DNA of 63,202 nucleotides from Candidatus Zixiibacteriota bacterium (GTDB taxonomy: Bacteria; Zixibacteria; MSB-5A5; RBG-16-43-9). How positions within the stretch are numbered: the first letter of the stretch is position 1; every line of letters begins with the position of its first letter. The translations under genes were made by a program, and so were the position numbers. The stretch is taken from positions 1 through 63,202 of the forward strand of contig JAUYBY010000078.1 in NCBI GenBank assembly GCA_030692925.1, in the 5' to 3' direction. The notes below the pieces were generated by a model. That model was not told the origin of the DNA and did no database searches. It saw nothing but the letters and a program-made list of their open reading frames with translations. Below, piece by piece: positions 1-63,202 of the stretch.

Positions 1-26
1 CCCTCTGAAAAATCTATCGCCTTCAT
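1..26 (-). CDS. 5' end of a gene running off the window (MKAIDFSE...), product unknown
   Basis: ATG at 26-24 preceded by a GGAGG Shine-Dalgarno (40-36); only 8 codons visible. Confidence 0.55.
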
Positions 27-376
27 AGGGTATATCCTCCTTTGTTAGATGTCTATCTTTCTTCCTATCACCTAACAGGATATACCCTATCTCTTTCTAA
101 TTCAAGCTATTAAAAATTTACACACAATAATTTACATAAACAGTGTATATCGAGGAGGTAGCATCTTTTCAACTCAATTCTCTTTGCACTGTGCTCGCCC
201 CAGACTCAACTCGTTGATTTACAATGTGATACCTGGCTAAATCGGGCAGCAAAACTTAAAGGACAAAAGATTAACAAAAAGCGGCTATTCTACGTATATT
301 TAAGTTGTTACTCAATTGCATCAGTTAGTTTATATAACTTTTTATCATTAGCTAACTTAGAGAGAGGTGACTTTGA

Positions 377-640
377 ATGACATCTGCCACAACCAATCTT
401 GAATTCCCTACCAAGCAGGGATTAACCGCAAGGAGACATAAAATAGACATCCTGTTAAAAAAAGCGGCCAAAGGGAATTTAAAAGCTAAAGAAAAATTAT
501 TAGATGAATACGGTATCAAAGTCTATTCATCTTCTGAAGTTGAGGAATACAAAAAGAGTAAATTGGATAGAAGAATAAGAAAGTTATCATTGCGGAGAGG
601 AAACAACGATAGCAGAAACCAGACAGTCAGAAACAAATAA
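377..640 (+). CDS. small basic hypothetical protein (87 aa)
   Basis: GAGGTG RBS upstream, Lys/Arg-rich ORF, followed by a terminator-like hairpin. Confidence 0.6.
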   Translation: MTSATTNLEFPTKQGLTARRHKIDILLKKAAKGNLKAKEKLLDEYGIKVYSSSEVEEYKKSKLDRRIRKLSLRRGNNDSRNQTVRNK

Positions 641-669
641 AAAAGATTTAAACTTATCTCGAAACAACT

Positions 670-700
670 GACCGGCTCTATTTGAGCAGGTCTTTCTTTT
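670..700 (+). terminator. probable intrinsic terminator between convergent genes
   Basis: GACC-GCTC/GAGC-GGTC imperfect stem followed by TTTCTTTT. Confidence 0.45.
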
Positions 701-705
701 GAGTC

Positions 706-3700
706 CTAAAACTCCGCGCCAAGGGAGAAGTAATGAATCGGTTTAGCAGATACGTTAGCAAAGTCCGTTTTCCAGCCCGCATCATACCTGAGCACAAATA
801 TACCTAAGTTTATCCTTGCCCCAAACCCGAATCCAGCTTTGATGTCTTTTAACCTGGAACTCCCTCCCTCAGAGGTTCCTCCCTGCCAGGCCTTAGTATT
901 GGTCCAGGCGCTTCCCAGGTCCAGAAACATCGCTCCGGTGATATACCTTAAACTAAAGGGAGGAAATCCGAAAGTTAAATTCTGAATAAAAGGATACCTG
1001 AATTCAAAATTGGACAGAAAATATCTGGTCCCCTTAAATTCGAAATACTCATAACCTCTTAACGGGGTAACCAGGCTCGAGAAATAAAGATCATTCAGAG
1101 TATAGATATTCTGAGTGGCTAAATCTGGACTGATCCAGCTGGAGACCCCTCCCAAGTAGAAATGCCGCGGCTGTTTACCGTCGCTTCTGCCTGCGGTGAG
1201 ACGGAAGGCAAATCCAAATCTGTTCTTGCCGAAATGCATATACCTTCTGTAATCCATCCACAGAGAAGTAAATGGGACGCTTCTGTCAGTCAGGTCAGGG
1301 GACCATTCGAAAGCGAAGATGCTTCTTCTGCCATTTACAGGCCCGGTTATCCCCCAGAGAACGTTATCCTGAACCCAGGACAGGCTGGCCAGGAGAACCT
1401 TGATGCTGTGATCTTCAAAGATCCCTTGCGGATTAGGATCGTAATATACCCGGTCAATGGAAAGATGCGTCGCGTTAAGGTCTATGCGGCTGAACTTATT
1501 AAACGGTCTGGACAAAAGCCCGGTAATTCCATAGAACCGATCAGAGAAAAGCCGGTCTATGTTGTCGACGTAATAATACTTGGTGTGAAAGATCCCCACT
1601 CCGTAATCGATCCTCCGGGGCAGATAAAAATAGAGAAGCTGGAAATTACTCTGGTCAATGGTATTGAAAAGGTCCGTGGCTAAAAAGAAATTATGGTTTC
1701 CCATCAGGTCCGAAATTGCCAGAAAAGACTGTCCCTGGAACCCGAAGAATGTGCTGTATCCAATGTTCCCTGAGATTATGTCCGGGGTAAATTTGAGTTT
1801 ATATTTTTTCGGTGTGTATTCCCCGGGATGAAACTTAGTGGTGAGGGTCTCTTTCTCCGCAGGGGTCAAAGGCTTGGCCAGCGAGTCCAGTTTATCCTCA
1901 GTGCTTTTGAACACATAATAACGTAAATCCAGCTTCTTTTCTTCTTTTGGCTCAGTTTTTTTCTGTGTGGTGTCTGGTGGAGCTTCTGCCGCTTTTTCTT
2001 TTTCTAAAATTAATGCAGTTTTCACCAGGGACGCACCATTCTCAGTAACCGGTTTTATATTTTTGAGAATGAAGATATCCCAGCCACCTTTATAAAAAGA
2101 GGTAAAAGCCATCTTATCCCCATCCTTAGACCAGGATGGCGTGAAACAGCCGGTCAATACATTGGTCAGGGGATAGGTTTTCAGGCTATCTAAATCCTGG
2201 ATATAAAGATTACTTATCCCGTTGCGGGTCGAGCTGAAACATACCCTTTTGCCATCTGAAGAGAAGTTAGGTGAGAGATTATCCTCCCCTCCCTGAGTGA
2301 AAGGTTTTATCTCTCTGGTAACCGGATCCAAGAGGAAGATGTTGTAATGACCATAGGTATAGGTGGAATCATTTTTTGCTCCTGAAGGACGATCCGAGGA
2401 GAAAGCTATGGTCTTCCCATCTGGACTCCAGGCTGCATCCCGGTCATCATAATCGTCATCCGTCAATTTTTGCAGGGTTCCGGTTTTAATGTCTGTTGCG
2501 TAAAGATCGGACCTCCCTTCCATCACACCTGTGAATACTATCTTTTCACCATCCGGGGACCAGGCTGGAGATAAGAGCGATTCCAAGTTAAACTTGAATT
2601 TCCTGTAGATTTTTTTCTTCTTTACGTCTACCAGACACAGAACATCTTTTCCGTGGCTCTTGGATACAAAGGTGATGTCCCTGCCATCCGGAGACCAGGA
2701 CAATCCGCTTACGTAGGAATGGAGAGATTCCAGATCGCCTGATCTTTCCCCTTTTACCACCTTATCTATCACTTTACCATCGATAGCCGAGATTATGTAG
2801 ATCTCGGTATAGTCCTTGCGATCGGAGAAGATGGCTATTCTGTCTCCCTGGGGCGAGAAGGCTGGTTTCTCATTCAGATAAGAACCATCTTTCTGATGGT
2901 TAGTCAACTGTTTGGCAAAATCCTTCGGTTCCTGTCTCAAAGCTATCTCTGGCCAGTACTCTCTCTTTAGATCTTTCATCCACTCCTCATTCAGCCCTTT
3001 TTCATCCAATCCGATGGCAGATTTGAGGCTCTTTTCAAAAGAGCGTTTGCTTTTAGCCTGGTGCAAAATCTCGGCAATCTTTTCCTGGCCGTATTTCTTG
3101 ATTATATATTGAATTGCAGACTGACCTTCTTTATACACTAAGAATCCTCCGGCTAATTCTAAGGGGATAAGGTAGCCGTTCACCGAACCATCCCTTAAAA
3201 TCATATCCCCTTCAATGTCCATACCTCCCCGGGAGAAATACTCAGCGAACCCTTCTGCGAACCACAGGGGTTCCTGGACATATTCGGCACTCAATAAATT
3301 CCCCACCAGGTTGCCGTAGAGCAGGTCGAAAGTAAACGCATGGGTCAGCTCATGGGTAAGCACATGCCTGAAATGCTCATACGAACCGTCAAAAGGGATC
3401 ACTACCCGGTTTTTGAAGGCTTCAGTAAACCCGCCCACGTTCTCCTCGATCAGCTCAGTGGTGACGTTGGTTTGTTGAAAAGTATTAGGGGAATTATACA
3501 GAATTATAGGGATCCTTTTCTTGGTTTGATAATTGAATATCTTTTCCAGACGAGGCGTAGCCTCCTCTAAGGTCTTGGCTGCAAACTTAGCTATGTCAAG
3601 CCCTAAATCGTAATAGTAGATGTCATAATGCTCGCTCTGGATGTAATACCAGGTGAAATACTGGTACTGGACCTTGTTCTTGCCAAAATTCAAGCCTTCT

Positions 3701-3780
3701 CCCTGACCCTGGGAAGATGAAGCTGTAAAACAAAAAATGAACACCCCTCCCAGAAGAATTACTATCATTTTCTTAAACAT
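706..3780 (-). CDS. Omp85/BamA-family outer-membrane protein with N-terminal zinc metallopeptidase (MA-like) domain and TolB/PD40 beta-propeller
   Basis: signal peptide; HELTH...W-F-A-E-G-F-A-E gluzincin motif; repeated WSPDG/FSPQG propeller motifs; LRGY barrel-loop motif; C-terminal FSLGAEF. Confidence 0.85.
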   Translation of the reverse strand: MFKKMIVILLGGVFIFCFTASSSQGQGEGLNFGKNKVQYQYFTWYYIQSEHYDIYYYDLGLDIAKFAAKTLEEATPRLEKIFNYQTKKRIPIILYNSPNTFQQTNVTTELIEENVGGFTEAFKNRVVIPFDGSYEHFRHVLTHELTHAFTFDLLYGNLVGNLLSAEYVQEPLWFAEGFAEYFSRGGMDIEGDMILRDGSVNGYLIPLELAGGFLVYKEGQSAIQYIIKKYGQEKIAEILHQAKSKRSFEKSLKSAIGLDEKGLNEEWMKDLKREYWPEIALRQEPKDFAKQLTNHQKDGSYLNEKPAFSPQGDRIAIFSDRKDYTEIYIISAIDGKVIDKVVKGERSGDLESLHSYVSGLSWSPDGRDITFVSKSHGKDVLCLVDVKKKKIYRKFKFNLESLLSPAWSPDGEKIVFTGVMEGRSDLYATDIKTGTLQKLTDDDYDDRDAAWSPDGKTIAFSSDRPSGAKNDSTYTYGHYNIFLLDPVTREIKPFTQGGEDNLSPNFSSDGKRVCFSSTRNGISNLYIQDLDSLKTYPLTNVLTGCFTPSWSKDGDKMAFTSFYKGGWDIFILKNIKPVTENGASLVKTALILEKEKAAEAPPDTTQKKTEPKEEKKLDLRYYVFKSTEDKLDSLAKPLTPAEKETLTTKFHPGEYTPKKYKLKFTPDIISGNIGYSTFFGFQGQSFLAISDLMGNHNFFLATDLFNTIDQSNFQLLYFYLPRRIDYGVGIFHTKYYYVDNIDRLFSDRFYGITGLLSRPFNKFSRIDLNATHLSIDRVYYDPNPQGIFEDHSIKVLLASLSWVQDNVLWGITGPVNGRRSIFAFEWSPDLTDRSVPFTSLWMDYRRYMHFGKNRFGFAFRLTAGRSDGKQPRHFYLGGVSSWISPDLATQNIYTLNDLYFSSLVTPLRGYEYFEFKGTRYFLSNFEFRYPFIQNLTFGFPPFSLRYITGAMFLDLGSAWTNTKAWQGGTSEGGSSRLKDIKAGFGFGARINLGIFVLRYDAGWKTDFANVSAKPIHYFSLGAEF

Positions 3781-3796
3781 AACTTAACCTTTGATT

Positions 3797-5059
3797 TTAA
3801 GTTTTCACCCTTTTTATCTCAGCCCCCAATCTGGAGAGCTTTTCTTCAAACCTTTCATACCCGCGGTCTATATGATAAACCCTCAGCACCTCTGTCTGGT
3901 CTTCGGCTGATAGTCCAGCCAAGACTAAAGCTGCGCCTGCCCGGATGTCTGATGCCATCACCGAGGCGCCTTTCAATTTAGACACTCCGTTTACTGTAGC
4001 CTTATCGCCGCTGATCTTTATGTCAGCCCCCAACCTGATCAGCTCCATCACATGGGCAAACCTGTCCTCAAAAACGGTCTCCCGGATATAGCTTGAGCCG
4101 GAAGCTGTACTGGCTAAGGTCATCAAAGAAGCCTGAAGATCTGTAGGGAAGCCGGGAAAAGGGAAAGTGGTAACCGAGACTGGCTTGAGCCTGGAAGGAC
4201 CTTTAACCATAATCTTTTTTCGGTTCAGACTGATATCCACACCCATCTCCCTCATTTTGAGGATCACCATATCCAGATGTTCTGGAATGAAATCTTTTAT
4301 CTCCAAATAACCCGAGGTCAAAGCCGCCGCCATCATAAAGGTCCCGGCTTCCAAGCGGTCTTTAATGCAGGTATGTTCAACCTCTTTTAGTTTTTTCACC
4401 CCGGTTATCTGCATGGCTGAGGAGCCCGCTCCATCAATTTTGGCTCCCATTGCGTTTAGAAAATTCGCCAGGTCCACTACCTCCGGATCGCAAGCTGCAT
4501 TTACCAGGGTGGTTTTCCCCTCAGCCAGGCAGGCAGAGGTCATCACATTCTCAGTCCCTGTATGGCTGGGCCTGTCAAAATAGATAATATTTCCTTTAAG
4601 CTTTTCAGCAGACGCGATTACATACCCGTGTTCTTCTTCGATCTTTGCGCCCAGAGCTTGAAAACCAGACAGATGAAGATTAACTGGCCTTGGACCCAGC
4701 ACACATCCTCCTGGAAGTGAGACCTTAGCTTTTCCGCCTCGGGCTAAAAGGGGACCCATAACTAAAAACGAGGCTCTCATCTTTCTGACCAGGTCATAAG
4801 GAGCCTCAAAGGAGGTAAGGTTCTCAGCATTCACTGTAACGGTTCTCTCCTTAGTATCCCTGGTGATCCTTGCCCCTAAGTGCTCCAAAACTTTGAGCAT
4901 TGCATCTATGTCGGAGAGGTTAGGCACATTGTGAATCACCGATTCCCCTTTGTCCAAAAGCAAAGCTGCGGCTAAAATTGGAAGAGCTGAATTTTTGGAA
5001 CCAGATATTTCCACTGAGCCTGAAAGCTTTTTTCCCCCCTGAATCATGAATTTATCCAT
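3797..5059 (-). CDS. murA: UDP-N-acetylglucosamine 1-carboxyvinyltransferase
   Basis: SGSKNSALP, LPGGCVLGPRP (active Cys), PGFPTDLQ, HIDRGYE motifs. Confidence 0.97.
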   Translation of the reverse strand: MDKFMIQGGKKLSGSVEISGSKNSALPILAAALLLDKGESVIHNVPNLSDIDAMLKVLEHLGARITRDTKERTVTVNAENLTSFEAPYDLVRKMRASFLVMGPLLARGGKAKVSLPGGCVLGPRPVNLHLSGFQALGAKIEEEHGYVIASAEKLKGNIIYFDRPSHTGTENVMTSACLAEGKTTLVNAACDPEVVDLANFLNAMGAKIDGAGSSAMQITGVKKLKEVEHTCIKDRLEAGTFMMAAALTSGYLEIKDFIPEHLDMVILKMREMGVDISLNRKKIMVKGPSRLKPVSVTTFPFPGFPTDLQASLMTLASTASGSSYIRETVFEDRFAHVMELIRLGADIKISGDKATVNGVSKLKGASVMASDIRAGAALVLAGLSAEDQTEVLRVYHIDRGYERFEEKLSRLGAEIKRVKT

Positions 5060-5172
5060 AGTTCCGCACCTGAGGTTTCAAATTTAATACGTTATCTTTC
5101 AGAACAAATCAAAATCTACCGCCAGATAAATTAACTTTTTTAAACTTTTAGTCAAGGATTCTTTTTTTGTTT

Positions 5173-5447
5173 GTAGGGTCAGACCACCCCTTCGACCTTG
5201 CTCAGGACGATGAGCTTGTCGAATCGCGTGTCTGCCCTCCTTCCTGCAAACGTTTGACTCCGAAGGAACAAACAATCTCGCAGGTCTGTTTAGAATGGTA
5301 GGGGCTGGACTTCTCTGCCCCAATACCTGGGCGAGGGGACCTCGCCCCTACAGGAGTTCCTTAAATTGATTACAGGATATGTAGGGGCGTATTACAGTTC
5401 GACCGGCTCACTGCTCTGAACGAAGTCGAAGAGCAATACGCCCCTAC
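5173..5447. repeat. cluster of GTAG-type REP-like palindromes, two of them with TTCGAC...GTCGAA inserts in their loops
   Basis: e.g. GGGCGAGGGGACCTCGCCCCTAC (~5329) and GTAGGGGCGTATT...AATACGCCCCTAC (5381-5447); related copies elsewhere in the window. Confidence 0.75.
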
Positions 5448-5548
5448 TATTGGATTATACCCGAAGCTACGACTTATACCCAAAGTAAATTTCTTTCTTA
5501 AGAAACATTTCAATTGCCTGCTCCTCTATTTTGTATTATATAATTGTT

Positions 5549-6274
5549 ATGAAAGATTCAATTTATTTTATCTCCGATGCTCATCTTGGCTCGAATTCAC
5601 CGGAAAAGGAAAGATTGAAGGAAAAAAGGTTACTCGATTTTCTTGAGCATATCAAGGATGACTGTCAAGCTTTGTACATCTTAGGAGACCTGTTCGAATT
5701 CTGGTTCGAGTACAAAAATGCCATCCCCAAAGAACATTTCCCGGTTCTGATGAAGCTTAAAAAATTTACGGACTCAGGTATACCTGTAACTTACTCAGTT
5801 GGAAATCACGATTTCTGGCTGGGAGATTTTCTCTCTGAACAGATAGGAATAAAGATAGTCAAAAAACCAATCTCAGTTGAACATCAGGGCAAGAGGATCT
5901 ATCTTATCCACGGTGACGGCTTAGCCAAAAAAGATACAGGTTACCGGATTCTGAAAAAAATCTTAAGAAACAGAGTCAATATCTGGCTCTACAGACTCAT
6001 ACCACCTGACCTCGGAATCCCTTTAGCCAAAAAAGTAGCCTCCTTCAGCCGGGACAAAACTCAATCCAGAGATAAGGAATTTCTCAGAGATTATGAGGAG
6101 TTTGCTGAGGAGAAAATCAAGCAAGGGTATGATGCTGTGATAATCGGGCACACGCACCAGCCCTGCTTTGAGGAACTGGATAAAGGGATTTACATCAACT
6201 TAGGCGACTGGTTTGAGCATTTCACCTATGGGAAGTTGACTAAGGAGAAATTTGATTTATTGGAATATAAGTAG
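5549..6274 (+). CDS. lpxH: UDP-2,3-diacylglucosamine diphosphatase (calcineurin-like metallophosphoesterase)
   Basis: FISDAHLG, LGDLFEFW, GNHD, HGD, GHTH, NLGDW motifs; ATG at 5549 preferred over the TTG at 5531. Confidence 0.85.
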   Translation: MKDSIYFISDAHLGSNSPEKERLKEKRLLDFLEHIKDDCQALYILGDLFEFWFEYKNAIPKEHFPVLMKLKKFTDSGIPVTYSVGNHDFWLGDFLSEQIGIKIVKKPISVEHQGKRIYLIHGDGLAKKDTGYRILKKILRNRVNIWLYRLIPPDLGIPLAKKVASFSRDKTQSRDKEFLRDYEEFAEEKIKQGYDAVIIGHTHQPCFEELDKGIYINLGDWFEHFTYGKLTKEKFDLLEYK

Positions 6275-6349
6275 GTCACCCATCTCCGCCTGAGGCGGAG
6301 TGGTTGACAACATATATCTCCCTCCAGGTCAGGGGACCTGGCGGGCACA

Positions 6350-6431
6350 GAGAGAGCAAAAAAGGAACAGATATTGCAACAGTTAGAGAAAATGAAAAAA
6401 GAGGTTCGATATCAATAAGAGAGGGATCTAA
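6350..6431 (+). pseudogene. probable 3' remnant of a polymorphic toxin gene
   Basis: reads ERAKKEQILQQLEKMKKE; a +1 shift continues FDINKRGI* ending at the TAA that abuts the next ATG; no start codon upstream of the remnant. Confidence 0.4.
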
Positions 6432-7058
6432 ATGAGTCACACATTTTATAATTTGATCTACTCTGAGGATTTGCCAGACAGTTATTTTGCGGAATGGTCG
6501 CATGAAGATATTGAATTAGAAGGTATAAAATGTACAATTGATGAGGGGCATCAAAGGGCAGGTAGACGACTTAGCGACTTAACTGTAATTCTAAGGACAC
6601 CCAAGGTATTGGAGTTTGATTTCATTTGGACATGGATGAGCGAACCTCTTATTAATGAAAGGGTAATTAAGATTTTTAAAGAAAATAAACTCACGGGATA
6701 TAGTTTACGTCCGGTAACAATTAAAAGAATTAAAAGATTTAAAGGCAATCTTTCTACTATCCCTAAATTTTGGGAGCTTGTGATAACAGGCAAGGGCGGA
6801 TATGCACATCCTAACTCTGGCATAAAGTTAAAAGATGAATGCAAGGCTTGTGGGTCAAAAACATATTCTGCATATGAGCATGGAATAATAGTAGATGAGA
6901 AAAACTGGGATGGGTCTGATTTTTTTAGAATAATAGAATGGCCAAGAATTCTTGTCATCGAAAAAGTCAAACAGATAATAGAAAACTATAAGATAACAAA
7001 TGTTGAACTGATCCCTTCCCAAGACCTCAAATGGCCAGAGGGTGTAATAAAACCTTAG
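6432..7058 (+). CDS. putative polymorphic-toxin immunity protein (DUF1629/Imm11-like, CXXCG motif)
   Basis: LINERVIKIF..ENKLTG, CKACG, WDGSDFFR, ILVIEKVKQII..ITNVEL motifs; visibly AT-rich. Confidence 0.6.
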   Translation: MSHTFYNLIYSEDLPDSYFAEWSHEDIELEGIKCTIDEGHQRAGRRLSDLTVILRTPKVLEFDFIWTWMSEPLINERVIKIFKENKLTGYSLRPVTIKRIKRFKGNLSTIPKFWELVITGKGGYAHPNSGIKLKDECKACGSKTYSAYEHGIIVDEKNWDGSDFFRIIEWPRILVIEKVKQIIENYKITNVELIPSQDLKWPEGVIKP

Positions 7059-7303
7059 ATATTAAGCAATGATTTTTTCTTTTTACAGAATTGTTACTTC
7101 TATTTTTTGGTGGTTATATAAAGTAAAGATGGGATAATATAAAGAAGTTTCTCTGGGTTTCATCTTTGCCTCAAGGATCATTTAGGTTCAACCAGGGTGA
7201 TAGTGGATACAACCGGGGCTATCACAGCCAAATGTTTTACAATCAGCAAAATTTATATTTTGTCAAGCAGTCCTTCGGACATGCTTGACCTACAAAGCTT
7301 TTT

Positions 7304-7798
7304 TTATTTCCTCAAACTCTTCTTCAGATGTTCGATCAGCCCCCCATCCTCCAGTATCCCCATTACTATTTCAGGCAGTGGAGGAAAAGGAATCTTCGTG
7401 TTTTGAGTTACGATCTCGCCTTTGACGTAGTCAACAGTTATGATTTCTCCTTCTTTAAGCAGATCATAAGCCTCTTTAGATTGAACTAAAGCCAGCCCCT
7501 GATTGATGGCATTCCTGAAAAAAATCCTGGAAAAAGATTTAGCAATTACACAGGATATCCCTGCAAATTTCAAAGAGGTTGCTGCCTGCTCTCTGGAAGA
7601 CCCGCAGCCAAAATTCGAGCCACCCAGGATGATGTCTCCTTTCTGAATCTTATCAGGGAAATCTTTATCATAACCTTCTAAAGCATGTTTAGCCATCTCC
7701 TGAGGATCAAGGATCGGAAGACACTTTCCCGGATAGATGACATCTGTATCGATGTTATCCCCTAATTTCCAGACCCTTCCTTTAATCTCTTTTAACAT
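7304..7798 (-). CDS. leuD: 3-isopropylmalate dehydratase/homoaconitase small subunit
   Basis: DNIDTDVIYPG, NFGCGSSREQA, SFSRIFFRNAIN, GGL motifs. Confidence 0.9.
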   Translation of the reverse strand: MLKEIKGRVWKLGDNIDTDVIYPGKCLPILDPQEMAKHALEGYDKDFPDKIQKGDIILGGSNFGCGSSREQAATSLKFAGISCVIAKSFSRIFFRNAINQGLALVQSKEAYDLLKEGEIITVDYVKGEIVTQNTKIPFPPLPEIVMGILEDGGLIEHLKKSLRK

Positions 7799-7810
7799 CG
7801 AAGTCGAGCC

Positions 7811-9409
7811 TCACTTTTTAAGAAAATCCCTTGGGTCCGAGATCTCGCCTCTGATGGCTGTGGCGGCTGCAGTAGCCGGGCTTGCTAAGTAGACCTCAGA
7901 TTCAGGCGAGCCCATCCTTCCTTTGAAATTCCGGTTAGTTGTGGCCAGGCACCTCTCCCCTTTTGCCAGTAACCCCTCATGTGCGCCCAAACAGGGACCG
8001 CATCCCGGGTTCAGCACCACGCAATTTGCTTCCAGAAATGTTTTGATCATTCCTCTTTTCAATGCTTCTAAGTAGATAGATTTTGAGCCAGGCAGAACCA
8101 GCATTCTGGTATCCGGGTGAACTTTTTTCCCTTTGAGCAGACGGGCAGCAATCTCCAGGTCATCTATCCTTCCATTTGTGCAGGAACCTAATAAAACCTG
8201 ATCTATCTTTATCCCTTTGACTTCATCAATCGACTTAACGTTATCCACGTTATGCGGGCAGGCAACCTGTGGCTCTAACCGGCTGATATTATATTCGTAT
8301 TCATTCTCATAGATGGCATTTTCATCCGCATATATAGGTTGATAGCTCCTCTTAGCTCTACCTTTAAGATATTTTTTTGTTACGTTATCAAAAGGAACGA
8401 TAGCGAATTTCCCTCCCATCTCCATAGAAAGGTTAGCCAGTGTGAACCTTTCAGAGATGGACATATTCTCAACCGTATCCCCGTAGAACTCAACTGATTT
8501 ATAATTTGCTCCTTCAACTGTCAACTCTCCGATTATATAAAGGATTGCATCTTTGGCATATACCCCAAGAGGAAGTCTGCCATTAATAGTCAGTTTCAAG
8601 CTTTCAGGAACCCTTAGCCAGATTTTGCCAGTGGCCCAGACTGCTGCCATTTCAGTGGCACCTATTCCGGTTGACAGGGCACCCAAACAGCCGTATGAGG
8701 TGGTGTGTGAATCTGTTCCAACTGCTAACTCTCCTGGAAGGATATGTCCTTTTTCTATCACTACCTGATGGCAGACCCCCTCCTTTATGTCATAGAAATT
8801 TTTTATTCCTTGTTCTTTGACAAATAGCCTGATCGAGCGGTGGGCTTCTGCTGTTCTCTCAGACTCGGCTGGTGCACGGTGGTCTAAAGGTATGACTATC
8901 TTATCCGGGTTCCATACTTTGGTGACACCTATCTCCCTGAACTGCTTTATCACCAGACCAGCATTATCGTGGCTCATAGCCAGGTCCGGCTCAACGTAGA
9001 CAATTTCCCCTACCTGAACTCCACTCTTTCCTATTTTTAGAGCCAGCCCTTTCTGCGCAATGGTGAGTCCCCTGTTTTTCCCCCTGCCAGCTCCGGGAAG
9101 CGTGAACTCAAGCTGAGCCAATTTCAGAACTTTAGGCTTCTCTAAGAGATTATATTTCCTTCTCCATTTGTAAAAAGCCGCCTTGGAGATGGAAAGCTCA
9201 TTCCCGGCTTTCCGGTCATCCCCATAAGTTTCCCAGAGCTCTTTTACCCTTTCAAAACTGTATTTAGGAAGGGAGTGCTTGGGTATTTTCTTTTTCCTTC
9301 TCCAGTAGGCTACCAGATAAGCTGGAACCCCTAAGACCTGTCCGATCTTCTTGTCAGTTTTATACTGAGCCTGAAGTTTTAAAAGCTCTTCTTTCTTCGG
9401 AATTCTCAT
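7811..9409 (-). CDS. leuC: 3-isopropylmalate dehydratase/homoaconitase large subunit with ~110-aa N-terminal tandem HTH-like extension
   Basis: DH, GVCHQ, GTDSHT, GSCTNGR, PGCGPCLG, NRNFKGRMG motifs; extra N-terminal domain with two WRRK-ending repeats; substrate not established. Confidence 0.85.
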   Translation of the reverse strand: MRIPKKEELLKLQAQYKTDKKIGQVLGVPAYLVAYWRRKKKIPKHSLPKYSFERVKELWETYGDDRKAGNELSISKAAFYKWRRKYNLLEKPKVLKLAQLEFTLPGAGRGKNRGLTIAQKGLALKIGKSGVQVGEIVYVEPDLAMSHDNAGLVIKQFREIGVTKVWNPDKIVIPLDHRAPAESERTAEAHRSIRLFVKEQGIKNFYDIKEGVCHQVVIEKGHILPGELAVGTDSHTTSYGCLGALSTGIGATEMAAVWATGKIWLRVPESLKLTINGRLPLGVYAKDAILYIIGELTVEGANYKSVEFYGDTVENMSISERFTLANLSMEMGGKFAIVPFDNVTKKYLKGRAKRSYQPIYADENAIYENEYEYNISRLEPQVACPHNVDNVKSIDEVKGIKIDQVLLGSCTNGRIDDLEIAARLLKGKKVHPDTRMLVLPGSKSIYLEALKRGMIKTFLEANCVVLNPGCGPCLGAHEGLLAKGERCLATTNRNFKGRMGSPESEVYLASPATAAATAIRGEISDPRDFLKK

Positions 9410-9413
9410 CTGG

Positions 9414-9920
9414 TTATTTATTCCTGGACATCTGGAAGAGGAGCTTGTCCAGACCTCTTTTGAGTTTTACGAAGATCTCATCCATCCCTATGGAAACCAC
9501 TTTGGTCTTTGCCAGAATCGGCATGAAGTTGGTGTCTCCATTCCAACGGGGAACTACGTGAATATGCAGGTGACTTGCTACACCCGCACCTGAGACCCTG
9601 CCTAAATTCAATCCTAAGTTCAGTCCCTGCGGTTTTAAGGCGGATTTAAGGGTCTTAATGGCAAGCTGCGTAGTCTTCATCAGGTCCTTCAGCTCAGATT
9701 CGTTGAGGTTTTCAAGTTTTCCCGTATGTCGGTTGGTGCAGACCATCAGATGCCCGGGATTATAGGGAAAGCGGTTCATAATCACAAAAGACTTTTCCCC
9801 CCGGAAAAGGATAAGATTCTTCCTGTCCTTGTTCTCCTTCAGCCTTTTACAGAAAATGCAACCCTTTTCTTTTTTACTTGAGATGAATTTACTTCGCCAG
9901 GGCGCCCAGAGTTTTTCCAT
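9414..9920 (-). CDS. HIT-family hydrolase (Ap4A hydrolase/phosphorylase-like)
   Basis: LWAPWR, CIFC, NRFPYNPGHLMV, HLHIHVVPRWNGDTNFM. Confidence 0.92.
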   Translation of the reverse strand: MEKLWAPWRSKFISSKKEKGCIFCKRLKENKDRKNLILFRGEKSFVIMNRFPYNPGHLMVCTNRHTGKLENLNESELKDLMKTTQLAIKTLKSALKPQGLNLGLNLGRVSGAGVASHLHIHVVPRWNGDTNFMPILAKTKVVSIGMDEIFVKLKRGLDKLLFQMSRNK

Positions 9921-10069
9921 AATATAAAAGGAATTTAGACCTTCAAAATTTAGACTAATATACTATGCCGGAAATCAGATTTCAAGATTTTTTGTAGAAA
10001 TTTTGGGACAAAGGAAAATATTTATATGGGAATGTAGGGGTAATTCAGGAATTACCCCTATAACTATTA

Positions 10070-10137
10070 GTCATTGCGAGGAGGTCCTTTGACCGACGAA
10101 GCCCAGATGGGCTTCGTCCAGATGGACTCGCAATGAC
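10070..10137. repeat. GTCATTGCGAG...CTCGCAATGAC long inverted-repeat element
   Basis: terminal inverted repeats; other copies at 63078-63165 and a half copy at ~23216-23257. Confidence 0.8.
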
Positions 10138-10384
10138 AGCATCATGATTATTATGAAAAAACGCAAGAGCGAGCTTTTGCACTCCAAACCCGGGTGGCAC
10201 CCTCAAACTTGTTTGAGGGTGATGCAGTCGCGGATTTTCCCTACTGTTCCTTACTTTTCCATTTTTGCTTTTCCGTCTTACATCTCCCATCTTACGTCTT
10301 CTTTCTTCCATTTTCTATTTTATGGACAAGCATCTTCACCTCTGCCAATCGCTGAATAAACACCTCTCTTTGGAAAAAAAATAT

Positions 10385-10412
10385 TTGACAACGCGGGAAA
10401 AAGGTATAAATT
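10385..10412 (+). promoter_or_regulatory. putative sigma70 promoter of the HNH-trpS...rpsA operon
   Basis: TTGACA-N16-TAAATT. Confidence 0.5.
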
Positions 10413-10535
10413 AAACAAAATGCAGGTGAAGCTCTCACGTAGCGGAGGTTTTAGACCTCCGCCTTGCTGGAGTCGCGTAGCAGTCCGCCTCAGGCGGATC
10501 AAACCTCTGCTGGTGAGGAGTGATGTTTACAAGGT

Positions 10536-11048
10536 ATGAGTAGACTTTCAGGAAACGTATTGGTCTTAAATCAAAATTACGAGCCTCTTTCGGTTTGTAG
10601 CGTAAAAAGGGCAGTGATTATGCTTTTTTTGGGTAAGGCTGAGCTGATTGAGAAAAACGATGGCGAGACTATCCGCTCGGTCAGGCTGTGTATACCCCTC
10701 CCCAGCGTGGTTCGACTGGGATTCTATATCAAAGTCCCGCCCAAAAGGGTTCTGCTTTCCAGAAAGAACATCATCAAACGGGATGGACACCGCTGTCAAT
10801 ATTGCAGTGCTACTCATCTACCTATGACTGTGGACCACGTCATCCCTAAGCTCTATGGAGGTAAGGACTCCTGGGAGAACTTAGTCTGTGCCTGCATCAA
10901 ATGTAATAACATCAAGGGGAACCAAACTCCGGAACAGGCGGGCTTAAAGCTATTAAAAAAGCTGCGCACTCCTAATCATATAACCTTTCTCCAGCGATTT
11001 GTGGGGATCTCAGATGATCGCTGGAAACAGTATCTTTTTCTGGAATAG
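10536..11048 (+). CDS. HNH endonuclease (McrA-like, short chromosomal type)
   Basis: VLVLNQNYEPL, RDGHRCQYC, TVDHVIP..GG.DSWENLVCAC..CN..KG. Confidence 0.92.
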   Translation: MSRLSGNVLVLNQNYEPLSVCSVKRAVIMLFLGKAELIEKNDGETIRSVRLCIPLPSVVRLGFYIKVPPKRVLLSRKNIIKRDGHRCQYCSATHLPMTVDHVIPKLYGGKDSWENLVCACIKCNNIKGNQTPEQAGLKLLKKLRTPNHITFLQRFVGISDDRWKQYLFLE

Positions 11049-11063
11049 AATATATAGAGGACA

Positions 11064-12035
11064 ATGAAGAAGACGATATTATCAGGAATGCAGCCAACCG
11101 GAAGATTGCATCTGGGCAATTTGGAAGGTGCTCTGAAAAACTGGGTGGCTCTGCAAAACGATTACGAGATGTATTGCTGTATAGTCGACTGGCACTCACT
11201 GACCTCCGATTATGAAGATACCTCAACTCTGCAGGAGAAAATCAAAGAGGTATCTTTGGACTACCTGTCAGCCGGATTAGACCCGAATAAATGCGCTATT
11301 TTCGTTCAGTCTCAGGTTAAAGAGCACGCGGAACTGCATCTTCTTTTCTCTATGATAACACCGGTGGCCCGTTTAGCCAGGGTTCCTTCATATAAGGAGA
11401 AAAGGAAAGAGCTGGGCCTGGATAGTTACGGATTTTTAGGATACCCTTTACTTCAGGCGGCAGATATCTTAATTTATAAAGCCGACTATGTGCCAGTTGG
11501 AAAAGACCAGTTGCCTCATATTGAGCTTGCCAGGGAAGTTGCCAGAAAATTCAATACCCTTTATGGCCAGGTTTTTCCTGAGCCGGAAGCGCTGTTGACC
11601 AAATTCCCTGTCATTCCCGGAATAGACGGTAGAAAGATGAGCAAGTCGTACAATAACGACATTGCCATAGCTGATACTGCTGAAGAGACCACCAAAAAGG
11701 TATCTGTGATGTTCACTGACCCTCAGAAGATTCATAAAAACGATCCGGGCAGGCCTGACCTTTGTCCCGTCTTTCACCTGCATAAGATTTATACTGAGAA
11801 CTATCAGGAGGTTCACACTCTTTGCTCCACTGGGAAATTGGGCTGTGTCGAGGATAAAAAGAATCTGGCCAGGAATCTGAACCAAAAGCTGAAAGATATC
11901 AGGGAGAAAAGGAAAGAACTGGAAAAAAATCCGGAAAAGCTCTGGAAAGTGTTAGACCAAGGTGCTCAAAAAGCCAGGGCTAAAGCTGGACAAACCATGC
12001 AGGATGTGAGGAAAGCAATGAGGTTAATCCAATGA
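11064..12035 (+). CDS. trpS: tryptophan--tRNA ligase
   Basis: SGMQPTG.LHLGN (HIGH), YPLLQAADIL, VPVGKDQ, KMSKS. Confidence 0.97.
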   Translation: MKKTILSGMQPTGRLHLGNLEGALKNWVALQNDYEMYCCIVDWHSLTSDYEDTSTLQEKIKEVSLDYLSAGLDPNKCAIFVQSQVKEHAELHLLFSMITPVARLARVPSYKEKRKELGLDSYGFLGYPLLQAADILIYKADYVPVGKDQLPHIELAREVARKFNTLYGQVFPEPEALLTKFPVIPGIDGRKMSKSYNNDIAIADTAEETTKKVSVMFTDPQKIHKNDPGRPDLCPVFHLHKIYTENYQEVHTLCSTGKLGCVEDKKNLARNLNQKLKDIREKRKELEKNPEKLWKVLDQGAQKARAKAGQTMQDVRKAMRLIQ

Positions 12036-12784
12036 TCTTTCCGCTGGAGATAGAACAGCAGATCGAAAAGAAAGTCCCTTTTCCGGTTAAATTGGATATC
12101 TTCGAGGGACCTTTAGACCTGCTTCTTTACCTGATAAAGAAAAATGAAATAGACATCTACGACATCCCGATTGCCCTGATCACCAGACAGTATCTGGAAT
12201 ATATCCAGCTTATGCAGAAGCTGGATCTGGATTTGGCCAGCGAGTTTATCCTTATGGCTTCAAATCTTATCCGCATAAAAATAAAACTGCTTTTGCCGCG
12301 GGATGAAAACGAGGAACCAGAAGAGGATCCAAGAGAAGAACTGATAGTGGCTCTTTTAGAGTATAGGAAGTATAAAGAGGCAGCCCAGACCTTGCAGAGA
12401 AGGGAGGAAGAGGAAAAGGTATTCTATCCCCGGTCTGATTTCTCATTTATCGAATCAAAGGACCGGGTCGAGTTCCTGCGCGAAGCAAACCTTTTTGACC
12501 TGCTTGTGGCTTTCAAAAAAGTTCTGGATAACCAGCCCAAAGTAACATCGCATACCATAAATTTCCAGAAGGTGGATTTAGAGGAAAGGATTCAATATAT
12601 TCTGGACTTTCTGGCTGACAAAGACAAGATCAGTTTTGAGGAGCTGTTTGCGGATAACCCGGTGCGTCTGATCCTGGTGGTTACTTTTATGGCAATTCTG
12701 GAGTTAATCCGCATCCGGGAGATCAGGATTATGCAGAGAGGACATTTTTCCAGAATATTTATCTACAGAAACAAAAAAGGATAA
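12032..12784 (+). CDS. scpA: segregation and condensation protein A (kleisin)
   Basis: FEGPLDLLLYLI, DPREEL, VTFMAILEL. Confidence 0.95.
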   Translation: MIFPLEIEQQIEKKVPFPVKLDIFEGPLDLLLYLIKKNEIDIYDIPIALITRQYLEYIQLMQKLDLDLASEFILMASNLIRIKIKLLLPRDENEEPEEDPREELIVALLEYRKYKEAAQTLQRREEEEKVFYPRSDFSFIESKDRVEFLREANLFDLLVAFKKVLDNQPKVTSHTINFQKVDLEERIQYILDFLADKDKISFEELFADNPVRLILVVTFMAILELIRIREIRIMQRGHFSRIFIYRNKKG

Positions 12785-12788
12785 GAAA

Positions 12789-13445
12789 TTGTCAGGTGAG
12801 CTGAATTATCATTTAGTGGTTGAATCTTTGCTTTTTGCCTCAGATATTCCTTTGCCTTTGAGCAAATTGAAAGCGGTTTTAGACGAGCTTTCAGTGGAGG
12901 AGATAAAATCGATCATCCAGGAACTGAACCAGAAATACCGGGAAAATAATCACAGCTTCGCTATCCGGGAAATTGCCGAAGGTTACCAGATGTATACCCT
13001 GCCTGAATACTCACCCTATATAGACCAGCTCTATACCCTGAGAAGAGCACAGAGACTTTCCCAGGCAGGACTGGAAACCTTAGCCGTTATCGCTTACCGT
13101 CAGCCAGTGGTAAAATCGGTGGTGGACCATATAAGGGGCGTTGATTCCGGAGGAGTGCTGCACACCCTTTTAGAGAGGAAACTTATCACTATTCTGGGAC
13201 GGGAGGAAGGCGTGGGGCATCCTTTGATCTACGGGACCACTCCGGAGTTTCTGGTCTATTTCGGGCTTAAAGACTTAAAGGACCTCCCCAAAATAGAAGA
13301 GCTGGAAGCCTTGCTCCAGACAAGGGAAAAAGAGAGAACTGCTGCCTTTTCATCCGGGGAGGTAGGTGAAAATATTAACGATTCAAACCTGCAGGGAAGT
13401 CTGACAACCAAGCTCCCTCCTGAAGGGATCGAAGAAAATCTCTAA
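12789..13445 (+). CDS. scpB: segregation and condensation protein B
   Basis: ESLLFAS, LSQAGLETLAVIAYRQPV, IRGVDS, YGTTPEFL.YFGL..L.DLP; TTG start. Confidence 0.95.
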   Translation: MSGELNYHLVVESLLFASDIPLPLSKLKAVLDELSVEEIKSIIQELNQKYRENNHSFAIREIAEGYQMYTLPEYSPYIDQLYTLRRAQRLSQAGLETLAVIAYRQPVVKSVVDHIRGVDSGGVLHTLLERKLITILGREEGVGHPLIYGTTPEFLVYFGLKDLKDLPKIEELEALLQTREKERTAAFSSGEVGENINDSNLQGSLTTKLPPEGIEENL

Positions 13446-13524
13446 AACAACGTTCGTTAGATTAAAAATTTCAGCTCCGAATTTTGAAGTAGAGAACGAT
13501 TTATTAAGGTGATTTATTTTACAG

Positions 13525-14232
13525 ATGAGAAAACAGGTCATAGCCATAGATGGTCCAGCCAGTTCCGGGAAAAGCACCACTGCTAAACTGGTAGCCAGAA
13601 GGTTGGGATTTGTCTATCTGGATACTGGAGCGATGTATAGAGCGATCACCTTAAAAGCATTGAGAAAAGGCATAAATCCGCAGGATGAAAAAGAGCTGAC
13701 CGAAATTGCGCGTAATTCAAAATTAGACTTAATAGATGAAAAAGGAACAAATAAGGTATTTCTGGATGAAGAGGATGTCACTGAATTAATCAGAGAACCC
13801 AGGATAAATAGAGCCGTATCCTTAGTGTCGGTGCACAAAGGAGTAAGAATCGCGCTGGTATCCAAACAGAAAGAGTTAGGTAAAAAACACAATTTAGTAG
13901 CTGAAGGAAGGGACACCACCACCGTAGTATTTCCGGATGCCACTCTGAAAGTTTATCTGGACTGCGACATAAAAGAGAGAGCTAAAAGGAGAATGCTCGA
14001 ATTCAAAGGAAAAGGAATAAATACCACTCTGGAGGAACAGGGAAAAGAGCTTTCCAGAAGAGATAAAATCGATTCTGAAAGAGAGGCAAGCCCGTTGAAG
14101 AAAGACCCTGGGGCTATAATGGTCGATACTACCAATCTTACCATCCAGGAACAGGCGGAAAAAATCGTTCAGTTGTATGAAAAAAGCAAAAAAGATGAGA
14201 TTTCATTATCGAGCAGCCGTGGCCATGATTAA
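13525..14232 (+). CDS. cmk: cytidylate kinase
   Basis: IAIDGPASSGKST, YLDTGAMYRA, EGRD..TVVFP. Confidence 0.96.
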   Translation: MRKQVIAIDGPASSGKSTTAKLVARRLGFVYLDTGAMYRAITLKALRKGINPQDEKELTEIARNSKLDLIDEKGTNKVFLDEEDVTELIREPRINRAVSLVSVHKGVRIALVSKQKELGKKHNLVAEGRDTTTVVFPDATLKVYLDCDIKERAKRRMLEFKGKGINTTLEEQGKELSRRDKIDSEREASPLKKDPGAIMVDTTNLTIQEQAEKIVQLYEKSKKDEISLSSSRGHD

Positions 14233-14815
14233 CTTGCTGGTCGGGATTTTGCGTGGAATGGAAGAACAAGGGAGTGAGCATATTCCGGCACAAGGAGCAG
14301 TCTTGATAGCTGCCAATCATATAGCCTATTTTGATCCCCCCCTGATTGGAAGCGCCAGCCCCAGGGAGCTTTACTATATGGCAAAAAAAGAGCTTTTTGA
14401 GAACTCTTTATTCGGCTGGCTAATAAGCAAATTCAATGCTTTTCCAATCTCCAGAGGAAGTTTTGACCGGGAGGGAATAAAAAAAGCAACTGATGTGTTG
14501 AGAGAGGGAAACGCCCTCTTGGTCTTCCCTGAAGGCACCCGGAGTAAAGATGGAAACTTGAAAGAGCCTAAATTAGGTGCGGCTAAATTAGCCCTGGACA
14601 CCCGGGTACCGATCGTTCCAGCCTATCTGGATTATTCCACAAACTGGCTTAAGGCTTTTTTCCAGAGAAAAAAAATTAAAATCAAATTCGGTTCCCCCAT
14701 AAAACCAGAAGAGTTTGATGGTATACCCAAAAATAAGGAGGGGTATCTACGTATTACCCGGCAGATTTTTGAGAGGATAAAGGATTTGAAAGAAGATGGT
14801 AAGGTGACAGCTTGA
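14195..14815 (+). CDS. plsC: 1-acyl-sn-glycerol-3-phosphate acyltransferase
   Basis: NH.AYFDP, AKKELF, FPEGTRS motifs; start at 14195 or 14177. Confidence 0.88.
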   Translation: MRFHYRAAVAMINLLVGILRGMEEQGSEHIPAQGAVLIAANHIAYFDPPLIGSASPRELYYMAKKELFENSLFGWLISKFNAFPISRGSFDREGIKKATDVLREGNALLVFPEGTRSKDGNLKEPKLGAAKLALDTRVPIVPAYLDYSTNWLKAFFQRKKIKIKFGSPIKPEEFDGIPKNKEGYLRITRQIFERIKDLKEDGKVTA

Positions 14816-15654
14816 AGATGAAGATTTTTGTGGTAAAAAATGCAGGTTTTTGTTTTGGAGTCAAAAGAGCGATAAATCTGGCATTTGAGAAAGCTAAGAA
14901 GACGGGGAAAAAGGTCTACACCTTTGGTCCCTTGATTCATAACCCTCAGGTGGTGGAGGAGCTGAGAAGAGAAGGTGTGTACCCGGTTCAAAATTTGAAG
15001 AAAATTAAATCTGGGACACTGATCATCCGCTCCCACGGAGTGCACCCCCGGATTTTACTGGAGGCGAAAAAGAAAGGGTTGAAAATAATCGATGCCACCT
15101 GTCCTTTTGTGAGGCGTGCTCAGAGGAATGCCCGGGCTTTGCATAAGGAAGGTTATCAGGTGGTGGTGGTGGGAGAAGCTCATCATCCGGAGGTTCAGGG
15201 GATAATAGGATATGCTGATGATCAGGCAAAGGTTATAAATAGTAATACCAGGGAGCTTGATTTTCTCAGAGGAAAAAGGATCGGGGTAATAGCTCAAACC
15301 ACTTTAAATCTGGATACGTTTAAACAGGTTACAGGCAAGCTGCTGGAGAAGGCGAAGGAGATAAAAATTTTCAATACGATATGTAACGCTACCGCTATTG
15401 CCCAGAAAGCTACTCTGGAAATGGCAAAAGACGTGAACTTGATGATTGTGGTTGGCGGGAAGAACTCAGCCAACACCTCCCGCTTAGCCAAGCTCTGCCG
15501 GGAAAAGGGGAAAACGACTTATCATATAGAGACTGCTTCGGAACTGAAAAGCAGATGGTTTAAGGGAATAAGAAGTATAGGGGTTACAGGAGGAACCTCA
15601 ACCCCTAACTGGATTATTAATCAGGTGGTGGAAAAGATTAGAGATTTGACTTAG
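14812..15654 (+). CDS. ispH: 4-hydroxy-3-methylbut-2-enyl diphosphate reductase
   Basis: AGFCFGVKRA, IHNPQVV, DATCPFV, HPEV, TICNAT, SANT. Confidence 0.96.
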   Translation: MKMKIFVVKNAGFCFGVKRAINLAFEKAKKTGKKVYTFGPLIHNPQVVEELRREGVYPVQNLKKIKSGTLIIRSHGVHPRILLEAKKKGLKIIDATCPFVRRAQRNARALHKEGYQVVVVGEAHHPEVQGIIGYADDQAKVINSNTRELDFLRGKRIGVIAQTTLNLDTFKQVTGKLLEKAKEIKIFNTICNATAIAQKATLEMAKDVNLMIVVGGKNSANTSRLAKLCREKGKTTYHIETASELKSRWFKGIRSIGVTGGTSTPNWIINQVVEKIRDLT

Positions 15655-15713
15655 ATTCAAAAAAGAAAAAATGTCCCGCGGGGACAAATTCCATATAAAG
15701 GAGGAACTGTTTA

Positions 15714-17705
15714 ATGGCCGAGAAGAAAAAGCCAAAAAAACCTGCAGTCTCTAAGACTGACAAAGGTAAAAAGAAAGGAGGTGTGAAAAAGCCAAAGCCC
15801 GCTGCGGTTTCCAGAAAGAAACCAAAGGCACAGGTCGAAGTTCAGGCAACAGAGCTTATTGAAAAACCAGAACTTGAGCCGGAGAGGAAAGAAAGAAGAG
15901 TAGTTAAAGAAAAAAAAGAGCCGGTAATTCAGCCCAGGTTAGAAGAGGAAAAGGAATACACGCCTGAGGAATTTCAGAAGATGCTCTCGCTGTACGAGCA
16001 GACTTTTAAGGAGGTCAAGGAAGGAGAAATAGTTAAGGGTAAGGTCTTACGGATAACCAAAGATGACGTGATAGTGGATGTCGGCTTCAAGTCAGAAGGG
16101 ATCATCCCGCTTTCAGAATTTCCAGATGCGGAGCAACTGAAGATTGGAGATGAGATCGATGTCTTCTTAGAGATAATAGAAGATCAGAACGGACAACTGG
16201 TCCTCTCCAAACAGAAAGCAGATTTCATCCGGGTCTGGGACCGGATAAGGGAGTCGTATGAGAAGGGAACTCTGGTAGAGGGAAAACTTCTCAAAAGGAT
16301 CAAAGGCGGTATTGTGGTGGACCTGATGGGGGTGGATGCCTTTTTGCCCGGTTCCCAGATTGCCTTGAAACAGGTTCCGGATTTTGATGCTCTTCTGGGA
16401 AAAAATATGCAGTTGCGCATCATAAAACTGAACAAGAGCAGGAGAAACATAGTGGTCTCCCGCAGATCGGTCTTGGAAGAGGAAAGAGAACAACAGAAGG
16501 CCAAGCTTTTGACCGAAATTGAAACCGGACAAGAAAGAGAAGGGGTGGTGAAAAACATTACCGATTTCGGCGTATTTATCGATTTAGGTGGAGTAGACGG
16601 TCTTCTGCATATTACTGACCTCTCCTGGGGTAGGGTTTCTCATCCGAGCGAGGTGGTCGCATTAGGTGATAAAATCAACGTCAAGATACTGGACTTTGAT
16701 AAATCCACTGGCAGGATCTCGCTGGGTCTAAAGCAGCTCACCCCTTATCCCTGGGATAATATCGAGCAGAGATATCCAGTAGGCAAAAGATTACGAGGAA
16801 AAGTGGTCTCGATAACCGACTATGGTGCCTTTGTGGAACTGGACAAAGGAATTGAAGGCTTGATCCATATCTCCGAGATGTCCTGGACCAAGCACATCAA
16901 GCATCCTTCCAAGCTCTTGGGAGTTGGAGATATGGTCGAAGCAGTGGTTCTTTCAGTGGATAAGGCTAATGAGAGGATCTCCCTAGGTATAAAGCAGATG
17001 GAGCCAGATCCCTGGGATGCAATTGAAAGAAAATATCCAGTAGGTTCCAAAGTGTCGGGTAAAGTGAGAAATCTGACTGCCTTTGGCGCCTTTATAGAAC
17101 TGGAGGAAGGGGTAGATGGGCTGGTCCATATCTCTGATCTTTCCTGGACCAAAAGGATTCAGCATCCGGGTGAGGTTATGAGGAAAGGCGAAAGGGTTGA
17201 GGTAGTGGTTCTGAACATCGATAAGGAAAACCGCAGGATATCTCTTGGCTACAAACAGCTAAAAGAGGATCCCTGGCCCACACTTTCCAAAAAATACAGA
17301 ATCGGGGCTGAGACCCAGGGAAAGATCATCCGTCTTCTGGATCGGGGAGTAATGGTTGACCTGGAAGGCGAGATGGAAGGTTTTGTGCCAACAGACCAGC
17401 TTGGAAAACCTGATCTGAGCAAACCCTCGGATGCTTTCTCATCCGGAGATACTGTCCCTCTTAAGGTGATCGAATTCGACCAGCCCGCCAGGAAGATAGT
17501 CCTGTCAGTCAGCGAATACTACAAGGATAGGGAAAAAGCCGAGTTAGAAGCATACCTTTCCAAACATCCGACCAAGACGGTCAAGGTGAAGGAATTAGTC
17601 GAAGAGCCGAAGATGGAGGAGCTGGAGAAAAAAATAGGGTCTACTCAGGCTGAGGAGAATAAACCCGAAACTGAAACTGCTGAAGAAGAGCCTCCTTCTC
17701 TGTAA
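15714..17705 (+). CDS. rpsA: 30S ribosomal protein S1 with Lys/Pro-rich N-terminal extension
   Basis: six S1 repeats (DFGVFIDLGGVDGLLH, YGAFVEL..GIEGLIH etc.); AAGGAGG RBS. Confidence 0.96.
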   Translation: MAEKKKPKKPAVSKTDKGKKKGGVKKPKPAAVSRKKPKAQVEVQATELIEKPELEPERKERRVVKEKKEPVIQPRLEEEKEYTPEEFQKMLSLYEQTFKEVKEGEIVKGKVLRITKDDVIVDVGFKSEGIIPLSEFPDAEQLKIGDEIDVFLEIIEDQNGQLVLSKQKADFIRVWDRIRESYEKGTLVEGKLLKRIKGGIVVDLMGVDAFLPGSQIALKQVPDFDALLGKNMQLRIIKLNKSRRNIVVSRRSVLEEEREQQKAKLLTEIETGQEREGVVKNITDFGVFIDLGGVDGLLHITDLSWGRVSHPSEVVALGDKINVKILDFDKSTGRISLGLKQLTPYPWDNIEQRYPVGKRLRGKVVSITDYGAFVELDKGIEGLIHISEMSWTKHIKHPSKLLGVGDMVEAVVLSVDKANERISLGIKQMEPDPWDAIERKYPVGSKVSGKVRNLTAFGAFIELEEGVDGLVHISDLSWTKRIQHPGEVMRKGERVEVVVLNIDKENRRISLGYKQLKEDPWPTLSKKYRIGAETQGKIIRLLDRGVMVDLEGEMEGFVPTDQLGKPDLSKPSDAFSSGDTVPLKVIEFDQPARKIVLSVSEYYKDREKAELEAYLSKHPTKTVKVKELVEEPKMEELEKKIGSTQAEENKPETETAEEEPPSL

Positions 17706-17725
17706 AGAATTAAAAAGATGTAGTT

Positions 17726-17761
17726 GTAGGGGCACGGCACGCCGTGCCCCTTTTTTATTTT
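17726..17761 (+). terminator. GTAG-type REP hairpin doubling as a probable terminator after rpsA
   Basis: GGGGCACGGC-AC-GCCGTGCCCC followed by a T-run; same repeat family at ~23311 and ~49421. Confidence 0.6.
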
Positions 17762-17965
17762 CGCAGCGCGACCCCTTTCCTGATAATGGAGACTACGTCT
17801 GGCGTCCGAAGGACGGGCTGGCTCGTAGCCACCGCAGGACAAGGTCGCTAAAGTCCGCAGGGGCGTTCAACCCTGCGAATCCATTTCCAAGATTGAACGC
17901 CCCCACATCTCTCCTGTTTAACTCTTATATTCCGCAGATTATATGGCTGAGCTTTAACAAAGACC

Positions 17966-18029
17966 TTGTGAAATTTTTTACAAACTATCTAAAAATTGGG
18001 CTTGCTAAAAAAATAAATTTTATTATTAT
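17966..18029 (+). promoter_or_regulatory. CRP/Rex-like palindromic operator plus sigma70 promoter upstream of hbd-ackA
   Basis: TTGTGAAATTTTTTACAA (17966-17983), then TTGCTA-N16-TATTAT (18002-18029). Confidence 0.6.
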
Positions 18030-18054
18030 ATTTTTTCGCTCTTTGGATTCGCGA

Positions 18055-18132
18055 TTAGGTTTTAGGTATTAGCTATTAGCTTTTTGCTACCTGCTAATGG
18101 CTATTCGTTATTAGTTATTTGTCATTCGTCAT
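18055..18132 (+). repeat. degenerate heptamer tandem repeat
   Basis: TTAGGTT TTAGGTA TTAGCTA TTAGCTT TTTGCTA ... TTCGTCA, 7-nt periodicity. Confidence 0.7.
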
Positions 18133-18150
18133 TTAGCATGTGAGGTATCT

Positions 18151-19026
18151 ATGCCAGTAAACAAAGTTGTAGTCATGGGAGCCGGGGTTATGGGAAGGGG
18201 GATTTCCGAACTAGTCTCCTCCACCGGCTGTGAGGTGGTGCTGGTGGATAAGACTGAAGAGATTTTGAAGAATAGCATGCATATCCTCTCAGAGATAATG
18301 GATAATGAGATCGAGAAATGGGGTCTGACCCGGAGTGAAAAAAAAGCCATTCTCTCCAGAATTACCCCGACAACGTCCCTGGATGAGACCTGCGATGTCA
18401 AGATCGTGATTGAATCAGTCCCCGAAAGCCTGGAGGCAAAAAAGGAAGTTTTCCAGAGTCTGGATTTGAGCTGCTCTCCCGAGACCATCATAATCACCAA
18501 TACCTCTACCCTGTCCATAACCGAGTTAGCCTCGTTCACCAAAAGACCAGATAAGGTCATTGGAATGCACTTCCTTTTTCCGGTTACCAAAGTTCCCTTA
18601 GTCGAGATCGTCAGGGGTCTGAAAACCTCTGAAGAGACCTATGATGCGATCAAAGATTTCGCGGACCAGCTGAATAAAACCCCGGTCACGGTATATGAAT
18701 ATCCCGGATACGTTACCACCCGCATAATCGTTCCTTTTCTGAATGAGGCGATGCACGTTTTGATGGAAGGAATCGCCTCAGCCGAGGATATCGATACAGC
18801 TATGCGGTTAGGGTTCGGTTTTAATATAGGTCCTTTAGCTCTGGCAGATATGATGGGTTTAGATGTGGTAATGAGCTGGATGGAAAACCTGTTAAGTGAG
18901 CTTTCTGAACACAAGTACAACCCCTGTCCTCTTCTGAGAAAACTGGTTCGAGCGGGACATCTTGGACAGAAGACCGGACAGGGATTTTTCAAATATGATG
19001 CAGAGGGAAATAGAATAAAAGAATAA
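18151..19026 (+). CDS. hbd: 3-hydroxybutyryl-CoA dehydrogenase (3-hydroxyacyl-CoA dehydrogenase family)
   Basis: GAGVMG.GI, NTSTLSITELA, GMHF, DIDTAMRLG, GPLALAD, G.KTG.GFF.Y. Confidence 0.88.
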   Translation: MPVNKVVVMGAGVMGRGISELVSSTGCEVVLVDKTEEILKNSMHILSEIMDNEIEKWGLTRSEKKAILSRITPTTSLDETCDVKIVIESVPESLEAKKEVFQSLDLSCSPETIIITNTSTLSITELASFTKRPDKVIGMHFLFPVTKVPLVEIVRGLKTSEETYDAIKDFADQLNKTPVTVYEYPGYVTTRIIVPFLNEAMHVLMEGIASAEDIDTAMRLGFGFNIGPLALADMMGLDVVMSWMENLLSELSEHKYNPCPLLRKLVRAGHLGQKTGQGFFKYDAEGNRIKE

Positions 19027-19042
19027 CTGTGAATGTCCTGTT

Positions 19043-19136
19043 TGTCATTCTGAGGAAGTCCGCCTTTGGCGAGACGACCGAAGAATCTCCCGATTTTGGA
19101 CTCTTCGTAGATTCTTCGCTTACGCTCAGAATGACA
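19043..19136. repeat. TGTCATTCTGAG...CTCAGAATGACA long inverted-repeat element
   Basis: terminal inverted repeats with internal GAAGAATCT/AGATTCTTC pairing; second copy at 43680-43770. Confidence 0.8.
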
Positions 19137-19158
19137 TTAAGTAGAGAGGTAGGTTTAA

Positions 19159-20391
19159 ATGAAGATTTTAGTTTTGAATTGTGGCAGTTCTTCAGTTAAA
19201 TATCAGCTTATCGACATAGATAAAAACTATGCCTTAGCTAAGGGCTTAGTTTCGAGGATAGGAATGAGCGATGCGGTTCTGACTCACAAGCCGCACGACC
19301 GGCCAGAGGTGAAAATCTCAGGCGAGATAATCGACCATATAGTAGCTATTGAGTATGTAATAAGCATGCTCCTCTCCCCTAATCACGGAGTGATCAAAGA
19401 TAAATCGGAGATTACGGCAGTTGGTCACCGGGTGGTGCATGGCGGCGAGAAATTTCCAGAGTCGGTCCTGATAAACCCGGAGGTAATGGCAGAGCTGAGA
19501 AACTGCATTGAGCTTGCCCCTTTGCATAATCCTCACAATATCAGAGGTATAAATGCGTGCCAGAAGATTTTGCCAAATATCCCCCAGGTGGCGGTTTTCG
19601 ACACCGCTTTTCACCAGCAGATGCCAAAATATGCTTACATCTACGGACTCCCCTATATTCTTTATAAGAAATACGGCATCCGAAGATACGGTTTTCACGG
19701 CACCTCTCATTTCTACGTGTCTAAACGTGCATCAGAGCTTATGAAAAAACCGCTCAAGGAGCTTAAGATAATAACCTGCCATCTGGGTAACGGAGCCAGT
19801 ATGGCAGCAGTAGATGGCGGAATATCTGTAGACACCAGTATGGGATTCACCCCCTTAGAAGGGCTCCTTATGGGAACCAGGTGCGGAGATTTAGATCCGG
19901 CTGTGATCTTACACATAATGGCGCGGGAAGAACTTTCTTTGCAGGAAGCCAATACCCTTTTGAATAAGCACAGCGGAATGCAGGGCATCTCCGGTCATTC
20001 AAGCGATATGCGGGACATTATCCAGGAAGCAAAGGAAGGGCATGCCAATTCTAAATTAGCTTTGGATATGTACTGCTACCGCATAAAAAAATATATCGGT
20101 GCCTATGCCGCAGCTATGGGGGGTCTGGATGTTTTAGTTTTCACTGCCGGAGTGGGTGAGAATTCTCCTCTGATTAGAGCAAAATGCTGCGAAGGGTTGG
20201 AGTTCTTGGGAATCGATATCGACGAGGATAGAAACGAAGAGGCGGTGGGGATGGAGGCTTTGATCAGCAAGGACAAAACCAGGGTCAAGGTCCTGGCGAT
20301 TCCGACCAACGAGGAGCTGGTTATTGCTCAGGAAACCCAGAAAGTGATTGACGTGGATAAGTTCCTGAAGGAGATGTCCAAAGGTGTATAA
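19159..20391 (+). CDS. ackA: acetate kinase
   Basis: [48 protein letters not shown]. Confidence 0.97.
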
Positions 20392-20713
20392 ATATGCCTT
20401 CAGCCTGTTTATGATAATTACGCTATTATTGACTTTACCCGGATGTCAGAAATCCAAGGTACAGGATTTAGAGCAAAGGTTAGACAATTTTCGCAACATC
20501 CTGCCGCAGAACCTCAGAGCTGAGTTCGACTCTAAGAATTATGATTCAGTTATCAAAGGGCTCGACTCTCTTCTTGCAGGGGATGAAAATTTCAAGCAAA
20601 GATATGAAAAGATGAAAGATACCGAAGCTATCAACGTTTTTACCTCCCAGGAGGTGGTTGATTTTTTCAAAACCTATTTCGTAGATGAGATTGAAAAAGA
20701 GAAGAAGCGTTAA
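20384..20713 (+). CDS. hypothetical lipoprotein
   Basis: GTG start overlapping the ackA stop; hydrophobic signal followed by LPGC lipobox. Confidence 0.7.
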
Positions 20714-20724
20714 ATATAACTTGA

Positions 20725-20787
20725 CGCTGGTTGTTGGTCTCCAAACCAACAGGTTGCCTGCGTTGGTGAGGACACCAACGCAGAGCA
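20725..20787. repeat. GTTGG-type REP doublet (A + inverted B)
   Basis: GTTGGTCTCCAAACCAAC then GTTGGTGAGGACACCAAC, matching the RAYT-flanking repeats. Confidence 0.85.
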
Positions 20788-20916
20788 AATATAGAGATTA
20801 CGTAGCCCGACGGGGAAAAACTTTATGTTTATCTCCGGTTCCGTCACCGAGATCGTCTTAGATGTGCAGGAGATACCGACTCAAACCAAAGAAACTGACT
20901 AAGAAAGGAGTTCTCT

Positions 20917-21783
20917 CTGGAAAAAATCATCGAAAAAAGCAAGTTAGCCCCGAATGTCCACAGGATTAGATTTCGTCTTCCCCTTTTAGTGGAAAAAGCC
21001 AAACCCGGCCAGTTCGTGATTTTAAGGATAGATGAGCCGGGAGAAAGAATCCCGATGTCGATTGCGGACTTGGACAAAAAAAACGGGATCTTGACTATCG
21101 TCTTTCAGGAGGTGGGAAAATCGACTGCGCAGTTAGGCTCACTTAAGGAGGGAGATTCGCTTGCTGACGTGGTGGGTCCTCTGGGAACCCCGACCCATAT
21201 CGAGAAATACGGCAATTGCGTGTGTGTTGGAGGAGGCATAGGGATTGCTCCAATTCATCCCGTGGCAAAAGCTTTAAAAGAGGTGGGGAATCAGGTAACC
21301 TCCATAATCGGCGCCAGGAATAAAGAGCTTCTGATAATGGAGGAAGAATCAAGAGCCTCCTGCGACAATCTGATTATCTCGACTGATGACGGAAGCTACG
21401 GTTTTCACGGATTTGTAACCCAGGTCTTAGCCGGAATTTTAGAGAAAGGCGAAAAGGTAGATTTCGTCTTTTCAGTTGGACCGGTTTTGATGATGAGGGC
21501 ACTTGCCAGAGTCACATTACCCTACAAAGTCAGGACAATAATCAGCCTGAACCCGATAATGGTGGACGGAACCGGGATGTGCGGCGCCTGCAGGGTAACT
21601 GTTGGGAACCAGACAAAGTTCGCCTGTGTGGATGGACCGGACTTCGATGCGCATCTGGTTGATTTTGAGGAACTGCTTAAAAGACAGCGAATGTACCTAA
21701 AAGAAGAAAAGGTTGCAATGGATAATTTTATCTCCAAAATGGATCAGTCCGCACATCACCACCAAAGCCACAAACCATCCTAA
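20917..21783 (+). CDS. nfnA: NADH-dependent reduced ferredoxin:NADP+ oxidoreductase subunit A (SudB/PyrK-like)
   Basis: KPGQFVILR..E.GERIP, GPLG.P, GGGIG.AP, MVDGTGMCGACRV, CVDGPDF; N-terminus extends to a CTG 6 nt after AAGGAG. Confidence 0.88.
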   Translation: MEKIIEKSKLAPNVHRIRFRLPLLVEKAKPGQFVILRIDEPGERIPMSIADLDKKNGILTIVFQEVGKSTAQLGSLKEGDSLADVVGPLGTPTHIEKYGNCVCVGGGIGIAPIHPVAKALKEVGNQVTSIIGARNKELLIMEEESRASCDNLIISTDDGSYGFHGFVTQVLAGILEKGEKVDFVFSVGPVLMMRALARVTLPYKVRTIISLNPIMVDGTGMCGACRVTVGNQTKFACVDGPDFDAHLVDFEELLKRQRMYLKEEKVAMDNFISKMDQSAHHHQSHKPS

Positions 21784-21796
21784 AAAGGAATCAAAA

Positions 21797-23200
21797 TTGA
21801 GCACTCCAAAAAAGACCAGTATCCCCAGGCAGAAAATGCCGGAGCAGCCGCCGGAACAAAGAGTCAAAAACTTCAAAGAAGTCCCTTTCGGATACACTGA
21901 GGAATTAGCTAAGATCGAATCCCAGCGGTGTTTATTCTGCAAAAAACCTTTATGCATTGCCGGCTGTCCGGTAGAGATCGATATACCTGGATTTATTAAA
22001 TTGATTGCTGAAGGGGATTATATCGGAGCCGCGAAAAAGCTGAAAGAGACCAATAGTCTACCTGCGGTTTGCGGAAGAGTCTGTCCGCAGGAGGACCAGT
22101 GCGAAAAAGTCTGCATTTTAAGTAAAAAATATGAACCTGTAGCCATTGGTAACTTAGAGAGGTTTGCCGCAGATTACGAAAGGGAAGCAGGTGAAATAGA
22201 AATACCTAAAATCGAGAAATCGACTGGCAAAAAAGTTGCGATAGTTGGCTCAGGTCCGGCTGGGCTGACTGTGGCTGGTGATCTGATAAAAATGGGACAT
22301 CAGGTAACAGTATTTGAAGCTTTACACAAAGCTGGAGGAGTTTTAGTCTATGGAATCCCGGAGTTCAGACTACCCAAAGCCATTGTTCAGTCTGAGGTCG
22401 ATTACCTGGCTAAGTTAGGGGTGGAGTTCAAGACCAGCTATGTGGTGGGAATGCTCCAGACTATTGATGACCTTTTCGCCTCTGGATATCATGCGATCTT
22501 CATAGGGACAGGAGCAGGACTTCCCAATTTTATGAAAATCCCGGGAGAAAATCTGAACGGAATTTATTCGGCTAACGAATACCTGACCCGTTCGAATTTG
22601 ATGAAAGCTTACAGCTTTCCGGAAAATGATACTCCCATCTTCTCCGGAAAAAATGTTGCCGTCTTAGGTGGCGGAAATACCGCTATGGATTCTGTAAGAA
22701 CTGCTTTAAGACTGGGCGCAGATAATGCCTATATAGTCTACCGACGATCCAGAACCGAGATGCCAGCCAGAAAAGACGAGATTCACCATGCAGAACAAGA
22801 AGGAGTGAAGTTCGACTTCTTGACTGCCCCGATTAAATTCCACGGGACTGAAGATGGCTGGTTAAAAAGTATGGAATGTATCCAAATGAAATTAGGGGAG
22901 CCGGACGAATCAGGACGAAGAAGACCAGTGCCGGTGGAAGGCTCTAATTACATAATGGATGTGGATACCGTGATAGTTGCCATTGGGAATAGCTCCAATC
23001 CATTGGTCCCGAAAACCACTCCCGGATTAGACATCAATAAATGGGGGAATATAACCGCTGACCCTGAAACCGGCCAGACCTCCCGTAGGGGAGTTTTCGC
23101 CGGTGGTGATATCGTCACCGGCGGAGCAACCGTAATCTTAGCCGCAGGCGCAGGCAAAAAAGCCGCCCGGGCAATCGATGCCTATTTGAAAACATTATAA
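21797..23200 (+). CDS. nfnB: NADH-dependent reduced ferredoxin:NADP+ oxidoreductase subunit B (GltD/SudA-like)
   Basis: RCLFC..P.C..GCP, CGRVCPQE.QCE..C, GSGPAGL, YGIPEFRLPK, GGGNTAMD, FAGGDIVTG; TTG start at 21797 after AAGGA. Confidence 0.9.
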   Translation: MSTPKKTSIPRQKMPEQPPEQRVKNFKEVPFGYTEELAKIESQRCLFCKKPLCIAGCPVEIDIPGFIKLIAEGDYIGAAKKLKETNSLPAVCGRVCPQEDQCEKVCILSKKYEPVAIGNLERFAADYEREAGEIEIPKIEKSTGKKVAIVGSGPAGLTVAGDLIKMGHQVTVFEALHKAGGVLVYGIPEFRLPKAIVQSEVDYLAKLGVEFKTSYVVGMLQTIDDLFASGYHAIFIGTGAGLPNFMKIPGENLNGIYSANEYLTRSNLMKAYSFPENDTPIFSGKNVAVLGGGNTAMDSVRTALRLGADNAYIVYRRSRTEMPARKDEIHHAEQEGVKFDFLTAPIKFHGTEDGWLKSMECIQMKLGEPDESGRRRPVPVEGSNYIMDVDTVIVAIGNSSNPLVPKTTPGLDINKWGNITADPETGQTSRRGVFAGGDIVTGGATVILAAGAGKKAARAIDAYLKTL

Positions 23201-23215
23201 AGGATGAGTACAGAC

Positions 23216-23793
23216 TGTCATTGCGAGGAGTTCCCTTAGGGAGCGACGAAGCAATCCGTACAAAATTAGTATCCCTACCTTGCCCCCAAAGCGGGATATC
23301 CAACAAACTGTAGGGGCACATTGCAACGTGCCCCTTGTATACTGGAAGCGTAGGGACAGAACAGTGTTCTGTCCCTACAGCTTTGTTCCCTCTCCTTTTC
23401 AAGCCGATAAAAGCTTTACGGTCCTACGGAGGCTTCGCTCCTCGTAGAGGAGTGGGTCAGAGTGAGGTTAAAAATATAGCGTGGGGCTTTATGCCCGACG
23501 TTTTTTGTAGGTAGAGACGCATAGCCATGCGTCTCTACCTGCTCTTCGTTGGTGTCCTCACCAACGAAGGGTATTAGCTGAGGAGTTCATTGCTTCGTTA
23601 GCGACCCTAAAAGGGTTGCGCTACAAGCTTCACCCTCAAACAAGTTTGAGGGTGCCACCCGCCGAAATACGAAAAAAATAAGCAACCCTGAAGGGTTGCC
23701 TTACGATTTCTTTTCCCCGGTCACGAAAAACTGTAAACGGTCCCGGTTTTTTATTTTCCCTTGAACCCTCGACTCCTCGAATCCTCGAACCCT
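23216..23793. repeat. dense mosaic of different REP-like palindromes in a convergent intergenic region
   Basis: GTAGGGGCAC.., GTAGGGACAGAACAGTGTTCTGTCCCTAC, GTAGAGACGCAT..ATGCGTCTCTAC, GTTGG-type REP (23544-23569), GCGACCCT..AGGGTTGC, CACCCTCAAAC..GTTTGAGGGTG, octamer tandem repeat. Confidence 0.85.
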
Positions 23794-23797
23794 TTTT

Positions 23798-25030
23798 CTA
23801 ATTGATTTTCCCCCAGGGATACCCTAACAGAACCAAAATCAGCGCCACTACCATCAAAACGACTGAAGGTGGAATTATCAATCTATAGATTTTGGAAAAA
23901 GAGGCTTTGAAATAATCTTTGGTCAGGACTAAGCATAAATGCACTGGTGAGAGCATCACCCCAGTAAATCCTGCGGCATAAGCTAACATAGCATATCCGT
24001 AGTTTACTCCATTCGGTTTTAAAAAGCTCAATAGTATTGGATAAGATATACCTATAAAAGCAGTAGTCACGCCAGTCAAAGCCCCGACTGTAAGAGGAAC
24101 CAGACAAATTACCAGAACCGGTGAGATCCCCCAGGCAGACAAGGTCTGAGGAATTACCGTCACTGCTCCAGAAACCTCGATTATCTTTTTGAAAATCATT
24201 ATCCCCAGAATCAGCATGATGATTTCCAGGGTTACGTTCTCCCTGATTATTTTGAGAAGTGAAGCAGGCCTGACCATGTTTACGATGGCAAACAAAACAA
24301 CGCTCAAAAGCAATGCCCACAAAAGGTCTATCCCGGAGAAAAGATTCAAAACCACAGCCAAAAGAATCCCCCAGATGCTTTTCAGAAATAAAAGCAGATT
24401 TTCGACGGTATTTTTCTGGCTCATGCTTTCCTCTTTTTCGAGTTTGACTTTTCTCCAGAGGAAAAATATCCCCGCACCTAACATAGTCAGACTCATCGGC
24501 ACCTGGGCAAGAATTATTTTGCTCAAAGGCACCTGCAATATGACCGAGGCGATAATTACCCCCTGATATAGAGGAAAAACGAATTCCATTATATGCCTGA
24601 ACCAGTGGTTAAAAGATGCTTTTATCTCCGGTGAGAGATTTTTCCTTGAACCCACTTCTTCTATCATAGGTGCGGACATCATCGCACCACCGGGCATAGG
24701 GAGTATTCCGATTAAGGCTGGAAGAAGAGCCAAGATGGTCCTGGTGTCTTTGACCAGATTTTCCAGGGAATCGGTTATATCCCGCAAGCTCTGGGTGAAT
24801 TTCAAAACCCCGCCGAAAATGGTGACCAGAATTACTATAAACAACAGATGCAGGGTATCCCACTCGACGCAAGCTACCAGAGTATTTTTTAATAGTTCCA
24901 GCAGGGGCAGAGAGAACAGAATCCCCAAGAAGATTGCTCCCAAAAGGAGAGTATACCCTACCTGAACTTTCTTCTTGATCAGTATGACTAGAAAAACAAA
25001 AACGATAAGTATCTTTAAAATTGGTATCAT
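23798..25030 (-). CDS. DUF401-family integral membrane transporter-like protein
   Basis: many TM segments; PALIGILPMPGGAMMSAP, NHWFRH, LSPVHLCL; upstream ORF extension derives from repeat DNA. Confidence 0.85.
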   Translation of the reverse strand: MIPILKILIVFVFLVILIKKKVQVGYTLLLGAIFLGILFSLPLLELLKNTLVACVEWDTLHLLFIVILVTIFGGVLKFTQSLRDITDSLENLVKDTRTILALLPALIGILPMPGGAMMSAPMIEEVGSRKNLSPEIKASFNHWFRHIMEFVFPLYQGVIIASVILQVPLSKIILAQVPMSLTMLGAGIFFLWRKVKLEKEESMSQKNTVENLLLFLKSIWGILLAVVLNLFSGIDLLWALLLSVVLFAIVNMVRPASLLKIIRENVTLEIIMLILGIMIFKKIIEVSGAVTVIPQTLSAWGISPVLVICLVPLTVGALTGVTTAFIGISYPILLSFLKPNGVNYGYAMLAYAAGFTGVMLSPVHLCLVLTKDYFKASFSKIYRLIIPPSVVLMVVALILVLLGYPWGKIN

Positions 25031-25143
25031 GTATTTAAGAAATAAATGGTAGAACAGACATTCTTGTCTGTTCCCCTGAAGCCAGAGAGCAAAGCGGGCT
25101 GGCTCGTAGCCACAGGAGTGTCTGATCTGCCGAATTATAGGTG

Positions 25144-25929
25144 TCAAATGAACTCATAAGCTTCCTTTATATATTTCCCTGCATTTTCAGGTACATGGGC
25201 ATCAGAAGCAGTTATTAATTCTACCTTCTGTTGTTTCAAGGCTGAGAGAAATTCTTTATTAAGCCCGAATTCCTTATGGCTATAATTTATATGAAGTCCG
25301 AGGCTAAATTCCGTTTTCATATTATGTTTTTTTAAAAGTTCAGCTATACTTAGATATGTATCTTTCAAGTCATAATCAGGATAATAATTAAAACATTTGA
25401 TCGAATCAGGATGGGCCAGATGATTATACAAATCTGAATGGATTAGCTTTTCCATTAATCGATAATATTTTTCATACACACTATTCACATTTTTCTCTTT
25501 CCATACTTCTTTTATTGCCGGGTGGTCAAATCCCCAACCGTCTATCCAATGAACAGCCCCGGTTAAAAAGTCCCAATCAAAACCAGAAACAATACGTTCA
25601 ATCTCATCTTCATACTCCGGAAAGTAACATATCTCTATCCCAAATTTAACTTTTACTGGAAAAGACCCTTGTCGTACAGCTCGAATGAAATTTTTATACT
25701 TCTCCAAAGGTACAGACAATCTTTTAGAAAACCAATTCCTTTGATATCTACCTATATCGGTATCATCCAAAATCACAGAGTTGTAAGCTGGTGCAAATTC
25801 CTTAAATCTATGAGAGTGTTCAAGAATGTATAACTCACTGATGCTTCTTTCTATCGCTACTCTTATGAATTCTGATAACCAGTCTATTGTATATGGATCT
25901 TTTTCTAAATGAACATGACCATCTATCAA
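25144..25929 (-). CDS. PHP-domain phosphoesterase (histidinol-phosphatase HisJ-like)
   Basis: DGHVH, EH, GIE, AVH, LAHPD, ASDAH motifs; TTG start with GGAG RBS. Confidence 0.85.
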   Translation of the reverse strand: MIDGHVHLEKDPYTIDWLSEFIRVAIERSISELYILEHSHRFKEFAPAYNSVILDDTDIGRYQRNWFSKRLSVPLEKYKNFIRAVRQGSFPVKVKFGIEICYFPEYEDEIERIVSGFDWDFLTGAVHWIDGWGFDHPAIKEVWKEKNVNSVYEKYYRLMEKLIHSDLYNHLAHPDSIKCFNYYPDYDLKDTYLSIAELLKKHNMKTEFSLGLHINYSHKEFGLNKEFLSALKQQKVELITASDAHVPENAGKYIKEAYEFI

Positions 25930-26129
25930 TATTTTTCTCCACCCTTTGAATGTGGTGTAATTGATCTGTTATCTTGCAAGATAAACTGCAGGGGAACGAT
26001 CCCTTCTTTGGCGGGATGCCCCTGCCATCTTGTGCTCAGGAAATATACATTAAAGTCCGTAAAATGAACAGGCTTTTCTCAGCGGTAATTTACGAGGGAG
26101 CGCTTGTCTGACCTCTGTTGCTAAAATCA

Positions 26130-26699
26130 TCAATAAATCTTCGGGATCAAACGCTTGGTGGTTTTAGAATAGTCCAGATACTCATCTCCGAAGGCTTGAA
26201 TTAAGGCTTTTTCCTCAACCTGCATTCTGTAAATGTATGCCGTCAAAATAGGCACAACTATCACGATACTGCTCAGCCAGTTCGAAAAAGCCAGACCCAA
26301 GCCAAGAAATGAAACCAGACTGCCCGCATAAGACGGGTGGCGGATATATTTGTAGAGCCCCTTTTTAACTATCTGGTGACTGGGCAAAATACTTACATCC
26401 ACTGTGAAGTATTTTCTAAGGGAGAGAATAGCAGTCCATCTAATAATCAGCCCAAGCAACATCAGGAAGATTCCGCATATCGAAAGGAAATGATGCCTGA
26501 CCCGTATGAAACCTATCCCCTTTAATCCAAGAAAAACTCCTAAAAAAACAGCAAGTAAGATAGCAATCCACAAAAACCTTAGAGAGGATTTATCCAGCCT
26601 GGATGAATCTTTTGTTGCGGAGCGTCTTTTTCTGCTGAGGATAATTTCTGAGAGGAGCCAGAAGGCGGAGATAAGGATAAATATTATGCTGACATACAT
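26130..26699 (-). CDS. isoprenylcysteine carboxyl methyltransferase (ICMT/Ste14) family membrane protein
   Basis: TM helices; G.YKYIRHPSY.G, EEKAL..AFG.EY..Y...TKRLIP. Confidence 0.9.
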   Translation of the reverse strand: MYVSIIFILISAFWLLSEIILSRKRRSATKDSSRLDKSSLRFLWIAILLAVFLGVFLGLKGIGFIRVRHHFLSICGIFLMLLGLIIRWTAILSLRKYFTVDVSILPSHQIVKKGLYKYIRHPSYAGSLVSFLGLGLAFSNWLSSIVIVVPILTAYIYRMQVEEKALIQAFGDEYLDYSKTTKRLIPKIY

Positions 26700-26920
26700 T
26701 TCTTTTCTTGAGGACGTGAGATGGTAGAACAGACATTCTTGTCTGTTCCCCACTGGTCAGAGAGCAAAGCCTGTGGCGCACGCCCGTAGCCACGTAGCCA
26801 CACGAATGTCTGACCTACCAAGCTTTCGGACAGGGACAAGCCCTGTCCCTACAAAACTACCTAATTGTATCTTTATCTTTTTCCCTTAAACCCTTGAATC
26901 CTTGAACCCTTGAACCCTTT

Positions 26921-28189
26921 TTATAACCTATACGCTAAACTCACGAAAAATTTATCCGTGGAATAAGACTCCTTGACCATATTAATTCGATTATCCCTGA
27001 ACTCGTTAACCCCGTGATTCCAGGCAACGTCCAAAGTCATCACCTGGTCGATCAGAAAACCTGCACCTAAGGTGAAATACCTCCTGTCGGTTTTAAGGTA
27101 AACTGATTTGAACGGAATCGGGTTCTCGTAAAACCCTATTCTTATTTTTGTAGCAAGCTCCGGCATATTAAACTCTGCCCCCACGTGCCATCGGGTGACT
27201 TCTTGGTAAATCTCCTTGTATAATTTATCATCTACTCCAGCTCTTGCGCTAGGTTTAAGCTGGGACCAGTCCGTAATATAAATATCTCCTGCCAGGGTTA
27301 CGTACTTGAAGTTCAGAGCTGCCCCTACTCCAAAAGAGTAAGGATGCGTTAAATCATAGTGACCTAATTCCTCATACTCCCGCACACTACCTGCGGTATC
27401 ATAATTAAAGGAGAAATCCTGATCAATCGAGAATTTAGTAGGGAAATCTATGGTCGCTCCCACACTTAAGAACTTCGAGGCATCCACTGAAAATCCTAAT
27501 TTAGCGTTCCAACCAGAATAGTCATACAGATACCGGTTTCTCTCCCTTACCAATAAAGTTTGTAGATAATACTCCTGAAGGTAATCATCCTGGCCCTTCC
27601 AGTAATCAACTGCCCCTCCTACGGAGATGTTAGGAGAAAGGTCAATTGCTCCTCCAAAAGACCACATATTTATCCCCCCGGTCTCAAGAGCTAAAGCATC
27701 CAAACCGATCGCTCCAGTTGTCGGGTCTATAAAAGTTGAATGAAATGCATGGTCAAAGCTTTTCATCCGGTTAAACCCTAAGGCAAAAACCAGACCCCCT
27801 CGGTAAGTCGGAACCGGCAGCACGATATTGGCAGAACTGAAGCGGGTGTTGCTCTGGGTTATGCTCTGGTTCTGGTTATAGGAACTCAGGGGTTGCACGT
27901 TTCCTATGAACCCGGTCTCATTATTGAGCCTCTGATGGGTCATGCCACCTGAAAATTCTATCCTTTTCACCTTTGCCAGGCGTGCCGGATTATAGACCAG
28001 ACCTGAGGCATCATTGGCAGTTGCGATCTGAGCGCCTCCCATCCCCATTGCCCTGGCACCCACCCCGAAGAAGTTTCCGGCGGAAGCCTCTTCTACTTGC
28101 AGATAGTTTCTGTCGATCTCCTGGCTGAAAATCGCAGACGTAAGGAACAAAATCAAAAAAGCGGCAGATAAGAATATCCTACCTAACAT
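26921..28189 (-). CDS. outer-membrane beta-barrel, OmpP1/FadL/PorV-like
   Basis: signal peptide; GARAMGMGGA..A..ND.SG..YNPA.L motif; amphipathic strands; terminal LAYRL. Confidence 0.82.
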   Translation of the reverse strand: MLGRIFLSAAFLILFLTSAIFSQEIDRNYLQVEEASAGNFFGVGARAMGMGGAQIATANDASGLVYNPARLAKVKRIEFSGGMTHQRLNNETGFIGNVQPLSSYNQNQSITQSNTRFSSANIVLPVPTYRGGLVFALGFNRMKSFDHAFHSTFIDPTTGAIGLDALALETGGINMWSFGGAIDLSPNISVGGAVDYWKGQDDYLQEYYLQTLLVRERNRYLYDYSGWNAKLGFSVDASKFLSVGATIDFPTKFSIDQDFSFNYDTAGSVREYEELGHYDLTHPYSFGVGAALNFKYVTLAGDIYITDWSQLKPSARAGVDDKLYKEIYQEVTRWHVGAEFNMPELATKIRIGFYENPIPFKSVYLKTDRRYFTLGAGFLIDQVMTLDVAWNHGVNEFRDNRINMVKESYSTDKFFVSLAYRL

Positions 28190-28210
28190 ATATTTCTCCT
28201 TGAAGCATTT

Positions 28211-28726
28211 TTATCTTGTCCTCTTGGGTATTTTCTCCTGTTGTCTTTCCTCTTTCTTTTCCTCCTTCTGCTGTGGCTGCTGACTCTTTTGTCCCTCAAC
28301 TGCTCCGGGGATTTGACCCGGGCTGGTATTGGGCTGGGTTAAAGCTGGAGGATTTATTCCCTGACCTCCGGGCACATATGGAGGCTGCAAACTTCTCCTA
28401 CTTTTCTCTAACCTCTCACTTGGAACAGTAGTGCCACCCCCGCTCGGTTGTCCATAATACCAGTCCCACCACCAGGGATACATATAATAATGTCCATAGT
28501 TGGGATAATTCCAGTACCAGCCAGGGCTATAGCTATAGTAATACCCGTAAGGATACTGGTGATAATCCGCATGGCAATCAGTGCAGTGTTCCCGGTAATA
28601 ACTGCCTGAATAGGCTTGTTCCTCTTCTCCCTTAACCCCTGGATGAGATAAAACTGTGTAACAGCCTACCACAAAAATTGCAGTGATAGTCAAAAGCAAC
28701 CCCATTAAAACCCACCTATTCCTCAT
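28211..28726 (-). CDS. hypothetical lipoprotein with single CXXCH motif and Tyr/Trp-rich segment
   Basis: GGAGGTG RBS; VVGC lipobox; CTDCH; YPYGYYYSYSPGWYW...YPWWWDWYYG; Pro/Gln/Glu-rich tail. Confidence 0.75.
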   Translation of the reverse strand: MRNRWVLMGLLLTITAIFVVGCYTVLSHPGVKGEEEQAYSGSYYREHCTDCHADYHQYPYGYYYSYSPGWYWNYPNYGHYYMYPWWWDWYYGQPSGGGTTVPSERLEKSRRSLQPPYVPGGQGINPPALTQPNTSPGQIPGAVEGQKSQQPQQKEEKKEERQQEKIPKRTR

Positions 28727-28946
28727 TTTTCTCACCTCCAACCTATTTTAAAAAGCAATGACAAATGACAGATAAAACATGACTAATTAGAAAGAACGAC
28801 TATCTTACTCACTATTGCTACGTAAAATTAGACACTTCTGCTACTGGATTCGTTTAATCCTTTTAATCTGCCGTAATAAATCTTTACTCGTCTGCTATTT
28901 GTCTTTTTAAATGTAGGGCAAACGTTCAGGTTTGTGCTTGTTATTC

Positions 28947-29024
28947 GTTGGTCAGGAGCCGCGTAGGGGCGGAGGAAGAAGGGTGGAGACAAGCTCCACC
29001 CCTACGCGTTATCTCCTTACCAAC
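28947..29024. repeat. GTTGG-type REP interrupted by a GTAG-type element (nested hairpin)
   Basis: GTTGGTCAGGAG | CCGCGTAGGGGCGGAG...CTCCACCCCTACGCG-TTATCTCCTT | ACCAAC. Confidence 0.65.
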
Positions 29025-29158
29025 CAACAGAGTTTCAAAAAAACCGTTACCGAAATGCTGAAAATCTACGCTTTCAGGAGAACAATACCTTATCCGAATT
29101 TGGATCCATAGGTACAGCCTTACCCTACACTTTTTTCTTTTGTCTTCAGCCTTTAGCC

Positions 29159-29953
29159 TTAAAAGGACTCCACATAGATTATCCGGAATTCTCTTCCGAT
29201 CTGTGAGATATTTTTCGTATTCTGAAGGATATTCCTCAAATCTAATTCCAGAGAAAGCCGGTCTGAGAAAATCCATTGAATCCCTAAGTTAAGATAGCCT
29301 CTTCCTTTGCCGAAAGCGCTGTTGTTGTCGTCATTGGTTCCGAGGTCATATTCTAAGATACCTCCTATGCTCTCATTGAACCTTATGTCAGTTCCCATAA
29401 AGAGATTAAGATTTTTATCCTTATCATCATTTTCCAGGCTATAATTAGCCCCGAAGTGAAACCCCATCAGTATGTCATAGACCAGATAATTCTTGCTGAC
29501 CACCCCGTAAAAACCTCTGGATTTAAACTGGTATCTCTTCAGGGAATCGTCATACTCCCCCATCCCTTGCCCATCATACCCCAGGGCAAAAGCTGGCAAC
29601 AGGTAGCTTTCATTAATCAGCCTGATCTTAGCAGCAATCTCGGGCCTCGGATTCCAGACAGGCTTTTCCTGACTTATGAGCTTTGCCCCACCGTAAGATA
29701 TCCCTAACATAAACCTCTTCATCAGTCCAATGTCGATAGTATTTATTACCCCTCCTCCAGGGTAGATTTTTATGTCAAAGTCAAAACTACCTCTGGGTAA
29801 AAGTCCGGCTGTTGGAGTATCGATTAGTTTACGAGGCTGGATACTCCCCCACTCCTTTATCCGGGTCACCTTCCCCTGTTCCACTTTCTGAGAAAAAGCC
29901 AAATCCTGTAATAGAAATAAGGATAAAACTGTGATAAAGACAACTTTTTTCAT
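29159..29953 (-). CDS. YjbH-like outer-membrane beta-barrel protein
   Basis: signal peptide; LIDTPTAGLL, K.RLI.E..LLPA.A.G, YLNLG.QW; C-terminal Phe; ATG at 29953 with GGAGGAG RBS. Confidence 0.7.
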   Translation of the reverse strand: MKKVVFITVLSLFLLQDLAFSQKVEQGKVTRIKEWGSIQPRKLIDTPTAGLLPRGSFDFDIKIYPGGGVINTIDIGLMKRFMLGISYGGAKLISQEKPVWNPRPEIAAKIRLINESYLLPAFALGYDGQGMGEYDDSLKRYQFKSRGFYGVVSKNYLVYDILMGFHFGANYSLENDDKDKNLNLFMGTDIRFNESIGGILEYDLGTNDDNNSAFGKGRGYLNLGIQWIFSDRLSLELDLRNILQNTKNISQIGREFRIIYVESF

Positions 29954-30118
29954 CTTCTCCTCCAGTTTTAGGTTCACCTTCAAGTTCCAACTTAATCCCA
30001 GAAAGCTTTCAAGTCAAATAAAATCTTCTCGAATGGAGTGTAAAGCTTTAGCTTTACTCATTGGCCTTTGCTCTTCGTCCGAACTTGTCGTCAAGACCCA
30101 AAATCGGGGATCCATAGG

Positions 30119-30173
30119 ATTGGTGTCCTCTCCAACGAAAAAAGTTTGTTGGTCAGGAGACCAACAAACAGCG
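30119..30173. repeat. GTTGG-type REP doublet (reverse orientation)
   Basis: ATTGGTGTCCTCTCCAAC and GTTTGTTGGTCAGGAGACCAACAAAC. Confidence 0.8.
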
Positions 30174-30417
30174 AGGGAAGTCTCCACACGTTCAACTCGT
30201 AGGTCGGGCACCCTTGCCCGACCTACGTTGGATACTTTTTTAGCGATCCAGCTATCAAATACAATTAAATAAGCAATCCTTATGCCTGAAAAATAAGAAT
30301 TGGGGGGTTCTGTAAGTGGCTGATTTATACGCAGATATTTGAAGGTTTATCTTTTAAAGAAAATCTGAAATCATCTTCTTGCACAAAAATCATTCAGAGG
30401 CAAAACTTTTTTGTGCA

Positions 30418-30930
30418 TCAGCTCCATTCATCATAACATACTATTTCCTCTAACTTTTTCCTGTGCCTTGCAGGAGGTATAGTTTTCGGATAACCCAGTG
30501 GGAAAATCTGAACTATCCTGATATTTTCCGGGATCTGCAGGATTTTTTTGACCTCATCCTCCTTGAAAGCACCAATCCAGCAGGTCCCTAAACCTTCTTC
30601 AACTGCCTGCAGAGTCATATGATCCATTGCAATTGTCAAATCGATGGGATAGGCATACTGTCCGCAGGTCATAATATAATCTACCACAGTGGCGCACCCT
30701 ACGATTATCACCGGTGCCTCCGCTAAAAAGTGCTGATTATTAGCAGCGGAGGCAACCTTCTTCCTTAATTCCTTATCTCTGACGATCACAAATCTCCATT
30801 CCTGCAGATTTTTGGCTGAAGGGGCTAATCTACCTGCCTCTAAGACTCTTAATAATTTTTCTTCCTCGATAGGCTTATCTAAAAAGCTGCGGATGCTTCT
30901 TCTGGTTTTAATTGCATCAAAGACGTTCAT
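30418..30930 (-). CDS. nitroreductase family protein
   Basis: RRSIRSF, APSAKNLQ.W.F, GLGTCWIG, LGYP. Confidence 0.93.
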   Translation of the reverse strand: MNVFDAIKTRRSIRSFLDKPIEEEKLLRVLEAGRLAPSAKNLQEWRFVIVRDKELRKKVASAANNQHFLAEAPVIIVGCATVVDYIMTCGQYAYPIDLTIAMDHMTLQAVEEGLGTCWIGAFKEDEVKKILQIPENIRIVQIFPLGYPKTIPPARHRKKLEEIVCYDEWS

Positions 30931-31296
30931 GTGCTCCTCCCAAGTAGCATAAAAACCGTGAGCGTGACTCGTTCCTCGTGAGCGTGAAGAAAGGAATTCC
31001 TAAGTTCAGCCAAAGCTGAGAATAATTGTGTTATAACGACTTAATAAGTCGCGTAGGGGTGGAGCTTGTTGAGCTTTGCGAAATCCCGCCAAAAGGCGTG
31101 GGGCCGGCCTCCACCCTTATCCATTGGGCGTCCAACTGAACGTCCCTACGCGTGTTGTAGTATGCTCACGAACAACGGTCACGAGTAACGTTTTTTTGAA
31201 GAAACAAATAGGGACGCTCAGTTAAACGTCCCTACTGTTTTCTCATGCATATCTTTTGTCCGTCATCCGTTATCCGGCATTCGTCATCTCTTGAGT

Positions 31297-33432
31297 CTAC
31301 TTCTTGATAAACAAATTCGGATCCACCTTCGCATTCAGGTTCATCTCCAGAACCTTGGTCTCGGCATATTTCTTCCCCTCAACGTTGATCACCCGGTCAA
31401 AGGGAAGTTTCACTCCTGAGACTTCCCTGAAATCAGACAGGACTTCCTCGAAGTTGGCTGGGCCCATCATACCCTGTCCCCTATAGGAGATCTTGACCGG
31501 AAGATAAGATGTCGGGTCTAGGTACATTTTTAATTCATTTCCAGAAGGATCGAAGATCAAAAGAAGGCCCAGTTTTTTCCCTTCAGATTCTTCCTCGCCT
31601 AAATCCTGAATCTTTAAGTTCTCCGCCTGAAAAAGATTGGTGAAAGAGCGGAAAAGTTCACCCTTGGTTTCTTTCACCTGAGACTCCGGTAAATCCTGCG
31701 AGCCCTGAGGACCCACAAACCAGCCTTTCTCCCCATCGAAAACCACAGTGAATATCCCACCAGGAGTGTTCATCTCCTGCACTACCTTATTCGGGAAGAT
31801 CTGGCTGGAAGTAACTGAAAGCTGAATATCTCCCTGGGGAGTCGAGACGCTGGTCTCTGTCTTTATCACTGCGCTCTTGATAGCAGAAAAACTCTTTTTC
31901 CCACCGCAGGCGGCAATTACTTTATCGAAAATCTCTTTTCCTTTAGCTAAAGAAGCTGGCGTGGCTTCTGGAGTCTTCTCCTTTGCCTGAGGAGCGGCTT
32001 CAGGTATAGTTATATCTATGGTATCAACTTTACCCAGTACTGAAAGCGGCTGGTCAAAATCCTGGCTTTTCCCCACAGCTAAAATCACTAACTGATCTGG
32101 ATGGAGATGCGATTTGGCTGCTCTGAGTATGTCCGTCTTGGTGACCTTCTCTATCTGGGCTCTGGTCTTCTGGGTGAAATCTAAAGGGAAGCCGTAGTAT
32201 TCATACGTCATAAGACGGTTGACCACCTTATCCTTGGTATCGAACCTGAAGGCAAAGGAATTAAGATAATACTCCTTGGCTCTATTCAACTCCTCGTCTG
32301 TGACCTCTTCCTGAGTGAGCCTCCTGATCTCATCGATCATTAAATTTATGGCTTTCACTGTTGACCCGGATTTGGTTTGACAGAGAACGTAAAAAGCGTC
32401 CGGATAAGCGAAGTCGAAGCTGTAAGCACCGCCTACATGGTAAGCCAGTCCTTCCTCGGAGCGAACCTTTGTGAAAAGCCGCGAGGCAAAGCTGCCGCCA
32501 AAGATATTATTCATCACCGTTATGGCAAAGTAGTCCGGATCATTCATCATTCCACCTATATGACCCAGATAGATGTTTGCCTGGTTGACATCATCTTTTT
32601 TTACCAGATTAACTGAGGAGTGATATTTGTAATCCACCTTTGGAAATTCCAGCCCTTCGACCTTTTCCGGCTTCCAGTTGGCAAAAGCTTTTTTTATCTT
32701 CTGGAGCATATCCTTAGTATTGAAATCCCCCCACACTCCCACAATCACCAAATTCGGGTGAAAATATTTCTTGTGAAATTCAACCAGGTCTTCTTGTTTA
32801 ATGTTATCGATGGTGGCATATTCCGGAACACGCGCATACGGGCTTTGCGCTCCATAAATAAGCTTATCGAATTCGCGTGCGGAGATCTGTCCCACCTGGT
32901 CATTTCTGCGCGAGATACCACTTTTCTGCTGGACCTTTGCCAGATCGATCTTATCCTGGTCGAACTTCGGGTCCATCAGGATGTCCGCCAAAATGGAGAG
33001 TCCCTTATCCACATCCTCTTTTAGAACTGACATGGAGGCGCCACCTTCTGTTCCTCCGATATAGGTCTCGACTGAAGCGCCCAGTTTCTCTAACTCATCG
33101 TCTATCTGGTCTCCGGTCCTGTTCCCAGCACCCCCGGTTCTCATAACCATCCCGGTGATACTGGCAAGACCTATTTTGTCTGCTGGCTCAAATACCGAGC
33201 CGGTCTTGATTTTAGCAGATAACCCCACAATGGGAAGCTGATGGTCTTCTGCTAAAAAAACTATCATCCCATTAGAAAGGACTTCCCTTTTTACCTCCGG
33301 GATTTTCAACTGCCCCAGAGGAGGATATTTTAAGTCTTTATAACTTTTCTGCGCCCAACCCGCAGAGGTGACAAACAAAATCAGAAACATCACCAGAAAA
33401 AGGTACTTAAAGTTTTTCATACTCCTGAACAT
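31297..33432 (-). CDS. M16 (pitrilysin) peptidase, non-catalytic partner subunit, with extra C-terminal beta-rich (LolA-like) domain
   Basis: signal peptide; M16 fold lacking HXXEH; GG.FASRLF..VR...GLAY motif; ~230-aa C-terminal extension. Confidence 0.82.
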   Translation of the reverse strand: MFRSMKNFKYLFLVMFLILFVTSAGWAQKSYKDLKYPPLGQLKIPEVKREVLSNGMIVFLAEDHQLPIVGLSAKIKTGSVFEPADKIGLASITGMVMRTGGAGNRTGDQIDDELEKLGASVETYIGGTEGGASMSVLKEDVDKGLSILADILMDPKFDQDKIDLAKVQQKSGISRRNDQVGQISAREFDKLIYGAQSPYARVPEYATIDNIKQEDLVEFHKKYFHPNLVIVGVWGDFNTKDMLQKIKKAFANWKPEKVEGLEFPKVDYKYHSSVNLVKKDDVNQANIYLGHIGGMMNDPDYFAITVMNNIFGGSFASRLFTKVRSEEGLAYHVGGAYSFDFAYPDAFYVLCQTKSGSTVKAINLMIDEIRRLTQEEVTDEELNRAKEYYLNSFAFRFDTKDKVVNRLMTYEYYGFPLDFTQKTRAQIEKVTKTDILRAAKSHLHPDQLVILAVGKSQDFDQPLSVLGKVDTIDITIPEAAPQAKEKTPEATPASLAKGKEIFDKVIAACGGKKSFSAIKSAVIKTETSVSTPQGDIQLSVTSSQIFPNKVVQEMNTPGGIFTVVFDGEKGWFVGPQGSQDLPESQVKETKGELFRSFTNLFQAENLKIQDLGEEESEGKKLGLLLIFDPSGNELKMYLDPTSYLPVKISYRGQGMMGPANFEEVLSDFREVSGVKLPFDRVINVEGKKYAETKVLEMNLNAKVDPNLFIKK

Positions 33433-33539
33433 CTCTTTTCTCCTTCTGTCAAGATTCATTGTATTGTTTTGTGAATTCATTGTTCTTTTCTTATTTTTTT
33501 CCCTTGAACTCTTGCACCCTTAAACCTTTGAACTTTTTT

Positions 33540-35054
33540 TTATTTTGTAGTAACTATCTCCCCCACTGTCCGGTTGGTTTTCTTGAGATATTCATTTGCC
33601 GCTTTCTGAATGTCTGAAGGGGCGAGACTGTTTATCCTATCCAGTTCTTTGAACAGGTTTCTCCAGTCTCCGGATATCACCTGATAAGAGGTAAGCTGAA
33701 TCCCCATTCCCATATTGGATTTAAGCTGTCTTATGAAGTTTGCTTTTGCCCTGGTCTTGATAGCATTCAAATCCTCAGTGGAAATAGGATCGGTCTTTAT
33801 CTTTTCTATTTCCTGGTAGATTATATCCTCGCATTCCTGATTGGAATGGTCCTTAGCCGGAACCGCATAGAAGGCGATCAGGGTAGGATATTTCTCCGCC
33901 GGGAAAGCCGGTATCGCTCCGACCTGCACTGCTATTTTTTTCTCCTTGACCAGGATTTTATAAAGCCGCGAAGTCCGTCCGCCACCCAGGTAATCAGCTA
34001 TTGCTGAGAAAGCCGGATCTTCGGAATTGTTGGTGTTGGGGCGGTGATACCCGATGAGCAGGATCGGCTGGGACTTATCCTCGACTTCTATCCTTTTCTC
34101 CCCTAACTGCGGGGGCTCTACGGTTCTTACCGGAGAAGGATATTCCCCCCTGGGAATGCTTCCGAAATACTCCTGGGCAAAGGCTATTACTTCTTTTGGA
34201 TTAACGTCTCCCACAATTCCGATGGTGAGGTTGTTCGGTATATAATATTTTTTGTAATAATCCTGCGCTTGATGACGAGTGATCGATTGAAGGTCAGACA
34301 TATGCCCGATTACTTGGTGGTGGTAGGGGTGTGACTTAAAGGCGGCTGCCATAAACTCCTCAAACAGTTTTCCGAACGGACTGCTCTCTATTCCCAGTCT
34401 TCGCTCCTCCATTATCACGTCTTTTTCCTTATAAAATTCACGCAAAACCGGATGCATGAATCGATCCGATTCTAATGCCATCCATAGCTCTAACTTGTTG
34501 GAGGGAAAGCTATATATGTAGCAGGTCTGGTCATCGGAGGTAAAAGCGTTCAGTCCCACTCCACCTGCTTCCTCCACTATTGCTCCGAATTGATTGCTCA
34601 CTACGTATTTTCCCGCCTCGTCCTGGGTTTTGGAGAACTCATCCTGCAATTTTTTCAGCCGCTCCTGGTCTGCCCTGTCCCCTTTATCCCTTTCCATTAA
34701 AATCTCATTGAAAAGGGAATCCTCTTTTGCCATCACTATTTTTTCTTTTTCATAATCTTTTGTACTGATATCAGTGGTTCCTTTGAAAGCCATATGTTCA
34801 AAAATGTGAGATATCCCGGTTATCCCGGTAACCTCATTGTTCGAGCCTACGTTGGCATAGGTGCAAAAGGAAACCACTGGAGCCTCGTGCCTTTCTAAGA
34901 TGATAAATTTTAACCCATTGGGAAGGGTGTACTCGGTGATGTCTTTTTCCATCCCTTTAAAAGAATCCAGGGGTTTACTCTTTTGCCCGAAGGAGAATGA
35001 GAATAGGAGTGAAACTAAAACTAAGCTTAGAGCAAAACACCTCTTCTTAAACAT
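33540..35054 (-). CDS. M16 (pitrilysin) zinc peptidase, catalytic subunit
   Basis: signal peptide; GISHIFEHMAFKGT, NAFTS.DQT, EKDVIMEERR. Confidence 0.93.
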   Translation of the reverse strand: MFKKRCFALSLVLVSLLFSFSFGQKSKPLDSFKGMEKDITEYTLPNGLKFIILERHEAPVVSFCTYANVGSNNEVTGITGISHIFEHMAFKGTTDISTKDYEKEKIVMAKEDSLFNEILMERDKGDRADQERLKKLQDEFSKTQDEAGKYVVSNQFGAIVEEAGGVGLNAFTSDDQTCYIYSFPSNKLELWMALESDRFMHPVLREFYKEKDVIMEERRLGIESSPFGKLFEEFMAAAFKSHPYHHQVIGHMSDLQSITRHQAQDYYKKYYIPNNLTIGIVGDVNPKEVIAFAQEYFGSIPRGEYPSPVRTVEPPQLGEKRIEVEDKSQPILLIGYHRPNTNNSEDPAFSAIADYLGGGRTSRLYKILVKEKKIAVQVGAIPAFPAEKYPTLIAFYAVPAKDHSNQECEDIIYQEIEKIKTDPISTEDLNAIKTRAKANFIRQLKSNMGMGIQLTSYQVISGDWRNLFKELDRINSLAPSDIQKAANEYLKKTNRTVGEIVTTK

Positions 35055-35607
35055 AAAACCTTACCTCCTGTAAATGGTTAATTGTTATAGCTTTTATTTG
35101 TTTCCTGTATGTAGAGGAAGGCTTCAGCCTTCCAACCGATAAAATATCATCCTTGCCACCAAGAAATAGAAGCATCACTATTCCTACAAAATATAGTCCA
35201 CAATTTAACCAAAACCGCCACTTTGTCAAGGGCATCACTCATCTTTTTTTTGAATATCCAACCGTGGTTTCTTTTATACCTTAGTTCTTTGCTGATTGTT
35301 GCATTTTTTTACAAACATTAGGGCTCATTACAATACGACCCGTCTTTTCTGCAAGTAGCTGTAGGGACAGAACAGTGTTCTGTCCCTACAAAATCTTCCA
35401 CTCTACCTACGGGAGAGAGTTAAGATGAGGTCCTGTTATCAAACAGTAGACCTATTTTTACAGGGCGAGGGAACCTCGCCCCTACAAAGCATCAAGATCT
35501 TGAATCTTGTGAGAGTGCCACAGGCGTCCCGCCTGTGATAACAAGTTGCCACAGGAGTGGTAACGCTACGACCTTGACCTCTCGAATCCTTCAATCCTTT
35601 CGCATTG

Positions 35608-36342
35608 TCACAGCTTTAGCCCTTCCCATTTCCTGAATACCTCCAAAACCATCTTCTTAATTTTCTCCGCCACTTTTTGCATATAGATTTTCGCCTTTTT
35701 CTCATCGAAATCCGGATACCCCTCATTTTCCTTATACAGGATGATGGAGGATGGGACAGGCACTACGCTGAGAGCTTCGTCAAATTTATAAGTCATTCCC
35801 TTCTTATACAGGTCTTCTTTGACCAAGCTTTTGTCAATTGCTAGAATTCCGGCAGTTTCATCCACGGCTCCATGCCCTCCAGCAACGCCATAGACTTGCT
35901 TGGTTATATCTTCACACAAAATCCACCAATGCACCACAGCAATTTTTGCCTTTCTGGCTTTATGAACCTTAAAAGCCGCATTTTTCAACTCATTCAGATG
36001 TCCCCCGTGCCCGTTGATTACAACAATCTTTGAAAAACCTTTTTCAGCCATCGAATCGATGATCTCATAAAGGTAATTTTCAAAAGTCTGCGAGGTAACG
36101 CTCAAAGAGCCGGGATAATGATAAAGGCTTCGCGTGACACCATAATAGACCGGAGGTGCAATAATTGCCTTTAAATCCCCTGCAATCATCTCCGCTATCT
36201 TTTGAGGTATCTGCACGTCCGTTCCTAAAGTAATGACACCATGAGCCTCAATCGTGCCTACTGGCAGGATAATGGTGTCAATTTTTTTCGGAACCAGCTT
36301 TTGAAACTCCATCCAGTTCAGATTTTCCAACCTGTAAACCAT
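35608..36342 (-). CDS. creatininase/mycofactocin peptidase-family amidohydrolase
   Basis: LPVGTIEAHG, GTD, NGHGG, GGHG..DET. Confidence 0.88.
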   Translation of the reverse strand: MVYRLENLNWMEFQKLVPKKIDTIILPVGTIEAHGVITLGTDVQIPQKIAEMIAGDLKAIIAPPVYYGVTRSLYHYPGSLSVTSQTFENYLYEIIDSMAEKGFSKIVVINGHGGHLNELKNAAFKVHKARKAKIAVVHWWILCEDITKQVYGVAGGHGAVDETAGILAIDKSLVKEDLYKKGMTYKFDEALSVVPVPSSIILYKENEGYPDFDEKKAKIYMQKVAEKIKKMVLEVFRKWEGLKL

Positions 36343-36414
36343 GAAATACTCCTGTTTTTCGTTTTTTAGATCTTTTTTCTTTCCCCTGTCTACTGCCTAC
36401 TACCTACTGTCTAC

Positions 36415-37161
36415 TTATTTGTATTCCAGCACATAAACCGTCATCTCTTTGGGCAGAGAATCTTTAGAAAATCTGACTGAATTTTTCCCTACCTTCACCA
36501 CATTCTTTTTCCCTTTCAAGAAAGGCTCAAGCGTGGAGATGGGAAATCCGGAACCCATAACCGGGGTCTTGTAATGCATTGGGAAAACCACTTTAGGATT
36601 CATTTTATTAATGATTTTGATAGCCTGTTCTGCATCGATAGTAAAATACCCACCAACCGGTATGAAAACCACATCCACAGGTCCGATTTCTTTGTACTGG
36701 GAATCAGTCAGGTCTACCCCTAAATCGCCAAAGTGCGCAAACCTTATCCCTTCAAATTCCCACACCCGAATGTAATCATCCCCCCTGCCATCGCCATGAG
36801 AGGCTTTGACAGCTTTGAAAGTAATCCCTTTTGCAGTCTTGGTCTGACCACCTCTTATGACTTCAGGTTTTCCGCTTATGGCAGAGACGTTATTGTGATC
36901 GAAATGCTCGTGGCTGACTAAAACTATATCCGCGCTTACATTGGGCACAGGGTAACCTACGCTTTTGTCAAACGGGTCAGTCACGATTTTAACTGAATCT
37001 GAAAGCATAAAACAGGAATGCCCGAACCATCTGATAGTAACCTCTTTGTTTTCCATTTTCTCTCCCTCCACTTTGGGTTTTTGAGCTTGAGTCGAACTAA
37101 AAATCAAGGCTAAAGAAAGCATAACAACAAATTGACCGAAAAGCCGAACTTTTTTAAACAT
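36415..37161 (-). CDS. metallo-beta-lactamase fold hydrolase, probably exported
   Basis: GHSCF, DP, SHEHFDHN, H.GD, PVGG..T, PMHY; N-terminal signal; GGAGG RBS. Confidence 0.88.
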   Translation of the reverse strand: MFKKVRLFGQFVVMLSLALIFSSTQAQKPKVEGEKMENKEVTIRWFGHSCFMLSDSVKIVTDPFDKSVGYPVPNVSADIVLVSHEHFDHNNVSAISGKPEVIRGGQTKTAKGITFKAVKASHGDGRGDDYIRVWEFEGIRFAHFGDLGVDLTDSQYKEIGPVDVVFIPVGGYFTIDAEQAIKIINKMNPKVVFPMHYKTPVMGSGFPISTLEPFLKGKKNVVKVGKNSVRFSKDSLPKEMTVYVLEYK

Positions 37162-37385
37162 AAAACCTCCTTTTTTCTTTTCGTAGGGCAAACCTTCAGG
37201 TTTGCCTTTTTTATGACGTGATTCAGGAAGGTAGCCGCAAGCTTTAGCTTGCGATTTTTACAACTGGAGTATTCTAACTCAGACATAAAGTCTATGGCTA
37301 CCAACTCAAGATTCTTTCTGGGCCTTAAGGCTTACCTGTTCTTTCACTCCGCTTATAGCGGAGGTTTACGTCTTTTTAAAACTTT

Positions 37386-37476
37386 CGTAGCGCGACCCTT
37401 TTCCTATTAACGGATCCGTAGGACAGGGTCGCAATGCGAGGCTAAAAGTCTCAAGACCTTGACGGCCTCGCGCTAC
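37386..37476. repeat. GTAGCGCGACCC...GCCTCGCGCTAC REP doublet carrying two loop insertions
   Basis: compared with the uninterrupted copy at 60972-61023; inserts at 37402-37423 and 37449-37465. Confidence 0.75.
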
Positions 37477-37480
37477 GAAA

Positions 37481-38371
37481 CTATCTCAGATCATAAAGTT
37501 TATCAAATAAAACCAGTTGCGACGAATAATAAACCAGCCGGTAAAATGACCTGAACAAGCTGTAAGCTTGCTGCACGAGAAATAAAGATAATATCAGCAA
37601 TTTATCCGCTGGTATAAAATGCAAAATTTTGCTCAGCCCGAGATAAGCAATCAAAGTTCCTAAAAGAATCAGGCTCAAAAGATAATAAAGTAAAACCGTC
37701 CTTCCAAAATTCCTGAAGATAAACCTTAAGCTCGGTATTAAAATCGCCCTTAGTTTCCTCTCTTCAGAAGTGACCCTATAAATCCTTAGGTAATCCCCCC
37801 ACATATCCACCAGCATAAATAACAGCGCAAAGATGACCAGCCCGGTGATGAGAACTAAAACGTGACCCGTTACTGAAAGCTCCTTCCCTGCTATTGCCTG
37901 AATTAAAGAAAAGATCAACATCCCCAGGATGAAAGCCAGTATGTAAATTACACAAATGAAAATGAAAATCTTAAAAAAGCTCCAGAAATATTTACCGCAG
38001 TCTCCGAAGAATTTTTCACCTTTGAATCTCTGTTTGCCTTCTCTTAGATTTTGGAAGAGTGCTCCCCACAAACCTCCGGAGAGGAATATATAACCGAGTA
38101 TAGAGATTAAAATGATAAAAAGAAATAAAACCCGGTATAAGCCTATGCTCTTGTTCCAGTAAGTAAAGAAATCCACCAGCAGAGAAAAATCATACCCCTT
38201 AAGAAAATTATTAGCCAAAGGAGACAAGGAGAAAGTTCTGGCGAACATGTAATAGGCAGGGATCAAAAGACAAAATGCAAAAAACACCTTGAATAAAAAC
38301 AAGATCAGAGCCAAGATTTTATTCTCCCAAACTCTGGCAATGCCATTCCTGAACGCTTCCCACATAGCCAT
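37481..38371 (-). CDS. hypothetical integral membrane protein
   Basis: about 6 hydrophobic segments; directly downstream of the M1 peptidase. Confidence 0.8.
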   Translation of the reverse strand: MAMWEAFRNGIARVWENKILALILFLFKVFFAFCLLIPAYYMFARTFSLSPLANNFLKGYDFSLLVDFFTYWNKSIGLYRVLFLFIILISILGYIFLSGGLWGALFQNLREGKQRFKGEKFFGDCGKYFWSFFKIFIFICVIYILAFILGMLIFSLIQAIAGKELSVTGHVLVLITGLVIFALLFMLVDMWGDYLRIYRVTSEERKLRAILIPSLRFIFRNFGRTVLLYYLLSLILLGTLIAYLGLSKILHFIPADKLLILSLFLVQQAYSLFRSFYRLVYYSSQLVLFDKLYDLR

Positions 38372-38375
38372 CTTT

Positions 38376-38428
38376 TACCTACTACCTATCATCTATTACC
38401 TACCACCTATTACCTACAACCTACCACC
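38376..38428. repeat. heptamer tandem repeat (TTACCTA/CTACCTA-like)
   Basis: 7-nt periodic TACCTA core; similar tracts at ~36388-36414, ~48800-48835, ~59250-59303. Confidence 0.75.
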
Positions 38429-38433
38429 TTTTT

Positions 38434-40287
38434 TTAGAAAAAATCCACCATCCACTGAATACAGCTTTCCATCCAGAAAAGATAATCCGAGAAAAACTTG
38501 AAATTGGACCAGTGATGAGGTTCGGTTGAAAGTCCGTTGTTATTGACATTCACGTCCAAAACCATTTTATTCTCCGGGTCAAGAATAGCTGACCTGATTT
38601 TGGCTTTGGTCTCAAGCTTTATCTTTACCCATTTATCTTTGCCATCCCAGTTCTCTTTAAGTTTCTCCCCATTCTCCAATTCAATCAGCACTTCTACTGG
38701 CATCATTATGTCACCATTTCGCCTTATCTCCACAGTGGTCTCATAGAGCTTTTCCTTTTTATTTTTAGAATTACCTTTTTGTTCGCTTTTTATCTTTTTC
38801 ACCTCATAATCGCAGGTTTTTGTATCATAAAACCATTCCTTGAAGAAAACATCTAAGTTTTGGTTCGTTACTTTTTCAGCTAATTTTTTAAAATCATCTG
38901 TTTTTGGATGTTTGAATTGGAATTGATTATAATATTCCTTAAGAAAACTACTCATTTCTTCTTTCCCGACGAGATTCTCCAGAAGGTCCAGCACCAGCGA
39001 AGTTTTATAATAGACGTTGACCCCATAGGAGGCCACACTTAAGAACTCCCAGGAGGGCTTGACTATGGGATCCACTTTAGCCGAAGTAGAATATACCAGC
39101 TTAGTCAGATTTTCATCAGAAATTTTCACTCCCCACAGGTCAATGATATTTCCCATTATCCCATATTCGTTTTCCATGATTTTTCGAGTGGTGTAAGTGG
39201 TCATCCCTTCGTCCAGCCAGGCTTCTTCAGCTTCATTTGAAGCCACTATCCCGTACCACCACTGATGCACCAGCTCGTGGATAATAATCCACTCATCCAG
39301 CCTTACATTTTCTGGAGTAAAAGGCAAATCCGGAGGCATGGTAATAAACATCGGGGATTCCATAGCTCCGCCTAAACCTATGCTACTATTTGCTACAACT
39401 AATTTTTTATATGGGTATTTTCCAAAGTGTGAATTACAATATTTGAGAACCGCCTCAACCCCTTTTACCCATCTGGGGAATCTATATAAATCTCCTGGCA
39501 GAAAGAGGAAAACCACCTCAACCCCATCTATGTTTACTTTCCTGACCTTAAAGTCGGGAGAGGCAGCCCAAGCGAAATCATGCACCTTCTCCGCATGAAA
39601 ACTAACCGTCTTTGTGGAATCAGGATTATTCTTCTCAGCGGTGATATAACCTGTACCGTCGATGACATATTTTAAAGGAAGGGTGATGGAGACATCATAG
39701 GTTCCGAAATCCGAGAAGAATTCAGTCATATAATGATTGGGGAAATTTCTCCAGGTGCCATTTTGCTCCAGCACAGCCATCTTGGGGAACCACTCGCACA
39801 GAAGAAAGTTATCCTCATCATACCCCAGGCGGAAGCTGATCTTCGGTAACTTCAGCTCAAATTCGCAAGATAGCTCGATTTTTTTGCCCGGCTCCAGAGG
39901 CTCAGGCAGAGATATGCTCATAACCGTTTCATTCAACCGATAGCTGACTTCCCCTCTTTCATCCTCGACTGTTTTTATCTTTAAATACCCCTGATATTCT
40001 TCCTTCTTCATCAGTTCTTTGAGATATCCGCTTTCTTTGACAAAAATGGTCGAGTCTGAGGAAAAAGCATTCGGAAAAAGGTGGAGATACAGGGTATCAA
40101 GGTCTTTGGTGGAGGTATTCAAAAAGGAGATTTTCTCCTGCCCGGAGATTAACTTCTTTTTGACATCCAACTTGACGTCGATTTTGTAAGAAGCTGTAGG
40201 GATATATTCTGCGAAGACCTTAGAACTGAAAAAAACGAAGAGGAAGACTAAAAGGAAAAATCTAATCGGTCTTAATTTTCCGTTCAT
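38434..40287 (-). CDS. M1 family aminopeptidase, exported
   Basis: GGAMESP, HELVHQWW, WLDEG, Y.K motifs; signal peptide. Confidence 0.92.
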   Translation of the reverse strand: MNGKLRPIRFFLLVFLFVFFSSKVFAEYIPTASYKIDVKLDVKKKLISGQEKISFLNTSTKDLDTLYLHLFPNAFSSDSTIFVKESGYLKELMKKEEYQGYLKIKTVEDERGEVSYRLNETVMSISLPEPLEPGKKIELSCEFELKLPKISFRLGYDEDNFLLCEWFPKMAVLEQNGTWRNFPNHYMTEFFSDFGTYDVSITLPLKYVIDGTGYITAEKNNPDSTKTVSFHAEKVHDFAWAASPDFKVRKVNIDGVEVVFLFLPGDLYRFPRWVKGVEAVLKYCNSHFGKYPYKKLVVANSSIGLGGAMESPMFITMPPDLPFTPENVRLDEWIIIHELVHQWWYGIVASNEAEEAWLDEGMTTYTTRKIMENEYGIMGNIIDLWGVKISDENLTKLVYSTSAKVDPIVKPSWEFLSVASYGVNVYYKTSLVLDLLENLVGKEEMSSFLKEYYNQFQFKHPKTDDFKKLAEKVTNQNLDVFFKEWFYDTKTCDYEVKKIKSEQKGNSKNKKEKLYETTVEIRRNGDIMMPVEVLIELENGEKLKENWDGKDKWVKIKLETKAKIRSAILDPENKMVLDVNVNNNGLSTEPHHWSNFKFFSDYLFWMESCIQWMVDFF

Positions 40288-40314
40288 CTCATCCTTTGGG
40301 GAACGCTCGAAAAA

Positions 40315-41283
40315 TCATTCCGATTCTTTATTCTCAAGCTGATCTTTATCCATTAAAACCTGAAGATGAGCCTCAACTGAAGAAGCTAAGGCTTTGAGAT
40401 TATACCCGCCCTCCAGGACTGAGACTATCTTTTCCTGACAGGTTTCCTCTGCTAATCTTTTTACCACCTGGGTTATTCTTTTAAACCCTTTTTCCGTCAA
40501 ATTGAGATTGGTCAGCGGATCGTCCTTATGCCCGTCGAAGCCTGCAGAGATGAAAATAAAATCCGGGACGAATTTCAAAGCCGCCGGATAAAGTATGGTC
40601 TCAAAAACCTCTATATACTCTAAATCCCCGCTCCCGGCAAACATAGGAATGTTCAAGGTATAACCCAGACCTTCCCCCTGCCCTTTTTCGCCTTCTTTTC
40701 CGGTGCCGGGATAGAAAGGATACTGGTGAATGCTGAAATAATATACTGAGGGGTCAGAATAGAAAGCTTTTTGAGTGCCGTTTCCGTGATGCGCATCCCA
40801 GTCCACAATCAGCACTTTTTTCAGCCCATATTTTTCCTGAACGTACCTTGCTCCCACTGCCACATTATTGAATATACAGAAACCCATCCCTCTGTTTGGC
40901 TCAGCATGGTGACCCGGAGGACGGACTGCGCAGAAGGCGTTTTTGACTTTTCCCTGTAACACTCCATCCACTCCTGCTAAAACCCCTCCCACAGCTAAAA
41001 GAGCAACCCGGTAAGTCTCTGAGGTGATAACCGTATCCGCATCCAGATGGCTGGGAGCATGTCTGGAGAACTCTTCTACCATCTGGATATATTCCCGTAG
41101 GTGAATCTTCTCTACCCACTCCAGAGAGGGATTATGCGGATCCATACGCTCCATCTCCGGAAGGTACTTTTTTTTCTCCAGGTGGTCCATCAGAAAGGAA
41201 AGCCGGGAAGGGTTTTCCGGATGACCTATCCCGGTCTCGTGCTTCAGATAATCCGGATGATATACTAATCCAGTAATTGACAT
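40315..41283 (-). CDS. histone deacetylase / acetylpolyamine amidohydrolase family protein
   Basis: HPENP.R, RPPGHHA, GFCIFNN, DWDAHHGNGTQ, SAGFD, LEGGY. Confidence 0.95.
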   Translation of the reverse strand: MSITGLVYHPDYLKHETGIGHPENPSRLSFLMDHLEKKKYLPEMERMDPHNPSLEWVEKIHLREYIQMVEEFSRHAPSHLDADTVITSETYRVALLAVGGVLAGVDGVLQGKVKNAFCAVRPPGHHAEPNRGMGFCIFNNVAVGARYVQEKYGLKKVLIVDWDAHHGNGTQKAFYSDPSVYYFSIHQYPFYPGTGKEGEKGQGEGLGYTLNIPMFAGSGDLEYIEVFETILYPAALKFVPDFIFISAGFDGHKDDPLTNLNLTEKGFKRITQVVKRLAEETCQEKIVSVLEGGYNLKALASSVEAHLQVLMDKDQLENKESE

Positions 41284-41415
41284 TTTTTTATTAACTGTTC
41301 AGAAGCTCTTCTCTTTTACCTTTAAGCCTGATCATCAAGTATAATTAAACTTTTCAGTAAGGAGAAGTCAAGTAAGTTAGAATGATTTTTTCAGTTATCA
41401 AAAGGCGAGGAAACC

Positions 41416-41538
41416 TGCTCCTTGTTGGTCTCCAGACCAACAAGGTTCCTTTGGTGCTTTGATTAACGAGGCTCCGTTGGTGAGGACACCAACGGAAAGC
41501 GAGGGAATGCTGGTCGTTGGTCTCCTGACCAACGACCA
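41416..41538. repeat. REP array downstream of the RAYT gene (A, degenerate, B, A)
   Basis: GTTGGTCTCC[A/T]GACCAAC and GTTGGTGAGGACACCAAC hairpins. Confidence 0.9.
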
Positions 41539-41539
41539 A

Positions 41540-42085
41540 TCATACAAGGTCTCTAGGATCGGTCAATTTAAAGAACTTAAAAGGTTTCTCAGATAAGTAA
41601 TAGGCTGCGCTTGAATAAGGGTGGTCCTCTGGATAATCAACTAATCTCCATTCAGGTTGAATCGGATTATTATGAATATATTCAGCTTTCTGTAATAGAA
41701 ATTTAGCTGAATAGATATTTTTAAAGTTAGTGTCCCTCTTCCAGATTTGATATAATCTATCCTTCTTTTTCACCATAAATTTACTCAATAAATGAGGATC
41801 TGTTTCTTTCATAACCTTAATTATCTGGTTGGCGGTAAATTTGTGGAAATCCTGGTTTACTTTTTCCATTCTATTCTCGCCTAAGAGTTTTAGAATGAGA
41901 TGAAGGTGATCCGGCATTAAGACAAATGCATAAATATTAACCCATTCATTCCTGGTAATAAAATTCAGACTATCTAAGATTATATCAACATAGATAACAT
42001 CGTGAAAAATAGGAACCCATTTAATAATGGTAGAAGTGACAAAGAAAAGATGTTCTTTTTCAAAATCTCTTACTTGTTGTTTCAT
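41540..42085 (-). mobile_element. REP-associated tyrosine transposase (RAYT/TnpA-REP, HUH Y1 family)
   Basis: FFVTST, AFVLMPDHLHLIL (HUH), FHKFTA, QIWKR, EYIHNNP (catalytic Tyr), YSSA; flanked on both sides by palindromic repeats. Confidence 0.92.
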
Positions 42086-42097
42086 ATAATTCTACCC

Positions 42098-42289
42098 CTT
42101 GGTTGGTGAGGACACCAACCGAGAGCATCGTCTTGCTCCTTGTTGGTCTCCTGACCAACAAGGAGCAATGTATCTATAGACAACAGGGCTCCGTTGGTGG
42201 GGACACCAACGGAGAGCACAGTTCTGCTGGTCGTTGGTCTCCTGACCAACGAGGCCTCCCCCTGTTGGTGAGGACACCAACAGGAAGCA
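42098..42289. repeat. REP array upstream of the RAYT gene (B, A, B, A, B)
   Basis: five alternating hairpins starting at 42102, 42142, 42193, 42233, 42264. Confidence 0.92.
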
Positions 42290-42300
42290 ACCGATTTCTT

Positions 42301-43665
42301 TCACACTTTCTTGGTTTTCCATCTTCCCAACTTAAACCAGAGAGCTAAAGCTACCCCCTTAGCTATTGAAGTCAAGGTTATCGCCCACCATATCCCGGAG
42401 ACACCGAGATTTAGCTTAATAGCTAAGAGGTAAGCTAAGGGAATCCTCAAAAGGGAGCCAGGCACTGAGACTATCATCGGTGGAAAGGTATTACCTGCCC
42501 CGGAAAAGGCTCCCTCCAGAACTATCTCTATTGCCATAAAGATTTGAGATAGAGCCATAATTCGCAGGTAATTAATTCCAATTTTAATAACTTTCTCATC
42601 TGATATGAAAAAAGCTGAAATATATTGTGGAATGGACAGAAACAGCACCGAGATAAAGCCAGTGATGGTAATCGCAATCAAGACTGTTCTCCAGGCTGAT
42701 TTCTCAGCCCTTTCCGGTTTTTTCGCTCCTAAGTTCTGACCAACTAAGGCAGCCGCCGCCATGGAGAATCCAAAGCAGGTAAGGTAGGACAAAGATTCAG
42801 ACCTGTTTCCTATGCCTAAAGCCGCAATAGCATCAGTTCCAAAATGAGCAGTTATCTTATTTAGAAATAAATAGACCAAGCTGAAGACTATTCCAGCAAT
42901 TGAGGTCGGTGCTCCAATTTTGACAATCCGGTAGATCGTTTTAAGCTCAAGTTTTGGCTGATGTTTTAAACTTAACCTGAAAGGAAGTTTTCCTTTAACT
43001 ATGTAACTTTTAAAAAGCATCACAGCTAAGAATTGGGAAATAACTGTAGCTATTGCTGCCCCGGATGCTCCCATCTTAGGAAAAGGACCCAAACCGAAGA
43101 TCAAGACCGGATCTAATAAGATATTAAAGCTCACTGCTATCAGAGCCACCTTTAAAGGGGTCTTGGTATCTCCTGAGGCTCTGAAGATACCGCTTAAGAT
43201 ATCTATCAGGAAAAAAAGTGGAGCACCCAAGAAAATTATGCGCAGATATTTCGTTCCAATTGCGGTGACCTCCTGAGGAGTCCCCATCAGATTGAAAAAT
43301 TGGGGAGTCAAAATTATTCCCATAACAGCCAAGAGGGATGAGCCTATCAGTGCAAAAAGAAAAGCCTGTTCTGAGATGTGGGATGCCTGAGACAGGTCTT
43401 TCGCTCCGATAGACCTTGAGACTAAAGCCACCACCCCGATGGAGATAATTGCCGCTAACGAATAAATAATCCAGATAACGAAAACTGAGGAGATCACCGC
43501 AGCTAAGTAGGTTGCTCCCAACTTTCCTACCCAGAAGGCATTGGCAATCGAGAAGAAAGTCTCCAGAAACATAGAGGTAACCGCAGGCCAGGCAAGATGC
43601 AAGATATTTTTGGTGATATTTCCAGAAGTTAAATCTATAACTTTTTGCTCTTTTATTTCTACCAT
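42301..43665 (-). CDS. MATE family efflux transporter
   Basis: about 12 TM segments; LAWP, GDTKTP, NILLDPVLIFG, GA.GAAIAT, VGQNLGA. Confidence 0.93.
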   Translation of the reverse strand: MVEIKEQKVIDLTSGNITKNILHLAWPAVTSMFLETFFSIANAFWVGKLGATYLAAVISSVFVIWIIYSLAAIISIGVVALVSRSIGAKDLSQASHISEQAFLFALIGSSLLAVMGIILTPQFFNLMGTPQEVTAIGTKYLRIIFLGAPLFFLIDILSGIFRASGDTKTPLKVALIAVSFNILLDPVLIFGLGPFPKMGASGAAIATVISQFLAVMLFKSYIVKGKLPFRLSLKHQPKLELKTIYRIVKIGAPTSIAGIVFSLVYLFLNKITAHFGTDAIAALGIGNRSESLSYLTCFGFSMAAAALVGQNLGAKKPERAEKSAWRTVLIAITITGFISVLFLSIPQYISAFFISDEKVIKIGINYLRIMALSQIFMAIEIVLEGAFSGAGNTFPPMIVSVPGSLLRIPLAYLLAIKLNLGVSGIWWAITLTSIAKGVALALWFKLGRWKTKKV

Positions 43666-43679
43666 GATTTTTTCTCACC

Positions 43680-43846
43680 TGTCATTCTGAGGGAGTCCAG
43701 ATGGACGACCGAAGAATCTGTCGAATTTGACCTTGAGGCAGATTCTTCGCCCTGCGGGCTCAGAATGACAAAATAACACTTCCCGCACAGTCACTTTTAA
43801 CCTCCGACCAACAAGGCTCCATTGGTGAGGACACCAACGGAGAGCA
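43680..43846. repeat. TGTCATTCTGAG element followed by a partial A and a B GTTGG-type REP
   Basis: matches 19043-19136; CTCCATTGGTGAGGACACCAACGGAG at 43817-43842. Confidence 0.8.
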
Positions 43847-43876
43847 GTGCTTTCTCCTTGCCTTTAGCTTGTAGCT

Positions 43877-44746
43877 TTAAGCCTTAAGACTATAGACTGT
43901 TTTTCCCGCATGATACGAGCTTCTCACCAGAGGACCTGATTCCACTCTCATAAAACCAATCTTTTCGCCTGTTTTTCTGAGCTTCTCAAAATCCTCAGGC
44001 GGATAATATTTCACAACCGGGAGATGCTTATCCGAAGGAGAAAGATACTGTCCTATAGTGAGCAGGTCACACTTGATGTCTTTCAGGTCTTGCATCAGTT
44101 CAATTATCTCCTCCCATTCCTCTCCCATACCGATGATAATTCCGGACTTGGTCAGGATGGAACTGTCATAATCCTTTGAAGCTCGAAGCAGATTCAAAGA
44201 CCTTTGATAGTCCGCGCCTTTTCTGACTATGGGATAAAGTCTTTTCACCGTTTCCAGGTTATGATTCAAAACGAAAGGTTTTTCCGTGAGAACGATCTTC
44301 AATGATTCAAGGTCACCTTTAAAATCCGGGACCAAAACCTCAACTTTACATTCCAGATTTGATTCTCTTATCTTTTTTATCACTTCAGCAAAGTGCGAAG
44401 CTCCTCCATCTTCCAAATCATCCCTGGTTACTGAGGTGATCACCACATACTCCAGACCCAATTTTCTTACCGCCTCAGCGATGTGCAGAGGTTCTGAGAC
44501 ACCTAAAGGTAAAGGGACTCCTCTATCTACATCACAAAAACTACAACCTCGGGTGCAAATTCTGCCTAAGATCAGGAAGGTTGCTGTTTTTTCCTCAAAA
44601 CAGGTCCCAATATTAGGACAGTTCGCCTCCTGACAGACCGTATGCAGATCAAGCAAGGATAAAAGGGACTTGACCTTTCTATAATTCTCCCCTAACGGAG
44701 GTTTTACCTTTAGCCAGAGAGGAAGTCTTTCTCTTTTGATTTTCAT
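43877..44746 (-). CDS. lipA: lipoyl synthase
   Basis: TVCQEANCPNIGTC, CTRGCSFC radical-SAM motif, VITSVTRDDL.DGGA, GPLVRSSYHA; ORF extension to 44860 is REP-derived. Confidence 0.96.
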   Translation of the reverse strand: MKIKRERLPLWLKVKPPLGENYRKVKSLLSLLDLHTVCQEANCPNIGTCFEEKTATFLILGRICTRGCSFCDVDRGVPLPLGVSEPLHIAEAVRKLGLEYVVITSVTRDDLEDGGASHFAEVIKKIRESNLECKVEVLVPDFKGDLESLKIVLTEKPFVLNHNLETVKRLYPIVRKGADYQRSLNLLRASKDYDSSILTKSGIIIGMGEEWEEIIELMQDLKDIKCDLLTIGQYLSPSDKHLPVVKYYPPEDFEKLRKTGEKIGFMRVESGPLVRSSYHAGKTVYSLKA

Positions 44747-44758
44747 ATCATCCCTTAT

Positions 44759-44918
44759 CTCCGTTGGTGTGGACACCAACGGAGAGCACCACCCTGCTTC
44801 TCGTTGGTCTCCTGACCAACGACCAATTCTTCTGCTCCTTGTTGGTCTCCGAACCAACAAGGTTCCTTTGGTGCTCTGACCAATGAAGCTCAGTTGGTGA
44901 GGACACCTACTGAGAGCT
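44759..44918. repeat. GTTGG-type REP array (B, A, A, degenerate, B)
   Basis: same hairpins as flank the RAYT; ~44832-44917 is a diverged copy of ~41415-41500. Confidence 0.88.
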
Positions 44919-45045
44919 TTGGGCGGGGAAACCCCGCCCTACAGTCTTTCGCCACGCTCACGATACCCGAGTCACGGTCACGGTTCTTTGTCTTTATCCG
45001 TCATTCATCATTCGTAATCCGACATAATCTTTTAAAATTTTTCAA

Positions 45046-45074
45046 TTGACAATCACAAAAATTATCCGTAAAAT
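45046..45074 (+). promoter_or_regulatory. sigma70 promoter of trxB
   Basis: TTGACA-N17-TAAAAT. Confidence 0.7.
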
Positions 45075-45200
45075 AATTTTTAAGCAATCCGTCACGGGCG
45101 GGATAAATTTAACCTGTGGAGGCACAAAAATCAAGTTAAACAGCTTTTTGAGAAATCCTAAATTTAAGTTTTTAGACCATTTTTAAACTCAGAGGATAAA

Positions 45201-46181
45201 ATGCCGGAATTATTCTTCAAAACTCCTATGGAAAGTAAACATCCGGAGGAAAAAGGTAAGGTTTATGATTTGATAATCCTGGGCGGGGGCCCTGCAGGAC
45301 TATCTGCAGCACTTTACGCTGGACGAGCCAGGCTGGATACCCTTTTGATAGAAAAAAATCTGCCCGGAGGACAGATCTCGATTACCGATTGGGTGGAGAA
45401 CTATCCCGGTTTCCCGGAAGGTATAACCGGGCTGGACCTTGCAAAAAAATTTGAGGATCATGCCAGGAAATTCGGAACCAGGATAGTTCTGGAGGAAGTG
45501 GTGGATGTGGACCTCAAATCAGAGCCTAAGATTATTAAGACCTCTCAGGGAGAGTATCGTGCACACGCTATAATTTTAGCCACTGGAAACGAGCCCAGGA
45601 AATTAAATATACCGGGGGAGGAGAAATTTAAAGGCAAGGGTGTATCTTATTGCGCCACCTGTGATGGGCCCTTTTTCAAAGATAAAGACATAGTCATTGT
45701 GGGATGCGGAAATTCCGGGGTTCAGGAAGGACTTTATCTTTTGCGGTTTGTAAAGAGCATCACCTTTGTGGAACGCCTTCAATGTCACAATGCGGAAAAA
45801 ATCCTGATGGAGAGGGCATTGAAAGAGCCGAAGATGAAATTTTATTATGAGCATGAGCTGGTCTCCATTGACGGTAAGGATAAAGTGGAATCTGTAACTG
45901 CCATTAATCTGAAGACCAAGGAGAAAATGGTGATCCCCGTTCAGGGCGTCTTTTTCTACGTAGGATTAGTGCCAAAAACTGAATTCCTGAGAGGAAAGGT
46001 AGACTGCGATCCTTACTGCTATGTCATCTGTAACGAGAACTCCTGCACCTCAGTCCCGGGAGTTTTTGCAGCAGGTGATGTGAGAATGAAAGACGTCAAG
46101 CAGATAGTTACCGCAGTGGCAGAGGGCGCTATTGCGGCAACTATGGCCTTGAAGTATCTGGAAGGGAAAAAGGAAATGTAG
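45201..46181 (+). CDS. trxB: thioredoxin-disulfide reductase
   Basis: GGGPAGLSAA, ENYPGF, GVSYCATCDG, GVFAAGDV. Confidence 0.94.
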   Translation: MPELFFKTPMESKHPEEKGKVYDLIILGGGPAGLSAALYAGRARLDTLLIEKNLPGGQISITDWVENYPGFPEGITGLDLAKKFEDHARKFGTRIVLEEVVDVDLKSEPKIIKTSQGEYRAHAIILATGNEPRKLNIPGEEKFKGKGVSYCATCDGPFFKDKDIVIVGCGNSGVQEGLYLLRFVKSITFVERLQCHNAEKILMERALKEPKMKFYYEHELVSIDGKDKVESVTAINLKTKEKMVIPVQGVFFYVGLVPKTEFLRGKVDCDPYCYVICNENSCTSVPGVFAAGDVRMKDVKQIVTAVAEGAIAATMALKYLEGKKEM

Positions 46182-46287
46182 CGGAGGTCTTCAGACCTCC
46201 ATTTGTCTTTCGTAGTGCGACCCTTTTAGGGTCGCCTATGACTCTGGTGTGTCAACCTTCAGGTCTACCATTAGTAAAGCTAAAGCT

Positions 46288-48558
46288 TTACTCGCCAGGA
46301 TGTTCCTCGAGGTCCTTCCGCAACCTATCTACAAACTTAATAATATCTTCCTTTTTCAGCTGAGAAAGCAACTCATCTTCAAAAGACAAATGTAGTCTAT
46401 TTAGCCTTAAATGATCTGGGTCAATCCTTCGAAGCTCATTGAACAAAAGTTCCTTATGTTCAGGATATTTCTTACAATATTCACTCCAGAATTTATCTTT
46501 AACCTGTTTTAAAAAATTAGTATAAACTACTTCAGAGCCATTTAAAATACATAAATATGTAGCTCTCTCAAGAATACGTATGGGGTCGAAGCCATATGCA
46601 TTCTTCTGTTTTTCTAAAAATGAATTGGCAATCGAAACAATGATATCAATTATTTTATTTACGCTTTCTACCAGAGATAGTTCATTAAATTCGTTTCCGA
46701 TCCTCAACAAATTATCAAGTATTTGTAATTCACCGGGCTTCGTAATTTCTTTATGATAATGGTAAATTCTCCAATAATTTGAAATTATCCATTCAATATT
46801 ATCTAGAATTTCTTTTTTCTGTATACTATCGATAATATCTAACTGATAAAATTTCAACAAAACCATTGCGATATGTTCGATATTTGCATCTATATAATGA
46901 ATAAGAAAAGATTCTTTCTCTGCGGCATATTTTGATAACTCATCATAAAAATGCCAAACTTCGTGTCCGAAGTCTATTATACTTTTTATCAAGTGCTTCT
47001 TATCTTGATCGGTGGTTTTGGGATCTTGAATTTTATTGTAGACCTCATCAAAGATGTATGGCATAGCTGTCTGTTTTCCGAGATAAACAAAATCCCCAAG
47101 AGAAAACTCCATTTCCACTAAAGAAATAATGCCCATCTCTTTTATCTTCACATATAAGCTTATTATCTGTTGCACCTTCTCTAATATTCTCTTCGATAAT
47201 AACCCATGATCGATATTTCTGCTGTAAAGAATAGCCCTTAACAATATACTGTAAGCCTTCAGGGGATTAGCGATAAGATAGCTAGTATTTGGTTTTAATA
47301 ACCCATACATGGCAATTTTTGAAAGATAGTCTAAAATTTTGTTTACATCTGTTTGAGACCCTTTAACAATAAGAGCTAATCCAATGTTTCTTAATTTTAT
47401 AGAACCTTGTATCCCTATATCAAACAATTCTGCATTTAAACCTTTTTCAATATTCTGTACCATATACCCTGTGGCGAGTATACAATGAGGATATTCATTC
47501 AATGGATTTGTTCTATAGCGTATTTCTGTGCATTTAATGGCTATTTGGGAGAGACAATTAAGTATCTTTTCCGAAACTGCGAAGTCTTTTAAAGTTATTC
47601 CTTGGATAGACAATAATTTCTCAAAAATGTCTAACAAAAAAGCGTCATGGGAGTAATCTAGTGATAGGAAAGGAGAAGATGGCATGAAAGTTCCGTCTTT
47701 AACCTCAATATACTTATAAACCAATGAGTATACAGCGTCAACACCCTTTCCGGTAACCTGGTAATCTTTTCGTAGTTGGTAAGTTTGGATAAGAGAGTAA
47801 ATCTCATCTAAGTAGTTTTTAACACCATTAAATAGATTTGGAAGACGAAATATTGCTGCCCCTCTAAGTCGATCACGCTCTTCCTCTTTGCTGCTGTTGA
47901 TCTTTATATCGTTTTGGGCTAGTCTAATTACCTTTGCTTTTATTAATCTATCTAAATACTTGTCAATCTTATTTAACAATTTAATACCTTTTTTATGGTG
48001 ATGAATTATTTGATAAATAGGATCGATAAGATTTGAAATATGAGCATATTGTTTTCGGAGTAGGTAAAAGATTATTATGAGAAAAAAGAACAACAAAACC
48101 ACTTCATAGATTAACAAGTAATTGATAGGTAGCAATGCAAATAGAAAAAATGCAAAGGAAATACTAGCAATCGTTACAAAGATATACCTATTAATCTTAT
48201 CTTTCCTGAAATTACTTAGAATAGTCGGAGTGTATCTCTCAGCAGCTTGCTGTATTGCGAAAAGCGACAAGGAAAATGTAATTGCGAGAACCGTAAAAGT
48301 TGCTGCTCCAAGTGTTATAAAAAGAGTAGGAAAAAAGCTTGTTAAATTTCCAAAAGAATCTACATTTAATCTAATCAAGAAATTTCCAATTTGTGAATGA
48401 TACTTGTATAAAAGAGAAACTGAAATGCTTAAAATAATTAAAAAAAGCCCCCATTTCAAAACTCGTCTTACAGAGTAAGAACTTTCTAAAACCTTAGAAC
48501 GGATAATCAAGTATAATCTAGAAAATAATTCAGTTAGCTTTGAAATAATCTTTTTCAA
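46288..48558 (-). CDS. large hypothetical protein with N-terminal TM helices (DUF2254-like) and helical C-terminal region
   Basis: 756-aa ORF, GGAGG RBS and TTG start; LAITFSLSLFAIQQAAERYTPTIL..F motif; visibly AT-rich. Confidence 0.75.
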   Translation of the reverse strand: MKKIISKLTELFSRLYLIIRSKVLESSYSVRRVLKWGLFLIILSISVSLLYKYHSQIGNFLIRLNVDSFGNLTSFFPTLFITLGAATFTVLAITFSLSLFAIQQAAERYTPTILSNFRKDKINRYIFVTIASISFAFFLFALLPINYLLIYEVVLLFFFLIIIFYLLRKQYAHISNLIDPIYQIIHHHKKGIKLLNKIDKYLDRLIKAKVIRLAQNDIKINSSKEEERDRLRGAAIFRLPNLFNGVKNYLDEIYSLIQTYQLRKDYQVTGKGVDAVYSLVYKYIEVKDGTFMPSSPFLSLDYSHDAFLLDIFEKLLSIQGITLKDFAVSEKILNCLSQIAIKCTEIRYRTNPLNEYPHCILATGYMVQNIEKGLNAELFDIGIQGSIKLRNIGLALIVKGSQTDVNKILDYLSKIAMYGLLKPNTSYLIANPLKAYSILLRAILYSRNIDHGLLSKRILEKVQQIISLYVKIKEMGIISLVEMEFSLGDFVYLGKQTAMPYIFDEVYNKIQDPKTTDQDKKHLIKSIIDFGHEVWHFYDELSKYAAEKESFLIHYIDANIEHIAMVLLKFYQLDIIDSIQKKEILDNIEWIISNYWRIYHYHKEITKPGELQILDNLLRIGNEFNELSLVESVNKIIDIIVSIANSFLEKQKNAYGFDPIRILERATYLCILNGSEVVYTNFLKQVKDKFWSEYCKKYPEHKELLFNELRRIDPDHLRLNRLHLSFEDELLSQLKKEDIIKFVDRLRKDLEEHPGE

Positions 48559-48839
48559 ACATCCTCCTAAATAGGGAATTTTTCGTAGTTAATCCATGTT
48601 ACAATTAAGATATAGTAATAATTGTTTGTCAAGCAGAATTTATTGGGTTATGCCTGTGGACTTTTATAAACAATCTCAGCTAATAGAATTCACCAACATA
48701 GAAACGGTAAAATAAAAAGGACAAGTCAAAATACCTGTCCCAATATATCTCAAAAGAGTATTTTGGAAGGCTGAAAGCCTTCCGCTACCATCTTATTTTT
48801 CACGTCTTACGTCTTATTTTTTACCTACCACCTGTTTTT

Positions 48840-49394
48840 TTAGTATTCAATCCCTTCCTGAGCCAGAATTCCTTTCCTGAAAGGATGTTTAATCTCCTTC
48901 ATCTCAGTAACCAAATCCGCAACCTGAATTAATTTTTTAGGAGCACCCCTGCCAGTCAAAACCAGATGGACTTTATTCTGCAATCTTTTTATGAACCTGA
49001 TTAACTCGTCCATCTTAAGCAATCTCAGATTCAGAGCCACATTGATCTCATCTAAGATTATCATAAAATATCTGCCTGAAGAACCGCGTTTTCGGGCAAA
49101 TTCCAAGGCTCGCCTGGCTGCTTTTTTGTGCTCGGACAAGGGAAGTTTATCTCCTAAGATTCCCACGTAACCTTTACCCATAGAGTAGATTTCGATATCT
49201 CGCGGACATCTCTTGGAGAATTTTATCTCACCATAATCCAAGAAATCTTTGATGAACTGAACCATGAGAACCCTTTTACCCTGCCCGGCAGCCCGTATCG
49301 CCATCCCCAAGGCAGAGGTGGTTTTCCCTTTGCCGTCCCCGGTGAGAACCATCACCAGTTTTTTCTGATCTTTGATTGATTTTTTCTTGCTCAT
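48840..49394 (-). CDS. cobO: cob(I)yrinic acid a,c-diamide adenosyltransferase (CobO/BtuR type)
   Basis: TGDGKGKTTSALG, QFIK, ILDEI, VLTGR.AP, ADLVTEM..IKHPF..G. Confidence 0.92.
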   Translation of the reverse strand: MSKKKSIKDQKKLVMVLTGDGKGKTTSALGMAIRAAGQGKRVLMVQFIKDFLDYGEIKFSKRCPRDIEIYSMGKGYVGILGDKLPLSEHKKAARRALEFARKRGSSGRYFMIILDEINVALNLRLLKMDELIRFIKRLQNKVHLVLTGRGAPKKLIQVADLVTEMKEIKHPFRKGILAQEGIEY

Positions 49395-49583
49395 CTTTAC
49401 ACCCTGAAATTGTTTTTTGAAGGGGCACGACATGTCGTGCCCCTACCATTTCTGTATCTACTACCAGAGACGCATGCGATGCGTCTCTACCCAATTTGAT
49501 TTTGCTCGATAAATCGAGCAACTACAAAAAAATTCTCCTCTTGAACTTTTGTCCGCCTGAGGCGGATTGAACCTTTGAACGTT

Positions 49584-50918
49584 TCATTCATTCGGCGGTG
49601 CTGGAATCAGATGCGAGCTCATCAAGATATTAGCCTGTTCCCTGGCTCTTCTTATCATCCTGTTTGCCTGTTCGATAAGCTCAGTCCTCGAAGGCTTTAT
49701 TCTTGCTAATCCTTGCTCAATCGCCTTTAACCCGACTGCCACTGCCTCCCGGGTATAAACCTCCGGATCCTCCATCGTGGGGATGATATATTCTTCATTT
49801 ATACCCTTATCCTGTGCGGTTTGAGCCAGCTCATGAGCAGCAGCTATCACCATCTCGTCAGTGATCGTTTTGGCTCTCACGTCCAAGGTCCCCCTGAAAA
49901 TCCCTGGAAAACCTAAGGAGTTATTTATCTGGTTATGGAAATCAGACCTGCCTGTGGCGACTATTCTGGCACCAGCCTCTTTTGCCTCCCAGGGCCAGAT
50001 CTCTGGCACTGGATTGGCGCACACGAAAACTATCGGGTCTTTCCCCATATCTGCAACCCATTCCTTTTTGATTACCCCTGGACCAGGTGCAGAGAGGGCA
50101 ATGACCACATCCGCTCCTCTCATAGCCTCAGGAATCCCGCCTTTCTTTTTCTCTTTATTGGTAATCTGGCAGAACCTGTACCTGGGATCGTTTTTTTCAA
50201 AATCCTTCCTGTCAGAATGAAGAATCCCGTTAAGGTCAGTCATGATCACTTTACCCGCATCGACCCCTGCAGCCAGGAAGAGTCTTAAAGTAGCGGTATT
50301 AGCTGCTCCAGCTCCTACCATAGCGATTTTGACCTCATTCAGTTTCTTCCCCACGATCTTCAGGGAATTGATCAAGCCAGCCAGGTTGACTGCTGCTGTC
50401 CCCTGCTGGTCATCATGCCATACCGGAATGTGAGCCTCTTGTCTGAGCTTGTCCAGGATATAGAAGCATTTCGGCTGAGCGATATCTTCGAGATTAATCC
50501 CACCGAAAGATGGCTGAATTAGTTTGACCACTTTGATCAGCTCATCCGGGTCTTTGGTCTCAACGCAGATAGGATAAGCATCCACACCACCGAGATATTT
50601 GAATAATAAAGCTTTCCCTTCCATTACCGGAAGTCCTGCTTCAGGTCCGATGTCACCTAACCCTAAAACCCTGGTCCCGTCTGAAACCACTGCTACTGCA
50701 TTCCCTTTATTGGTATGTTCATAAACCTTGTCAGGGTCTTTGGCGATTTCTTTACAGGGTTGGGCAACCCCTGGAGTATACCAGATTGCAAAATCGTTAA
50801 AATCCCGGATAATACATTTCGGCGCTATCTCGATTTTACCCTTGTAGAAGGGATGCAATCTTAAAGCATCTTTACCCGGTTTCTCAGCACTGGCTAACCT
50901 TTGCTCTTTAGTTGACAT
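49584..50918 (-). CDS. NAD(P)-dependent malic enzyme
   Basis: [65 protein letters not shown]. Confidence 0.95.
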
Positions 50919-51002
50919 AAATTTGAAATCTCCTTTCCTTCTGACTGGAGTGTAAAGCTTTAGCTTTACTTATAATTTGCTTATCGTCTACTGGACGATA
51001 AT

Positions 51003-51091
51003 TCTTCGTTGGTGAGGACACCAACGAAGAGCAGCTTCAGCTTTCCATTCTTCCCCTTCCCAGACCATGGAGGTCTGAAGACCTCCGCTAC
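51003..51091. repeat. GTTGG-type REP plus GGAGGTCTGAAGACCTCCGCTAC (GTAG-type) REP
   Basis: TCTTCGTTGGTGAGGACACCAACGAAGA at 51003-51030; second family also at 10439, 46178, 58911, 60927. Confidence 0.8.
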
Positions 51092-51169
51092 AATTGAAGA
51101 TATTCAACAAATCCCGGTTTTCCAATCTTTTTCTATTTGAAAAGCATATTCTTTTTTCCACAGACAGAA

Positions 51170-51199
51170 ATAGCACAGGCTTTTTCAAACCTGTGCTAT
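51170..51199 (-). terminator. probable terminator after porB
   Basis: ATAGCACAGG/CCTGTGCTAT 10-bp stem followed by a short U-rich tract on the minus strand. Confidence 0.5.
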
Positions 51200-51224
51200 C
51201 GGTTTTAAAAGAAAATCGTGCTCC

Positions 51225-52148
51225 TCACATCAGATTGAATTTCTTTATAGTCGCATCTGCCATCGCCTGAATTCTTTCCAGCTCCTTCTCAAAACCAGGC
51301 TTCTTGAACAGATGTTTGAATCGTCCTTGAAGCTTTAAATATTCCTCAACTGGCGCTTTCTTGGTTATTTTGCGTACTGAGGTGATTACACCGTTTTCCA
51401 TCTCGTAAATAGGGATAAGTCCGGTTTGAACTGCAAGTTTAGCCACTTTTATGGTATCATAAGGCTCATGTGCCCAGCCCAGAGGGCAAGGCGCATGAAT
51501 CTGTAGATATTTGGGACCAACTATTTCTAAAGCCTTTTTAACTTTCTTCTCTAAGTCCTTCAAATAAGCAACTGATGCAGTCGCCACATAGGGTATCCCG
51601 TGAGCTGCGGCTATAGCCGGCATATTCTTCTTTTCAGTAGGGTTTCCCCAGGAGACTTTTCCAGAGGGGCTGGTAGAGGTCCAGGCTTCAAAAGGAGTCA
51701 AGCCGCTTCTCTGTACTCCGGTATTCATATAAGCTTCGTTGTCGTAGCAGACGTACAGGATATTATGTCCTCTTTCAAACATCCCGGAAAGACAGCCTAT
51801 CCCTATGTCTGCAGTTGCTCCATCTCCGCCCTGGGCGATGATTTTCGCTTCTTTTTCGCGACCCAGAGCTTTTAAAGCTACCTCTATCCCTGCTGCCACT
51901 GCAGCTGAGTTTTCGAACAAGGAGTGAATCCAGGGCATCTTCCAGGCTGAATGTGGATAGGAGGTAGAGAAAACCTCCAGGCACCCGGTAGCTGCAGTTA
52001 CAATTATATCTTTTCCTGCGGTATTCATCACTGTCCTGGCAGCTAAGGCTAATCCACAGCCGGTACACGCCTTGTGCCCTGGCGTAAGCAGACTCTCCAC
52101 AATCTCTTCTTTTTCCTTTTTCTCTATTGTCACTTCATTTTTCGCCAT
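51225..52148 (-). CDS. porB: pyruvate/2-oxoacid:ferredoxin oxidoreductase beta subunit
   Basis: [35 protein letters not shown] (TPP motif), PCP.GW. Confidence 0.92.
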
Positions 52149-52149
52149 C

Positions 52150-53322
52150 TTATTTTCCTCCAATGAGGTTTTCTTTTAAATCGACAAAGACGTTGTCCGA
52201 AATTCCGGCTTCGCCCTTTTCGATTACTTTCATTATGGACTCCTTGGGGATATCTCTTCCACCCAGTCCGGCGATGAATCCGGAGATTTTTGGCTGGCTC
52301 GGTTTGCCGTATAAGGCAGCTTTTATCTCGTCATACAAAATCCCGGTTGCTCCTAAGGAGATAGCTTTTTCCATAACGATCACGTTTTTGACATTTTTAA
52401 GGGCGTCATAGATTGCTTCTTTGGGGAAGGGCCTGAATGCCCTTATCTTTAGCACTCCGACTTTTTTGCCTTTGTCTCTCAACTCATCTGCCACTTCCTT
52501 TATCGTTCCGACAACTGAGCCCATGGACACGATTACGGTCTCTGCTCCATCCAGTCTATATTTTTCCACTAACCCGCCCTGATACCTGCCAAACGTCTTT
52601 TTGAACTGGTCTGCAACCTCTTCGATCATATCTGAGGAAGCCTCAATCGCTTTCTGCAGTCTATACCTGGTTTCCATATACCAGTCCGGTTCTGCTAAGA
52701 TCCCGAAGGTTAAAGGATTTTTTGTGGTTAAGTATAATTCAGGTTTATAAGGCGGCAAAAACTCATCTGCCATCTTCTGATCTATAAACTCAATCGGCTC
52801 AAACGCATGCGTCAGGATAAAACCATCCATATTAACCATCACCGGCAGCATTATCTCCGGATGCTCTCCGATTTTGAAAGCCTGCAGGTGCATGTCTGCG
52901 GCTTCCTGGTTATCCTCGGCAAAAAGCAAAATCCAGCCTGAGTCTCTTATAGTCATCACGTCCTGCTGGTCATTCCAGATGTTTATCGGAGCGGAAACTG
53001 CTCGATTAGTGCAGGTGATAACTACTGGAAACCTCAATCCTGCTATATTGAACAAAACCTCAGTCATCAATAGAAGACCCTGAGAGGTGGTGGTTGAATA
53101 AGCTCTGGCTCCGGTAGCTGAGGCACCCAGAATGACGGAGGCCGCTCCGAATTCGCTCTCCACGTTCACGAACTGGGATTTCAGGTCCCCGTCTGCCACA
53201 AATTGAGAAAGATTCTCCACGATGTGGGTCTGGGGAGTAATGGGATAAGCGGAGATCACATGCGGACGGCAGACTTTAACCGCCTCCGCTACTGCCATTG
53301 ACCCTTCGATAACTTTTTTCAT
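52150..53322 (-). CDS. porA: pyruvate/2-oxoacid:ferredoxin oxidoreductase alpha subunit
   Basis: YPITPQT, VESE, TTSQGL, NRA...P, DGF.LTH, GLGGRD. Confidence 0.93.
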
Positions 53323-53325
53323 TTT

Positions 53326-53583
53326 TTATTTAACCTCCACGATCAACTCGATATCTTTTAAAGGACATTCCTCCACGCAGATTCCGCACCCTTTGCAGTA
53401 ATCTAAATCCGCCCAGTATTTCTTATTTGCACCGAAGATTACACCATCCGGACAGACTGCCACACAGATCCGGCAGTCATTACATTTTTCCTGCTTAAAG
53501 ATTGGTCTTTTTGTTCTCCAGGCACCGGTCTTATACTCTTTGCTGGAACCTGGTTTTGAAACAGTTCCTTCTGGTTTAGTCAT
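53326..53583 (-). CDS. porD: pyruvate/2-oxoacid:ferredoxin oxidoreductase delta subunit (2x[4Fe-4S])
   Basis: KTGAWR..RP, CNDCRIC...CPD, DYCKGCGIC.EECP. Confidence 0.93.
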   Translation of the reverse strand: MTKPEGTVSKPGSSKEYKTGAWRTKRPIFKQEKCNDCRICVAVCPDGVIFGANKKYWADLDYCKGCGICVEECPLKDIELIVEVK

Positions 53584-54130
53584 TCTTAGCTCCTTTCAAT
53601 AGCTCGTAGGCTTTCTCCACTGCCGCCACATTCTTCTTCCCTAACTCTCCTGGAAACCGCTCCATTACACTCCTTTTAATAGCTTCCAGGGAGATAAGCC
53701 CGGTCGCACCGGCAAAAGCACCCATCAAGGTCGTGTTCTGAATAGGCCTGCCTAAGATCTCCATAGCGATTCTGGATGCAGGAATGGTTAAAATTCTGGC
53801 TTTGGTTTTCAAGCCAACCTCTTCTGGGTTTTTTTCGGTATCCACGATCACCAATCCATCTGGTTTTAAACCTTTCAATAAATCGACAGCACCAATCAGG
53901 GTATAATCCTGAATAATCAGAAAGTCCGGCTCGTAGATCTGGTTTCTGGCTCTTACCTTATGATCTGCTATACGGACGAAAGATTGAACCGGTGCGCCCA
54001 TTCTTTCGCTGGTAAAGGTAGGGAAAGCCTGAGCATATTTACCATCCTCAAAAGCCGCAACTGCTAAAAGCTCAGCCGCAGTAACCACGCCCTGACCTCC
54101 TCTGCCATGAATCCTTATCTCTTTTAACAT
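53576..54130 (-). CDS. porC: pyruvate/2-oxoacid:ferredoxin oxidoreductase gamma subunit
   Basis: EIRIHGRGGQG.VTAA, QAFP.F..ER.GAPV, NT..MGA. Confidence 0.93.
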   Translation of the reverse strand: MLKEIRIHGRGGQGVVTAAELLAVAAFEDGKYAQAFPTFTSERMGAPVQSFVRIADHKVRARNQIYEPDFLIIQDYTLIGAVDLLKGLKPDGLVIVDTEKNPEEVGLKTKARILTIPASRIAMEILGRPIQNTTLMGAFAGATGLISLEAIKRSVMERFPGELGKKNVAAVEKAYELLKGAKND

Positions 54131-54267
54131 AGTTCTCCTTTAAACTCACCAATCAAATTTATACGCTTTTTATCACCCTCAATTTGTTTTACTTTGCAAC
54201 TCTTTTTTCTTGAGTTAACCCTGTTAGAACTTTTTTCTTTGTTTTTGCTTTTGTTTTTATTTTTTAC

Positions 54268-54310
54268 CTTTGAACTCTTGAACCATTGAACTTTTGAACC
54301 TTCAAACCTT
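54268..54310. repeat. octamer tandem repeat (TTGAACCY-like)
   Basis: TTGAACTC TTGAACCA TTGAACTT TTGAACCT TCAAACCT; similar tracts at ~23761, ~26886, ~33503, ~35574, ~49541. Confidence 0.75.
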
Positions 54311-54332
54311 TTTTTACGCTCACGTTCTTTTC

Positions 54333-54887
54333 TCACATTCTCGGCAGAGTGATTTTTTTCTGCGCCTGATACTTCCCCTTTTTATCCTTATAGGAGGTCT
54401 CGCACTCCTCGTCCGCTTCTAAGAAGATTATCTGAGCAATCCCTTCATTAGCATAGATCTTGGCTGGCAGTGGCGTGGTGTTGGAAATCTCCAGAGTGGC
54501 ATACCCTTCCCATTCCGGCTCAAAAGGGGTGACGTTGACAATTATGCCACAGCGGGCGTAGGTAGACTTTCCAAGGCAAATGGTTAATATATTTCGAGGA
54601 ATCTTGAAATATTCCACGGTCCGGGCAAGGGCGAATGAATTTGGCGGAATGATACAAAAATTCCCTTTCACGTCTACTAAAGAGCGTGGGTCAAAATTCT
54701 TTGGATCAACAATTGTGGTGTTCACGTTGGTGAAGACCTTAAATTCGTTTGCCACCCTGATATCATAACCATAAGAAGATAACCCATAAGAAATTTTTCC
54801 TTTTTTGACTTGACCTTCTGAGAAAGGTTTTATCATCTCTTTTTTTAAAGCCATCTGTCGAATCCACTTATCCGATTTAATAGGCAT
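54333..54887 (-). CDS. dcd: dCTP deaminase
   Basis: [41 protein letters not shown]. Confidence 0.97.
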
Positions 54888-54953
54888 AAAAATACCCCTT
54901 TTGTTCTGAATTTTATCAAGAAAAATGAATAGAATGGAACTTGAAGTTAAAAC

Positions 54954-55355
54954 TCAGGAAGTAATCAGGTCTGCCAGGGTTTTCTTCTCTAAGAGATTCG
55001 TCAGATAGTCCTGGGCTTTTAACCAGATTTTCCTCAAGGAGCAGGTATCTTTCCTTTCGCAGAATTCTGCCTTGTTTAAGCATCTGGTCAAATAGATTGG
55101 ACCCTGGACACTTTCCAGGATATCCTTAGCCGTGATCTTGTCCGTGGGCTTTGCCATTGAGAACCCGCCTCTGGCACCACGATGAGATTTGACCAGTCCT
55201 GATCTGGTATAACTCTGGAAGATCTTTGCCAAGAACTTCTCCGGAATATCCTCATTTTCGGATATCTCGGATAGACGAACTACTCTTTTTTCGGGCTGTC
55301 GGGCTAAATACATAATGCCCAAAAATCCGTAATCGCCTGCTTTGGTTAATTCCAT
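54954..55355 (-). CDS. Rrf2-family transcriptional regulator with three C-terminal Cys (probably Fe-S binding)
   Basis: DYG, IP.KFL.KI, V.S.RG..GGF, C-x5-C-x5-C. Confidence 0.92.
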   Translation of the reverse strand: MELTKAGDYGFLGIMYLARQPEKRVVRLSEISENEDIPEKFLAKIFQSYTRSGLVKSHRGARGGFSMAKPTDKITAKDILESVQGPIYLTRCLNKAEFCERKDTCSLRKIWLKAQDYLTNLLEKKTLADLITS

Positions 55356-55405
55356 AATAACCTCCTTTTGAGGTCAAAAGGATTTACATAATCTTTTACA
55401 TCTTT

Positions 55406-55468
55406 AAAATAACACCTCCTTTTTTCCTGTCAAGGAAAATCTGCAAAAATTTGTTATTTTTTTCACAA
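55406..55468 (-). promoter_or_regulatory. sigma70 promoter with an upstream CRP/Rex-like palindrome for Rrf2-dcd-por
   Basis: minus strand TTGTGAAAAAAATAACAA (55468-55451), TTGACA (55433-55428), TG-T-TATTTT -10. Confidence 0.5.
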
Positions 55469-55557
55469 GCTAAAAAGGACTTAATTGGTCGTTTTTTGTC
55501 TCATTCAACAAGTTAAGACATTATGAAATACTGTATAACTTTAATATGCGTATTTAC

Positions 55558-57057
55558 TTAACTCCTGCCCCACTCTCTTAAAAACTGTAAAAACAGGCGC
55601 ACACCGAACCCTAAGGGACCTTTAGGAATATAAGGTTTGCCCTTTTCCTCCCAATCCATTCCTGCTATGTCCAAATGCGCCCAGGGAGCTTTGCCTACGA
55701 ATTTCTTGAGGAATGCAGCTGCAGTTATAGTCCCGGCAGGCCTGCCCCCTGAATTTTTCATATCTGCCAGATCGCTTTTTATCTGCTCCTCATACTCTTT
55801 ATAAAGGGGCAATTCCCAGACCCTCTCACCGGTTTTCTCGCCAGCTTTTTTGACCTTATTCAGAAGCTGCTGGTCACTCCCCATAAGTCCTGCCACCACG
55901 TTCCCCAAGGCAATCACACAGGCTCCTGTCAGAGTGGCAATATCCAGGAGAGCCTTCGGCTCGTATTTCTGAGCATACCCTAAAGCATCTGCCAAGATCA
56001 GTCGCCCTTCTGCATCAGTGGACATAATCTCGATTGTTTTACCAGAGTAAGACTTGATTATATCCCCTGGTTTATAGGCTGTGCCAGAAGGAAGATTTTC
56101 AGTGGCTGGGACTAATCCGACCAGGTGAACTGGGATCCCTTCTCTGGCTGCAGAAGCCATGGTTGCAATCACTGCTGCACCTCCTGCCATATCACCTTTC
56201 ATCTCCCACATACCTTCAGAAGGCTTGATCGAGATTCCGCCTGAGTCGAAAGTTATCGCCTTGCCGACCAGAACTACTGTCCCTCTTCTTTTCTTCTCCG
56301 GCATATGTTCCATAATGATGAATTTAGCCGGCTGCTTGCTTCCCTGGGCAACTGCCATAAGAGCTCCCATCTTCAGTTTCTCTAAATCAGGAGGAGAAAG
56401 AATTTCACATCTGAACTTATATTCCTTGGCAAGATTCAGAGCTATTTCAGCCATCCTGGTCGGGGTCATAAAATTGCTAGGATGGTTGACCATATCCCTG
56501 GCCAGATTTGTCCCCCAGGAACTTATCTCACCAGTCTTCATTCCCTTCTCGATAGCCGACTTCTTGGTTCTGTCCTCATCCCAGATAGTCATACTCTCGA
56601 CCTCAAAAAGGTCTTCTTTCCCCTCGGTCTTGTACTGGTCCAGATGATAAGCTGAAAGCAGAGTCCCTTCGGTCACGGCCTGGGCAGATGCCTCAAAATC
56701 TATTCCCTTTTGCCCTTTCCCGTGAAGAAAACTGACGTAGTTTTTGATCTTAAGCTTTTTAGCCTTCTTATAAGCCGTCCCGGCAGCTTGTCTGATTCGG
56801 TCCAGGCTGAACTCCTCTTTCTTTCCGAGACCGATAAGAATAATTCTTTTGAACTCAAAACCCTTGGGATACAAAACTGCGGTCTGATTAGCCTTTCCGC
56901 CGAAATCACCATTTTTGAGAAGTAGGGAGATCGCCCCGTCTAATCTTTTGTCTAAAAGTTTCGCCTCTTTAGAAAGCCCTTGTGCTTCAAAAAGCCCTAA
57001 TGCTAAAGCCTCTGATTTTAGCTCCTCAGCCTTCCCTAATTTAAGCTCGATTTTCAT
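55558..57057 (-). CDS. pepA: leucyl aminopeptidase (M17)
   Basis: VGKAITFDSGG.SIK, MKGDMAG, STDAEGRL.LAD, ATLTGA, HLDIAG. Confidence 0.95.
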   Translation of the reverse strand: MKIELKLGKAEELKSEALALGLFEAQGLSKEAKLLDKRLDGAISLLLKNGDFGGKANQTAVLYPKGFEFKRIILIGLGKKEEFSLDRIRQAAGTAYKKAKKLKIKNYVSFLHGKGQKGIDFEASAQAVTEGTLLSAYHLDQYKTEGKEDLFEVESMTIWDEDRTKKSAIEKGMKTGEISSWGTNLARDMVNHPSNFMTPTRMAEIALNLAKEYKFRCEILSPPDLEKLKMGALMAVAQGSKQPAKFIIMEHMPEKKRRGTVVLVGKAITFDSGGISIKPSEGMWEMKGDMAGGAAVIATMASAAREGIPVHLVGLVPATENLPSGTAYKPGDIIKSYSGKTIEIMSTDAEGRLILADALGYAQKYEPKALLDIATLTGACVIALGNVVAGLMGSDQQLLNKVKKAGEKTGERVWELPLYKEYEEQIKSDLADMKNSGGRPAGTITAAAFLKKFVGKAPWAHLDIAGMDWEEKGKPYIPKGPLGFGVRLFLQFLREWGRS

Positions 57058-57095
57058 CCGGAACTCCTTTTGAGATAATTTTTAAGTTTGTCAAG

Positions 57096-57124
57096 ATTAT
57101 AATAAATTAAAAATAGATTGGCAA
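57096..57124 (-). promoter_or_regulatory. sigma70 promoter of pepA
   Basis: TTGCCA-N17-TATAAT on the minus strand. Confidence 0.65.
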
Positions 57125-57206
57125 GAGAATTCAATATAAAAAAAAGAGACGCATGCCATACGTCTCTACAAAAGAAATTTGGGTTCGATAAATCGAACCC
57201 CTACAT

Positions 57207-58664
57207 CTAAAAAATTGAATTATAAGCTAAATTTAACAGTTCCTGTGGTAAAATCCCCAAAGCTAAAATCCCTATCCCTGTTAATAATATAACTAACCCT
57301 AAGGAAAATGGTATGGAAACCGGTTTGACCTCTTCTGCTGAAGGTCGCATAAACATATAGACAATTACTCTCAGATAATAATACACTGAGATCAAACTGT
57401 TAATCACCGCAATTATCACCAAACCCAAATATCCAGACTTTATTGCGGAGCTGAAGATATAGAATTTGGCAAAAAAACCAGCAGTAGGCGGAAAACCTGC
57501 TAAGGAGAGCATAAAGATAGCCATAAACACACCTAAGAACGGATTTTTCAAACCTGCACCAGCATATTCCTTGTAAAGGTCTGTCCCCTCTTTTTCCTTT
57601 GACCCCATTGAGATGATGACCGCAAAGGCACCCAAGTTCATCAGGATATATGCGGATAAGTAGAACAAAACGCCGGATATGGCTGAATTACTGCCTGATA
57701 CGAAAGCGATCAGAATGTATCCGCCATGAGCGATTGAAGAATAAGCTAAGAGTCTTTTCAGATTAGTCTGCCATAAGGCTAAAAGATTCCCGGTGGTCAT
57801 CGAGAGAACCGCTAAAATCCAGAAGATCAAAGTCCAGTCAGGTTTAATCGAGGAAAAAGCTAAGAGAAAAATCCTTAAAAGCGCAGCAAATCCAGCCGCC
57901 TTTGGTCCCGCGGAGATGAAACCTGCAATCGGCGTAGGAGCGCCCTCGAAAACGTCCGGCATCCACATATGAAAAGGAACCGAGGCGATCTTGAAACCGA
58001 AGCCGACGATTAAAAACCCAATCCCGGCATAAAGCAGAAACTCGCTTGCGCCTGCAAAAACGCCACTGAAAGGAGCCAAGAACAATATCTTCTCTAAATT
58101 AGTCGTGCCGAAATTCCCGTAAATCAAGGCAATGCCGAAGATCAGGAAACTGGTGGCAAAAGAGCCCATCAGGAAAAACTTCATCGAGGCTTCGTTCGAC
58201 TTCGGATCTTTCTTCCTGAAACCGGACAGGATGTATAGAGAAACAGAGACTATCTCCAGCCCTAAGAAGATGACTATCAGGTCGAAACTGGAAGCCATCA
58301 GCATCATACCCAGAGTGGCGAAAAGCAGCAGGGCATAATAATCCCCCCGCACCTGCTCTTCTCTTTTGAGGAAGCTTATAGATAGAAGCACCACTAAAAA
58401 AGAGCTGATCAGGAAAATGAAGGAGAAAAACAAAGCGAAATTGTCAGCCAGCGCCATGCCATTGAATCCGGAAAAGCCCGAGCCGAAAAGGTTCACCGAG
58501 AAAAAGAAAGAAAGGGCAATGCCTATCCAGGCAAGATGCGGTAAAATCCCTTTCTTGTCCTTTGGCAGAAAAGCTTCCAGAAGTAAAAGTACAAATCCGA
58601 AAACCGCCAGAATGATTTGTGGAGTTATCACCTGCCAGTTAATATCAATTAAACTTAAATCCAT
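57207..58664 (-). CDS. nuoN: NADH-quinone oxidoreductase subunit N
   Basis: EASMKFF, FKIASVPFHMW.PDV.EGAP, KRLLAYSSIAH, SLAGFPP.AGF..K, YYYLR. Confidence 0.95.
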   Translation of the reverse strand: MDLSLIDINWQVITPQIILAVFGFVLLLLEAFLPKDKKGILPHLAWIGIALSFFFSVNLFGSGFSGFNGMALADNFALFFSFIFLISSFLVVLLSISFLKREEQVRGDYYALLLFATLGMMLMASSFDLIVIFLGLEIVSVSLYILSGFRKKDPKSNEASMKFFLMGSFATSFLIFGIALIYGNFGTTNLEKILFLAPFSGVFAGASEFLLYAGIGFLIVGFGFKIASVPFHMWMPDVFEGAPTPIAGFISAGPKAAGFAALLRIFLLAFSSIKPDWTLIFWILAVLSMTTGNLLALWQTNLKRLLAYSSIAHGGYILIAFVSGSNSAISGVLFYLSAYILMNLGAFAVIISMGSKEKEGTDLYKEYAGAGLKNPFLGVFMAIFMLSLAGFPPTAGFFAKFYIFSSAIKSGYLGLVIIAVINSLISVYYYLRVIVYMFMRPSAEEVKPVSIPFSLGLVILLTGIGILALGILPQELLNLAYNSIF

Positions 58665-58838
58665 ATTATCCTTTTTTATATTCCCCTCCCTTGATGGGAG
58701 GGGTAAGGGGGCGTAGCCTCCCTAACCCTCTCCCACAAGCCGTTAAAAGCCTTACGGTCCTACGGAGGCTTCGCTCCTCGTAGAGGGGAGAGGGAATTCG
58801 TCTAACGTCTCCCTTCTCCCGTCTTACTTGCCTTATTT

Positions 58839-58985
58839 TGCTCCTTGTTGGTCTCCTGACCAACGAGGCTCCGCTGGTGGGGACACCAACGGAGAGCACA
58901 ATAGGTTTTTGTAGCGGAGGTCTTCAGACCTCCATCTTTTTTTATGGAAGGCTAAAGTCTCAAGACCTTGACGGCCTTCCGCTAC
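58839..58985. repeat. GTTGG-type REP doublet followed by a GTAGCGGAGG...CCTTCCGCTAC doublet with a 17-nt insert
   Basis: A at 58847, B at 58873; GTAG doublet 58911-58985. Confidence 0.82.
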
Positions 58986-58995
58986 ATTTAAGTCT

Positions 58996-59012
58996 CCCAA
59001 CCACCGGCTGGG
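58996..59012 (-). other. putative bacterial SECIS hairpin
   Basis: CCCAGCC-GGU-GGUUGGG stem-loop beginning 11 nt after the in-frame UGA at 59026-59024. Confidence 0.7.
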
Positions 59013-59014
59013 CA

Positions 59015-59230
59015 TTAAAATCCTCACGTTCCTCCAAACCCGACTGTTACCTTTCCATCTTCCACCATCACCGGAACCGCTTTTTTCCCTGCCAGCTTAA
59101 TGAGCTCTTCCTGAAACTCCGGGTTTTTCACCACGTCGATTTCTTTATATTTTGTCCCCTGCCTGTCCAGATGCCTCTTCAAAGCCGCTGAGTAAGGGCA
59201 TCCTTCTTTAATATATATGCTAACCGCCAT
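59015..59230 (-). CDS. glutaredoxin-like selenoprotein (UXX-star type), ending GFGGT-U-G-F-stop
   Basis: AGGAGGAGG RBS and ATG at 59230; CPYS, VPV, GF glutaredoxin motifs; TGA GGA TTT TAA at the 3' end. Confidence 0.8.
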
Positions 59231-59303
59231 ACCTCCTCCTTTTCCTATCACCTATTACCTATTACCTATCTCCTACTACCTATGACCTATTACCTACCAC
59301 CTA

Positions 59304-60908
59304 TCACCTTAAGTTTAAAACCGACTCCTCTGTGCATCTTCTCAGCTCAAATTTAACATATCCTGCTGGCTCATCTTTCGCTTCGCATATCTCATCGAAC
59401 TTTTTCTCACAGGAAGACATCTGTTCAGATTTATAATTCACATATTCCAGCATATTCTTCACCGCAGGCTCTATCTTTGACAAAAACGACTGTGGATAGA
59501 TCCCGATCCAGAAAATCAAAAGAACTATCGGGATTAAAGTTATCTTCTCCCGGAGATTCAAATCCAGAAGGTTTTTGTTCTCCTCCTTTTTTATCTCCTG
59601 GAAAAGAACTCTCTGGATCATCCAGAGCATATAGACCGCGGCTAAGATGATTCCAACAGCTCCCAGTACTGCATACACTGTTTTTGATTTAAAAGCTCCT
59701 AAGAGGATTAAGAATTCTCCCACGAAACCGTTTGTCCCTGGCAGCCCGATAGAGGACAAGGTGACGATGATTAAAAATGTCGCAAAAACCGGAACAACTC
59801 TGGCAATCCCTCCATACTCCTCTATCAGACGGGTATGTCTCCTCTCGTAGATCATCCCCACGATTAAAAACAAAGCGCCTGTGGAGATGCCGTGATTGAT
59901 CATCTGCAGAATACCGCCTGAGATCCCCTGCATATTCAGGGCAAAAAGACCTAACATCACAAAACCCAAATGGCTCACGCTGGAAAAGGCCACCAGGCTT
60001 TTTATGTCTTTCTGCATGGTGGAGACTAAAGCCCCGTAGATTATTCCGATTATCGCTAAGATGGAGAAAAGCGGGACGAAATTCATAAAAGCATTCGGGA
60101 ACAAGGGCAGACAGAATCTTAAGAAACCGTAAGTCCCCATTTTCAGCAAAACCCCGGCTAAAAGTACGCTTCCTGCGGTTGGTGCCTCCACGTGAGCGTC
60201 CGGAAGCCAGGTATGAAAAGGAAACATCGGAACCTTGATGGCGAAAGCTAAGGCAAAGGCTAAGAATAACCAGAACTGTGCCCCAAAGGGAATCGGAAGC
60301 TGGAGAATTTTCAGCAGGTCAAAGCTGTATTCTCCGGTGTAGTTATAATTCATAAAATAGAGGACTAAAATAGCCACTAACATAAAAATGCTACCTAACA
60401 TAGTGAAAAGGATAAATTTGATGGTAGCATAAATCTTACGAGGACCACCCCAGATTCCAATCAGGAAATACATCGGGATAAGCATCCCTTCCCAGAAAAC
60501 ATAGAACAAAAACAGGTCCAAACTGACAAAAACGCCGATCATCCCGGCTTCTAAGAAAAGCATAGTGACCATATACCCCTTTACCTTTTCCTGAATTGCA
60601 CTCCAGGATGAAAGTATAGCCAGAGATGAAAGGAAAGTGGTCAACAATACCAGAAACAAACTTATGCCGTCAATACCCAGATGATAATTTATCCCCAGAC
60701 TTTGGACCCAAGATTGGTTGACCTCAAACTGAAACCCGTTCTCCGGGACGAAATTAAAATAAAGGTAAAGGGACAGGATAAAATTTATTAAAGCTATAAC
60801 AAAGGCAAAAGATTTTATTAGCCCACCTTTCTCTTTATTTACCAGCAAAAGCAAGAGCGCGCCAGCTATCGGAACAAAAACCAGCAATGTTAAGATATAC
60901 TCTGACAT
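59304..60908 (-). CDS. nuoM: NADH-quinone oxidoreductase subunit M
   Basis: [58 protein letters not shown]. Confidence 0.96.
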
Positions 60909-60926
60909 ATTCCTCTTAATTTTAAT

Positions 60927-61067
60927 GTAGCGGAGGTCTTCAGACCTCCATTCATTTGTCGTATTGCTTTTCGTAGCGCGACCCTTTCAGGGTCGCATTG
61001 CGAGGCTGAAAGCCTCGCGCTACTTCAGACCTCCATGTTTTTATGGAAGGCTGAAGCCTTCCGCTAC
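60927..61067. repeat. nested REP doublets with a 14-bp direct repeat
   Basis: GTAGCGGAGG doublet enclosing a GTAGCGCGACCC doublet; CTTCAGACCTCCAT at 60938-60951 and 61023-61036. Confidence 0.8.
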
Positions 61068-61075
61068 TTTTATAA

Positions 61076-62983
61076 TCACCTCAATATGAAATAAGCCAGA
61101 ATCAGGAGCACGCCGAAAACCATCCCTAAGGCATAGTTGCGCACGTACCCGGTCTGGACTTTTCTGCCGATGCCTGCAAACCAGTTAACTGTATTGGCTA
61201 ACCCATTGGCGATTCCATCGATTACTTTCACGTCAAAGAATTGCCAGAGGAAAGTAGCAAACTTGAGCAACGGGTTGACAACTATCTTGAAGTAAAGCTC
61301 ATCCACATAATATTTGTTCAAAAGAAGTTTATAAGGAAAACTGAATCTCTGTGCTAAGCTCTTCGGAAGGTCTGGACTCTTGATATAAAATCTGTAAGCA
61401 AAGAAAATACCCAGTAAAGCTACGACCACCGAAAGTGCCATCAGAAGATATTCAGTAGAAGCTGGATGTAAAGCTATCTCTCCTTTCTCACCAAACACCG
61501 GACTCAAAAAGCTTTCGAAGTTATTCCCGCCTCCAAGCGATTTTGGAACTCCAATGTATCCTCCGATAACTGAGAGGACTGCCAGGACCATCAGAGGAAC
61601 AATCATTATCTTTGGGGACTCGTGGATATGAGATTTTATCGATTCATCCACTCTTGACTTTCCAAAGAAGGTCAAAAAGAAGAGCCTGAACATATAGAAA
61701 GCGGTCATTCCTGCAGTGACCAATCCGATAATCCACAAGATTAAATTACCCTGAGAAAATGCTTTCCACAGAATCTCATCCTTGCTGAAGAAACCGGAGA
61801 ATAAAGGTATCCCGGAGATGGCTAAGACTGCGGCAAACATCGTCCAGAACGTAACCGGCAGTTTGTTCTTCAGCTCTCCCATCTTCTGCATATTCAGCTC
61901 GCCTGATAGAGCATGCATCACGCAGCCTGCACCTAAGAAGAGCAAAGCCTTGAAAAAAGCATGAGTCATCAGGTGAAATATCCCTGAGGCAAATGCACCT
62001 ACTCCACAACCCAGGAACATATAACCAAGCTGGCTGATAGTTGAATAAGCCAGAACCCTTTTTATGTCGTTTTGAACCATACCGATTGAAGCGGTGTAAA
62101 GTGCGGTAACAGCCCCGATGACTGCAACCAGACCCATAGTGAAAGGAGCAAGCTGGAAAAGAACGTGACACCTGGCTACCATATAGACACCAGCAGTCAC
62201 CATTGTCGCCGCATGGATTAAAGCAGAAACCGGAGTTGGTCCTTCCATTGCATCCGGCAGCCAGACATAGAGCGGAATCTGGGCAGACTTCCCCACTGCT
62301 CCCGCAAATAGAAGCAGGGTGATTGCAGTTGCCAGCCCGCCACCCAAGGTGAGAATAGAAGGAGCCTGTAAGAACACGTCTGAATAGTTGAGCGTACCGA
62401 AGGTCCAGAAGATGAGCATAATTCCTAAGGCAAATCCAAAATCTCCAATCCGGTTGACGATGAAAGCCTTTTTAGCCGCATCTGAGGCAGACTTCTTTTC
62501 ATACCAGAAGCCTATCAGAAGGTAAGAGCATAAACCCACGCCTTCCCAGCCCAAATAAAGTAAAAGGAAGTTGTTGGACAAAACCAGGGTCAGCATAAAG
62601 AAGACGAAAAGGTTCATAAAGGAGAAAAATCTGGCAAAACCCTTGTCCTCACCCATATAACCGATGGAATAGACGTGAATGAAAAAACCGACTCCGGAAA
62701 CCACTAAAATCATCACACAGGATAAGGGGTCCAAAAGAAAAGAGACATTGACCTTGAAAAGCCCGGAATAAATCCAGGGGAATACCACTCTCTCGATAAT
62801 CCTATGCTCTGCAGGGAGAGACAGAAGCTCAAAGAGAATTTTAACGGAGATAAGGAAGGAAACCCCGATTGTGCCACAACCGATCAAGGAAACCAGGGTC
62901 TTCCCCAATCTTCTCCCCAAAATCCCGTTGATGACAAACCCTATTAAGGGAAGCAGAGGTATTAACCACACATATTCGATCAT
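61076..62983 (-). CDS. nuoL: NADH-quinone oxidoreductase subunit L
   Basis: GWEGVGLCSYLLIGFW, KSAQ.PL.VWLPDAMEGPTPVSALIHAATMVTAGVY, HLMTHAFFKALLF, GFFSKD. Confidence 0.97.
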   Translation of the reverse strand: MIEYVWLIPLLPLIGFVINGILGRRLGKTLVSLIGCGTIGVSFLISVKILFELLSLPAEHRIIERVVFPWIYSGLFKVNVSFLLDPLSCVMILVVSGVGFFIHVYSIGYMGEDKGFARFFSFMNLFVFFMLTLVLSNNFLLLYLGWEGVGLCSYLLIGFWYEKKSASDAAKKAFIVNRIGDFGFALGIMLIFWTFGTLNYSDVFLQAPSILTLGGGLATAITLLLFAGAVGKSAQIPLYVWLPDAMEGPTPVSALIHAATMVTAGVYMVARCHVLFQLAPFTMGLVAVIGAVTALYTASIGMVQNDIKRVLAYSTISQLGYMFLGCGVGAFASGIFHLMTHAFFKALLFLGAGCVMHALSGELNMQKMGELKNKLPVTFWTMFAAVLAISGIPLFSGFFSKDEILWKAFSQGNLILWIIGLVTAGMTAFYMFRLFFLTFFGKSRVDESIKSHIHESPKIMIVPLMVLAVLSVIGGYIGVPKSLGGGNNFESFLSPVFGEKGEIALHPASTEYLLMALSVVVALLGIFFAYRFYIKSPDLPKSLAQRFSFPYKLLLNKYYVDELYFKIVVNPLLKFATFLWQFFDVKVIDGIANGLANTVNWFAGIGRKVQTGYVRNYALGMVFGVLLILAYFILR

Positions 62984-63077
62984 ATTTTATCTTCTTCGTA
63001 GGGCATCCGCCTCTGGCGGATCAGGTTGCCTTTTCTTTCGTAGCGCGACCCTTTAAGGTCGCCAGTTTGCTTTTGGT

Positions 63078-63165
63078 GTCATTGCGAGGAGTCCATTTGG
63101 ACGACGAAGCAATCCCTTCATTCTCAAGGAGACAGATTGCTTCGCCCAACTGGGCTCGCAATGAC
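63078..63165. repeat. GTCATTGCGAG...CTCGCAATGAC long inverted-repeat element
   Basis: terminal inverted repeats with internal CGAAGCAATC/GATTGCTTCG pairing. Confidence 0.8.
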
Positions 63166-63202
63166 CCTTTAATTCCTTCCTGCCAGGCTGAAGCCTTGCT
63201 CT

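Follow-up and report, generated by a model that had tools for sequence, protein, structure and literature searches.

A predicted tandem helix-turn-helix module fused to an aconitase-family domain in a near-universal, single-copy gene of Zixibacteria

Introduction

Enzymes fused to DNA-binding domains and aconitases with a second, RNA-binding role are both already known. PutA, BirA and NadR carry a small N-terminal DNA-binding domain on a metabolic enzyme, and IRP1, IRP2 and the moonlighting aconitases are members of the aconitase superfamily that have acquired a nucleic-acid-binding second role, IRP2 being noncatalytic. The IRPs and bacterial apo-aconitases bind RNA via the opened cleft of a four-domain enzyme. 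The archaeal-type isopropylmalate/citramalate isomerase (4nqy/4kp1) and homoaconitase (4kp2) of Methanocaldococcus jannaschii have large and small subunits encoded by two genes (small subunits 3vba and 2pkp), the large subunits beginning at the catalytic domain. Paired three-helix units with a short intervening linker, the third helix being basic, are found in Tc1/mariner and IS-type transposases and in tandem homeodomains (Tc3 1u78, Mos1 3hos/5hoo, DUX4, 6m3d).

Here we describe an aconitase-family protein with an N-terminal, predicted helix-turn-helix (HTH) module, encoded on contig JAUYBY010000078.1 of a Candidatus Zixiibacteriota genome (GCA_030692925.1), of which the whole analyzed stretch of 63,202 nucleotides is referred to as the window. 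The protein plausibly resembles PutA, BirA and NadR in plan, unlike which it combines an aconitase-family fold with a bipartite HTH_23-like module and belongs to a family in most of which the enzyme half has decayed while the predicted binding half persists. Its eroded orthologues appear noncatalytic, as IRP2 is, but in contrast to the IRPs the predicted binding surface is an added HTH, and the protein follows the three-domain LeuC plan, its small subunit being encoded apart. It shares the two-gene organization of the M. jannaschii enzymes, from whose large subunits it differs by 115 extra N-terminal residues. Unlike the transposases, it has no transposase catalytic domain and is encoded by a phylum-wide, single-copy gene that is syntenic rather than mobile; the likeness to Tc1/mariner and homeodomain HTHs is too weak for a claim of membership. 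A full-text literature search found no account of an HTH-tagged aconitase-family protein, an architecture that appears undescribed. The fusion gene is also near-universal and single-copy in an uncultured phylum.

Results and Discussion

Gene Organization and Neighbors

The fusion gene and the features around it in the window are as follows.

7304..7798, minus strand: LeuD-like small-subunit gene, 164 aa (LEUD_arch), beginning 12 nt past the fusion stop codon
7811..9409, minus strand: fusion gene, 532 aa, ATG start; predicted double HTH module, linker and LeuC/HacA-type aconitase-family large-subunit domain
7811..9064, minus strand: aconitase-family catalytic domain, residues 116-532, stop codon included (PRK00402, 4nqy)
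9065..9106, minus strand: linker, disordered and variable, residues 102-115 (pLDDT, alignment)
9107..9142, minus strand: short conserved segment 3' of HTH unit 2, residues 90-101, EKP..LK..QLE; low-confidence predicted helix
9155..9256, minus strand: predicted HTH unit 2, residues 52-85 (AlphaFold2 helices 52-62, 65-71 and 76-85)
9293..9394, minus strand: predicted HTH unit 1, residues 6-39 (AlphaFold2 helices 6-15, 19-26 and 30-39)
9414..9920, minus strand: HIT-family gene, 168 aa (Pfam HIT), directly upstream of the fusion gene
9957..9985, minus strand: candidate promoter-like site ahead of the HIT gene (TTGAAA, 17 nt, TATATT); from a consensus scan only

Residue 116 of the fusion protein corresponds to profile position 1-2 of NCBIfam PRK00402, hacA_fam and IPMI_arch, and the alignment to the closest solved chain, 4nqy (the M. 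jannaschii isopropylmalate/citramalate isomerase large subunit), begins at residue 112; the N-terminal extension is thus about 115 residues long. An earlier note on this DNA, made from the letters and open reading frames alone, had recognized the extension, which is real, and put it slightly short at about 110 residues. No ATG or GTG lies in frame near residue 115, the only candidate codon being a TTG at about residue 97. The linker has a pLDDT below 50 over residues 96-111 in the full-length model and differs in both length and sequence across the alignment.

Only 4 nt separate the stop of the HIT gene from the fusion ATG, and both neighbors lie on the same strand as the fusion gene, in agreement with the earlier placement of the gene beside leuD and a HIT hydrolase and outside any leu operon. 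The HIT protein matches Pfam HIT (1e-16), and its best NCBIfam match, ATP adenylyltransferase, scores 146 bits, under the cut-off of 290. In a set of 81 orthologues (80 fetched loci plus the window's own), every fusion gene is immediately preceded by a same-strand HIT gene; in 68 the two genes overlap or are at most 22 nt apart, and the motif HxHxHxxPR is kept in all 81. The site at 9957..9985 is a putative start of an operon comprising the HIT, fusion and LeuD-like genes.

A search for an operator covered the 250 nt preceding the HIT start at each of the 81 loci, comparing k-mers (k = 7-10) with control stretches and matching 12-mers with up to two mismatches from four source loci to the others. 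AT-rich, promoter-like words alone recur, in at most 14 loci, and so no conserved operator was found there. Rfam at gathering thresholds gave no match anywhere in the window.

Distribution of the Fusion

The spread of the fusion, which the earlier note had proposed to survey, proved to be phylum-wide: the N-domain is present in 148 of the 151 genomes sampled from records bearing the name Zixibacteria, as a single match in each with one exception, and 141 of the 148 matches lie in open frames of at least 484 aa. The seven short frames comprise five at contig ends, one with an in-frame stop and one with a frameshift, the stop and the frameshift both falling within the C-domain. A search with the N-domain returned 340 proteins at E ≤ 0.01, and PF00330 was found on all 120 of those listed. 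The frame is fused at every one of the 80 fetched orthologous loci (one ends at a contig edge), and no orthologue split at the domain boundary was found among these loci or the genomes with short frames, so the fusion is no product of a sequencing error. Neither chance nor misassembly can account for the fusion, and the protein is encoded by a near-universal, single-copy gene of Zixibacteria. Separately, an origin as the remnant of a mobile element was considered and rejected, given the single copy and conserved synteny of the gene.

The Enzyme Domain in the Window

The catalytic domain belongs clearly to the aconitase family, scoring 338.8 bits against PF00330 (cut-off 28.7), and residues 116-528 are covered by PRK00402 (586.8 bits; cut-off 385), hacA_fam (560.6; 385.7) and IPMI_arch (543.9; 410.15). 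The match to 4nqy is end to end over residues 112-528 (E = 5e-139). In this alignment, 15/15 key sites are kept, namely the [4Fe-4S] cysteines C410, C470 and C473 and another 12; these are the sites that we take, from known aconitase, to be catalytic or Fe-S binding. The motifs DH, CHQ, DSH and NRNF..GR are present as in 4nqy, and C-domain dN/dS in the window's lineage is 0.03-0.05. The earlier reading of three Fe-S cysteines and catalytic motifs as intact is thereby borne out.

Its assignment of the protein to LeuC fared less well, holding for the PF00330/PRK00402 family and being doubtful beyond it. Neither LeuC equivalog is reached (TIGR02083 LEU2, 505.3 bits against a cut-off of 610.65; TIGR00170 leuC, 248.8 against 560.25), nor are those of methanogen homoaconitase (NF040615 HacA_Meth, 490.7 against 550; small-subunit HacB2_Meth, 183.1 against 230). 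The LeuD-like partner scores 201 bits against LEUD_arch (cut-off 109) and aligns with 3vba at E = 1.3e-48. The loop of the small subunit sets substrate specificity in these enzymes. In the window's LeuD-like protein it reads PGKCLPILDP, unlike the RYLVYT and PYLRTT of the solved isopropylmalate isomerase and homoaconitase small subunits.

A search of the window's own genome, which is 91% complete, for genes of the HMGL-like family (PF00682; LeuA/CimA/homocitrate-synthase type) gave no match, and such a synthase was found in one of 21 genomes of the window's order, some of them incomplete; the same search detected the family in 14 of 14 control genomes. The name LeuC is doubtful because the equivalog score falls under the cut-off and the genome has no detected HMGL-like synthase. 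With no LeuA-type synthase detected in this genome, the protein probably does not take part in leucine synthesis.

The N-Terminal Module

The extension is internally repetitive, its halves being similar in sequence (11/33 identities, E = 7e-05 in a single BLASTP comparison), and AlphaFold2 predicts two three-helix bundles in it at a pLDDT of about 90; the two similar repeats with an HTH pattern that the earlier note had pointed out are hence recovered both by alignment and by modeling. In an alignment of 91 sequences, the invariant residues are L32, V33, Y35, W36, R37, K39 and K40 in unit 1, the third helix of which terminates in a nearly invariant ...YWRRKK, and W59, G63, D65, G69, F79, Y80, W82 and R83 in unit 2. 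Beyond the second unit, segment 90-101 has invariant P92, L95 and Q99, with E90, K91, K96, L100 and E101 at least 90% conserved, and the full-length model places a helix at 94-100 with a pLDDT of about 50. Residues 1-101 contain 26 K/R and have a net charge of +15, compared with +2 over the 417-residue C-domain.

A phmmer search with residues 1-115 against 1.84 billion representatives returned 200 proteins at E ≤ 1e-3, with E values down to 1e-27. The matches that are not orthologues are proteins with two to nine tandem copies of the roughly 45-aa unit of the N-domain, and all 10 of these tandem-copy relatives that were scanned exceed the Pfam HTH_23 cut-off (E from 2e-60 to 6e-13). The N-domain alone falls under the Pfam cut-offs for HTH_23 (17.0 bits; cut-off 24.6) and HTH_Tnp_1 (16.9; 24.1), both sub-threshold matches mapping to unit 2; it is therefore described as related to these families and working like them rather than as a curated member.

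Structural comparison, also suggested earlier, gave weak matches at most: a Foldseek search of the PDB with the modeled N-domain yielded nothing at E ≤ 1e-3 (best E ≥ 0.08). Values from VIA-align reach Z ≤ 6.3, a range that the tool deems common for small helical domains. The best structural neighbors, all weak, are DNA-bound tri-helical or bipartite HTH domains (phage repressor, Reb1, Mos1/SETMAR, TyrR, Fis, Myb and tandem homeodomains). A feature-based search of the ESM Atlas with residues 1-105 gave scores of at most 0.85, all against HTH_23-type clusters and to be read as leads only. Together, the predicted fold, the HTH_23 repeat relatives and the charge of +15 support the N-terminal part being a tandem HTH-like module.

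Erosion of the Enzyme Domain across the Phylum

All 15 Fe-S and catalytic positions are present in only 16 of the 81 orthologues, which come from the window's own order and one other genome; the remaining 65 keep 0-11 of them and have lost some or all of the cluster ligands and catalytic residues. A downstream LeuD-like gene accompanies 16/16 intact orthologues versus 8/65 of the others. Median pairwise identity among the intact orthologues is 71% for the N-domain versus 77% for the C-domain, and among the 64 eroded orthologues compared it is 62% versus 24%. Conservation within the eroded families is 14-40% at the 15 positions of the former active site as opposed to 41-55% for the rest of the domain. 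The Pfam Aconitase score drops from 339 bits in the window to 18-150 bits in 10 eroded orthologues, two of them under the cut-off. This decay of the C-domain happened repeatedly inside one bacterial phylum.

The eroded C-domain is not a pseudogene but is under purifying selection, since all frames are open and dN/dS is 0.07-0.20, compared with 0.016-0.09 for the N-domain (pairs with unsaturated dS). Strong conservation of the HTH part against decay of the enzyme part in most orthologues argues that a nonenzymatic function is under selection, and, judging from the lost residues, most orthologues are probably no longer enzymes. One orthologous family thus runs from intact enzymes with a partner through partly eroded to fully eroded forms around an almost invariant HTH module, and provides a testable model of a moonlighting function taking over a protein.

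Proposed Function

We favor, as somewhat probable when taken as a whole, the explanation that a basic HTH module, most likely DNA-binding, is carried on an aconitase-fold body, with the window's form still catalytic and bifunctional. The module, of about 100 residues, would consist of two homeodomain-like (HTH_23-type) three-helix units and would be joined by a flexible linker of about 15 residues to the LeuC/HacA-type aconitase-fold domain. The function selected throughout the phylum would reside in this module and is most likely sequence-specific DNA binding, as a transcriptional regulator or other chromosome-bound factor, for which the aconitase-fold domain may act as a body or oligomerization scaffold. 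The window's lineage would retain the ancestral state, with all ligands, the catalytic residues and the LeuD-like partner. Its intact Fe-S and catalytic residues and the adjoining LeuD-like gene suggest that the window's protein is probably both an active [4Fe-4S] hydro-lyase and a nucleic-acid binder, which would make it a trigger-enzyme-like bifunctional protein; the substrate would be some 2-hydroxy-tricarboxylate or dicarboxylate outside leucine synthesis. The gene would share an operon with one for a HIT nucleotide hydrolase/transferase that is itself catalytically intact, often with translational coupling. Cross-talk between the halves, in the form of a cluster or substrate switch of HTH binding, is possible within this catalytically intact lineage. 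Counting against the explanation, an ordinary transcription factor would rarely keep its recognition helices near-invariant throughout a phylum, and such helices would suit a conserved protein or RNA target equally.

A bolder version, offered tentatively and in our view rather doubtful, is that a phylum-defining nucleic-acid binder was born as an HTH-tagged Fe-S enzyme and was repeatedly and independently made into a pseudo-aconitase scaffold, with the window's lineage as a bifunctional, cluster- or substrate-gated intermediate and the HIT protein in the same circuit.

Among the alternatives, the least improbable, though unlikely, is that the module is a protein-binding or localization tag tethering the aconitase body to a conserved partner such as the HIT enzyme, RNA polymerase or some other machinery, its HTH shape reflecting ancestry. 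Near-invariant "recognition" helices fit a conserved protein surface as well as they fit DNA, the HIT gene is linked in all 81 loci and often overlaps the fusion start, no operator was found upstream of it in those loci, and the conserved short helix within residues 90-101 resembles a docking motif; on the other hand, a tag does not readily account for so basic a module, nor for sequence relatives that are HTH_23 proteins and structural neighbors that are DNA-bound HTH domains. The basic charge and phylum-wide invariance, the latter suggestive of a highly conserved target, would also suit binding to RNA (a conserved mRNA leader, rRNA or tRNA) with post-transcriptional control like that by apo-aconitases, and RNA binders of the aconitase family are known. 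We regard this as improbable, however, given that known RNA binding by aconitase/IRP uses the cleft of the four-domain enzyme with no added HTH, that the families to which the module is related are DNA-binding HTHs and that the window contains no Rfam element.

The idea in the earlier note, that substrate or the state of the [4Fe-4S] cluster governs DNA binding, is plausible for the 16 intact orthologues, including the window's, and has precedent in enzyme-repressor fusions and IRP1. As a mechanism of the whole family it is very improbable and is abandoned here: with ligands and catalytic residues partly or wholly missing in 65 of 81 orthologues, Fe-S sensing cannot be family-wide; substitutions have accumulated more quickly at the former active site than elsewhere in the domain, and no conserved ligand site therefore remains; and the HTH module stays strongly constrained despite the decay of the enzyme. 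The in-frame TTG at about residue 97 could be taken to mean that the enzyme begins at residue 97-116 and that a small, separate HTH gene has been joined to leuC by error or a wrong start. That chance is negligible and the idea is rejected, because the frame is fused in 80/80 independently assembled loci and in 141/148 genomes with none split at the boundary; the low N-domain dN/dS also indicates purifying selection, orthologue N-termini align from their first residues, and starts abut or overlap the HIT stop.

Annotation

Many of the fusion genes are annotated as "3-isopropylmalate dehydratase large subunit" in public records. This calls for correction: most such orthologues probably cannot be enzymes, and the intact ones occur in genomes mostly without a detected isopropylmalate synthase. 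Metabolic reconstructions of Zixibacteria that count the fusion gene as LeuC are probably wrong.

The source database assigns PF28406 to one orthologue, P0115, and this family may already cover the N-terminal module. Short N-domain proteins such as P0150 (106 aa) and P0121 (144 aa) occur among the representatives; these may be either truncated by the ends of short contigs or genuinely stand-alone.

Domain Structure of the Fusion Gene

The fusion gene and the genes adjoining it are arranged as follows:

7304-7798, minus strand, LeuD-like small-subunit gene, 12 nt downstream of the fusion gene
7811-9409, minus strand, fusion gene, 532 aa with an ATG start
9414-9920, minus strand, HIT-family gene, ending 4 nt upstream of the fusion gene

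The earlier note had described this open reading frame and its association with leuD and a HIT hydrolase gene from the sequence alone, and was right in all particulars. The product belongs to the Pfam Aconitase family (339 bits) and is covered by the NCBIfam profiles PRK00402, hacA_fam, and IPMI_arch, which represent large-subunit subfamilies of aconitase/IPM dehydratase. Positions 1-2 of these profiles fall on residue 116 and their alignments run to residue 527-528. The nearest solved protein, the Methanocaldococcus jannaschii isopropylmalate/citramalate isomerase large subunit (4nqy, 4kp1), aligns from residue 112 (4nqy, E 5e-139) with all Fe-S and catalytic motifs matched, so that about 115 residues lie ahead of a complete catalytic domain. 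No in-frame ATG or GTG was found near residue 115.

An AlphaFold2 model based on a 91-row alignment folds the N-domain into two three-helix bundles (pLDDT ~90), consistent with the repeated helix-turn-helix (HTH) pattern described in the earlier note:

HTH bundle 1, helices at residues 6-15, 19-26, and 30-39
HTH bundle 2, helices at residues 52-62, 65-71, and 76-85

The full-length model (mean pLDDT 88.7) adds a short helix (94-100) and a low-confidence linker (residues 96-111) before the enzyme domain. The two halves of the N-domain are alike (11/33 identities, E 7e-05 for that one comparison), and the N-terminal part is, as modeled, a double HTH. Alone it misses the Pfam cut-offs for HTH_23 (17 bits) and HTH_Tnp_1 (16.9 bits). 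When 1.84 billion representatives were searched exhaustively with phmmer, 200 proteins reached E<=1e-3, comprising orthologues and proteins with 2-9 tandem copies of the same ~45-residue unit; all 10 tandem-repeat relatives scanned exceed the HTH_23 cut-off, mostly by a wide margin. Structural neighbors of the module in Foldseek match weakly yet agree in type (tandem homeodomains, DUX4, Mos1, Tc3, and IstA; best E 0.08). Those in VIA-align are phage repressor, Reb1, FapR, Mos1, SETMAR, TyrR, Fis, Myb, and GcrA, with Z 6.3-4.8, a range common for small helical domains, and rmsd ~2 Å over 40-45 residues. The module is strongly basic, having 26 K/R among its 101 residues and a net charge of +15; that of the 417-residue enzyme domain is +2.

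Several tandem-repeat proteins (P0144, P0145, P0151, P0152, P0155, P0161, P0190, and others) are 200-1700 aa long and consist almost entirely of HTH_23-like units of ~45 aa in 2-9 or more copies, with the rough consensus ..L.KLQ..Y.TD..IG..LGVS...V..WR.K.GIP. One orthologue of the fusion protein, P0115, is listed in its source database with Pfam PF28406 besides PF00330, and the module may therefore already have a Pfam family entry.

Distribution of the Fusion

Residues 1-115, used as the query of a word-indexed search, matched 340 proteins at E<=0.01. Among the matches listed, 120/120 carry PF00330, lengths are 397-555 aa, and the sources name them Zixibacteria, Zixiibacteriota, or GN15, apart from a single Acidobacteriota label. 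Within the phylum of the window the module is present in 148 of the 151 genomes sampled, once per genome (the window's own included) save for one genome with an additional small fragment; the three lacking it have completeness values of 95-96%. For 141 of the 148 matches the frame is open over 484-685 aa, and the seven short ones comprise five cut by contig ends, one with an in-frame TAA, and one with a frameshift. Fused frames of 481-593 aa, one of them cut by a contig end, were found in all 80 loci fetched (~10 kb each) from 18 family-level groups. The fusion is thus genuine, with orthologues unsplit at the domain boundary, since both internal interruptions lie inside the C-domain. They occur in loci L121 (genome G077) and L123 (genome G144), one having TAA at codon 269 and the other a frameshift near residue 305, in each case within an eroded C-domain; they may reflect either errors in assembly or genuine inactivation.

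A wider scan of 185,579 species genomes, from which 80 loci were kept, gave 15 matches starting at residue 1, titled Zixibacteria/Zixiibacteriota (9), ‘uncultured Ignavibacteria’ (4), Terriglobales (1), and ‘uncultured bacterium’ (1). Several differently titled records are contigs placed in the window's phylum, where submitters' labels and the grouping disagree; L127, L130, L132, L136, and L141 carry a full fusion gene under Terriglobales or ‘uncultured Ignavibacteria’ titles. The other matches, which start between residues 75 and 132, are to unfused enzymes with 40-59% identity from WOR-3, Thermoplasmata, methanogens, Asgard archaea, Synergistaceae, and others. Locus L140, in a record titled ‘MAG: bacterium isolate BS750m-G18’, is far closer than these (<=59%): its LeuC/HacA-type gene of 414 aa shares 72% identity with the window's C-domain and stands unfused. 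The gene lacks the N-terminal module, the 500 nt upstream contain no same-strand ORF >=60 aa, and it could be a prefusion form or a secondary loss.

Decay of the Enzyme Half

We scored 15 positions (three Cys ligands and residues of the SHD, DH, CHQ, DSH, CTN, and NR..GR motifs), anchored by the 4nqy alignment, which we take to be the functional positions of aconitase. The window's protein keeps all 15, bearing out the report of intact Fe-S cysteines and catalytic motifs, as do 16 of the 81 orthologues overall: 15 from the window's own order (family-level groups f1-f3, window included) and one f17 genome. The remaining 65 keep 0-11 positions, and four families (f6, f8, f16, and f18) keep 0-2 throughout. 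Intact orthologues share a median pairwise identity of 71% in the N-domain and 77% in the C-domain; for the 64 eroded orthologues compared, which exclude the contig-end-cut L101, the medians are 62% and 24%, respectively. Pfam Aconitase scores in 10 eroded orthologues are 18-150 bits, two being under the cut-off.

The eroded orthologues are not pseudogenes, as their frames are open and dN/dS is low (C-domain 0.07-0.20, N-domain 0.016-0.09, for pairs with unsaturated dS); intact orthologues have 0.03-0.08 in both domains. Pairwise identity within eroded families is 14-40% at the 15 positions of the former active site versus 41-55% for the rest of the domain, and no conserved ligand pocket has taken the active site's place. 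Positions at least 90% conserved across the 64 number 33 in the first 100 residues versus 13 in the 417-residue C-domain. It is the basic double HTH module that selection keeps fixed phylum-wide. The coupling of substrate or [4Fe-4S] status to DNA binding proposed in the earlier note cannot be the family-wide mechanism, with 65 of 81 orthologues eroded and the former active site least conserved; in the intact lineage such a switch may operate.

In a quick maximum-likelihood tree rooted with the own genome's two other LeuC-like paralogues, the fusion family forms one clade (SH-aLRT 99), with short branches for intact members, long branches for eroded clades, and an unresolved backbone. Counting only its well-supported branches, the tree requires the eroded state to have changed three times or more. 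We infer repeated loss of the enzyme half, from a quick search with long branches, because the outgroups and nearest unfused relatives are intact enzymes.

Gene Neighborhood and Predicted Function

In all 81 loci a HIT gene, with its HxHxHxxPR motif intact, immediately precedes the fusion gene in the same orientation; in 68 of them its stop either overlaps the fusion start (45 loci) or lies no more than 22 nt from it. A LeuD-like gene follows all 16 intact orthologues versus only 8 of the other 65 (7 of the 57 without it have <1.5 kb of downstream sequence). No conserved neighbors were found beyond these two, the rest being housekeeping genes (RlmD-like methyltransferase, SbcC-like ATPase, DUF885, LpxH-like phosphoesterase, and Rho).

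The family probably represents a nucleic acid-binding factor, in which the basic double HTH module would bind most likely DNA, while the aconitase-fold body, an enzyme at its origin, would now serve mostly as scaffold; the window's protein would retain the bifunctional state. The ‘recognition’ helices are unusually invariant, and no operator was detected upstream of the HIT-led operon. Both observations would fit a module that docks onto a protein, which we consider unlikely, or one that binds RNA, which seems to us less likely still. A DNA-binding factor remains our preferred reading. A full-text search, judged from listings and abstracts, found no description of an HTH-fused aconitase-family protein; the finding extends the known enzyme fusions to DNA-binding domains and the known moonlighting or pseudo-aconitases.

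In the window, a 615-nt gap (9921-10535) containing only short ORFs and no Rfam match separates the HIT gene from a divergent HNH-endonuclease gene (10536-11048), and includes one candidate element:

9957-9985, promoter-like site for the HIT operon

Between the LeuD-like and LpxH-like phosphoesterase genes lies a 208-aa ORF (6432-7058, plus strand) with subthreshold Pfam matches only (Imm43, E 0.011; Gmx_para_CXXCG, E 0.07).

Metabolic Role of the Intact Enzyme

The window's fusion protein scores below both the LeuC and HacA equivalog cut-offs of NCBIfam, and the substrate loop of its LeuD-like small subunit differs from solved IPMI and homoaconitase types. Three LeuC-like, three LeuD-like, and two Iso_dh genes are present in the own genome (91% complete), and no HMGL-like synthase was found in it. 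We therefore consider it unlikely that the protein takes part in leucine synthesis. Across the order (own genome and 20 others), an HMGL-like gene (LeuA/CimA/homocitrate synthase) occurs in only one of 21 genomes and LeuCD-type genes in each; ‘LeuC/LeuD’ annotations here probably do not mean leucine biosynthesis. A second LeuC-like/LeuD-like pair in the own genome (L001, contig C89: 957-5162) lies between citrate synthase and Iso_dh-family dehydrogenase genes. As no AcnA/AcnB-type aconitase was found in this genome and its PF00330 loci are only three, the L001 pair may supply the aconitase step in a branch that leads from citrate synthase to IDH.

What the first reader, a model, noticed from the sequence alone, without database searches (positions are those of the whole stretch)
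41416..42289. RAYT transposase with a non-GTAG REP family arranged in alternating inverted arrays
Seen: an HUH/Y1 protein flanked by 3 clear hairpins on one side and 5 on the other. Type A is GTTGGT-C-TCCT-G-ACCAAC. Type B, read on the opposite strand, is GTTGGT-G-TCCT-C-ACCAAC: same loop, swapped closing pair. About 23 copies (some partial) occur across the window, always intergenic, often as A+B doublets (20.7, 30.1, 43.8, 44.8, 58.8 kb). Established: characterised TnpA-REP systems use REPs with a GTAG tetranucleotide at the hairpin foot. Here the conserved 5' motif is TGCT/CGCT, set 4 nt away from the core. Inference: a distinct RAYT-REP class with a different recognition code, recently active in this genome.
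Basis: partly seen in the sequence, partly recalled or inferred. Interest (0 to 1): 0.85.

Follow-up and report, generated by a model that had tools for sequence, protein, structure and literature searches.

The report
Non-GTAG REP–RAYT system in Zixibacteria
A single-copy tyrosine transposase gene sits among small DNA hairpins whose conserved foot reads TGCT, not the textbook GTAG; the same hairpins are scattered through the genome, and the system is a clear new example of an already described but little-studied branch of these enzymes.

Summary
ORF 41540-42085(-) encodes a 181-aa HUH/Y1 protein with 3 REP hairpins on one side and 5 on the other. The REP unit is (T/C)GCT, an 11-bp stem and a TCCT loop. 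Types A and B differ by a swapped closing pair and alternate in inverted order, as in BIMEs.

The genome holds 95 copies at 63 sites. GCT is present in 72 of 92 oriented copies and GT[AG]G in 0 of 92. Five other RAYT paralogs in the same genome carry canonical GTAG hairpins.

Sequence motifs, length, an inserted segment and a C-terminal SS tail match TnpAY1 subclass 2.6 (RAYT Group 5). That subclass was described in 2018 as flanked by "atypical", non-GT[AG]G structures.

Homologues from Bacteroidota, Chloroflexota and Poribacteria show the same layout, with a GCY foot on the pyrimidine-loop strand (80 versus 3 of 375 hairpins).

"Recently active" is not supported. There are 77 distinct 30-mers among 92 copies, and most sites are shared with congeners. 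A congener lacking the REPtron keeps only 2 exact copies.

Verdict: new member of a known kind, of moderate interest.

The parts
41540..42085 (-). RAYT / TnpA-REP gene, 181 aa. HUH = H60-L-H62. Catalytic Tyr = Y136 in YIHNNP. C-terminal Y157-S158-S159.
   Evidence: ORF. NCBIfam. Invariant residues in a 25-sequence alignment. AF2 model pLDDT 91.6. Best fold match 4er8_A.
41416..41445 (+). REP type A: TGCT, 11-bp stem, TCCA loop
   Evidence: ssDNA fold -11.5 kcal/mol, z -5.6.
41472..41501 (-). REP type B: CGCT tag on the - strand
   Evidence: Fold -11.9 kcal/mol, z -6.5.
41508..41537 (+). REP type A next to the RAYT stop codon. Forms a head-to-head pair with the previous B, cores 40 bp apart.
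   Evidence: Fold -15.2 kcal/mol, z -7.2.
42098..42127 (-). REP type B next to the RAYT start, on the same strand as the gene
42134..42163 (+). REP type A, head-to-head with the previous B (cores 40 bp apart)
42189..42218 (-). REP type B with TCCC loop variant
42225..42254 (+). REP type A
42260..42289 (-). REP type B, tail-to-tail with the previous A
20725..20787 (.). Dispersed tail-to-tail A/B doublet. Absent at the orthologous site of congener G002 and three copies in G001.
23540..23569 (+). Dispersed single REP type B
30111..30173 (.). Dispersed doublet: a degenerate B (2 mismatches) plus A on the - strand
43800..43846 (.). Partial A plus B (1 mismatch). The orthologous site in G003 holds a degenerate doublet.
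44759..44918 (.). Array of 4-5 REPs (B-, A+, A+, degenerate B+, B-)
51004..51033 (-). Dispersed single REP type B, shared with G001 and G002
58839..58898 (.). Dispersed tail-to-tail A/B doublet

Best explanation
This is a REPtron: a single-copy REP-associated tyrosine transposase (RAYT/TnpA-REP) gene bracketed by its own family of REP hairpins. It belongs to the non-GTAG branch described as TnpAY1 subclass 2.6 / RAYT Group 5. The host is a Zixibacteria-like genome.

Shown here:
- The protein has an intact HUH/Y1 catalytic set.
- A confident model resembles E. coli TnpA-REP.
- About 95 copies of one hairpin family lie at 63 mostly intergenic sites.
- The 5' foot is (T/C)GCT.
- Two variants (A and B) pair almost only with each other.
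- The layout [tag-hairpin] gene [hairpin-tag] is conserved.

Inferred from the E. coli, S. maltophilia and Marinomonas enzymes and from IS608:
- The enzyme binds the folded hairpin in single-stranded DNA.
- It reads the foot motif as a recognition or guide sequence.
- It cuts and rejoins nearby through a 5'-phosphotyrosine link.
- In this way it maintains and occasionally duplicates REP doublets at a low rate.

Under the published cross-complementarity rule (guide positions 3-4 select the cut dinucleotide), a GCT foot predicts cutting at AG and a GCC foot at GG. That prediction is my inference and is untested.
For: Protein:
- NCBIfam REP_Tyr_transpos E 2.9e-22.
- H60, H62, Y136, I137, H138, N139, N140, P141, S158, A160 and Y163 are invariant in 25 aligned homologues.
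- The AF2 model has pLDDT 91.6.
- The best structural match is 4er8_A, E. coli TnpA-REP bound to a REP, TM 0.65/0.71.
- A profile hit to 4er8 has E 9.2e-11.
- There is one copy in the genome.

Repeats:
- 69 exact and 95 near-exact cores in 2.41 Mb.
- GCT at the foot in 72 of 92 oriented copies.
- The outer stem covaries.
- Hairpins fold at -11.5 to -15.2 kcal/mol, z -5.6 to -7.2.
- Of 32 neighbouring pairs, 24 are tail-to-tail A/B, 5 are head-to-head A/B at exactly 40 bp, and only 1 is A/A inverted.

Co-occurrence:
- Congeners G001 and G002 have a 92-93% orthologue and 58 and 46 tagged REPs.
- G003 (93% complete) has no orthologue and 2 REPs.
- 0 of 32 genomes outside the family have any.
- At the syntenic site G003 has a 179-bp spacer in place of the REPtron.
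- G003 also holds a degenerate doublet at the site orthologous to 43.8 kb.

Clade-wide:
- Among 375 oriented hairpins beside homologues in 131 loci, GCY sits exactly at the foot on the pyrimidine-loop strand in 80, against 3 on the other strand.
- Upstream hairpins are co-oriented with the gene 141:49 and downstream ones inverted 139:46.

Internal control: five other RAYT paralogs of this genome are flanked by GTAG-footed hairpins.

Selection: RAYT dN/dS is 0.32 and 0.23 against the two congeners.
Against: - No activity was tested, so binding, cutting and the role of the foot motif are all inferred.
- The NCBIfam score is just under the curated cut-off (79.1 against 80), and Pfam Y1_Tnp is under its cut-off.
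- The HUH is preceded by D and W115 is followed by K. The published subclass 2.6 motifs are NH[LIV]H and WQ.
- G006 (98% complete, same family) has 11 copies of this REP, but its best homologue is 36-39% identical and is flanked by a different hairpin with a GTG foot. REPs can therefore occur without a close orthologue being found.
- The GCY foot is not universal. With a looser window it is seen in 73 of 131 homologue loci.
- Sequence diversity is high: the master sequence accounts for 5 of 92 copies. This fits very slow or ceased duplication.
Confidence: 0.8

Rival explanations
1. The system is a relic. The RAYT no longer moves REPs (it is domesticated for another role or inert). The REPs persist as host elements such as transcript-end or structural hairpins, kept by selection at each site.
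For: There are 77 distinct 30-mers among 92 copies, and the commonest is seen 5 times. Every window site whose flanks could be matched to a congener (7 in G001, 7 in G002) holds REPs there, except the 20.7 kb doublet, which G002 lacks. The outer stem keeps pairing through different base pairs, as expected if the fold itself is selected.
Against: The gene is intact and under purifying selection, dN/dS 0.23-0.32. Array sizes differ between congeners: 5/7/4 beside the gene and 4-5/2/3 at 44.8 kb. Whole doublets are present or absent at 20.7 kb and at a G002 site. The congener without the gene has only 2 exact copies against 46-58, which matches the published pattern of REPIN decay after RAYT loss (bioRxiv 10.1101/2021.07.10.451892, passages read).
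Confidence: 0.2
2. It is an autonomous IS200/IS605-type insertion sequence. The hairpins are its ends, and the dispersed copies are MITE-like derivatives.
For: The fold is also similar to the IS608 and ISDra2 transposases, TM 0.45-0.51. The gene is bracketed by inverted hairpins with tags outward, like the tail-to-tail doublets. GC of the gene region is 0.34 against about 0.43 around it. Its dS against congeners (0.10-0.12) is lower than that of four neighbouring genes (0.20-0.80), which could mean exchange between lineages.
Against: There is one copy per genome. The gene occupies the same syntenic site in three congeners. The Tyr motif is Y-x3-NP, not the Y-x3-Q of IS200 (Table 1 of PMC6006769). 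The NCBIfam IS200 model scores 15.7 against a cut-off of 55. No tnpB lies beside it.
Confidence: 0.05
3. It is a truly separate RAYT-REP class with its own recognition code, outside all published subclasses.
For: The foot motif TGCT is named in none of the texts I read, which give GT[AG]G, CGTC and CnGA. The residues that contact GTAG in E. coli (E100, H101, R104) align to F121, K122 and Y125 here. The phylum (Zixibacteria) is not listed for subclass 2.6.
Against: Length, the Y motif YIHNNP, the SS tail, the inserted segment between the two halves of the core, and Bacteroidota as nearest outside relatives all fit subclass 2.6 (Table 1 of PMC6006769). That paper already states that 2.6 lacks GT[AG]G and is not conserved in the GTAG-contact region.
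Confidence: 0.1

Closest known systems
TnpAY1 subclass 2.6 (= RAYT Group 5), Quentin et al. 2018, PMC6006769; Bertels et al. 2017, PMC5581495
   Same: - Length: 181 aa against a median of 179.
- Y motif YIH[QN]NP.
- C-terminal tail with conserved serines.
- An extra segment between helix C and strand 4.
- Low copy number.
- Flanking hairpins without GT[AG]G that recur elsewhere in the genome.
- Nearest outside relatives are in Bacteroidota.
- Bertels reports flanking 16-mers at about 31 occurrences for Group 5, the same order as here.
   Different: - The host phylum is Zixibacteria.
- The HUH is preceded by D, not N, and WK replaces WQ.
- The hairpins here are strong and regular (11-bp stem, tetraloop), not 'weaker'.
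- The foot motif (T/C)GCT and the A/B dimorphism are explicit here, but the main text of the paper does not describe them. Its Table S1 could not be seen.
E. coli TnpA-REP with REP/BIME (subclass 2.2); PDB 4ER8; Ton-Hoang 2012 PMC3333891, Messing 2012 PMC3479197 (abstracts and outlines read)
   Same: - HUH/Y1 fold, and it is the best structural match.
- A single-copy gene inside a REPtron.
- Two REP variants that alternate in orientation, as Y and Z2 do in BIMEs.
- Intergenic dispersal.
   Different: - About 17% identity over the structural alignment.
- A GCT foot instead of GTAG.
- Perfect stems without a bulge.
- About 21 extra residues between the two aligned halves.
- The GTAG-contact residues are not conserved.
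S. maltophilia and Marinomonas TnpA-REP with perfect-palindrome REPs (Corneloup et al. 2021, PMC8266576; abstract and sections 21 and 28 read)
   Same: Perfect hairpins preceded by a 4-nt motif. In Marinomonas this motif was shown to steer the choice of cut site by cross-complementarity, which offers a testable rule for the GCT foot.
   Different: Those systems use GTAG. No enzyme of subclass 2.6 has been assayed in the papers I read.
IS200/IS605 insertion sequences (IS608, ISDra2)
   Same: The same catalytic fold. Subterminal hairpins with a 5' guide tetranucleotide. Single-strand chemistry.
   Different: Those are multicopy autonomous elements with a Y-x3-Q motif, often with tnpB. Here there is one fixed gene copy, and only the hairpins are dispersed.

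Membership tests
RAYT / TnpA-REP (TnpAY1 class 2) | HUH motif and a single catalytic Tyr in Y-x3-NP | tested here: met
   H60-L-H62 and Y136-IHNNP are invariant in the 25-sequence alignment. The class 2 signature is taken from PMC6006769 section 15.
RAYT / TnpA-REP (TnpAY1 class 2) | Curated family model score at or above the cut-off | tested here: inconclusive
   NF047646 scores 79.1 bits against a cut-off of 80, E 2.9e-22, and 79 bits in the genome scan. Pfam Y1_Tnp scores 19.9 against 23.
RAYT / TnpA-REP (TnpAY1 class 2) | Fold of TnpA-REP | tested here: met
   AF2 pLDDT 91.6. Foldseek top hit 4er8_A, E 1.3e-7, TM 0.65/0.71.
RAYT / TnpA-REP (TnpAY1 class 2) | Single or low copy gene flanked by a REP family that is dispersed in intergenic DNA (REPtron) | tested here: met
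   There is one copy. It has 3 + 5 flanking REPs. The genome holds 95 copies at 63 sites. All 9 window sites lie between long ORFs.
RAYT / TnpA-REP (TnpAY1 class 2) | Cuts and rejoins its REP in single-stranded DNA | not testable with these tools
   Needs purified protein and oligonucleotide substrates.
Canonical GTAG REP (subclasses 2.2, 2.4, 2.5, 2.7, 2.8) | 5' GT[AG]G at the foot of the hairpin | tested here: not met
   0 of 92 oriented copies have GT[AG]G in the 8 nt before the core, and 72 of 92 have GCT. The same kind of scan finds GTAG beside five other RAYT paralogs of this genome.
TnpAY1 subclass 2.6 / RAYT Group 5 | Y motif YIH[QN]NP, length near 179 aa, C-terminal tail with SS | tested here: met
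   YIHNNP, 181 aa, Y157-S158-S159. Criteria are from Table 1 of PMC6006769.
TnpAY1 subclass 2.6 / RAYT Group 5 | HuH motif NH[LIV]H and W motif WQ | tested here: inconclusive
   This protein and its two closest relatives have DHLH and WK. Most other aligned homologues have NH.H and WQ.
TnpAY1 subclass 2.6 / RAYT Group 5 | Inserted segment (about 21 aa) between helix C and strand 4 | tested here: met
   Profile positions 83-112 face chain residues 83-91 of 4er8. The model has an extra helix 97-103 and strands 104-112 before strand 120-124.
TnpAY1 subclass 2.6 / RAYT Group 5 | Flanked by non-GT[AG]G secondary structures that recur in the genome | tested here: met
TnpAY1 subclass 2.6 / RAYT Group 5 | Clusters with the published member sequences | not testable with these tools
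The indirect evidence is that the nearest outside relatives are Bacteroidota.
BIME (mosaic of REPs) | Regularly spaced REPs of two variants in alternating orientation | tested here: met
   The window arrays are A+ B- A+ and B- A+ B- A+ B-. All 5 head-to-head pairs have cores 40 bp apart.
REPIN | Two inverted REPs that pair with each other into one long hairpin | tested here: inconclusive
   Inverted doublets dominate: 24 tail-to-tail and 5 head-to-head among 32 pairs. Three doublets folded as two separate hairpins, in one case closed by pairing of the outer tags. A and B would mismatch at both closing-pair positions.
IS200/IS605 insertion sequence | Multicopy transposase gene with a Y-x3-Q motif and IS ends | tested here: not met
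   There is one copy. The motif is Y-x3-NP. The NCBIfam IS200 model scores 15.7 against 55.

The most novel reading that the evidence does not exclude
GCY at the hairpin foot is the guide motif of a whole branch of RAYTs (subclass 2.6-like, found here in Zixibacteria, Bacteroidota, Chloroflexota and Poribacteria). It would be a second working 'code' beside GTAG.

By the cross-complementarity rule it directs cutting at AG (GCT) or GG (GCC) rather than CT. It also keeps this system orthogonal to the five GTAG REPtrons that share the same cell.

The near-exclusive A/B pairing, a swapped closing base pair, would then serve to tell the two ends apart or to avoid perfect long palindromes.
Probability: 0.3. 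Interest if true: 0.6.

Novelty: new member of a known kind. Interest (0 to 1): 0.38.

Why it matters
All RAYTs assayed so far, in the papers I read, use GTAG-footed REPs. The non-GTAG branch has only been noted as 'atypical'.

This locus gives that branch a clean and simple substrate: TGCT, an 11-bp perfect stem and a tetraloop, in two variants. The foot is conserved across phyla. The same genome also carries GTAG systems that can serve as built-in specificity controls.

That makes one question directly testable with oligonucleotides: whether the foot motif steers recognition and the choice of cut site. The result would also show whether RAYT specificity can be reprogrammed as it was for IS608.

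The congener that lacks the gene and has almost no REPs adds a non-proteobacterial example of REP decay after RAYT loss.

Tried and rejected
- **Terminators.** I considered that the hairpins are intrinsic terminators. I rejected this because no T-run follows them in the copies read, and they occur in arrays of up to 5 in both orientations.
- **CRISPR or tandem repeats.** I rejected this because the units alternate in orientation with variable spacing.
- **Unoriented foot count.** A first count of foot motifs beside homologues gave a weak picture: GCY in 83 of 394 near hairpins and in 14 of 105 far ones. The far ones are not a clean control, since REPs are dispersed. I replaced it with the strand-oriented count.
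- **Metagenome scan.** The only evidence that those are flanked by similar REPs is read-through translation in their termini, which I treat as a hint.
- **Full tree.** The tree of 182 rows did not finish in time. The tree I report has 62 rows, chosen as those with a called foot motif plus the own-genome paralogs. 120 rows without a clear motif were left out, so it cannot test whether motif and clade go together without bias. Its basal split has weak support (13).
- **Clean empty site.** I looked for one to define the mobile unit. The 20.7 kb and G002 sites are too diverged or rearranged to show exact borders.
- **Apparent truncation.** The shortened orthologue in L024 is a run of N in the record, not a frameshift.
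- **Supplements.** Additional file 2 Table S1 of PMC6006769 may already list these hairpins and their feet, which bears directly on novelty.
- **Print searches.** Searches found no paper in the held library that joins Zixibacteria with REPtron or TnpAREP. Only PMC6006769 mentions subclass 2.6.
Full report
**What is there**

The region 41416-42289 holds one ORF, 41540..42085 on the minus strand, 181 aa. It matches the NCBIfam model for REP-associated tyrosine transposases at E 2.9e-22, 79.1 bits, one bit under the curated cut-off. It does not match the IS200 model (15.7 against 55). Pfam Y1_Tnp is also just under its cut-off.

In an alignment with 24 database homologues, H60, H62 (the HUH) and Y136-I-H-N-N-P are invariant, as are S158, A160 and Y163 in the tail. 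An AlphaFold model built on that alignment is confident (pLDDT 91.6). Its best match among solved structures is E. coli TnpA-REP bound to a REP hairpin (4er8_A, TM 0.65/0.71). The IS608 and ISDra2 transposases follow. The gene is single-copy in its genome; the next best matches are 32%, 34% and 28% identical.

**The repeats**

The strict core pattern occurs 15 times in the window against 0 in 100 shuffles. With one arm mismatch it occurs 20 times.

I oriented each copy so that its loop is pyrimidine-rich. All copies then read (T/C)GCT, four variable bases, GTTGGT, S, TCCT (or TCCA/TCCC), S', ACCAAC, and four bases that pair with the variable four. Each of the four outer positions pairs in 36-44 of 46 type A copies and 36-38 of 42 type B copies, through several different base pairs.

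The unit is therefore an 11-bp stem with a 4-nt loop, and the tag lies directly at its 5' foot. Single units fold as DNA at -11.5 to -15.2 kcal/mol, z -5.6 to -7.2.

**Genome-wide picture**

The window is contig C85 of a 2.41-Mb, 112-contig assembly of 43% GC.

- It holds 69 exact and 95 near-exact cores in 63 clusters: 38 singles, 21 doublets, 2 triplets, one of four and one of five.
- Of 32 neighbouring pairs, 24 are tail-to-tail A/B and 5 are head-to-head A/B with cores exactly 40 bp apart. The other three are one A/A inverted, one A/A direct and one untyped. The A/B pairing is far from the even split expected by chance.
- Among 92 oriented copies, GCT is at the foot in 72 (TGCT 51, CGCT 15) and GT[AG]G is present in none.
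- 37 of 95 copies lie wholly inside a stop-to-stop frame of 120 codons or more, although such frames cover 86% of the genome. This is a crude measure.
- In the window all 9 sites lie between long ORFs.
- The window holds 9 of the 63 clusters, where 1.65 are expected (Poisson P 6e-5). Without the two clusters beside the gene the P value is 1e-3. REPs are therefore denser around the gene.

**Architecture**

In the gene's orientation the nearest upstream REP has its tag on the gene's strand. The nearest downstream REP is inverted, so the tags point outward: [tag-B] gene [A-tag]. The common tail-to-tail doublet has the same form without the gene. Arrays alternate A and B in opposite orientation, which is the BIME layout known from E. 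coli (PMC3333891 abstract; PMC2817692 abstract).

Doublets fold as two separate hairpins rather than one long one. A and B would mismatch at both closing-pair positions if they paired with each other. I infer, without a test, that the dimorphism may mark the two ends or avoid perfect long palindromes.

**Relatives and co-occurrence**

A named record with a 94% orthologue is titled candidate division Zixibacteria (L024).

- Among 40 related genomes, two congeners (G001, G002) have a 92-93% orthologue and 58 and 46 tagged REPs. The own genome has 58.
- The third congener, G003 (93% complete), has no orthologue (best E 4e-8) and 2 REPs.
- None of 32 genomes outside the family has any. These genomes are kin, so this is not a statistical test.
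- At the syntenic site, between the same deacetylase-like and MATE-like genes, G003 has 179 bp without gene or REP.
- At the site orthologous to 43.8 kb, G003 has a degenerate doublet.

The simplest reading is that the REPs predate the genus split and decayed in G003 after loss of the gene. This pattern is published for Pseudomonas, Neisseria and E. coli (bioRxiv 10.1101/2021.07.10.451892, passages read).

One counter-example exists. G006 (another genus, 98% complete) has 11 copies of this REP. Its best homologue is only 36-39% identical and is flanked by a different hairpin with a GTG foot.

**Is it recently active?**

The evidence says no, or only slowly.

- The 92 copies make 77 distinct 30-mers, and the commonest occurs 5 times.
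- Seven of the window's nine REP sites could be anchored in each of G001 and G002. Every anchored site holds REPs there, apart from the 20.7 kb doublet, which G002 lacks.
- Turnover exists. The 20.7 kb doublet is absent in G002 and is three copies in G001. G002 has a doublet where the window has none. Array sizes differ: 5/7/4 beside the gene and 4-5/2/3 at 44.8 kb.
- The gene itself is under purifying selection, dN/dS 0.32 and 0.23.

**Homologues elsewhere**

A 44-45% paralog in G001 and G002, and a 43% homologue in another family's genome, G019, are flanked by a different hairpin that again has GCT at its foot. Homologues of 38-45% from Bacteroidota are flanked by strikingly similar hairpins (...TGTTGGTG or ...GGTC, a 4-nt pyrimidine loop) with GCC at the foot. 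Chloroflexota and Poribacteria examples carry GCT with other stems.

I analysed 375 hairpins beside homologues in 131 loci. Own-genome and near-identical loci were excluded, as were hairpins with an evenly mixed loop.

- GCY lies exactly at the foot on the pyrimidine-loop strand in 80, against 3 on the other strand.
- Within 6 nt the counts are 147 against 38.
- GT[AG]G is seen in 6 against 16.
- Upstream hairpins are co-oriented with the gene 141:49, and downstream ones are inverted 139:46.

The prediction that homologues carry the tagged hairpin is therefore met in a generalised form. The foot is not universal, however: it is found in 73 of 131 loci with the loose window. Some family-level relatives use GTG.

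**Internal control**

The same genome has seven RAYT-like genes. Five of them (on C39, C49, C67, C11, C96) are flanked by hairpins with a canonical GTAG foot, several with 15-39 genome copies. GTAG-type REPs also lie in the window at 37.4 and 46.2 kb. The non-GTAG foot of the present family is therefore not an artefact of reading.

**Comparison with what is known**

Quentin et al. 2018 (PMC6006769; sections 12-15 and Table 1 read) split the family into subclasses. Subclass 2.6 equals Bertels' Group 5. Its features are:

- median length 179 aa;
- motifs NH[LIV]H, WQ and YIH[QN]NP;
- a 21-aa insertion between helix C and strand 4;
- a tail with an SS motif;
- distribution mostly in Bacteroidetes;
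- no conservation in the region that contacts GTAG in E. coli.

The present protein fits on length, Y motif, tail and insertion. It deviates in DHLH and WK. The E. coli contact residues E100, H101 and R104 align to F121, K122 and Y125.

Bertels et al. 2017 (PMC5581495, passages read) report Group 5 flanking 16-mers at about 31 occurrences. Di Nocera et al. 2013 (PMC3733652, passages read) define GTAG and CGTC tags and note untagged families. None of the texts I read names a GCY foot, but the relevant supplement could not be opened.

**Mechanism**

The steps shown and the steps inferred are listed under the best explanation. For the Marinomonas enzyme, guide positions 3-4 select the cut dinucleotide by cross-complementarity (PMC8266576, sections 21 and 28 read). 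Applying that rule predicts AG for a GCT foot. Type B copies do carry A (40 of 42) and G (38 of 42) at the 3' foot of the stem, but that is also what pairing with the conserved CT requires. It is therefore only a lead.

**Verdict**

- It is a new member of a known kind: a non-GTAG REPtron of the subclass 2.6 type, in a phylum where it had not been described in the papers I could search, with an unusually clean substrate.
- Interest is moderate.

Noticed in passing
own genome: C39:16021-16506, C49:154-534, C67:3470-3844, C11:48594-48938, C96:49153-49614, C46:25248-25715: Six further RAYT-like genes lie in the same 2.4-Mb genome. Five are flanked by hairpins with a canonical GTAG foot, belonging to families of up to 39 copies. 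C46 is flanked by a different hairpin of few copies.
   Followed up: partly
window 37383-37479 and 46173-46239: GTAG-footed REP doublets of other families lie inside the window. They give 27 and 71 BLAST hits in the own genome and recur in G001-G003.
   Followed up: partly
window 43679-43771: A 93-bp element with terminal inverted repeats, MITE-like, lies just after the MATE-like gene. It gives 42 hits in the own genome, 29 of them near full length, and many in G001-G003.
   Followed up: partly
window 41540-42085 compared with its neighbours: The RAYT gene region has GC 0.34 against about 0.43 nearby. Its synonymous divergence from the congeners (dS 0.10 and 0.12) is lower than that of four neighbouring genes (0.20-0.80). 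This could mean exchange of the REPtron between lineages or constrained, AT-biased codons. It was not resolved.
   Followed up: partly
window 20790-20815 compared with L191:1018-1060: At 20.7 kb the GCT-type doublet abuts half of a GTAG-type hairpin. G002 has the whole GTAG hairpin and no doublet there, so the two REP families seem to have interacted at one site.
   Followed up: partly
own genome, e.g. C9:25383, C13:41134, C20:9151: A third hairpin family (GTG foot, stem CCGTCGGGTC, loop CCCT) is present in the genome. In other genera of the family (L011, L012, L015, L017) the same hairpin flanks the 34-36% RAYT homologues.
   Followed up: partly
L024:3464-3480: The named Zixibacteria record has a run of 17 N inside the C-terminal part of its RAYT orthologue. 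The apparent truncation there is a gap, not a frameshift.
   Followed up: yes
L193 (G001:C149), about 29694-35754: G001 carries about 6 kb that has no counterpart between window positions about 23.2 and 23.8 kb. It includes a further REP doublet.
   Followed up: no

Follow-up and report, generated by a model that had tools for sequence, protein, structure and literature searches.

Paired but sequence-variable feet in the REP hairpins of a RAYT locus from Candidatus Zixiibacteriota

In an uncultured member of Candidatus Zixiibacteriota, the short palindromic repeats (REPs) surrounding a gene for a REP-associated tyrosine transposase (RAYT) carry, on either side of a conserved core, two four-nucleotide segments (N4 and N4′) that vary from copy to copy and are largely complementary to each other. 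We consider it very probable that N4 and N4′ are the lowest four pairs of an 11-bp REP hairpin, at whose foot only pairing is selected, on top of old subfamilies that are inherited vertically. The window, which is the whole stretch of 63,202 nucleotides that was analysed, comprises positions 1 to 63,202 of contig JAUYBY010000078.1 (GenBank assembly GCA_030692925.1). A preliminary description of this DNA had left three options for N4, namely that only stem geometry is selected, that one arm is copied onto the other, or that N4 is a variable guide or record of target sites; the present evidence and the published biochemistry of other REP/RAYT pairs favour stem geometry. What we observed directly are the structure of the repeats, their covariation, their link to the RAYT gene, the stability of N4 in place and its independence of the flanking sequence.

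The span 42098-42289 consists of five REP copies. Read on the strand with the purine-rich loop, the unit is N4, GTTGGTS, WGGA, SACCAAC, N4′ and AGCR, the last being a tag that directly abuts the stem on the 3′ side of the hairpin. On the opposite, pyrimidine-loop strand the unit reads YGCT-N4-core-N4′, and only there does YGCT stand 5′ of the hairpin. The stem has 7 + 4 = 11 bp, with N4/N4′ as its four lowest pairs, and the loop has 4 nt. Two types of REP can be told apart by the loop-closing pair of the core, a covarying pair that is either C..G or G..C; the first base of the loop is variable among copies as well. The RAYT gene and the REP copies of the window are as follows, with the two tetranucleotides given as N4/N4′:

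41540-42085, minus strand: RAYT gene (181 aa), between two REP clusters
41416-41445, minus strand: REP, C..G type, loop TGGA, CCTT/AAGG
41472-41501, plus strand: REP, G..C type, CTCC/GGAA (three of four paired), tag AGCG
41508-41537, minus strand: REP, C..G type, GGTC/GACC
42098-42127, plus strand: REP, G..C type, CTTG/CGAG (three Watson-Crick pairs and one T.G), tag AGCA; CTCG/CGAG, perfect, in the G001 and G002 orthologues
42134-42163, minus strand: REP, C..G type, CCTT/AAGG (perfect), tag AGCA; stem runs on through TGCT/AGCA to 15 bp
42189-42218, plus strand: REP, G..C type, CTCC/GGAG (perfect), loop GGGA
42225-42254, minus strand: REP, C..G type, CCTC/GACC (two of four paired)
42260-42289, plus strand: REP, G..C type, CCCT/AGGA (three of four paired); CCCT/AGGG, perfect, in G001 and G002
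43817-43846, plus strand: REP, CTCC/GGAG; its left doublet partner is truncated
44759-44788, plus strand: REP, CTCC/GGAG, loop TGGA
44795-44824, minus strand: REP, GGTC/GAGA (imperfect), identical in G002
44833-44862, minus strand: REP, CCTT/AAGG, one core mismatch
44889-44918, plus strand: REP, CTCA/TGAG, tag AGCT
20725-20754, minus strand: REP, ACCT/AACC (imperfect), half of a head-to-head doublet
20758-20787, plus strand: REP, CTGC/GCAG
23540-23569, minus strand: singleton REP, CTTC/GAAG
30069-30140, minus strand: REP, TTTC/GAAG, split by a 42-nt insert (30078-30119) between core bases 17 and 18
30144-30173, plus strand: REP, GTTT/AAAC, tag AGCG
51004-51033, plus strand: singleton REP, CTTC/GAAG
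58839-58868, minus strand: REP, CCTC/AAGG (imperfect), in a head-to-head doublet without spacer
58869-58898, plus strand: REP, CTCC/GGAG

With at most one mismatch, the core pattern matches the window 20 times, against 0.01 expected and a maximum of one in 100 shuffles, and it matches 89 times across the assembly to which the window belongs (G000; 2.41 Mb in 112 contigs). Allowing up to two core mismatches gave 91 oriented copies, 84 of which carry an AGCN tag with at most one mismatch and form the set used for the pairing counts; the seven left out are five with a foreign insert in the 3′ arm and two with other tails. These 84-91 copies are spread over 30 contigs, and the tag among the 91 is most often AGCA (53 copies), followed by AGCG (15), AGCT (4) and AGCC (2). 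Figures for conservation of the core are partly built in, because the core was the handle by which copies were found; a half-anchored scan, which is free of this bias, gave 1.1-1.8 bits at the core-arm positions and about 0.7 bits at the loop-closing pair. The preliminary description had called the core fixed, which does not hold entirely, in view of its variable closing pair and first loop base. As single-stranded DNA, the copy at 42189 is predicted to fold at -13.2 kcal/mol (z -8.1) into a hairpin whose 11 bp run without a break up to a 4-nt loop, and the copy at 42134 folds at -17.8 kcal/mol (z -8.2). A search of the window against Rfam returned no family at the gathering score.

The product of the gene between the two REP clusters matches the NCBIfam model NF047646 with an E-value of 2.9e-22 and 79.1 bits, just below the cut-off of 80, and matches Pfam Y1_Tnp weakly (19.9 against a cut-off of 23). 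Invariant in 15 aligned RAYT homologues are the HUH histidines H60 and H62 (H-L-H), the motif Y136-I-H-x-N-P, and S158-S159 of a C-terminal EDYxYSS motif, of which D154 is nearly invariant; from this alignment the protein is predicted to possess an HUH motif and a Y1-type catalytic tyrosine. Its AlphaFold model (pLDDT 83.1, pTM 0.81) found as the best PDB match in a fold search the E. coli REP transposase bound to a REP hairpin (4er8_A; E 2.8e-6, TM 0.62/0.67), with IS200/IS605 transposases next. A search of the PDB by sequence only found nothing relevant and missed 4er8.

The REPs are the cognate repeats of this gene, and the locus has the anatomy of a REP/RAYT system (REPtron): REPs flank the gene on both sides, three at 41416-41537 and five at 42098-42289, and 20 of the 84 tagged copies lie within the window, which makes up 2.6% of the assembly. 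Across the genus, REP abundance tracks the presence of the RAYT gene. Orthologues with 92-93% identity occupy the same locus in two sister genomes, G001, with 89 core matches, and G002, with 69; the count for G000 in this comparison is 82. In a further genome of the same genus, G003 (93% complete), there is no close RAYT orthologue (best match 35%), the syntenic site is without the gene and its REP clusters, and the core matches number eight, among them a decayed doublet at the site that corresponds to 43800. The family's other genera possess RAYTs of 38-39% identity, or in one genome (G008) a weak match (31%, E 4e-8), together with 6-20 core matches. All of these genomes are related, so the comparison is presented as counts and without a statistical test.

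RAYT homologues in metagenome-assembled genomes labelled KSB1, Anaerolineae, Armatimonadetes (two), FCB group and Cloacimonadota are likewise flanked by hairpins, of 8-15 bp. Many of the hairpins beside these homologues (loci L086-L095) have a 4-nt loop of AGGA/TCCT or GGGA/TCCC, and AGCR/YGCT adjoins the stem in several of the hairpins; where one of these genomes shows more than one copy, the upper stem is common to them and the lowest pairs differ yet are complementary. This suggests a clade of RAYTs whose loop and tag are unlike those of the GTAG and CGTC types.

The variable segments are paired far more often than chance allows. The preliminary description had listed seven tetramers at ten positions as exactly complementary to their N4′, all of which we confirmed, and had noted that some other copies pair imperfectly, as do those at 42098, 42229 and 42260. 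It had also proposed that all genomic copies be collected and their covariation computed, and this extended the pattern to the whole assembly: N4 and N4′ pair perfectly in 60 of 84 copies, comprising 16 different tetramers, and imperfectly in the other 24, whereas shuffling N4′ among copies (10,000 trials) gave on average 7.5 perfect copies and never more than 17. Counting outwards from the core, positions 1 to 4 are paired in 78, 78, 77 and 68 of the 84 copies and positions 5-12 in 11-32, a drop that places the end of the helix exactly after N4. Over all cells of the alignment, 301 of 336 are paired, a figure that falls to 78-161 if the partner arm is offset by one, two or three columns. The three inner pairs (u1-d1, u2-d2 and u3-d3) each share about 1 bit of mutual information and the outermost (u4-d4) shares 0.48, against a null 99th percentile of 0.17. 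An independent count of pairs in the 20 intact copies of the window gave 93.8% paired (79.3 ± 1.6 when shuffled) and 33 cells changed on both sides (12.6 ± 3.0 when shuffled), and none of 500 shuffles reached either value. In the sister genome G002, 46 of 75 tagged copies are perfect, with 18 tetramers; taken together, G000 and G002 have 22 tetramers in perfectly paired form, linked on a minimal spanning tree by at least 23 pair replacements, and six of these tetramers occur as single copies in G000. The pairing is therefore more than a handful of ancestral subtypes could account for by themselves. The preliminary description had remarked that seven different paired tetramers are hard to attribute to drift.

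N4 is nevertheless not random with respect to the rest of the repeat. Copies of the G..C type mostly have CTYY as N4, and head-to-head doublets join one G..C and one C..G copy in 17 of 19 clean cases, in two forms: one without a spacer, which combines CCTY with CTCC, and one with a spacer of 3-5 nt, which combines mostly GGTY, GATT or TGTC with CTTY. Composition is biased as well, at 0.4-0.7 bits per position, with 49 of 84 N4 beginning with CT and 54 of 84 being all-pyrimidine on the 5′ arm; RAYTs that have been studied cleave at CT, outside the stem. This bias implies that something beyond geometry shapes N4, be it subfamily ancestry, an enzyme preference or a preference for CT as the cleavage site. 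As a cause of the complementarity, pairing between the two REPs of a doublet (the long-hairpin, or REPIN, form) was considered and rejected: of the 152 N4 cells in 19 head-to-head doublets, 124 are paired inside their own REP and 53 would be paired in the long-hairpin form. The predicted fold of a doublet is two hairpins closed by tag-tag pairing and not one long hairpin.

Some copies in G002 (L010:3655, L010:5314-5345, L065:1547-1578 and L071:1588) depart from these forms, having GCGG as the 5′ N4 and A-T in place of G-C as the first core pair. In the GCGG doublets the inner feet pair with each other (CCGCC-AGA-GGCGG), which makes a long hairpin possible. Two of the orthologous sites in G000 have the ordinary form, suggesting replacement or conversion between REP variants at these sites.

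To follow individual copies through time, we mapped 54 REPs of G002 by their flanks to orthologues in G000 and kept 46, after dropping eight pairs (three with an insert, two with a replaced 5′ side, two with masked bases and one that was a second candidate for an already matched copy). N4 and N4′ are identical in 30 of the 46 pairs, and per site they differ about half as often as the flanks (26/368 versus 77/552; Fisher p 0.0013), such that N4, although termed hypervariable in the preliminary description, is not so over time. The core arms differ at 16 of 644 sites, a figure that is biased downward by the core-based finding of copies. Among 24 changed stem pairs, 21 are one-sided, that is, paired in only one of the two genomes, one is compensatory (T-A versus C-G at the outermost pair) and two are of other kinds; the imperfect copies at 42098 and 42260 are such one-sided changes, for which G001 and G002 hold the perfect forms. 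Because compensation was seen once in 24 changes, the route by which the 22 paired variants originated is one that we infer and did not observe.

One conceivable route is templating between the arms, by which a mutation in one arm is copied to the other, either through intrastrand template switching in replication or through RAYT-mediated hairpin copying, so that pairing is restored mechanically. Correction of quasi-palindromes by template switching is an established mutational process, and templating would accord with the high frequency of perfect stems (60/84) and with the 22 paired tetramers, which demand at least 23 double changes. However, between the two species one-sided changes outnumber compensatory ones by 21 to 1, 24 of 84 copies are still imperfect, and imperfect states such as GGTC/GAGA at 44795 and TGTG/CACC are common to both species and hence persist uncorrected. 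Copying of one arm onto the other may have supplied some of the variants, but it is infrequent in place, and we regard it as improbable that it accounts for the pairing. Even less can be said for the view that there is no selection at all and that a few ancestral subtypes were simply copied many times. Subfamilies do exist (the G..C type with mostly CTYY, and the two doublet forms), and N4 correlates with core type at 0.2-0.33 bits; but one genome contains 16 paired tetramers and two genomes contain 22, of which six have a single copy in G000, none of the shuffles attains the observed pairing, and N4 changes half as fast as the flanks. A purely historical explanation is contradicted by how many paired variants there are and by the reduced substitution rate, and we give it almost no credence.

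The remaining option was that N4 is a programmable guide or a record of targets, which would pair with N4′ or with a target tetranucleotide and so set the site of RAYT cleavage or insertion as the guide of IS200/IS605 does, its variety reflecting different targets. The protein is indeed an IS200/IS605-like HUH Y1 enzyme by its match to NF047646 and by its fold, covariation alone fits a stem and a cis-pairing guide alike, and guiding is established for the IS200/IS605 family and for one REPtron (PMC8266576). Against these points, N4 lies within an uninterrupted 11-bp helix, paired in 301 of 336 cells and continuing the core helix without a gap, and the unpaired position 5′ of the palindrome, where a guide would sit, is taken by the conserved YGCT. 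The eight copies around the single RAYT gene have several different N4 (CCTT, CTCC, GGTC, CTTG, CCTT, CTCC, CCTC and CCCT), orthologous copies retain their N4, and the REPtrons that have been studied cleave at CT or CA outside the stem. Nor did the proposed check of N4 against the sequence at element boundaries reveal a correlation: N4, its reverse complement, its complement and its reverse showed no excess over shuffled N4 in 22-26 nt of flank (p 0.09-0.82; 33, 73 and 28 copies, each free of an adjacent REP on the tested side). The other mutual-information signals join N4 to core type and to flank columns that belong to the partner REP in doublets. At two partly readable sites of a filled-versus-empty comparison (L063:2895 and L065), similarity between genomes breaks at or beside the tag, which argues, if weakly, that N4 and N4′ lie inside the element; the comparison covered these two sites because rearrangement and an abundance of other repeats leave no clean filled/empty pairs in the intergenic regions of G003 or in many pairs of G002 and G000. 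With N4 inside the stem, unrelated to the flanks and stable in place, the notion of a guide or target record finds no support, and we hold it to be extremely unlikely. By analogy, the counterpart of the IS200/IS605 guide would be the conserved tag and not N4.

A variant of this idea is that the foot opens when RAYT binds, whereupon N4 together with YGCT would act as a copy-specific guide that re-pairs with N4′ in cis and sets the 3′ cleavage point. If so, complementarity would be selected as that between guide and target and not as that of a plain stem, and each subfamily would have its own address. Such a cis guide, which sequence data alone do not separate from a simple helix, is disfavoured because the REPtrons that have been studied behave otherwise and because N4 bears no relation to the flanks; we judge it very unlikely.

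Selection for pairing alone agrees with the biochemistry reported for two other REPtrons, those of Stenotrophomonas maltophilia (Sm) and Marinomonas (Mb), as described in PMC8266576. There, the tetranucleotide 5′ of the REP palindrome sits at the guide position, and changing it in REPtron Mb redirects cleavage. Swapping blocks of the stem to their complement has little effect, and a swap of the three bottom pairs in REPtron Sm even improves cleavage, whereas a single mismatch in the stem reduces or nearly abolishes it; bases of the loop are essential. By analogy, the present enzyme would recognize the single-stranded hairpin by its conserved features: the loop, the upper stem and the tag, which on the active strand is YGCT and stands 5′ of the palindrome. 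At the foot it would need only an intact helix, whatever its sequence, so that any Watson-Crick pair would be tolerated there. A mismatch at the foot would lower the chance of a copy being copied or kept, and such a filter, acting on ordinary point mutations over a long time, could yield many paired variants, which would be inherited vertically and spread as subfamilies, including the fixed doublet types. The roles of tag, loop and foot are assigned to this RAYT by analogy because its tag differs from the GTAG of the systems studied.

Several known systems resemble this one in part. REPtrons Sm and Mb also combine an HUH Y1 gene with flanking short perfect palindromes that have a 3-4-nt loop and a tetranucleotide beside the stem, and their REPs likewise occur as singletons, head-to-head and tail-to-tail dimers, and clusters; it is in those systems (PMC8266576) that the stem was shown to be exchangeable, pairing to be required and loop bases to matter. 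In contrast to them, the tag here is YGCT/AGCR and not GTAG, the RAYT falls just below the NCBIfam cut-off, and the host belongs to an uncultured lineage. The conserved tetranucleotide is thus of another sequence than the GTAG or CGTC by which REPs are recognized. In the survey of GTAG- and CGTC-tagged super-families by Di Nocera et al. (2013; PMC3733652), alternative complementary residues in the stem divide most REP families into sub-families, heterodimers with different stems occur and stems include G.T pairs, all as seen here, but the tag in our repeats is neither GTAG, CGTC nor any of the degenerate forms listed in the passages covered. The REPINs of Pseudomonas fluorescens, as described by Bertels and Rainey (2011; PMC3116915), are similar in their frequent inverted doublets, their single RAYT and their compensatory changes, which are common and keep the hairpin; they differ in that the two REPs of a doublet here diverge systematically in closing pair and N4, with pairing inside each REP. 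Elements of the IS200/IS605 family (IS608, ISDra2) share a related enzyme fold, recognition of a single-strand hairpin and a tetranucleotide at the hairpin foot, but in them the guide is an unpaired stretch outside the palindrome that matches the site of cleavage or the target, whereas N4 is paired, lies inside and has no match in the flanks; moreover, the REPs here are not the ends of a transposase-carrying element.

The finding is thus an ordinary one, in that these repeats follow the usual rule for REP stems, with a conserved loop, upper stem and tag and a foot that is free but paired, and nothing in it speaks for a new, programmable mechanism of DNA guiding. What it adds is a REP/RAYT system from an uncultured lineage that has been little studied; the system stands out mainly by its unusual tag, YGCT/AGCR, as opposed to the GTAG and CGTC that dominate the literature. 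This tag, together with the hairpin-flanked homologues in several phyla, makes for a clean system in which to ask which parts of a REP the enzyme reads. The comparison of orthologues adds a direct estimate of constraint, in which foot pairs change at about half the rate of the flanks and decay is one-sided.

A number of further features were noted at the locus and elsewhere in the genome. The copy at 42098 sits 13 nt upstream of the RAYT start codon, and N4′ together with the tag often resembles a ribosome-binding purine tract (AAGGAGCA, GGAGAGCA). Five further Y1_Tnp-like genes are present in the genome, on contigs C67, C49, C39, C46 and C11, as are palindromes of other families tagged GTAG...CTAC (window 30199-30228 and many other sites), and the YGCT-tagged REPs often directly adjoin such palindromes or Y1_Tnp-like genes. 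An element of about 92 nt at 43680-43771, whose ends form the inverted repeats TGTCATTCTGAG...CTCAGAATGACA, is present in dozens of copies in all three sister genomes and seems to be what truncated the left-hand REP in the doublet at 43795-43846. Further sequences with multiple copies are found at about 46171-46240 and 58680-58990. A 756-aa open reading frame on the minus strand (46288-48558), with predicted membrane-like segments at its N-terminus, fills a stretch of about 2.6 kb that is absent from the syntenic site in G002, where a REP doublet stands instead.

Finally, a cassette of about 21 nt (T-CCTAYGGATCC-N6-7-GGA) is found inside the hairpins of several unrelated families of palindromic repeats. 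In the window it occurs at 30078-30119, in a long form of 42 nt, and elsewhere in G000 at C62:10008, C62:19345, C72:9824 and C79:9120, as well as at some 57-90 additional genomic sites; of 57 strict matches, 18 fall within a loop closed by a stem of at least 5 bp. No Rfam family corresponds to the cassette, and a literature search with its 11-mers gave primer sequences only. Counts of its 12-mer are 35-99 in some genomes of two families of the order, against 0-12 in others and 0-1 for the reversed control. In REP copies of the G..C type the cassette sits exactly between core bases 17 and 18, and three orthologous REPs have it in G002 and lack it precisely in G000 and G001, the difference amounting to 21 nt without any duplication.

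Follow-up and report, generated by a model that had tools for sequence, protein, structure and literature searches.

In the window (the whole stretch of 63,202 nucleotides that was analysed, from a Candidatus Zixiibacteriota bacterium), a short gene on the minus strand, here called grxU, lies among the genes for the membrane arm of complex I. Its coding sequence (59015..59230, minus strand) has 71 codons and a TAA, and its product matches the protein family models NF041212 and PF00462. The start codon ATG (59230-59228), with a start Met that the homologous loci compared share with the window gene, stands just 3' of a Shine-Dalgarno-like AGGAGGAGG (59232..59240, minus strand; direct reading of the sequence). 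From there the frame begins MAVSIYIKEGCPYS and runs to ...VTVGFGGT, where it meets a TGA (codon 69, 59026-59024); past the TGA it goes on with GGA TTT and ends at a TAA (59017-59015). Translated with TGA as selenocysteine (U), the product has 71 amino acids and the C-terminus GFGGT-U-G-F. The active-site motif C11-P-Y-S14 is encoded at 59189..59200 (minus strand), and across an alignment of 44 sequences no columns other than C11, P53, G67 and U69 are invariant.

Upstream of grxU in the same operon lies nuoM (59304..60908, minus strand; 534 aa, NuoM-like), further upstream nuoL (61076..62983, minus strand; 635 aa, NuoL-like), and downstream, again in the same operon, nuoN (57207..58664, minus strand; 485 aa, NuoN-like). 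An earlier reading of this DNA from its letters alone (the sequence-only reading) had described a glutaredoxin gene with the active site CPYS between nuoM and nuoN, whose open reading frame stops at the TGA while the frame itself runs on as GGA TTT TAA, and the motif, the continuation of the frame and the two flanking genes are all found as it described them. The spacer between grxU and nuoN measures 350 nt in the window versus about 40-100 nt in relatives, its unusual length being due to four or more dispersed hairpin repeats (58675..58994, neither strand assigned; up to 63 other copies per segment by blastn against the source genome). A plus-strand terminator-like hairpin inside one of these repeats was the only match of a promoter and terminator scan in this gap. 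The same scan found no terminator or promoter-like site on the minus strand between grxU and nuoN, which is compatible with, though no proof of, co-transcription of nuoM, grxU and nuoN.

Evidence for recoding of the UGA codon

The source genome (2.41 Mb in 112 contigs, 91% complete) carries tRNA-Sec, selD, selA and selB in one cluster on a single contig (C80), each above its family cut-off (selA 572 bits, selB 420 bits; tRNA-Sec, with the anticodon tca, 65.6 bits and also called SeC by ARAGORN). The selD gene itself has an in-frame TGA. The sequence-only reading had proposed to look for selA, selB, selC and selD, and all four are present.

Homologous loci were collected from two sources, 19 from contigs of a one-genome-per-species collection and 56 from genomes of the same phylum. 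The C-terminal arrangement ...G-G-x-U-x-x-stop occurs in 17 of the 19 collection loci (the remaining two are unrelated matches) and in all 56 other loci read from the phylum. The two codons after the UGA vary synonymously or conservatively (GGA TTT, GGT ATA, GAG GTC, and others), the encoded residues being Gly, Ser, Glu or Asp and then Phe, Ile, Val or Tyr, and the stop always follows at the third codon. Several homologues use UGA as the Sec codon and UGA again nine nucleotides later as the stop, which shows, in a natural setting, how tightly the distance to the SECIS determines the UGA that is recoded. Relatives with another residue at this column were sought among 1.84 billion representative sequences: 449 were found at E-values up to 0.001, of which 17 were fetched and 8 aligned with the window protein. 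Three of the aligned sequences (P0035, P0036 and P0106) have Cys in place of Sec and the ending C-x-x, two (P0077 and P0111) have Cys at this column and a longer tail, P0034 has Thr and P0109 Ser, and P0171 has Trp at both Sec positions, probably as the product of a TGA=W translation. No Cys form of grxU was seen among the loci examined inside the phylum. Codon 69 (59024..59026, minus strand) is thus TGA in every homologous locus read through and is replaced by Cys in P0035, P0036 and P0106; the alignment of homologues that the sequence-only reading had suggested keeps TGA-x-x-stop, with Cys-x-x-end in some sequences.

Downstream of the UGA codon a putative SECIS hairpin (58996..59012, minus strand; CCCAGCC-GGU-GGUUGGG, with a stem of 7 bp and a GGU loop) starts exactly 11 nt after the A of the UGA and 2 nt after the TAA. 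Because the true stop lies just two codons past the UGA, the hairpin falls wholly within the 3' UTR; the spacing and the G-containing loop are as the sequence-only reading had described them, with the hairpin placed by it "mostly" in the 3' UTR. In the source genome a perfect-stem hairpin of -9.7 kcal/mol or lower occurs at the same spacing after 80 of 1919 long-frame stops and at 52 of 5000 random positions, and with GT in the loop after 7 of the 1919 stops. Mononucleotide shuffles of the 57 nt downstream in the window equalled the hairpin in 2 of 200 cases, and the fold of the 81 nt around the UGA (58960-59040) is unremarkable (z -0.88). Taken alone, the hairpin suggests a SECIS element at most; its significance comes from its being kept in homologues. 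A hairpin with a perfect stem 8-15 nt after the UGA is present in 41 of 45 distinct homologous downstream sequences; the stems of these 41 are unrelated in sequence, whereas the loops recur (GGUC in 13, GU contained in 35 of the 41). In 38 of the 41, no more than 10 of 200 shuffles did as well, and in the other three 13-20 of 200. Under its strict definition, the per-sequence search found no perfect-stem hairpin in the four remaining downstream sequences (L066, L067, L076 and L077). The spacing typical of bacterial SECIS elements, to which the sequence-only reading had appealed, is therefore a conserved feature of these loci. MAFFT combined with RNAalifold predicted no consensus structure for 15 unaligned downstream regions, because an alignment based on sequence leaves the hairpins out of register; the per-sequence hairpin search with shuffles was used in place of a consensus fold, and it is on this search that SECIS covariation rests. 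A scan of 58500-59400 against Rfam gave two sub-threshold chance matches and nothing else. By blastn the source genome holds no second copy of the segment 58995-59014, while segments of the adjoining spacer have up to 63.

These observations bear directly on the simplest alternative, that the UGA at 59026-59024 is an ordinary stop, that the product is a monothiol glutaredoxin of 68 residues, and that the hairpin is an unrelated 3' structure. Gene callers do terminate the protein at this codon (of 30 close relatives in the databases, 27 have a length of exactly 68 aa and none reaches residue 69), an equally strong hairpin follows about 4% of the long-frame stops of the source genome, and the spacer past the hairpin is packed with hairpin repeats. 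Nevertheless, an ordinary stop leaves unexplained that every homologue has TGA followed by exactly two sense codons and a stop, with these codons conserved at the amino-acid level, that Cys stands in place of the TGA in some homologues, and that the curated family model NF041212 covers the last three residues. The grxU hairpin, moreover, is no copy of any genome repeat, no T run follows it and no minus-strand terminator was listed, and the Sec machinery of the source genome is complete. We therefore give hardly any credence to an ordinary stop. The comparison of sequences indicates instead that the apparent stop codon of grxU is almost certainly read as selenocysteine; UGA-69 would be decoded by SelB and Sec-tRNA(Sec), directed by the SECIS hairpin 11 nt downstream.

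With selenocysteine in place, the grxU product scores 100.3 bits against NF041212 (cut-off 66), with residues 3-71 on profile positions 1-70 of 70, and 59 bits against PF00462 (Glutaredoxin). The glutaredoxin-like UXX-star selenoprotein that the sequence-only reading had recognised is borne out by this full-length match above the cut-off. The product falls below the cut-offs of the three other models of the group, NF041114 (UXX-star family 1; 68 vs 72 bits), NF041211 (UXX-star family 2; 67.1 vs 100 bits) and NF047338 (UXX-star family 3; 68.2 vs 97 bits), and it does not have the second, N-terminal Sec (UxxT motif) required of UXX-star family 1, with CPYS, and hence Cys, in its place. It also stays below the cut-offs of TIGR02181 (Grx3; 40.6 bits, cut-off 90) and TIGR02194 (NrdH; 40.4 bits, cut-off 85.75). 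An AF2 model built with 44 homologues (pLDDT 88.7) has the order beta1-alpha1-beta2-alpha2-beta3-beta4 with no third helix, and the solved structures nearest to it by Foldseek are small glutaredoxins and NrdH-redoxins (TMq 0.76-0.84). According to this model the product would be a minimal thioredoxin fold in which the C-terminal helix of classical glutaredoxins is absent, its place being taken by the Gly-rich tail GFGGT-U-G-F-COOH. Recoding signals and family match together show the grxU product to be a real selenoprotein of the Uxx-star group, and it adds a member to a family already catalogued.

The "hidden selenoprotein" of the sequence-only reading is hidden as far as the sequence databases are concerned (the 27 of 30 relatives at 68 aa); the literature and NCBIfam, where the family already has a name, do not bear the term out. 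Since gene callers cut the protein at the UGA, the redox-active residue of a phylum-wide protein is missing from most databases, and for annotation this means that the gene is systematically truncated in public protein sets. A 2026 review (PMC13188914) names UXX-star family 1 "distant Grx-like protein 1" and lists a HUGP/GUXX-star fusion alongside family 2; for UXX-star proteins it credits Zhang and Gladyshev 2008 as well as Haft and Tolstoy 2025, and it gives the role of the UXX-star Sec as unknown, possibly metal binding. A literature search, judged by titles and abstracts and with Haft and Tolstoy 2025 outside its scope, returned nothing on a grxU-type glutaredoxin at nuoM/nuoN or on selenocysteine in Zixibacteria. 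What the analysis adds to the catalogued Uxx-star family is that the gene is embedded phylum-wide at one site of the complex I operon and that CPYS is specific to the genus.

Position of grxU in the complex I operon

Sampling of 151 genomes of the phylum yielded a match in 111; in four of these it is a different, UVDC-type Sec-glutaredoxin located elsewhere, so that 107 carry an orthologue of grxU. Of these 107 loci, 57 were examined, the window's own included (30 best, 7 with a match ending before the TGA, and 20 from lower ranks or other families). All 57 adjoin nuoM and/or nuoN, with both flanks visible in 54 and a contig end cutting the other three; the synteny with nuo in relatives, for which the sequence-only reading had suggested looking, is accordingly kept throughout. 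The site is retained across at least 11 families in which the identity of NuoN to that of the window falls to about 43%, and the arrangement nuoM-grxU-nuoN must be old on this account. A complete genome of the same family has the order nuoA-B-C-D-(a 198-aa ORF with no Pfam match)-E-F-G (in two frames)-H and ends in nuoM-grxU-nuoN; after nuoH come five frames of the sizes expected for nuoI-J-K-L, with nuoL in two frames and matching the NuoL of the window. This content identifies the nuo operon as one of the full 14-subunit type. Among the 19 collection loci, five are nuo-linked, and these, labelled Zixibacteria (2), Ignavibacteria (2) and Terriglobales (1), appear to belong to the same lineage. 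The Uxx-star genes of Methylomirabilota, Myxococcota, Nitrospirota, Thermincola and others show no link to nuo and do not share neighbours; five such genes are flanked by MgsA, GGDEF, BrkB, CN-hydrolase, a sigma factor or peptidase M20, or by genes with no Pfam match.

As would be expected of a gene for a complex I subunit, grxU is co-oriented with the nuo operon and encoded inside it, but it is not present wherever the complex is. In all five relatives without a match that were examined (families f3, f7, f8, f10 and f12), selA is present and nuoM and nuoN abut with no gene between them. The gene is dispensable, as its absence from these five selA-bearing relatives implies, and its product is not an obligatory part of complex I.

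Cysteines that might serve as targets of the protein were sought in both neighbouring subunits. The search for Cys tracking the presence of grxU found no conserved Cys in NuoN. In NuoM, C266 was rejected as a candidate, being present also in two of four genomes without grxU, and so was C425, which, though found in 29 of 39 genomes with grxU, is part of a hydrophobic stretch, is missing from the source genome and follows phylogeny. Both frequent Cys columns of NuoM sit in hydrophobic stretches that resemble transmembrane helices and track phylogeny.

What the protein does at this place may be read in several ways, of which the sequence-only reading had named a redox link and a simple insertion. 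The co-orientation of grxU and its fixed place between nuoM and nuoN across the phylum point most readily to co-expression with complex I and service to the complex: the product would be made together with NADH:quinone oxidoreductase and might, for example, keep its thiols reduced or remove oxidants made by it. We hold such a complex I-related role as a tentative proposal, its chances lying somewhat short of even. Alternatively, grxU may be a real Uxx-star selenoprotein gene whose nuo position is an old, vertically inherited insertion that borrows the promoter, the product being a general cytoplasmic thiol/selenol redoxin without any particular duty at complex I. The scattered Uxx-star genes of Methylomirabilota, Myxococcota, Nitrospirota, Thermincola and others, away from nuo and with no shared neighbours, would fit this account, as would the five selA-bearing relatives in which nuoM and nuoN abut and the failure of the search to yield a candidate target Cys in NuoM or NuoN. 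Set against it are the same intergenic site in 57 of 57 loci from at least 11 families, where a neutral passenger should have moved or vanished more often, and the type shared by the nuo-linked forms (CPYC/CPFC/CPYS ... GG-x-U-G-F/I), which is distinct from the UxxT forms found elsewhere. We regard an old insertion as close to an even chance.

Closer ties to the complex can also be envisaged. NuoM and NuoN are neighbours in solved complex I structures, and the grxU product might be an accessory subunit that docks on the cytoplasmic side of the membrane arm, at or near the place where NuoM and NuoN meet. The fixed position of the gene between those of neighbouring subunits, together with its conservation across the phylum, is the sole support for such a subunit; the gene is absent from related nuo operons, and the comparison of NuoM and NuoN sequences gave no exposed residues that co-vary. 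We consider a bound subunit quite improbable. A wider form of the idea is that complex I in Zixibacteria acquired a dedicated selenoprotein partner of 7.6 kDa with a thioredoxin fold and a C-terminal selenol arm. Its part would be to protect or regulate the complex, whether bound to the membrane arm or acting on the complex specifically in some other way. Such a partner seems unlikely to us; if it does exist, respiratory complex I would have in it a first accessory factor that depends on selenium. Among the Uxx-star contexts seen here, the fixed nuo position is the first to point to a definite partner and to a phenotype that can be tested.

Probable redox centre and candidate reductant

Active-site motifs were counted over 49 rows, among which at least three sequences occur twice because they had been collected along two paths. 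In the 38 nuo-linked rows the motif is CPYC (30), CPFC (4) or CPYS (4), the last of these confined to the genus of the source genome. Rows from other phyla number 11; one carries CAFT and the others UPFT, UPYT, UAFT or UPHT. C11 and U69 are the sole invariant redox residues, and the second active-site Cys is absent both in the genus and in the UxxT forms; on these grounds Cys11 and Sec69, which the sequence-only reading had already paired, probably form an intramolecular selenenylsulfide redox pair, a view that the residue patterns favour without settling. Since the genus has lost the second active-site Cys (CPYS), Cys11-Sec69 would be the only pair available there, and in the UxxT forms the equivalent bond would be a diselenide. 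By analogy with the C-terminal arm of animal thioredoxin reductase, the Gly-rich tail that bears the Sec may act as a mobile resolving or attacking arm. The natural change from CPYC to CPYS in the genus offers a ready-made comparison of whether Sec69 can replace the resolving Cys.

A candidate reductant is encoded 13 kb away, where a gene for TrxB (thioredoxin reductase; 45264..46160, plus strand) scores 364 bits against TIGR01292 (cut-off 343); we infer its link to grxU. A profile search of the 91%-complete source genome found neither GshA nor GshB, although the GshA model is narrow and in the control matched only in E. coli. With TrxB present and GshA and GshB not found, thioredoxin reductase may be a likelier reductant of the grxU product than glutathione, in an NrdH-like cycle, and we put this forward as a weak inference.

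A different chemistry has also to be weighed, in which Sec and Cys11 would be ligands of a metal or metalloid and would not cycle in redox reactions, the protein being a small carrier of metal or selenium. Genes for metal resistance or transport adjoin grxU in none of the loci examined, and the Pro-containing active site CPYC/CPYS is typical of redox-active glutaredoxins. Pro at that position of the active site disfavours Fe-S cluster binding. A carrier function appears very doubtful to us, and the redox pair of Cys11 and Sec69 is the reading that we retain. Over the whole of the evidence, the best explanation, which we hold with high confidence, would be that grxU encodes a 71-residue cytoplasmic Uxx-star glutaredoxin-like selenoprotein, with the recoding and fold, and less surely the chemistry and role, set out above.

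Comparison with known systems

To our knowledge, Uxx-star proteins have no known function. The window protein resembles the Uxx-star family (NF041212) in its length, in a fold like that of glutaredoxins and in having Sec as the third-last residue before the stop; it differs from other Uxx-star proteins in being fixed inside the nuo operon of one phylum. Compared with UXX-star family 1, which has UxxT, the window form has CPYS and the other nuo-linked forms have CPYC or CPFC. Like E. coli Grx3 (PDB 3GRX, 1FOV), a classical dithiol glutaredoxin, the grxU product is a protein of thioredoxin fold with a CPY(C/S) active site and a VP motif with cis-Pro (phmmer E 1.3e-7, Foldseek TMq 0.84), but where Grx3 has a helix after the GG motif, the model of the grxU product has the 8-residue Gly-rich Sec tail. 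In contrast to the setting of classical dithiol glutaredoxins, genes for glutathione synthesis were not found in the 91%-complete genome that carries grxU. The NrdH-redoxins (PDB 1H75, 4FIW) are alike in size and fold (TMq 0.79-0.81, phmmer E 1.9e-6) and are reduced by thioredoxin reductase, which, in preference to glutathione, is a plausible reductant for the grxU product too. However, grxU does not stand in an nrd gene context, and NrdH has neither Sec nor a tail of the grxU type.

In animal thioredoxin reductase, a C-terminal Gly-Cys-Sec-Gly arm shuttles electrons from a buried redox centre to substrates, and the SECIS element lies in the 3' UTR. It has in common with the grxU product a Sec close to the C-terminal carboxylate on a flexible Gly-rich tail and a SECIS in the 3' UTR, whereas the fold and the domain of life are unrelated, the partner Cys of the grxU product would lie in its own thioredoxin-fold site, and its SECIS is of the bacterial SelB type. 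Finally, mitochondrial Grx2, which is reported to be connected with complex I through glutathionylation of NDUFS1, is likewise a glutaredoxin-fold protein tied functionally to NADH:quinone oxidoreductase. Grx2 differs in being glutathione-dependent, in not being a selenoprotein, in not being encoded with complex I and in acting on the hydrophilic arm, and Grx2 and NDUFS1 would offer, by analogy only, a mitochondrial precedent for a glutaredoxin that acts on complex I.

Selenocysteine machinery and the two readings of UGA

In the genome of the window (GCA_030692925.1), the genes for tRNA-Sec, SelD, SelA and SelB form a single compact cluster (contig C80, 7343-12227; compared stretches L001, L009, L010 and L015). 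SelD of this genome is itself a selenoprotein, because its gene contains one in-frame TGA. The stop codon after U-x-x is TGA in many homologues of grxU (L029-L031, L033-L037, L039, L041 and several loci of the phylum); in these homologues, the first of two UGAs lying nine nucleotides apart is decoded as Sec, and the other ends translation.

Repeats around grxU and the C-terminal tail of NuoM

The final codons of nuoM and the nuoM-grxU spacer are covered by a tandem array of 9.4 copies of the heptamer CCTATCA (59244-59309), which can alternatively be read as an array of a 21-nt unit, and the spacer has 20 matches (including itself) in its own genome by blastn. A second array of similar appearance lies at 38369-38429 of the window. 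The grxU-nuoN spacer (58675-58994) contains at least four dispersed repeat segments, each with 8 to 63 other genomic copies, and one of them includes a terminator-like hairpin on the plus strand (58916-58933); these segments probably belong to REPIN-type elements. Upstream, nuoM encodes a soluble-looking C-terminal tail with three Cys, including the motif RRCTEE (59304-59450). This tail may be specific to the genus, because the tblastn matches of NuoM in most relatives end ahead of it.

The nuo operon in relatives

The protein of the close relative L023 is 96% identical to the grxU product of the window, the gene order is identical, and NuoL, NuoM and NuoN share 91-94% identity with those of the window. 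The L023 record is titled Terriglobales bacterium, which conflicts with the record titles of the other close relatives, where Zixibacteria and Ignavibacteria are named. In the complete genome G089, which belongs to the same family as the genome of the window, the nuo locus (L093) carries a 198-aa ORF between nuoD and nuoE (14061-14657) with no Pfam match, and both nuoG (237 + 633 aa) and nuoL (276 + 397 aa) are split over two frames.

Other selenocysteine-containing glutaredoxins

A second type of Sec-glutaredoxin, with an N-terminal U-V-D-C motif, was found in four relatives (L079-L082, in genomes G103, G096, G117 and G068); it is unrelated to the grxU type and does not adjoin nuo genes. In other phyla, Uxx-star proteins with a second, N-terminal Sec (UxxT forms) occur, and one UxxT...U-x-x form from the representative library (P0171) shows Trp at both Sec positions, residues that likely stem from translation of TGA as Trp in a double selenoprotein.
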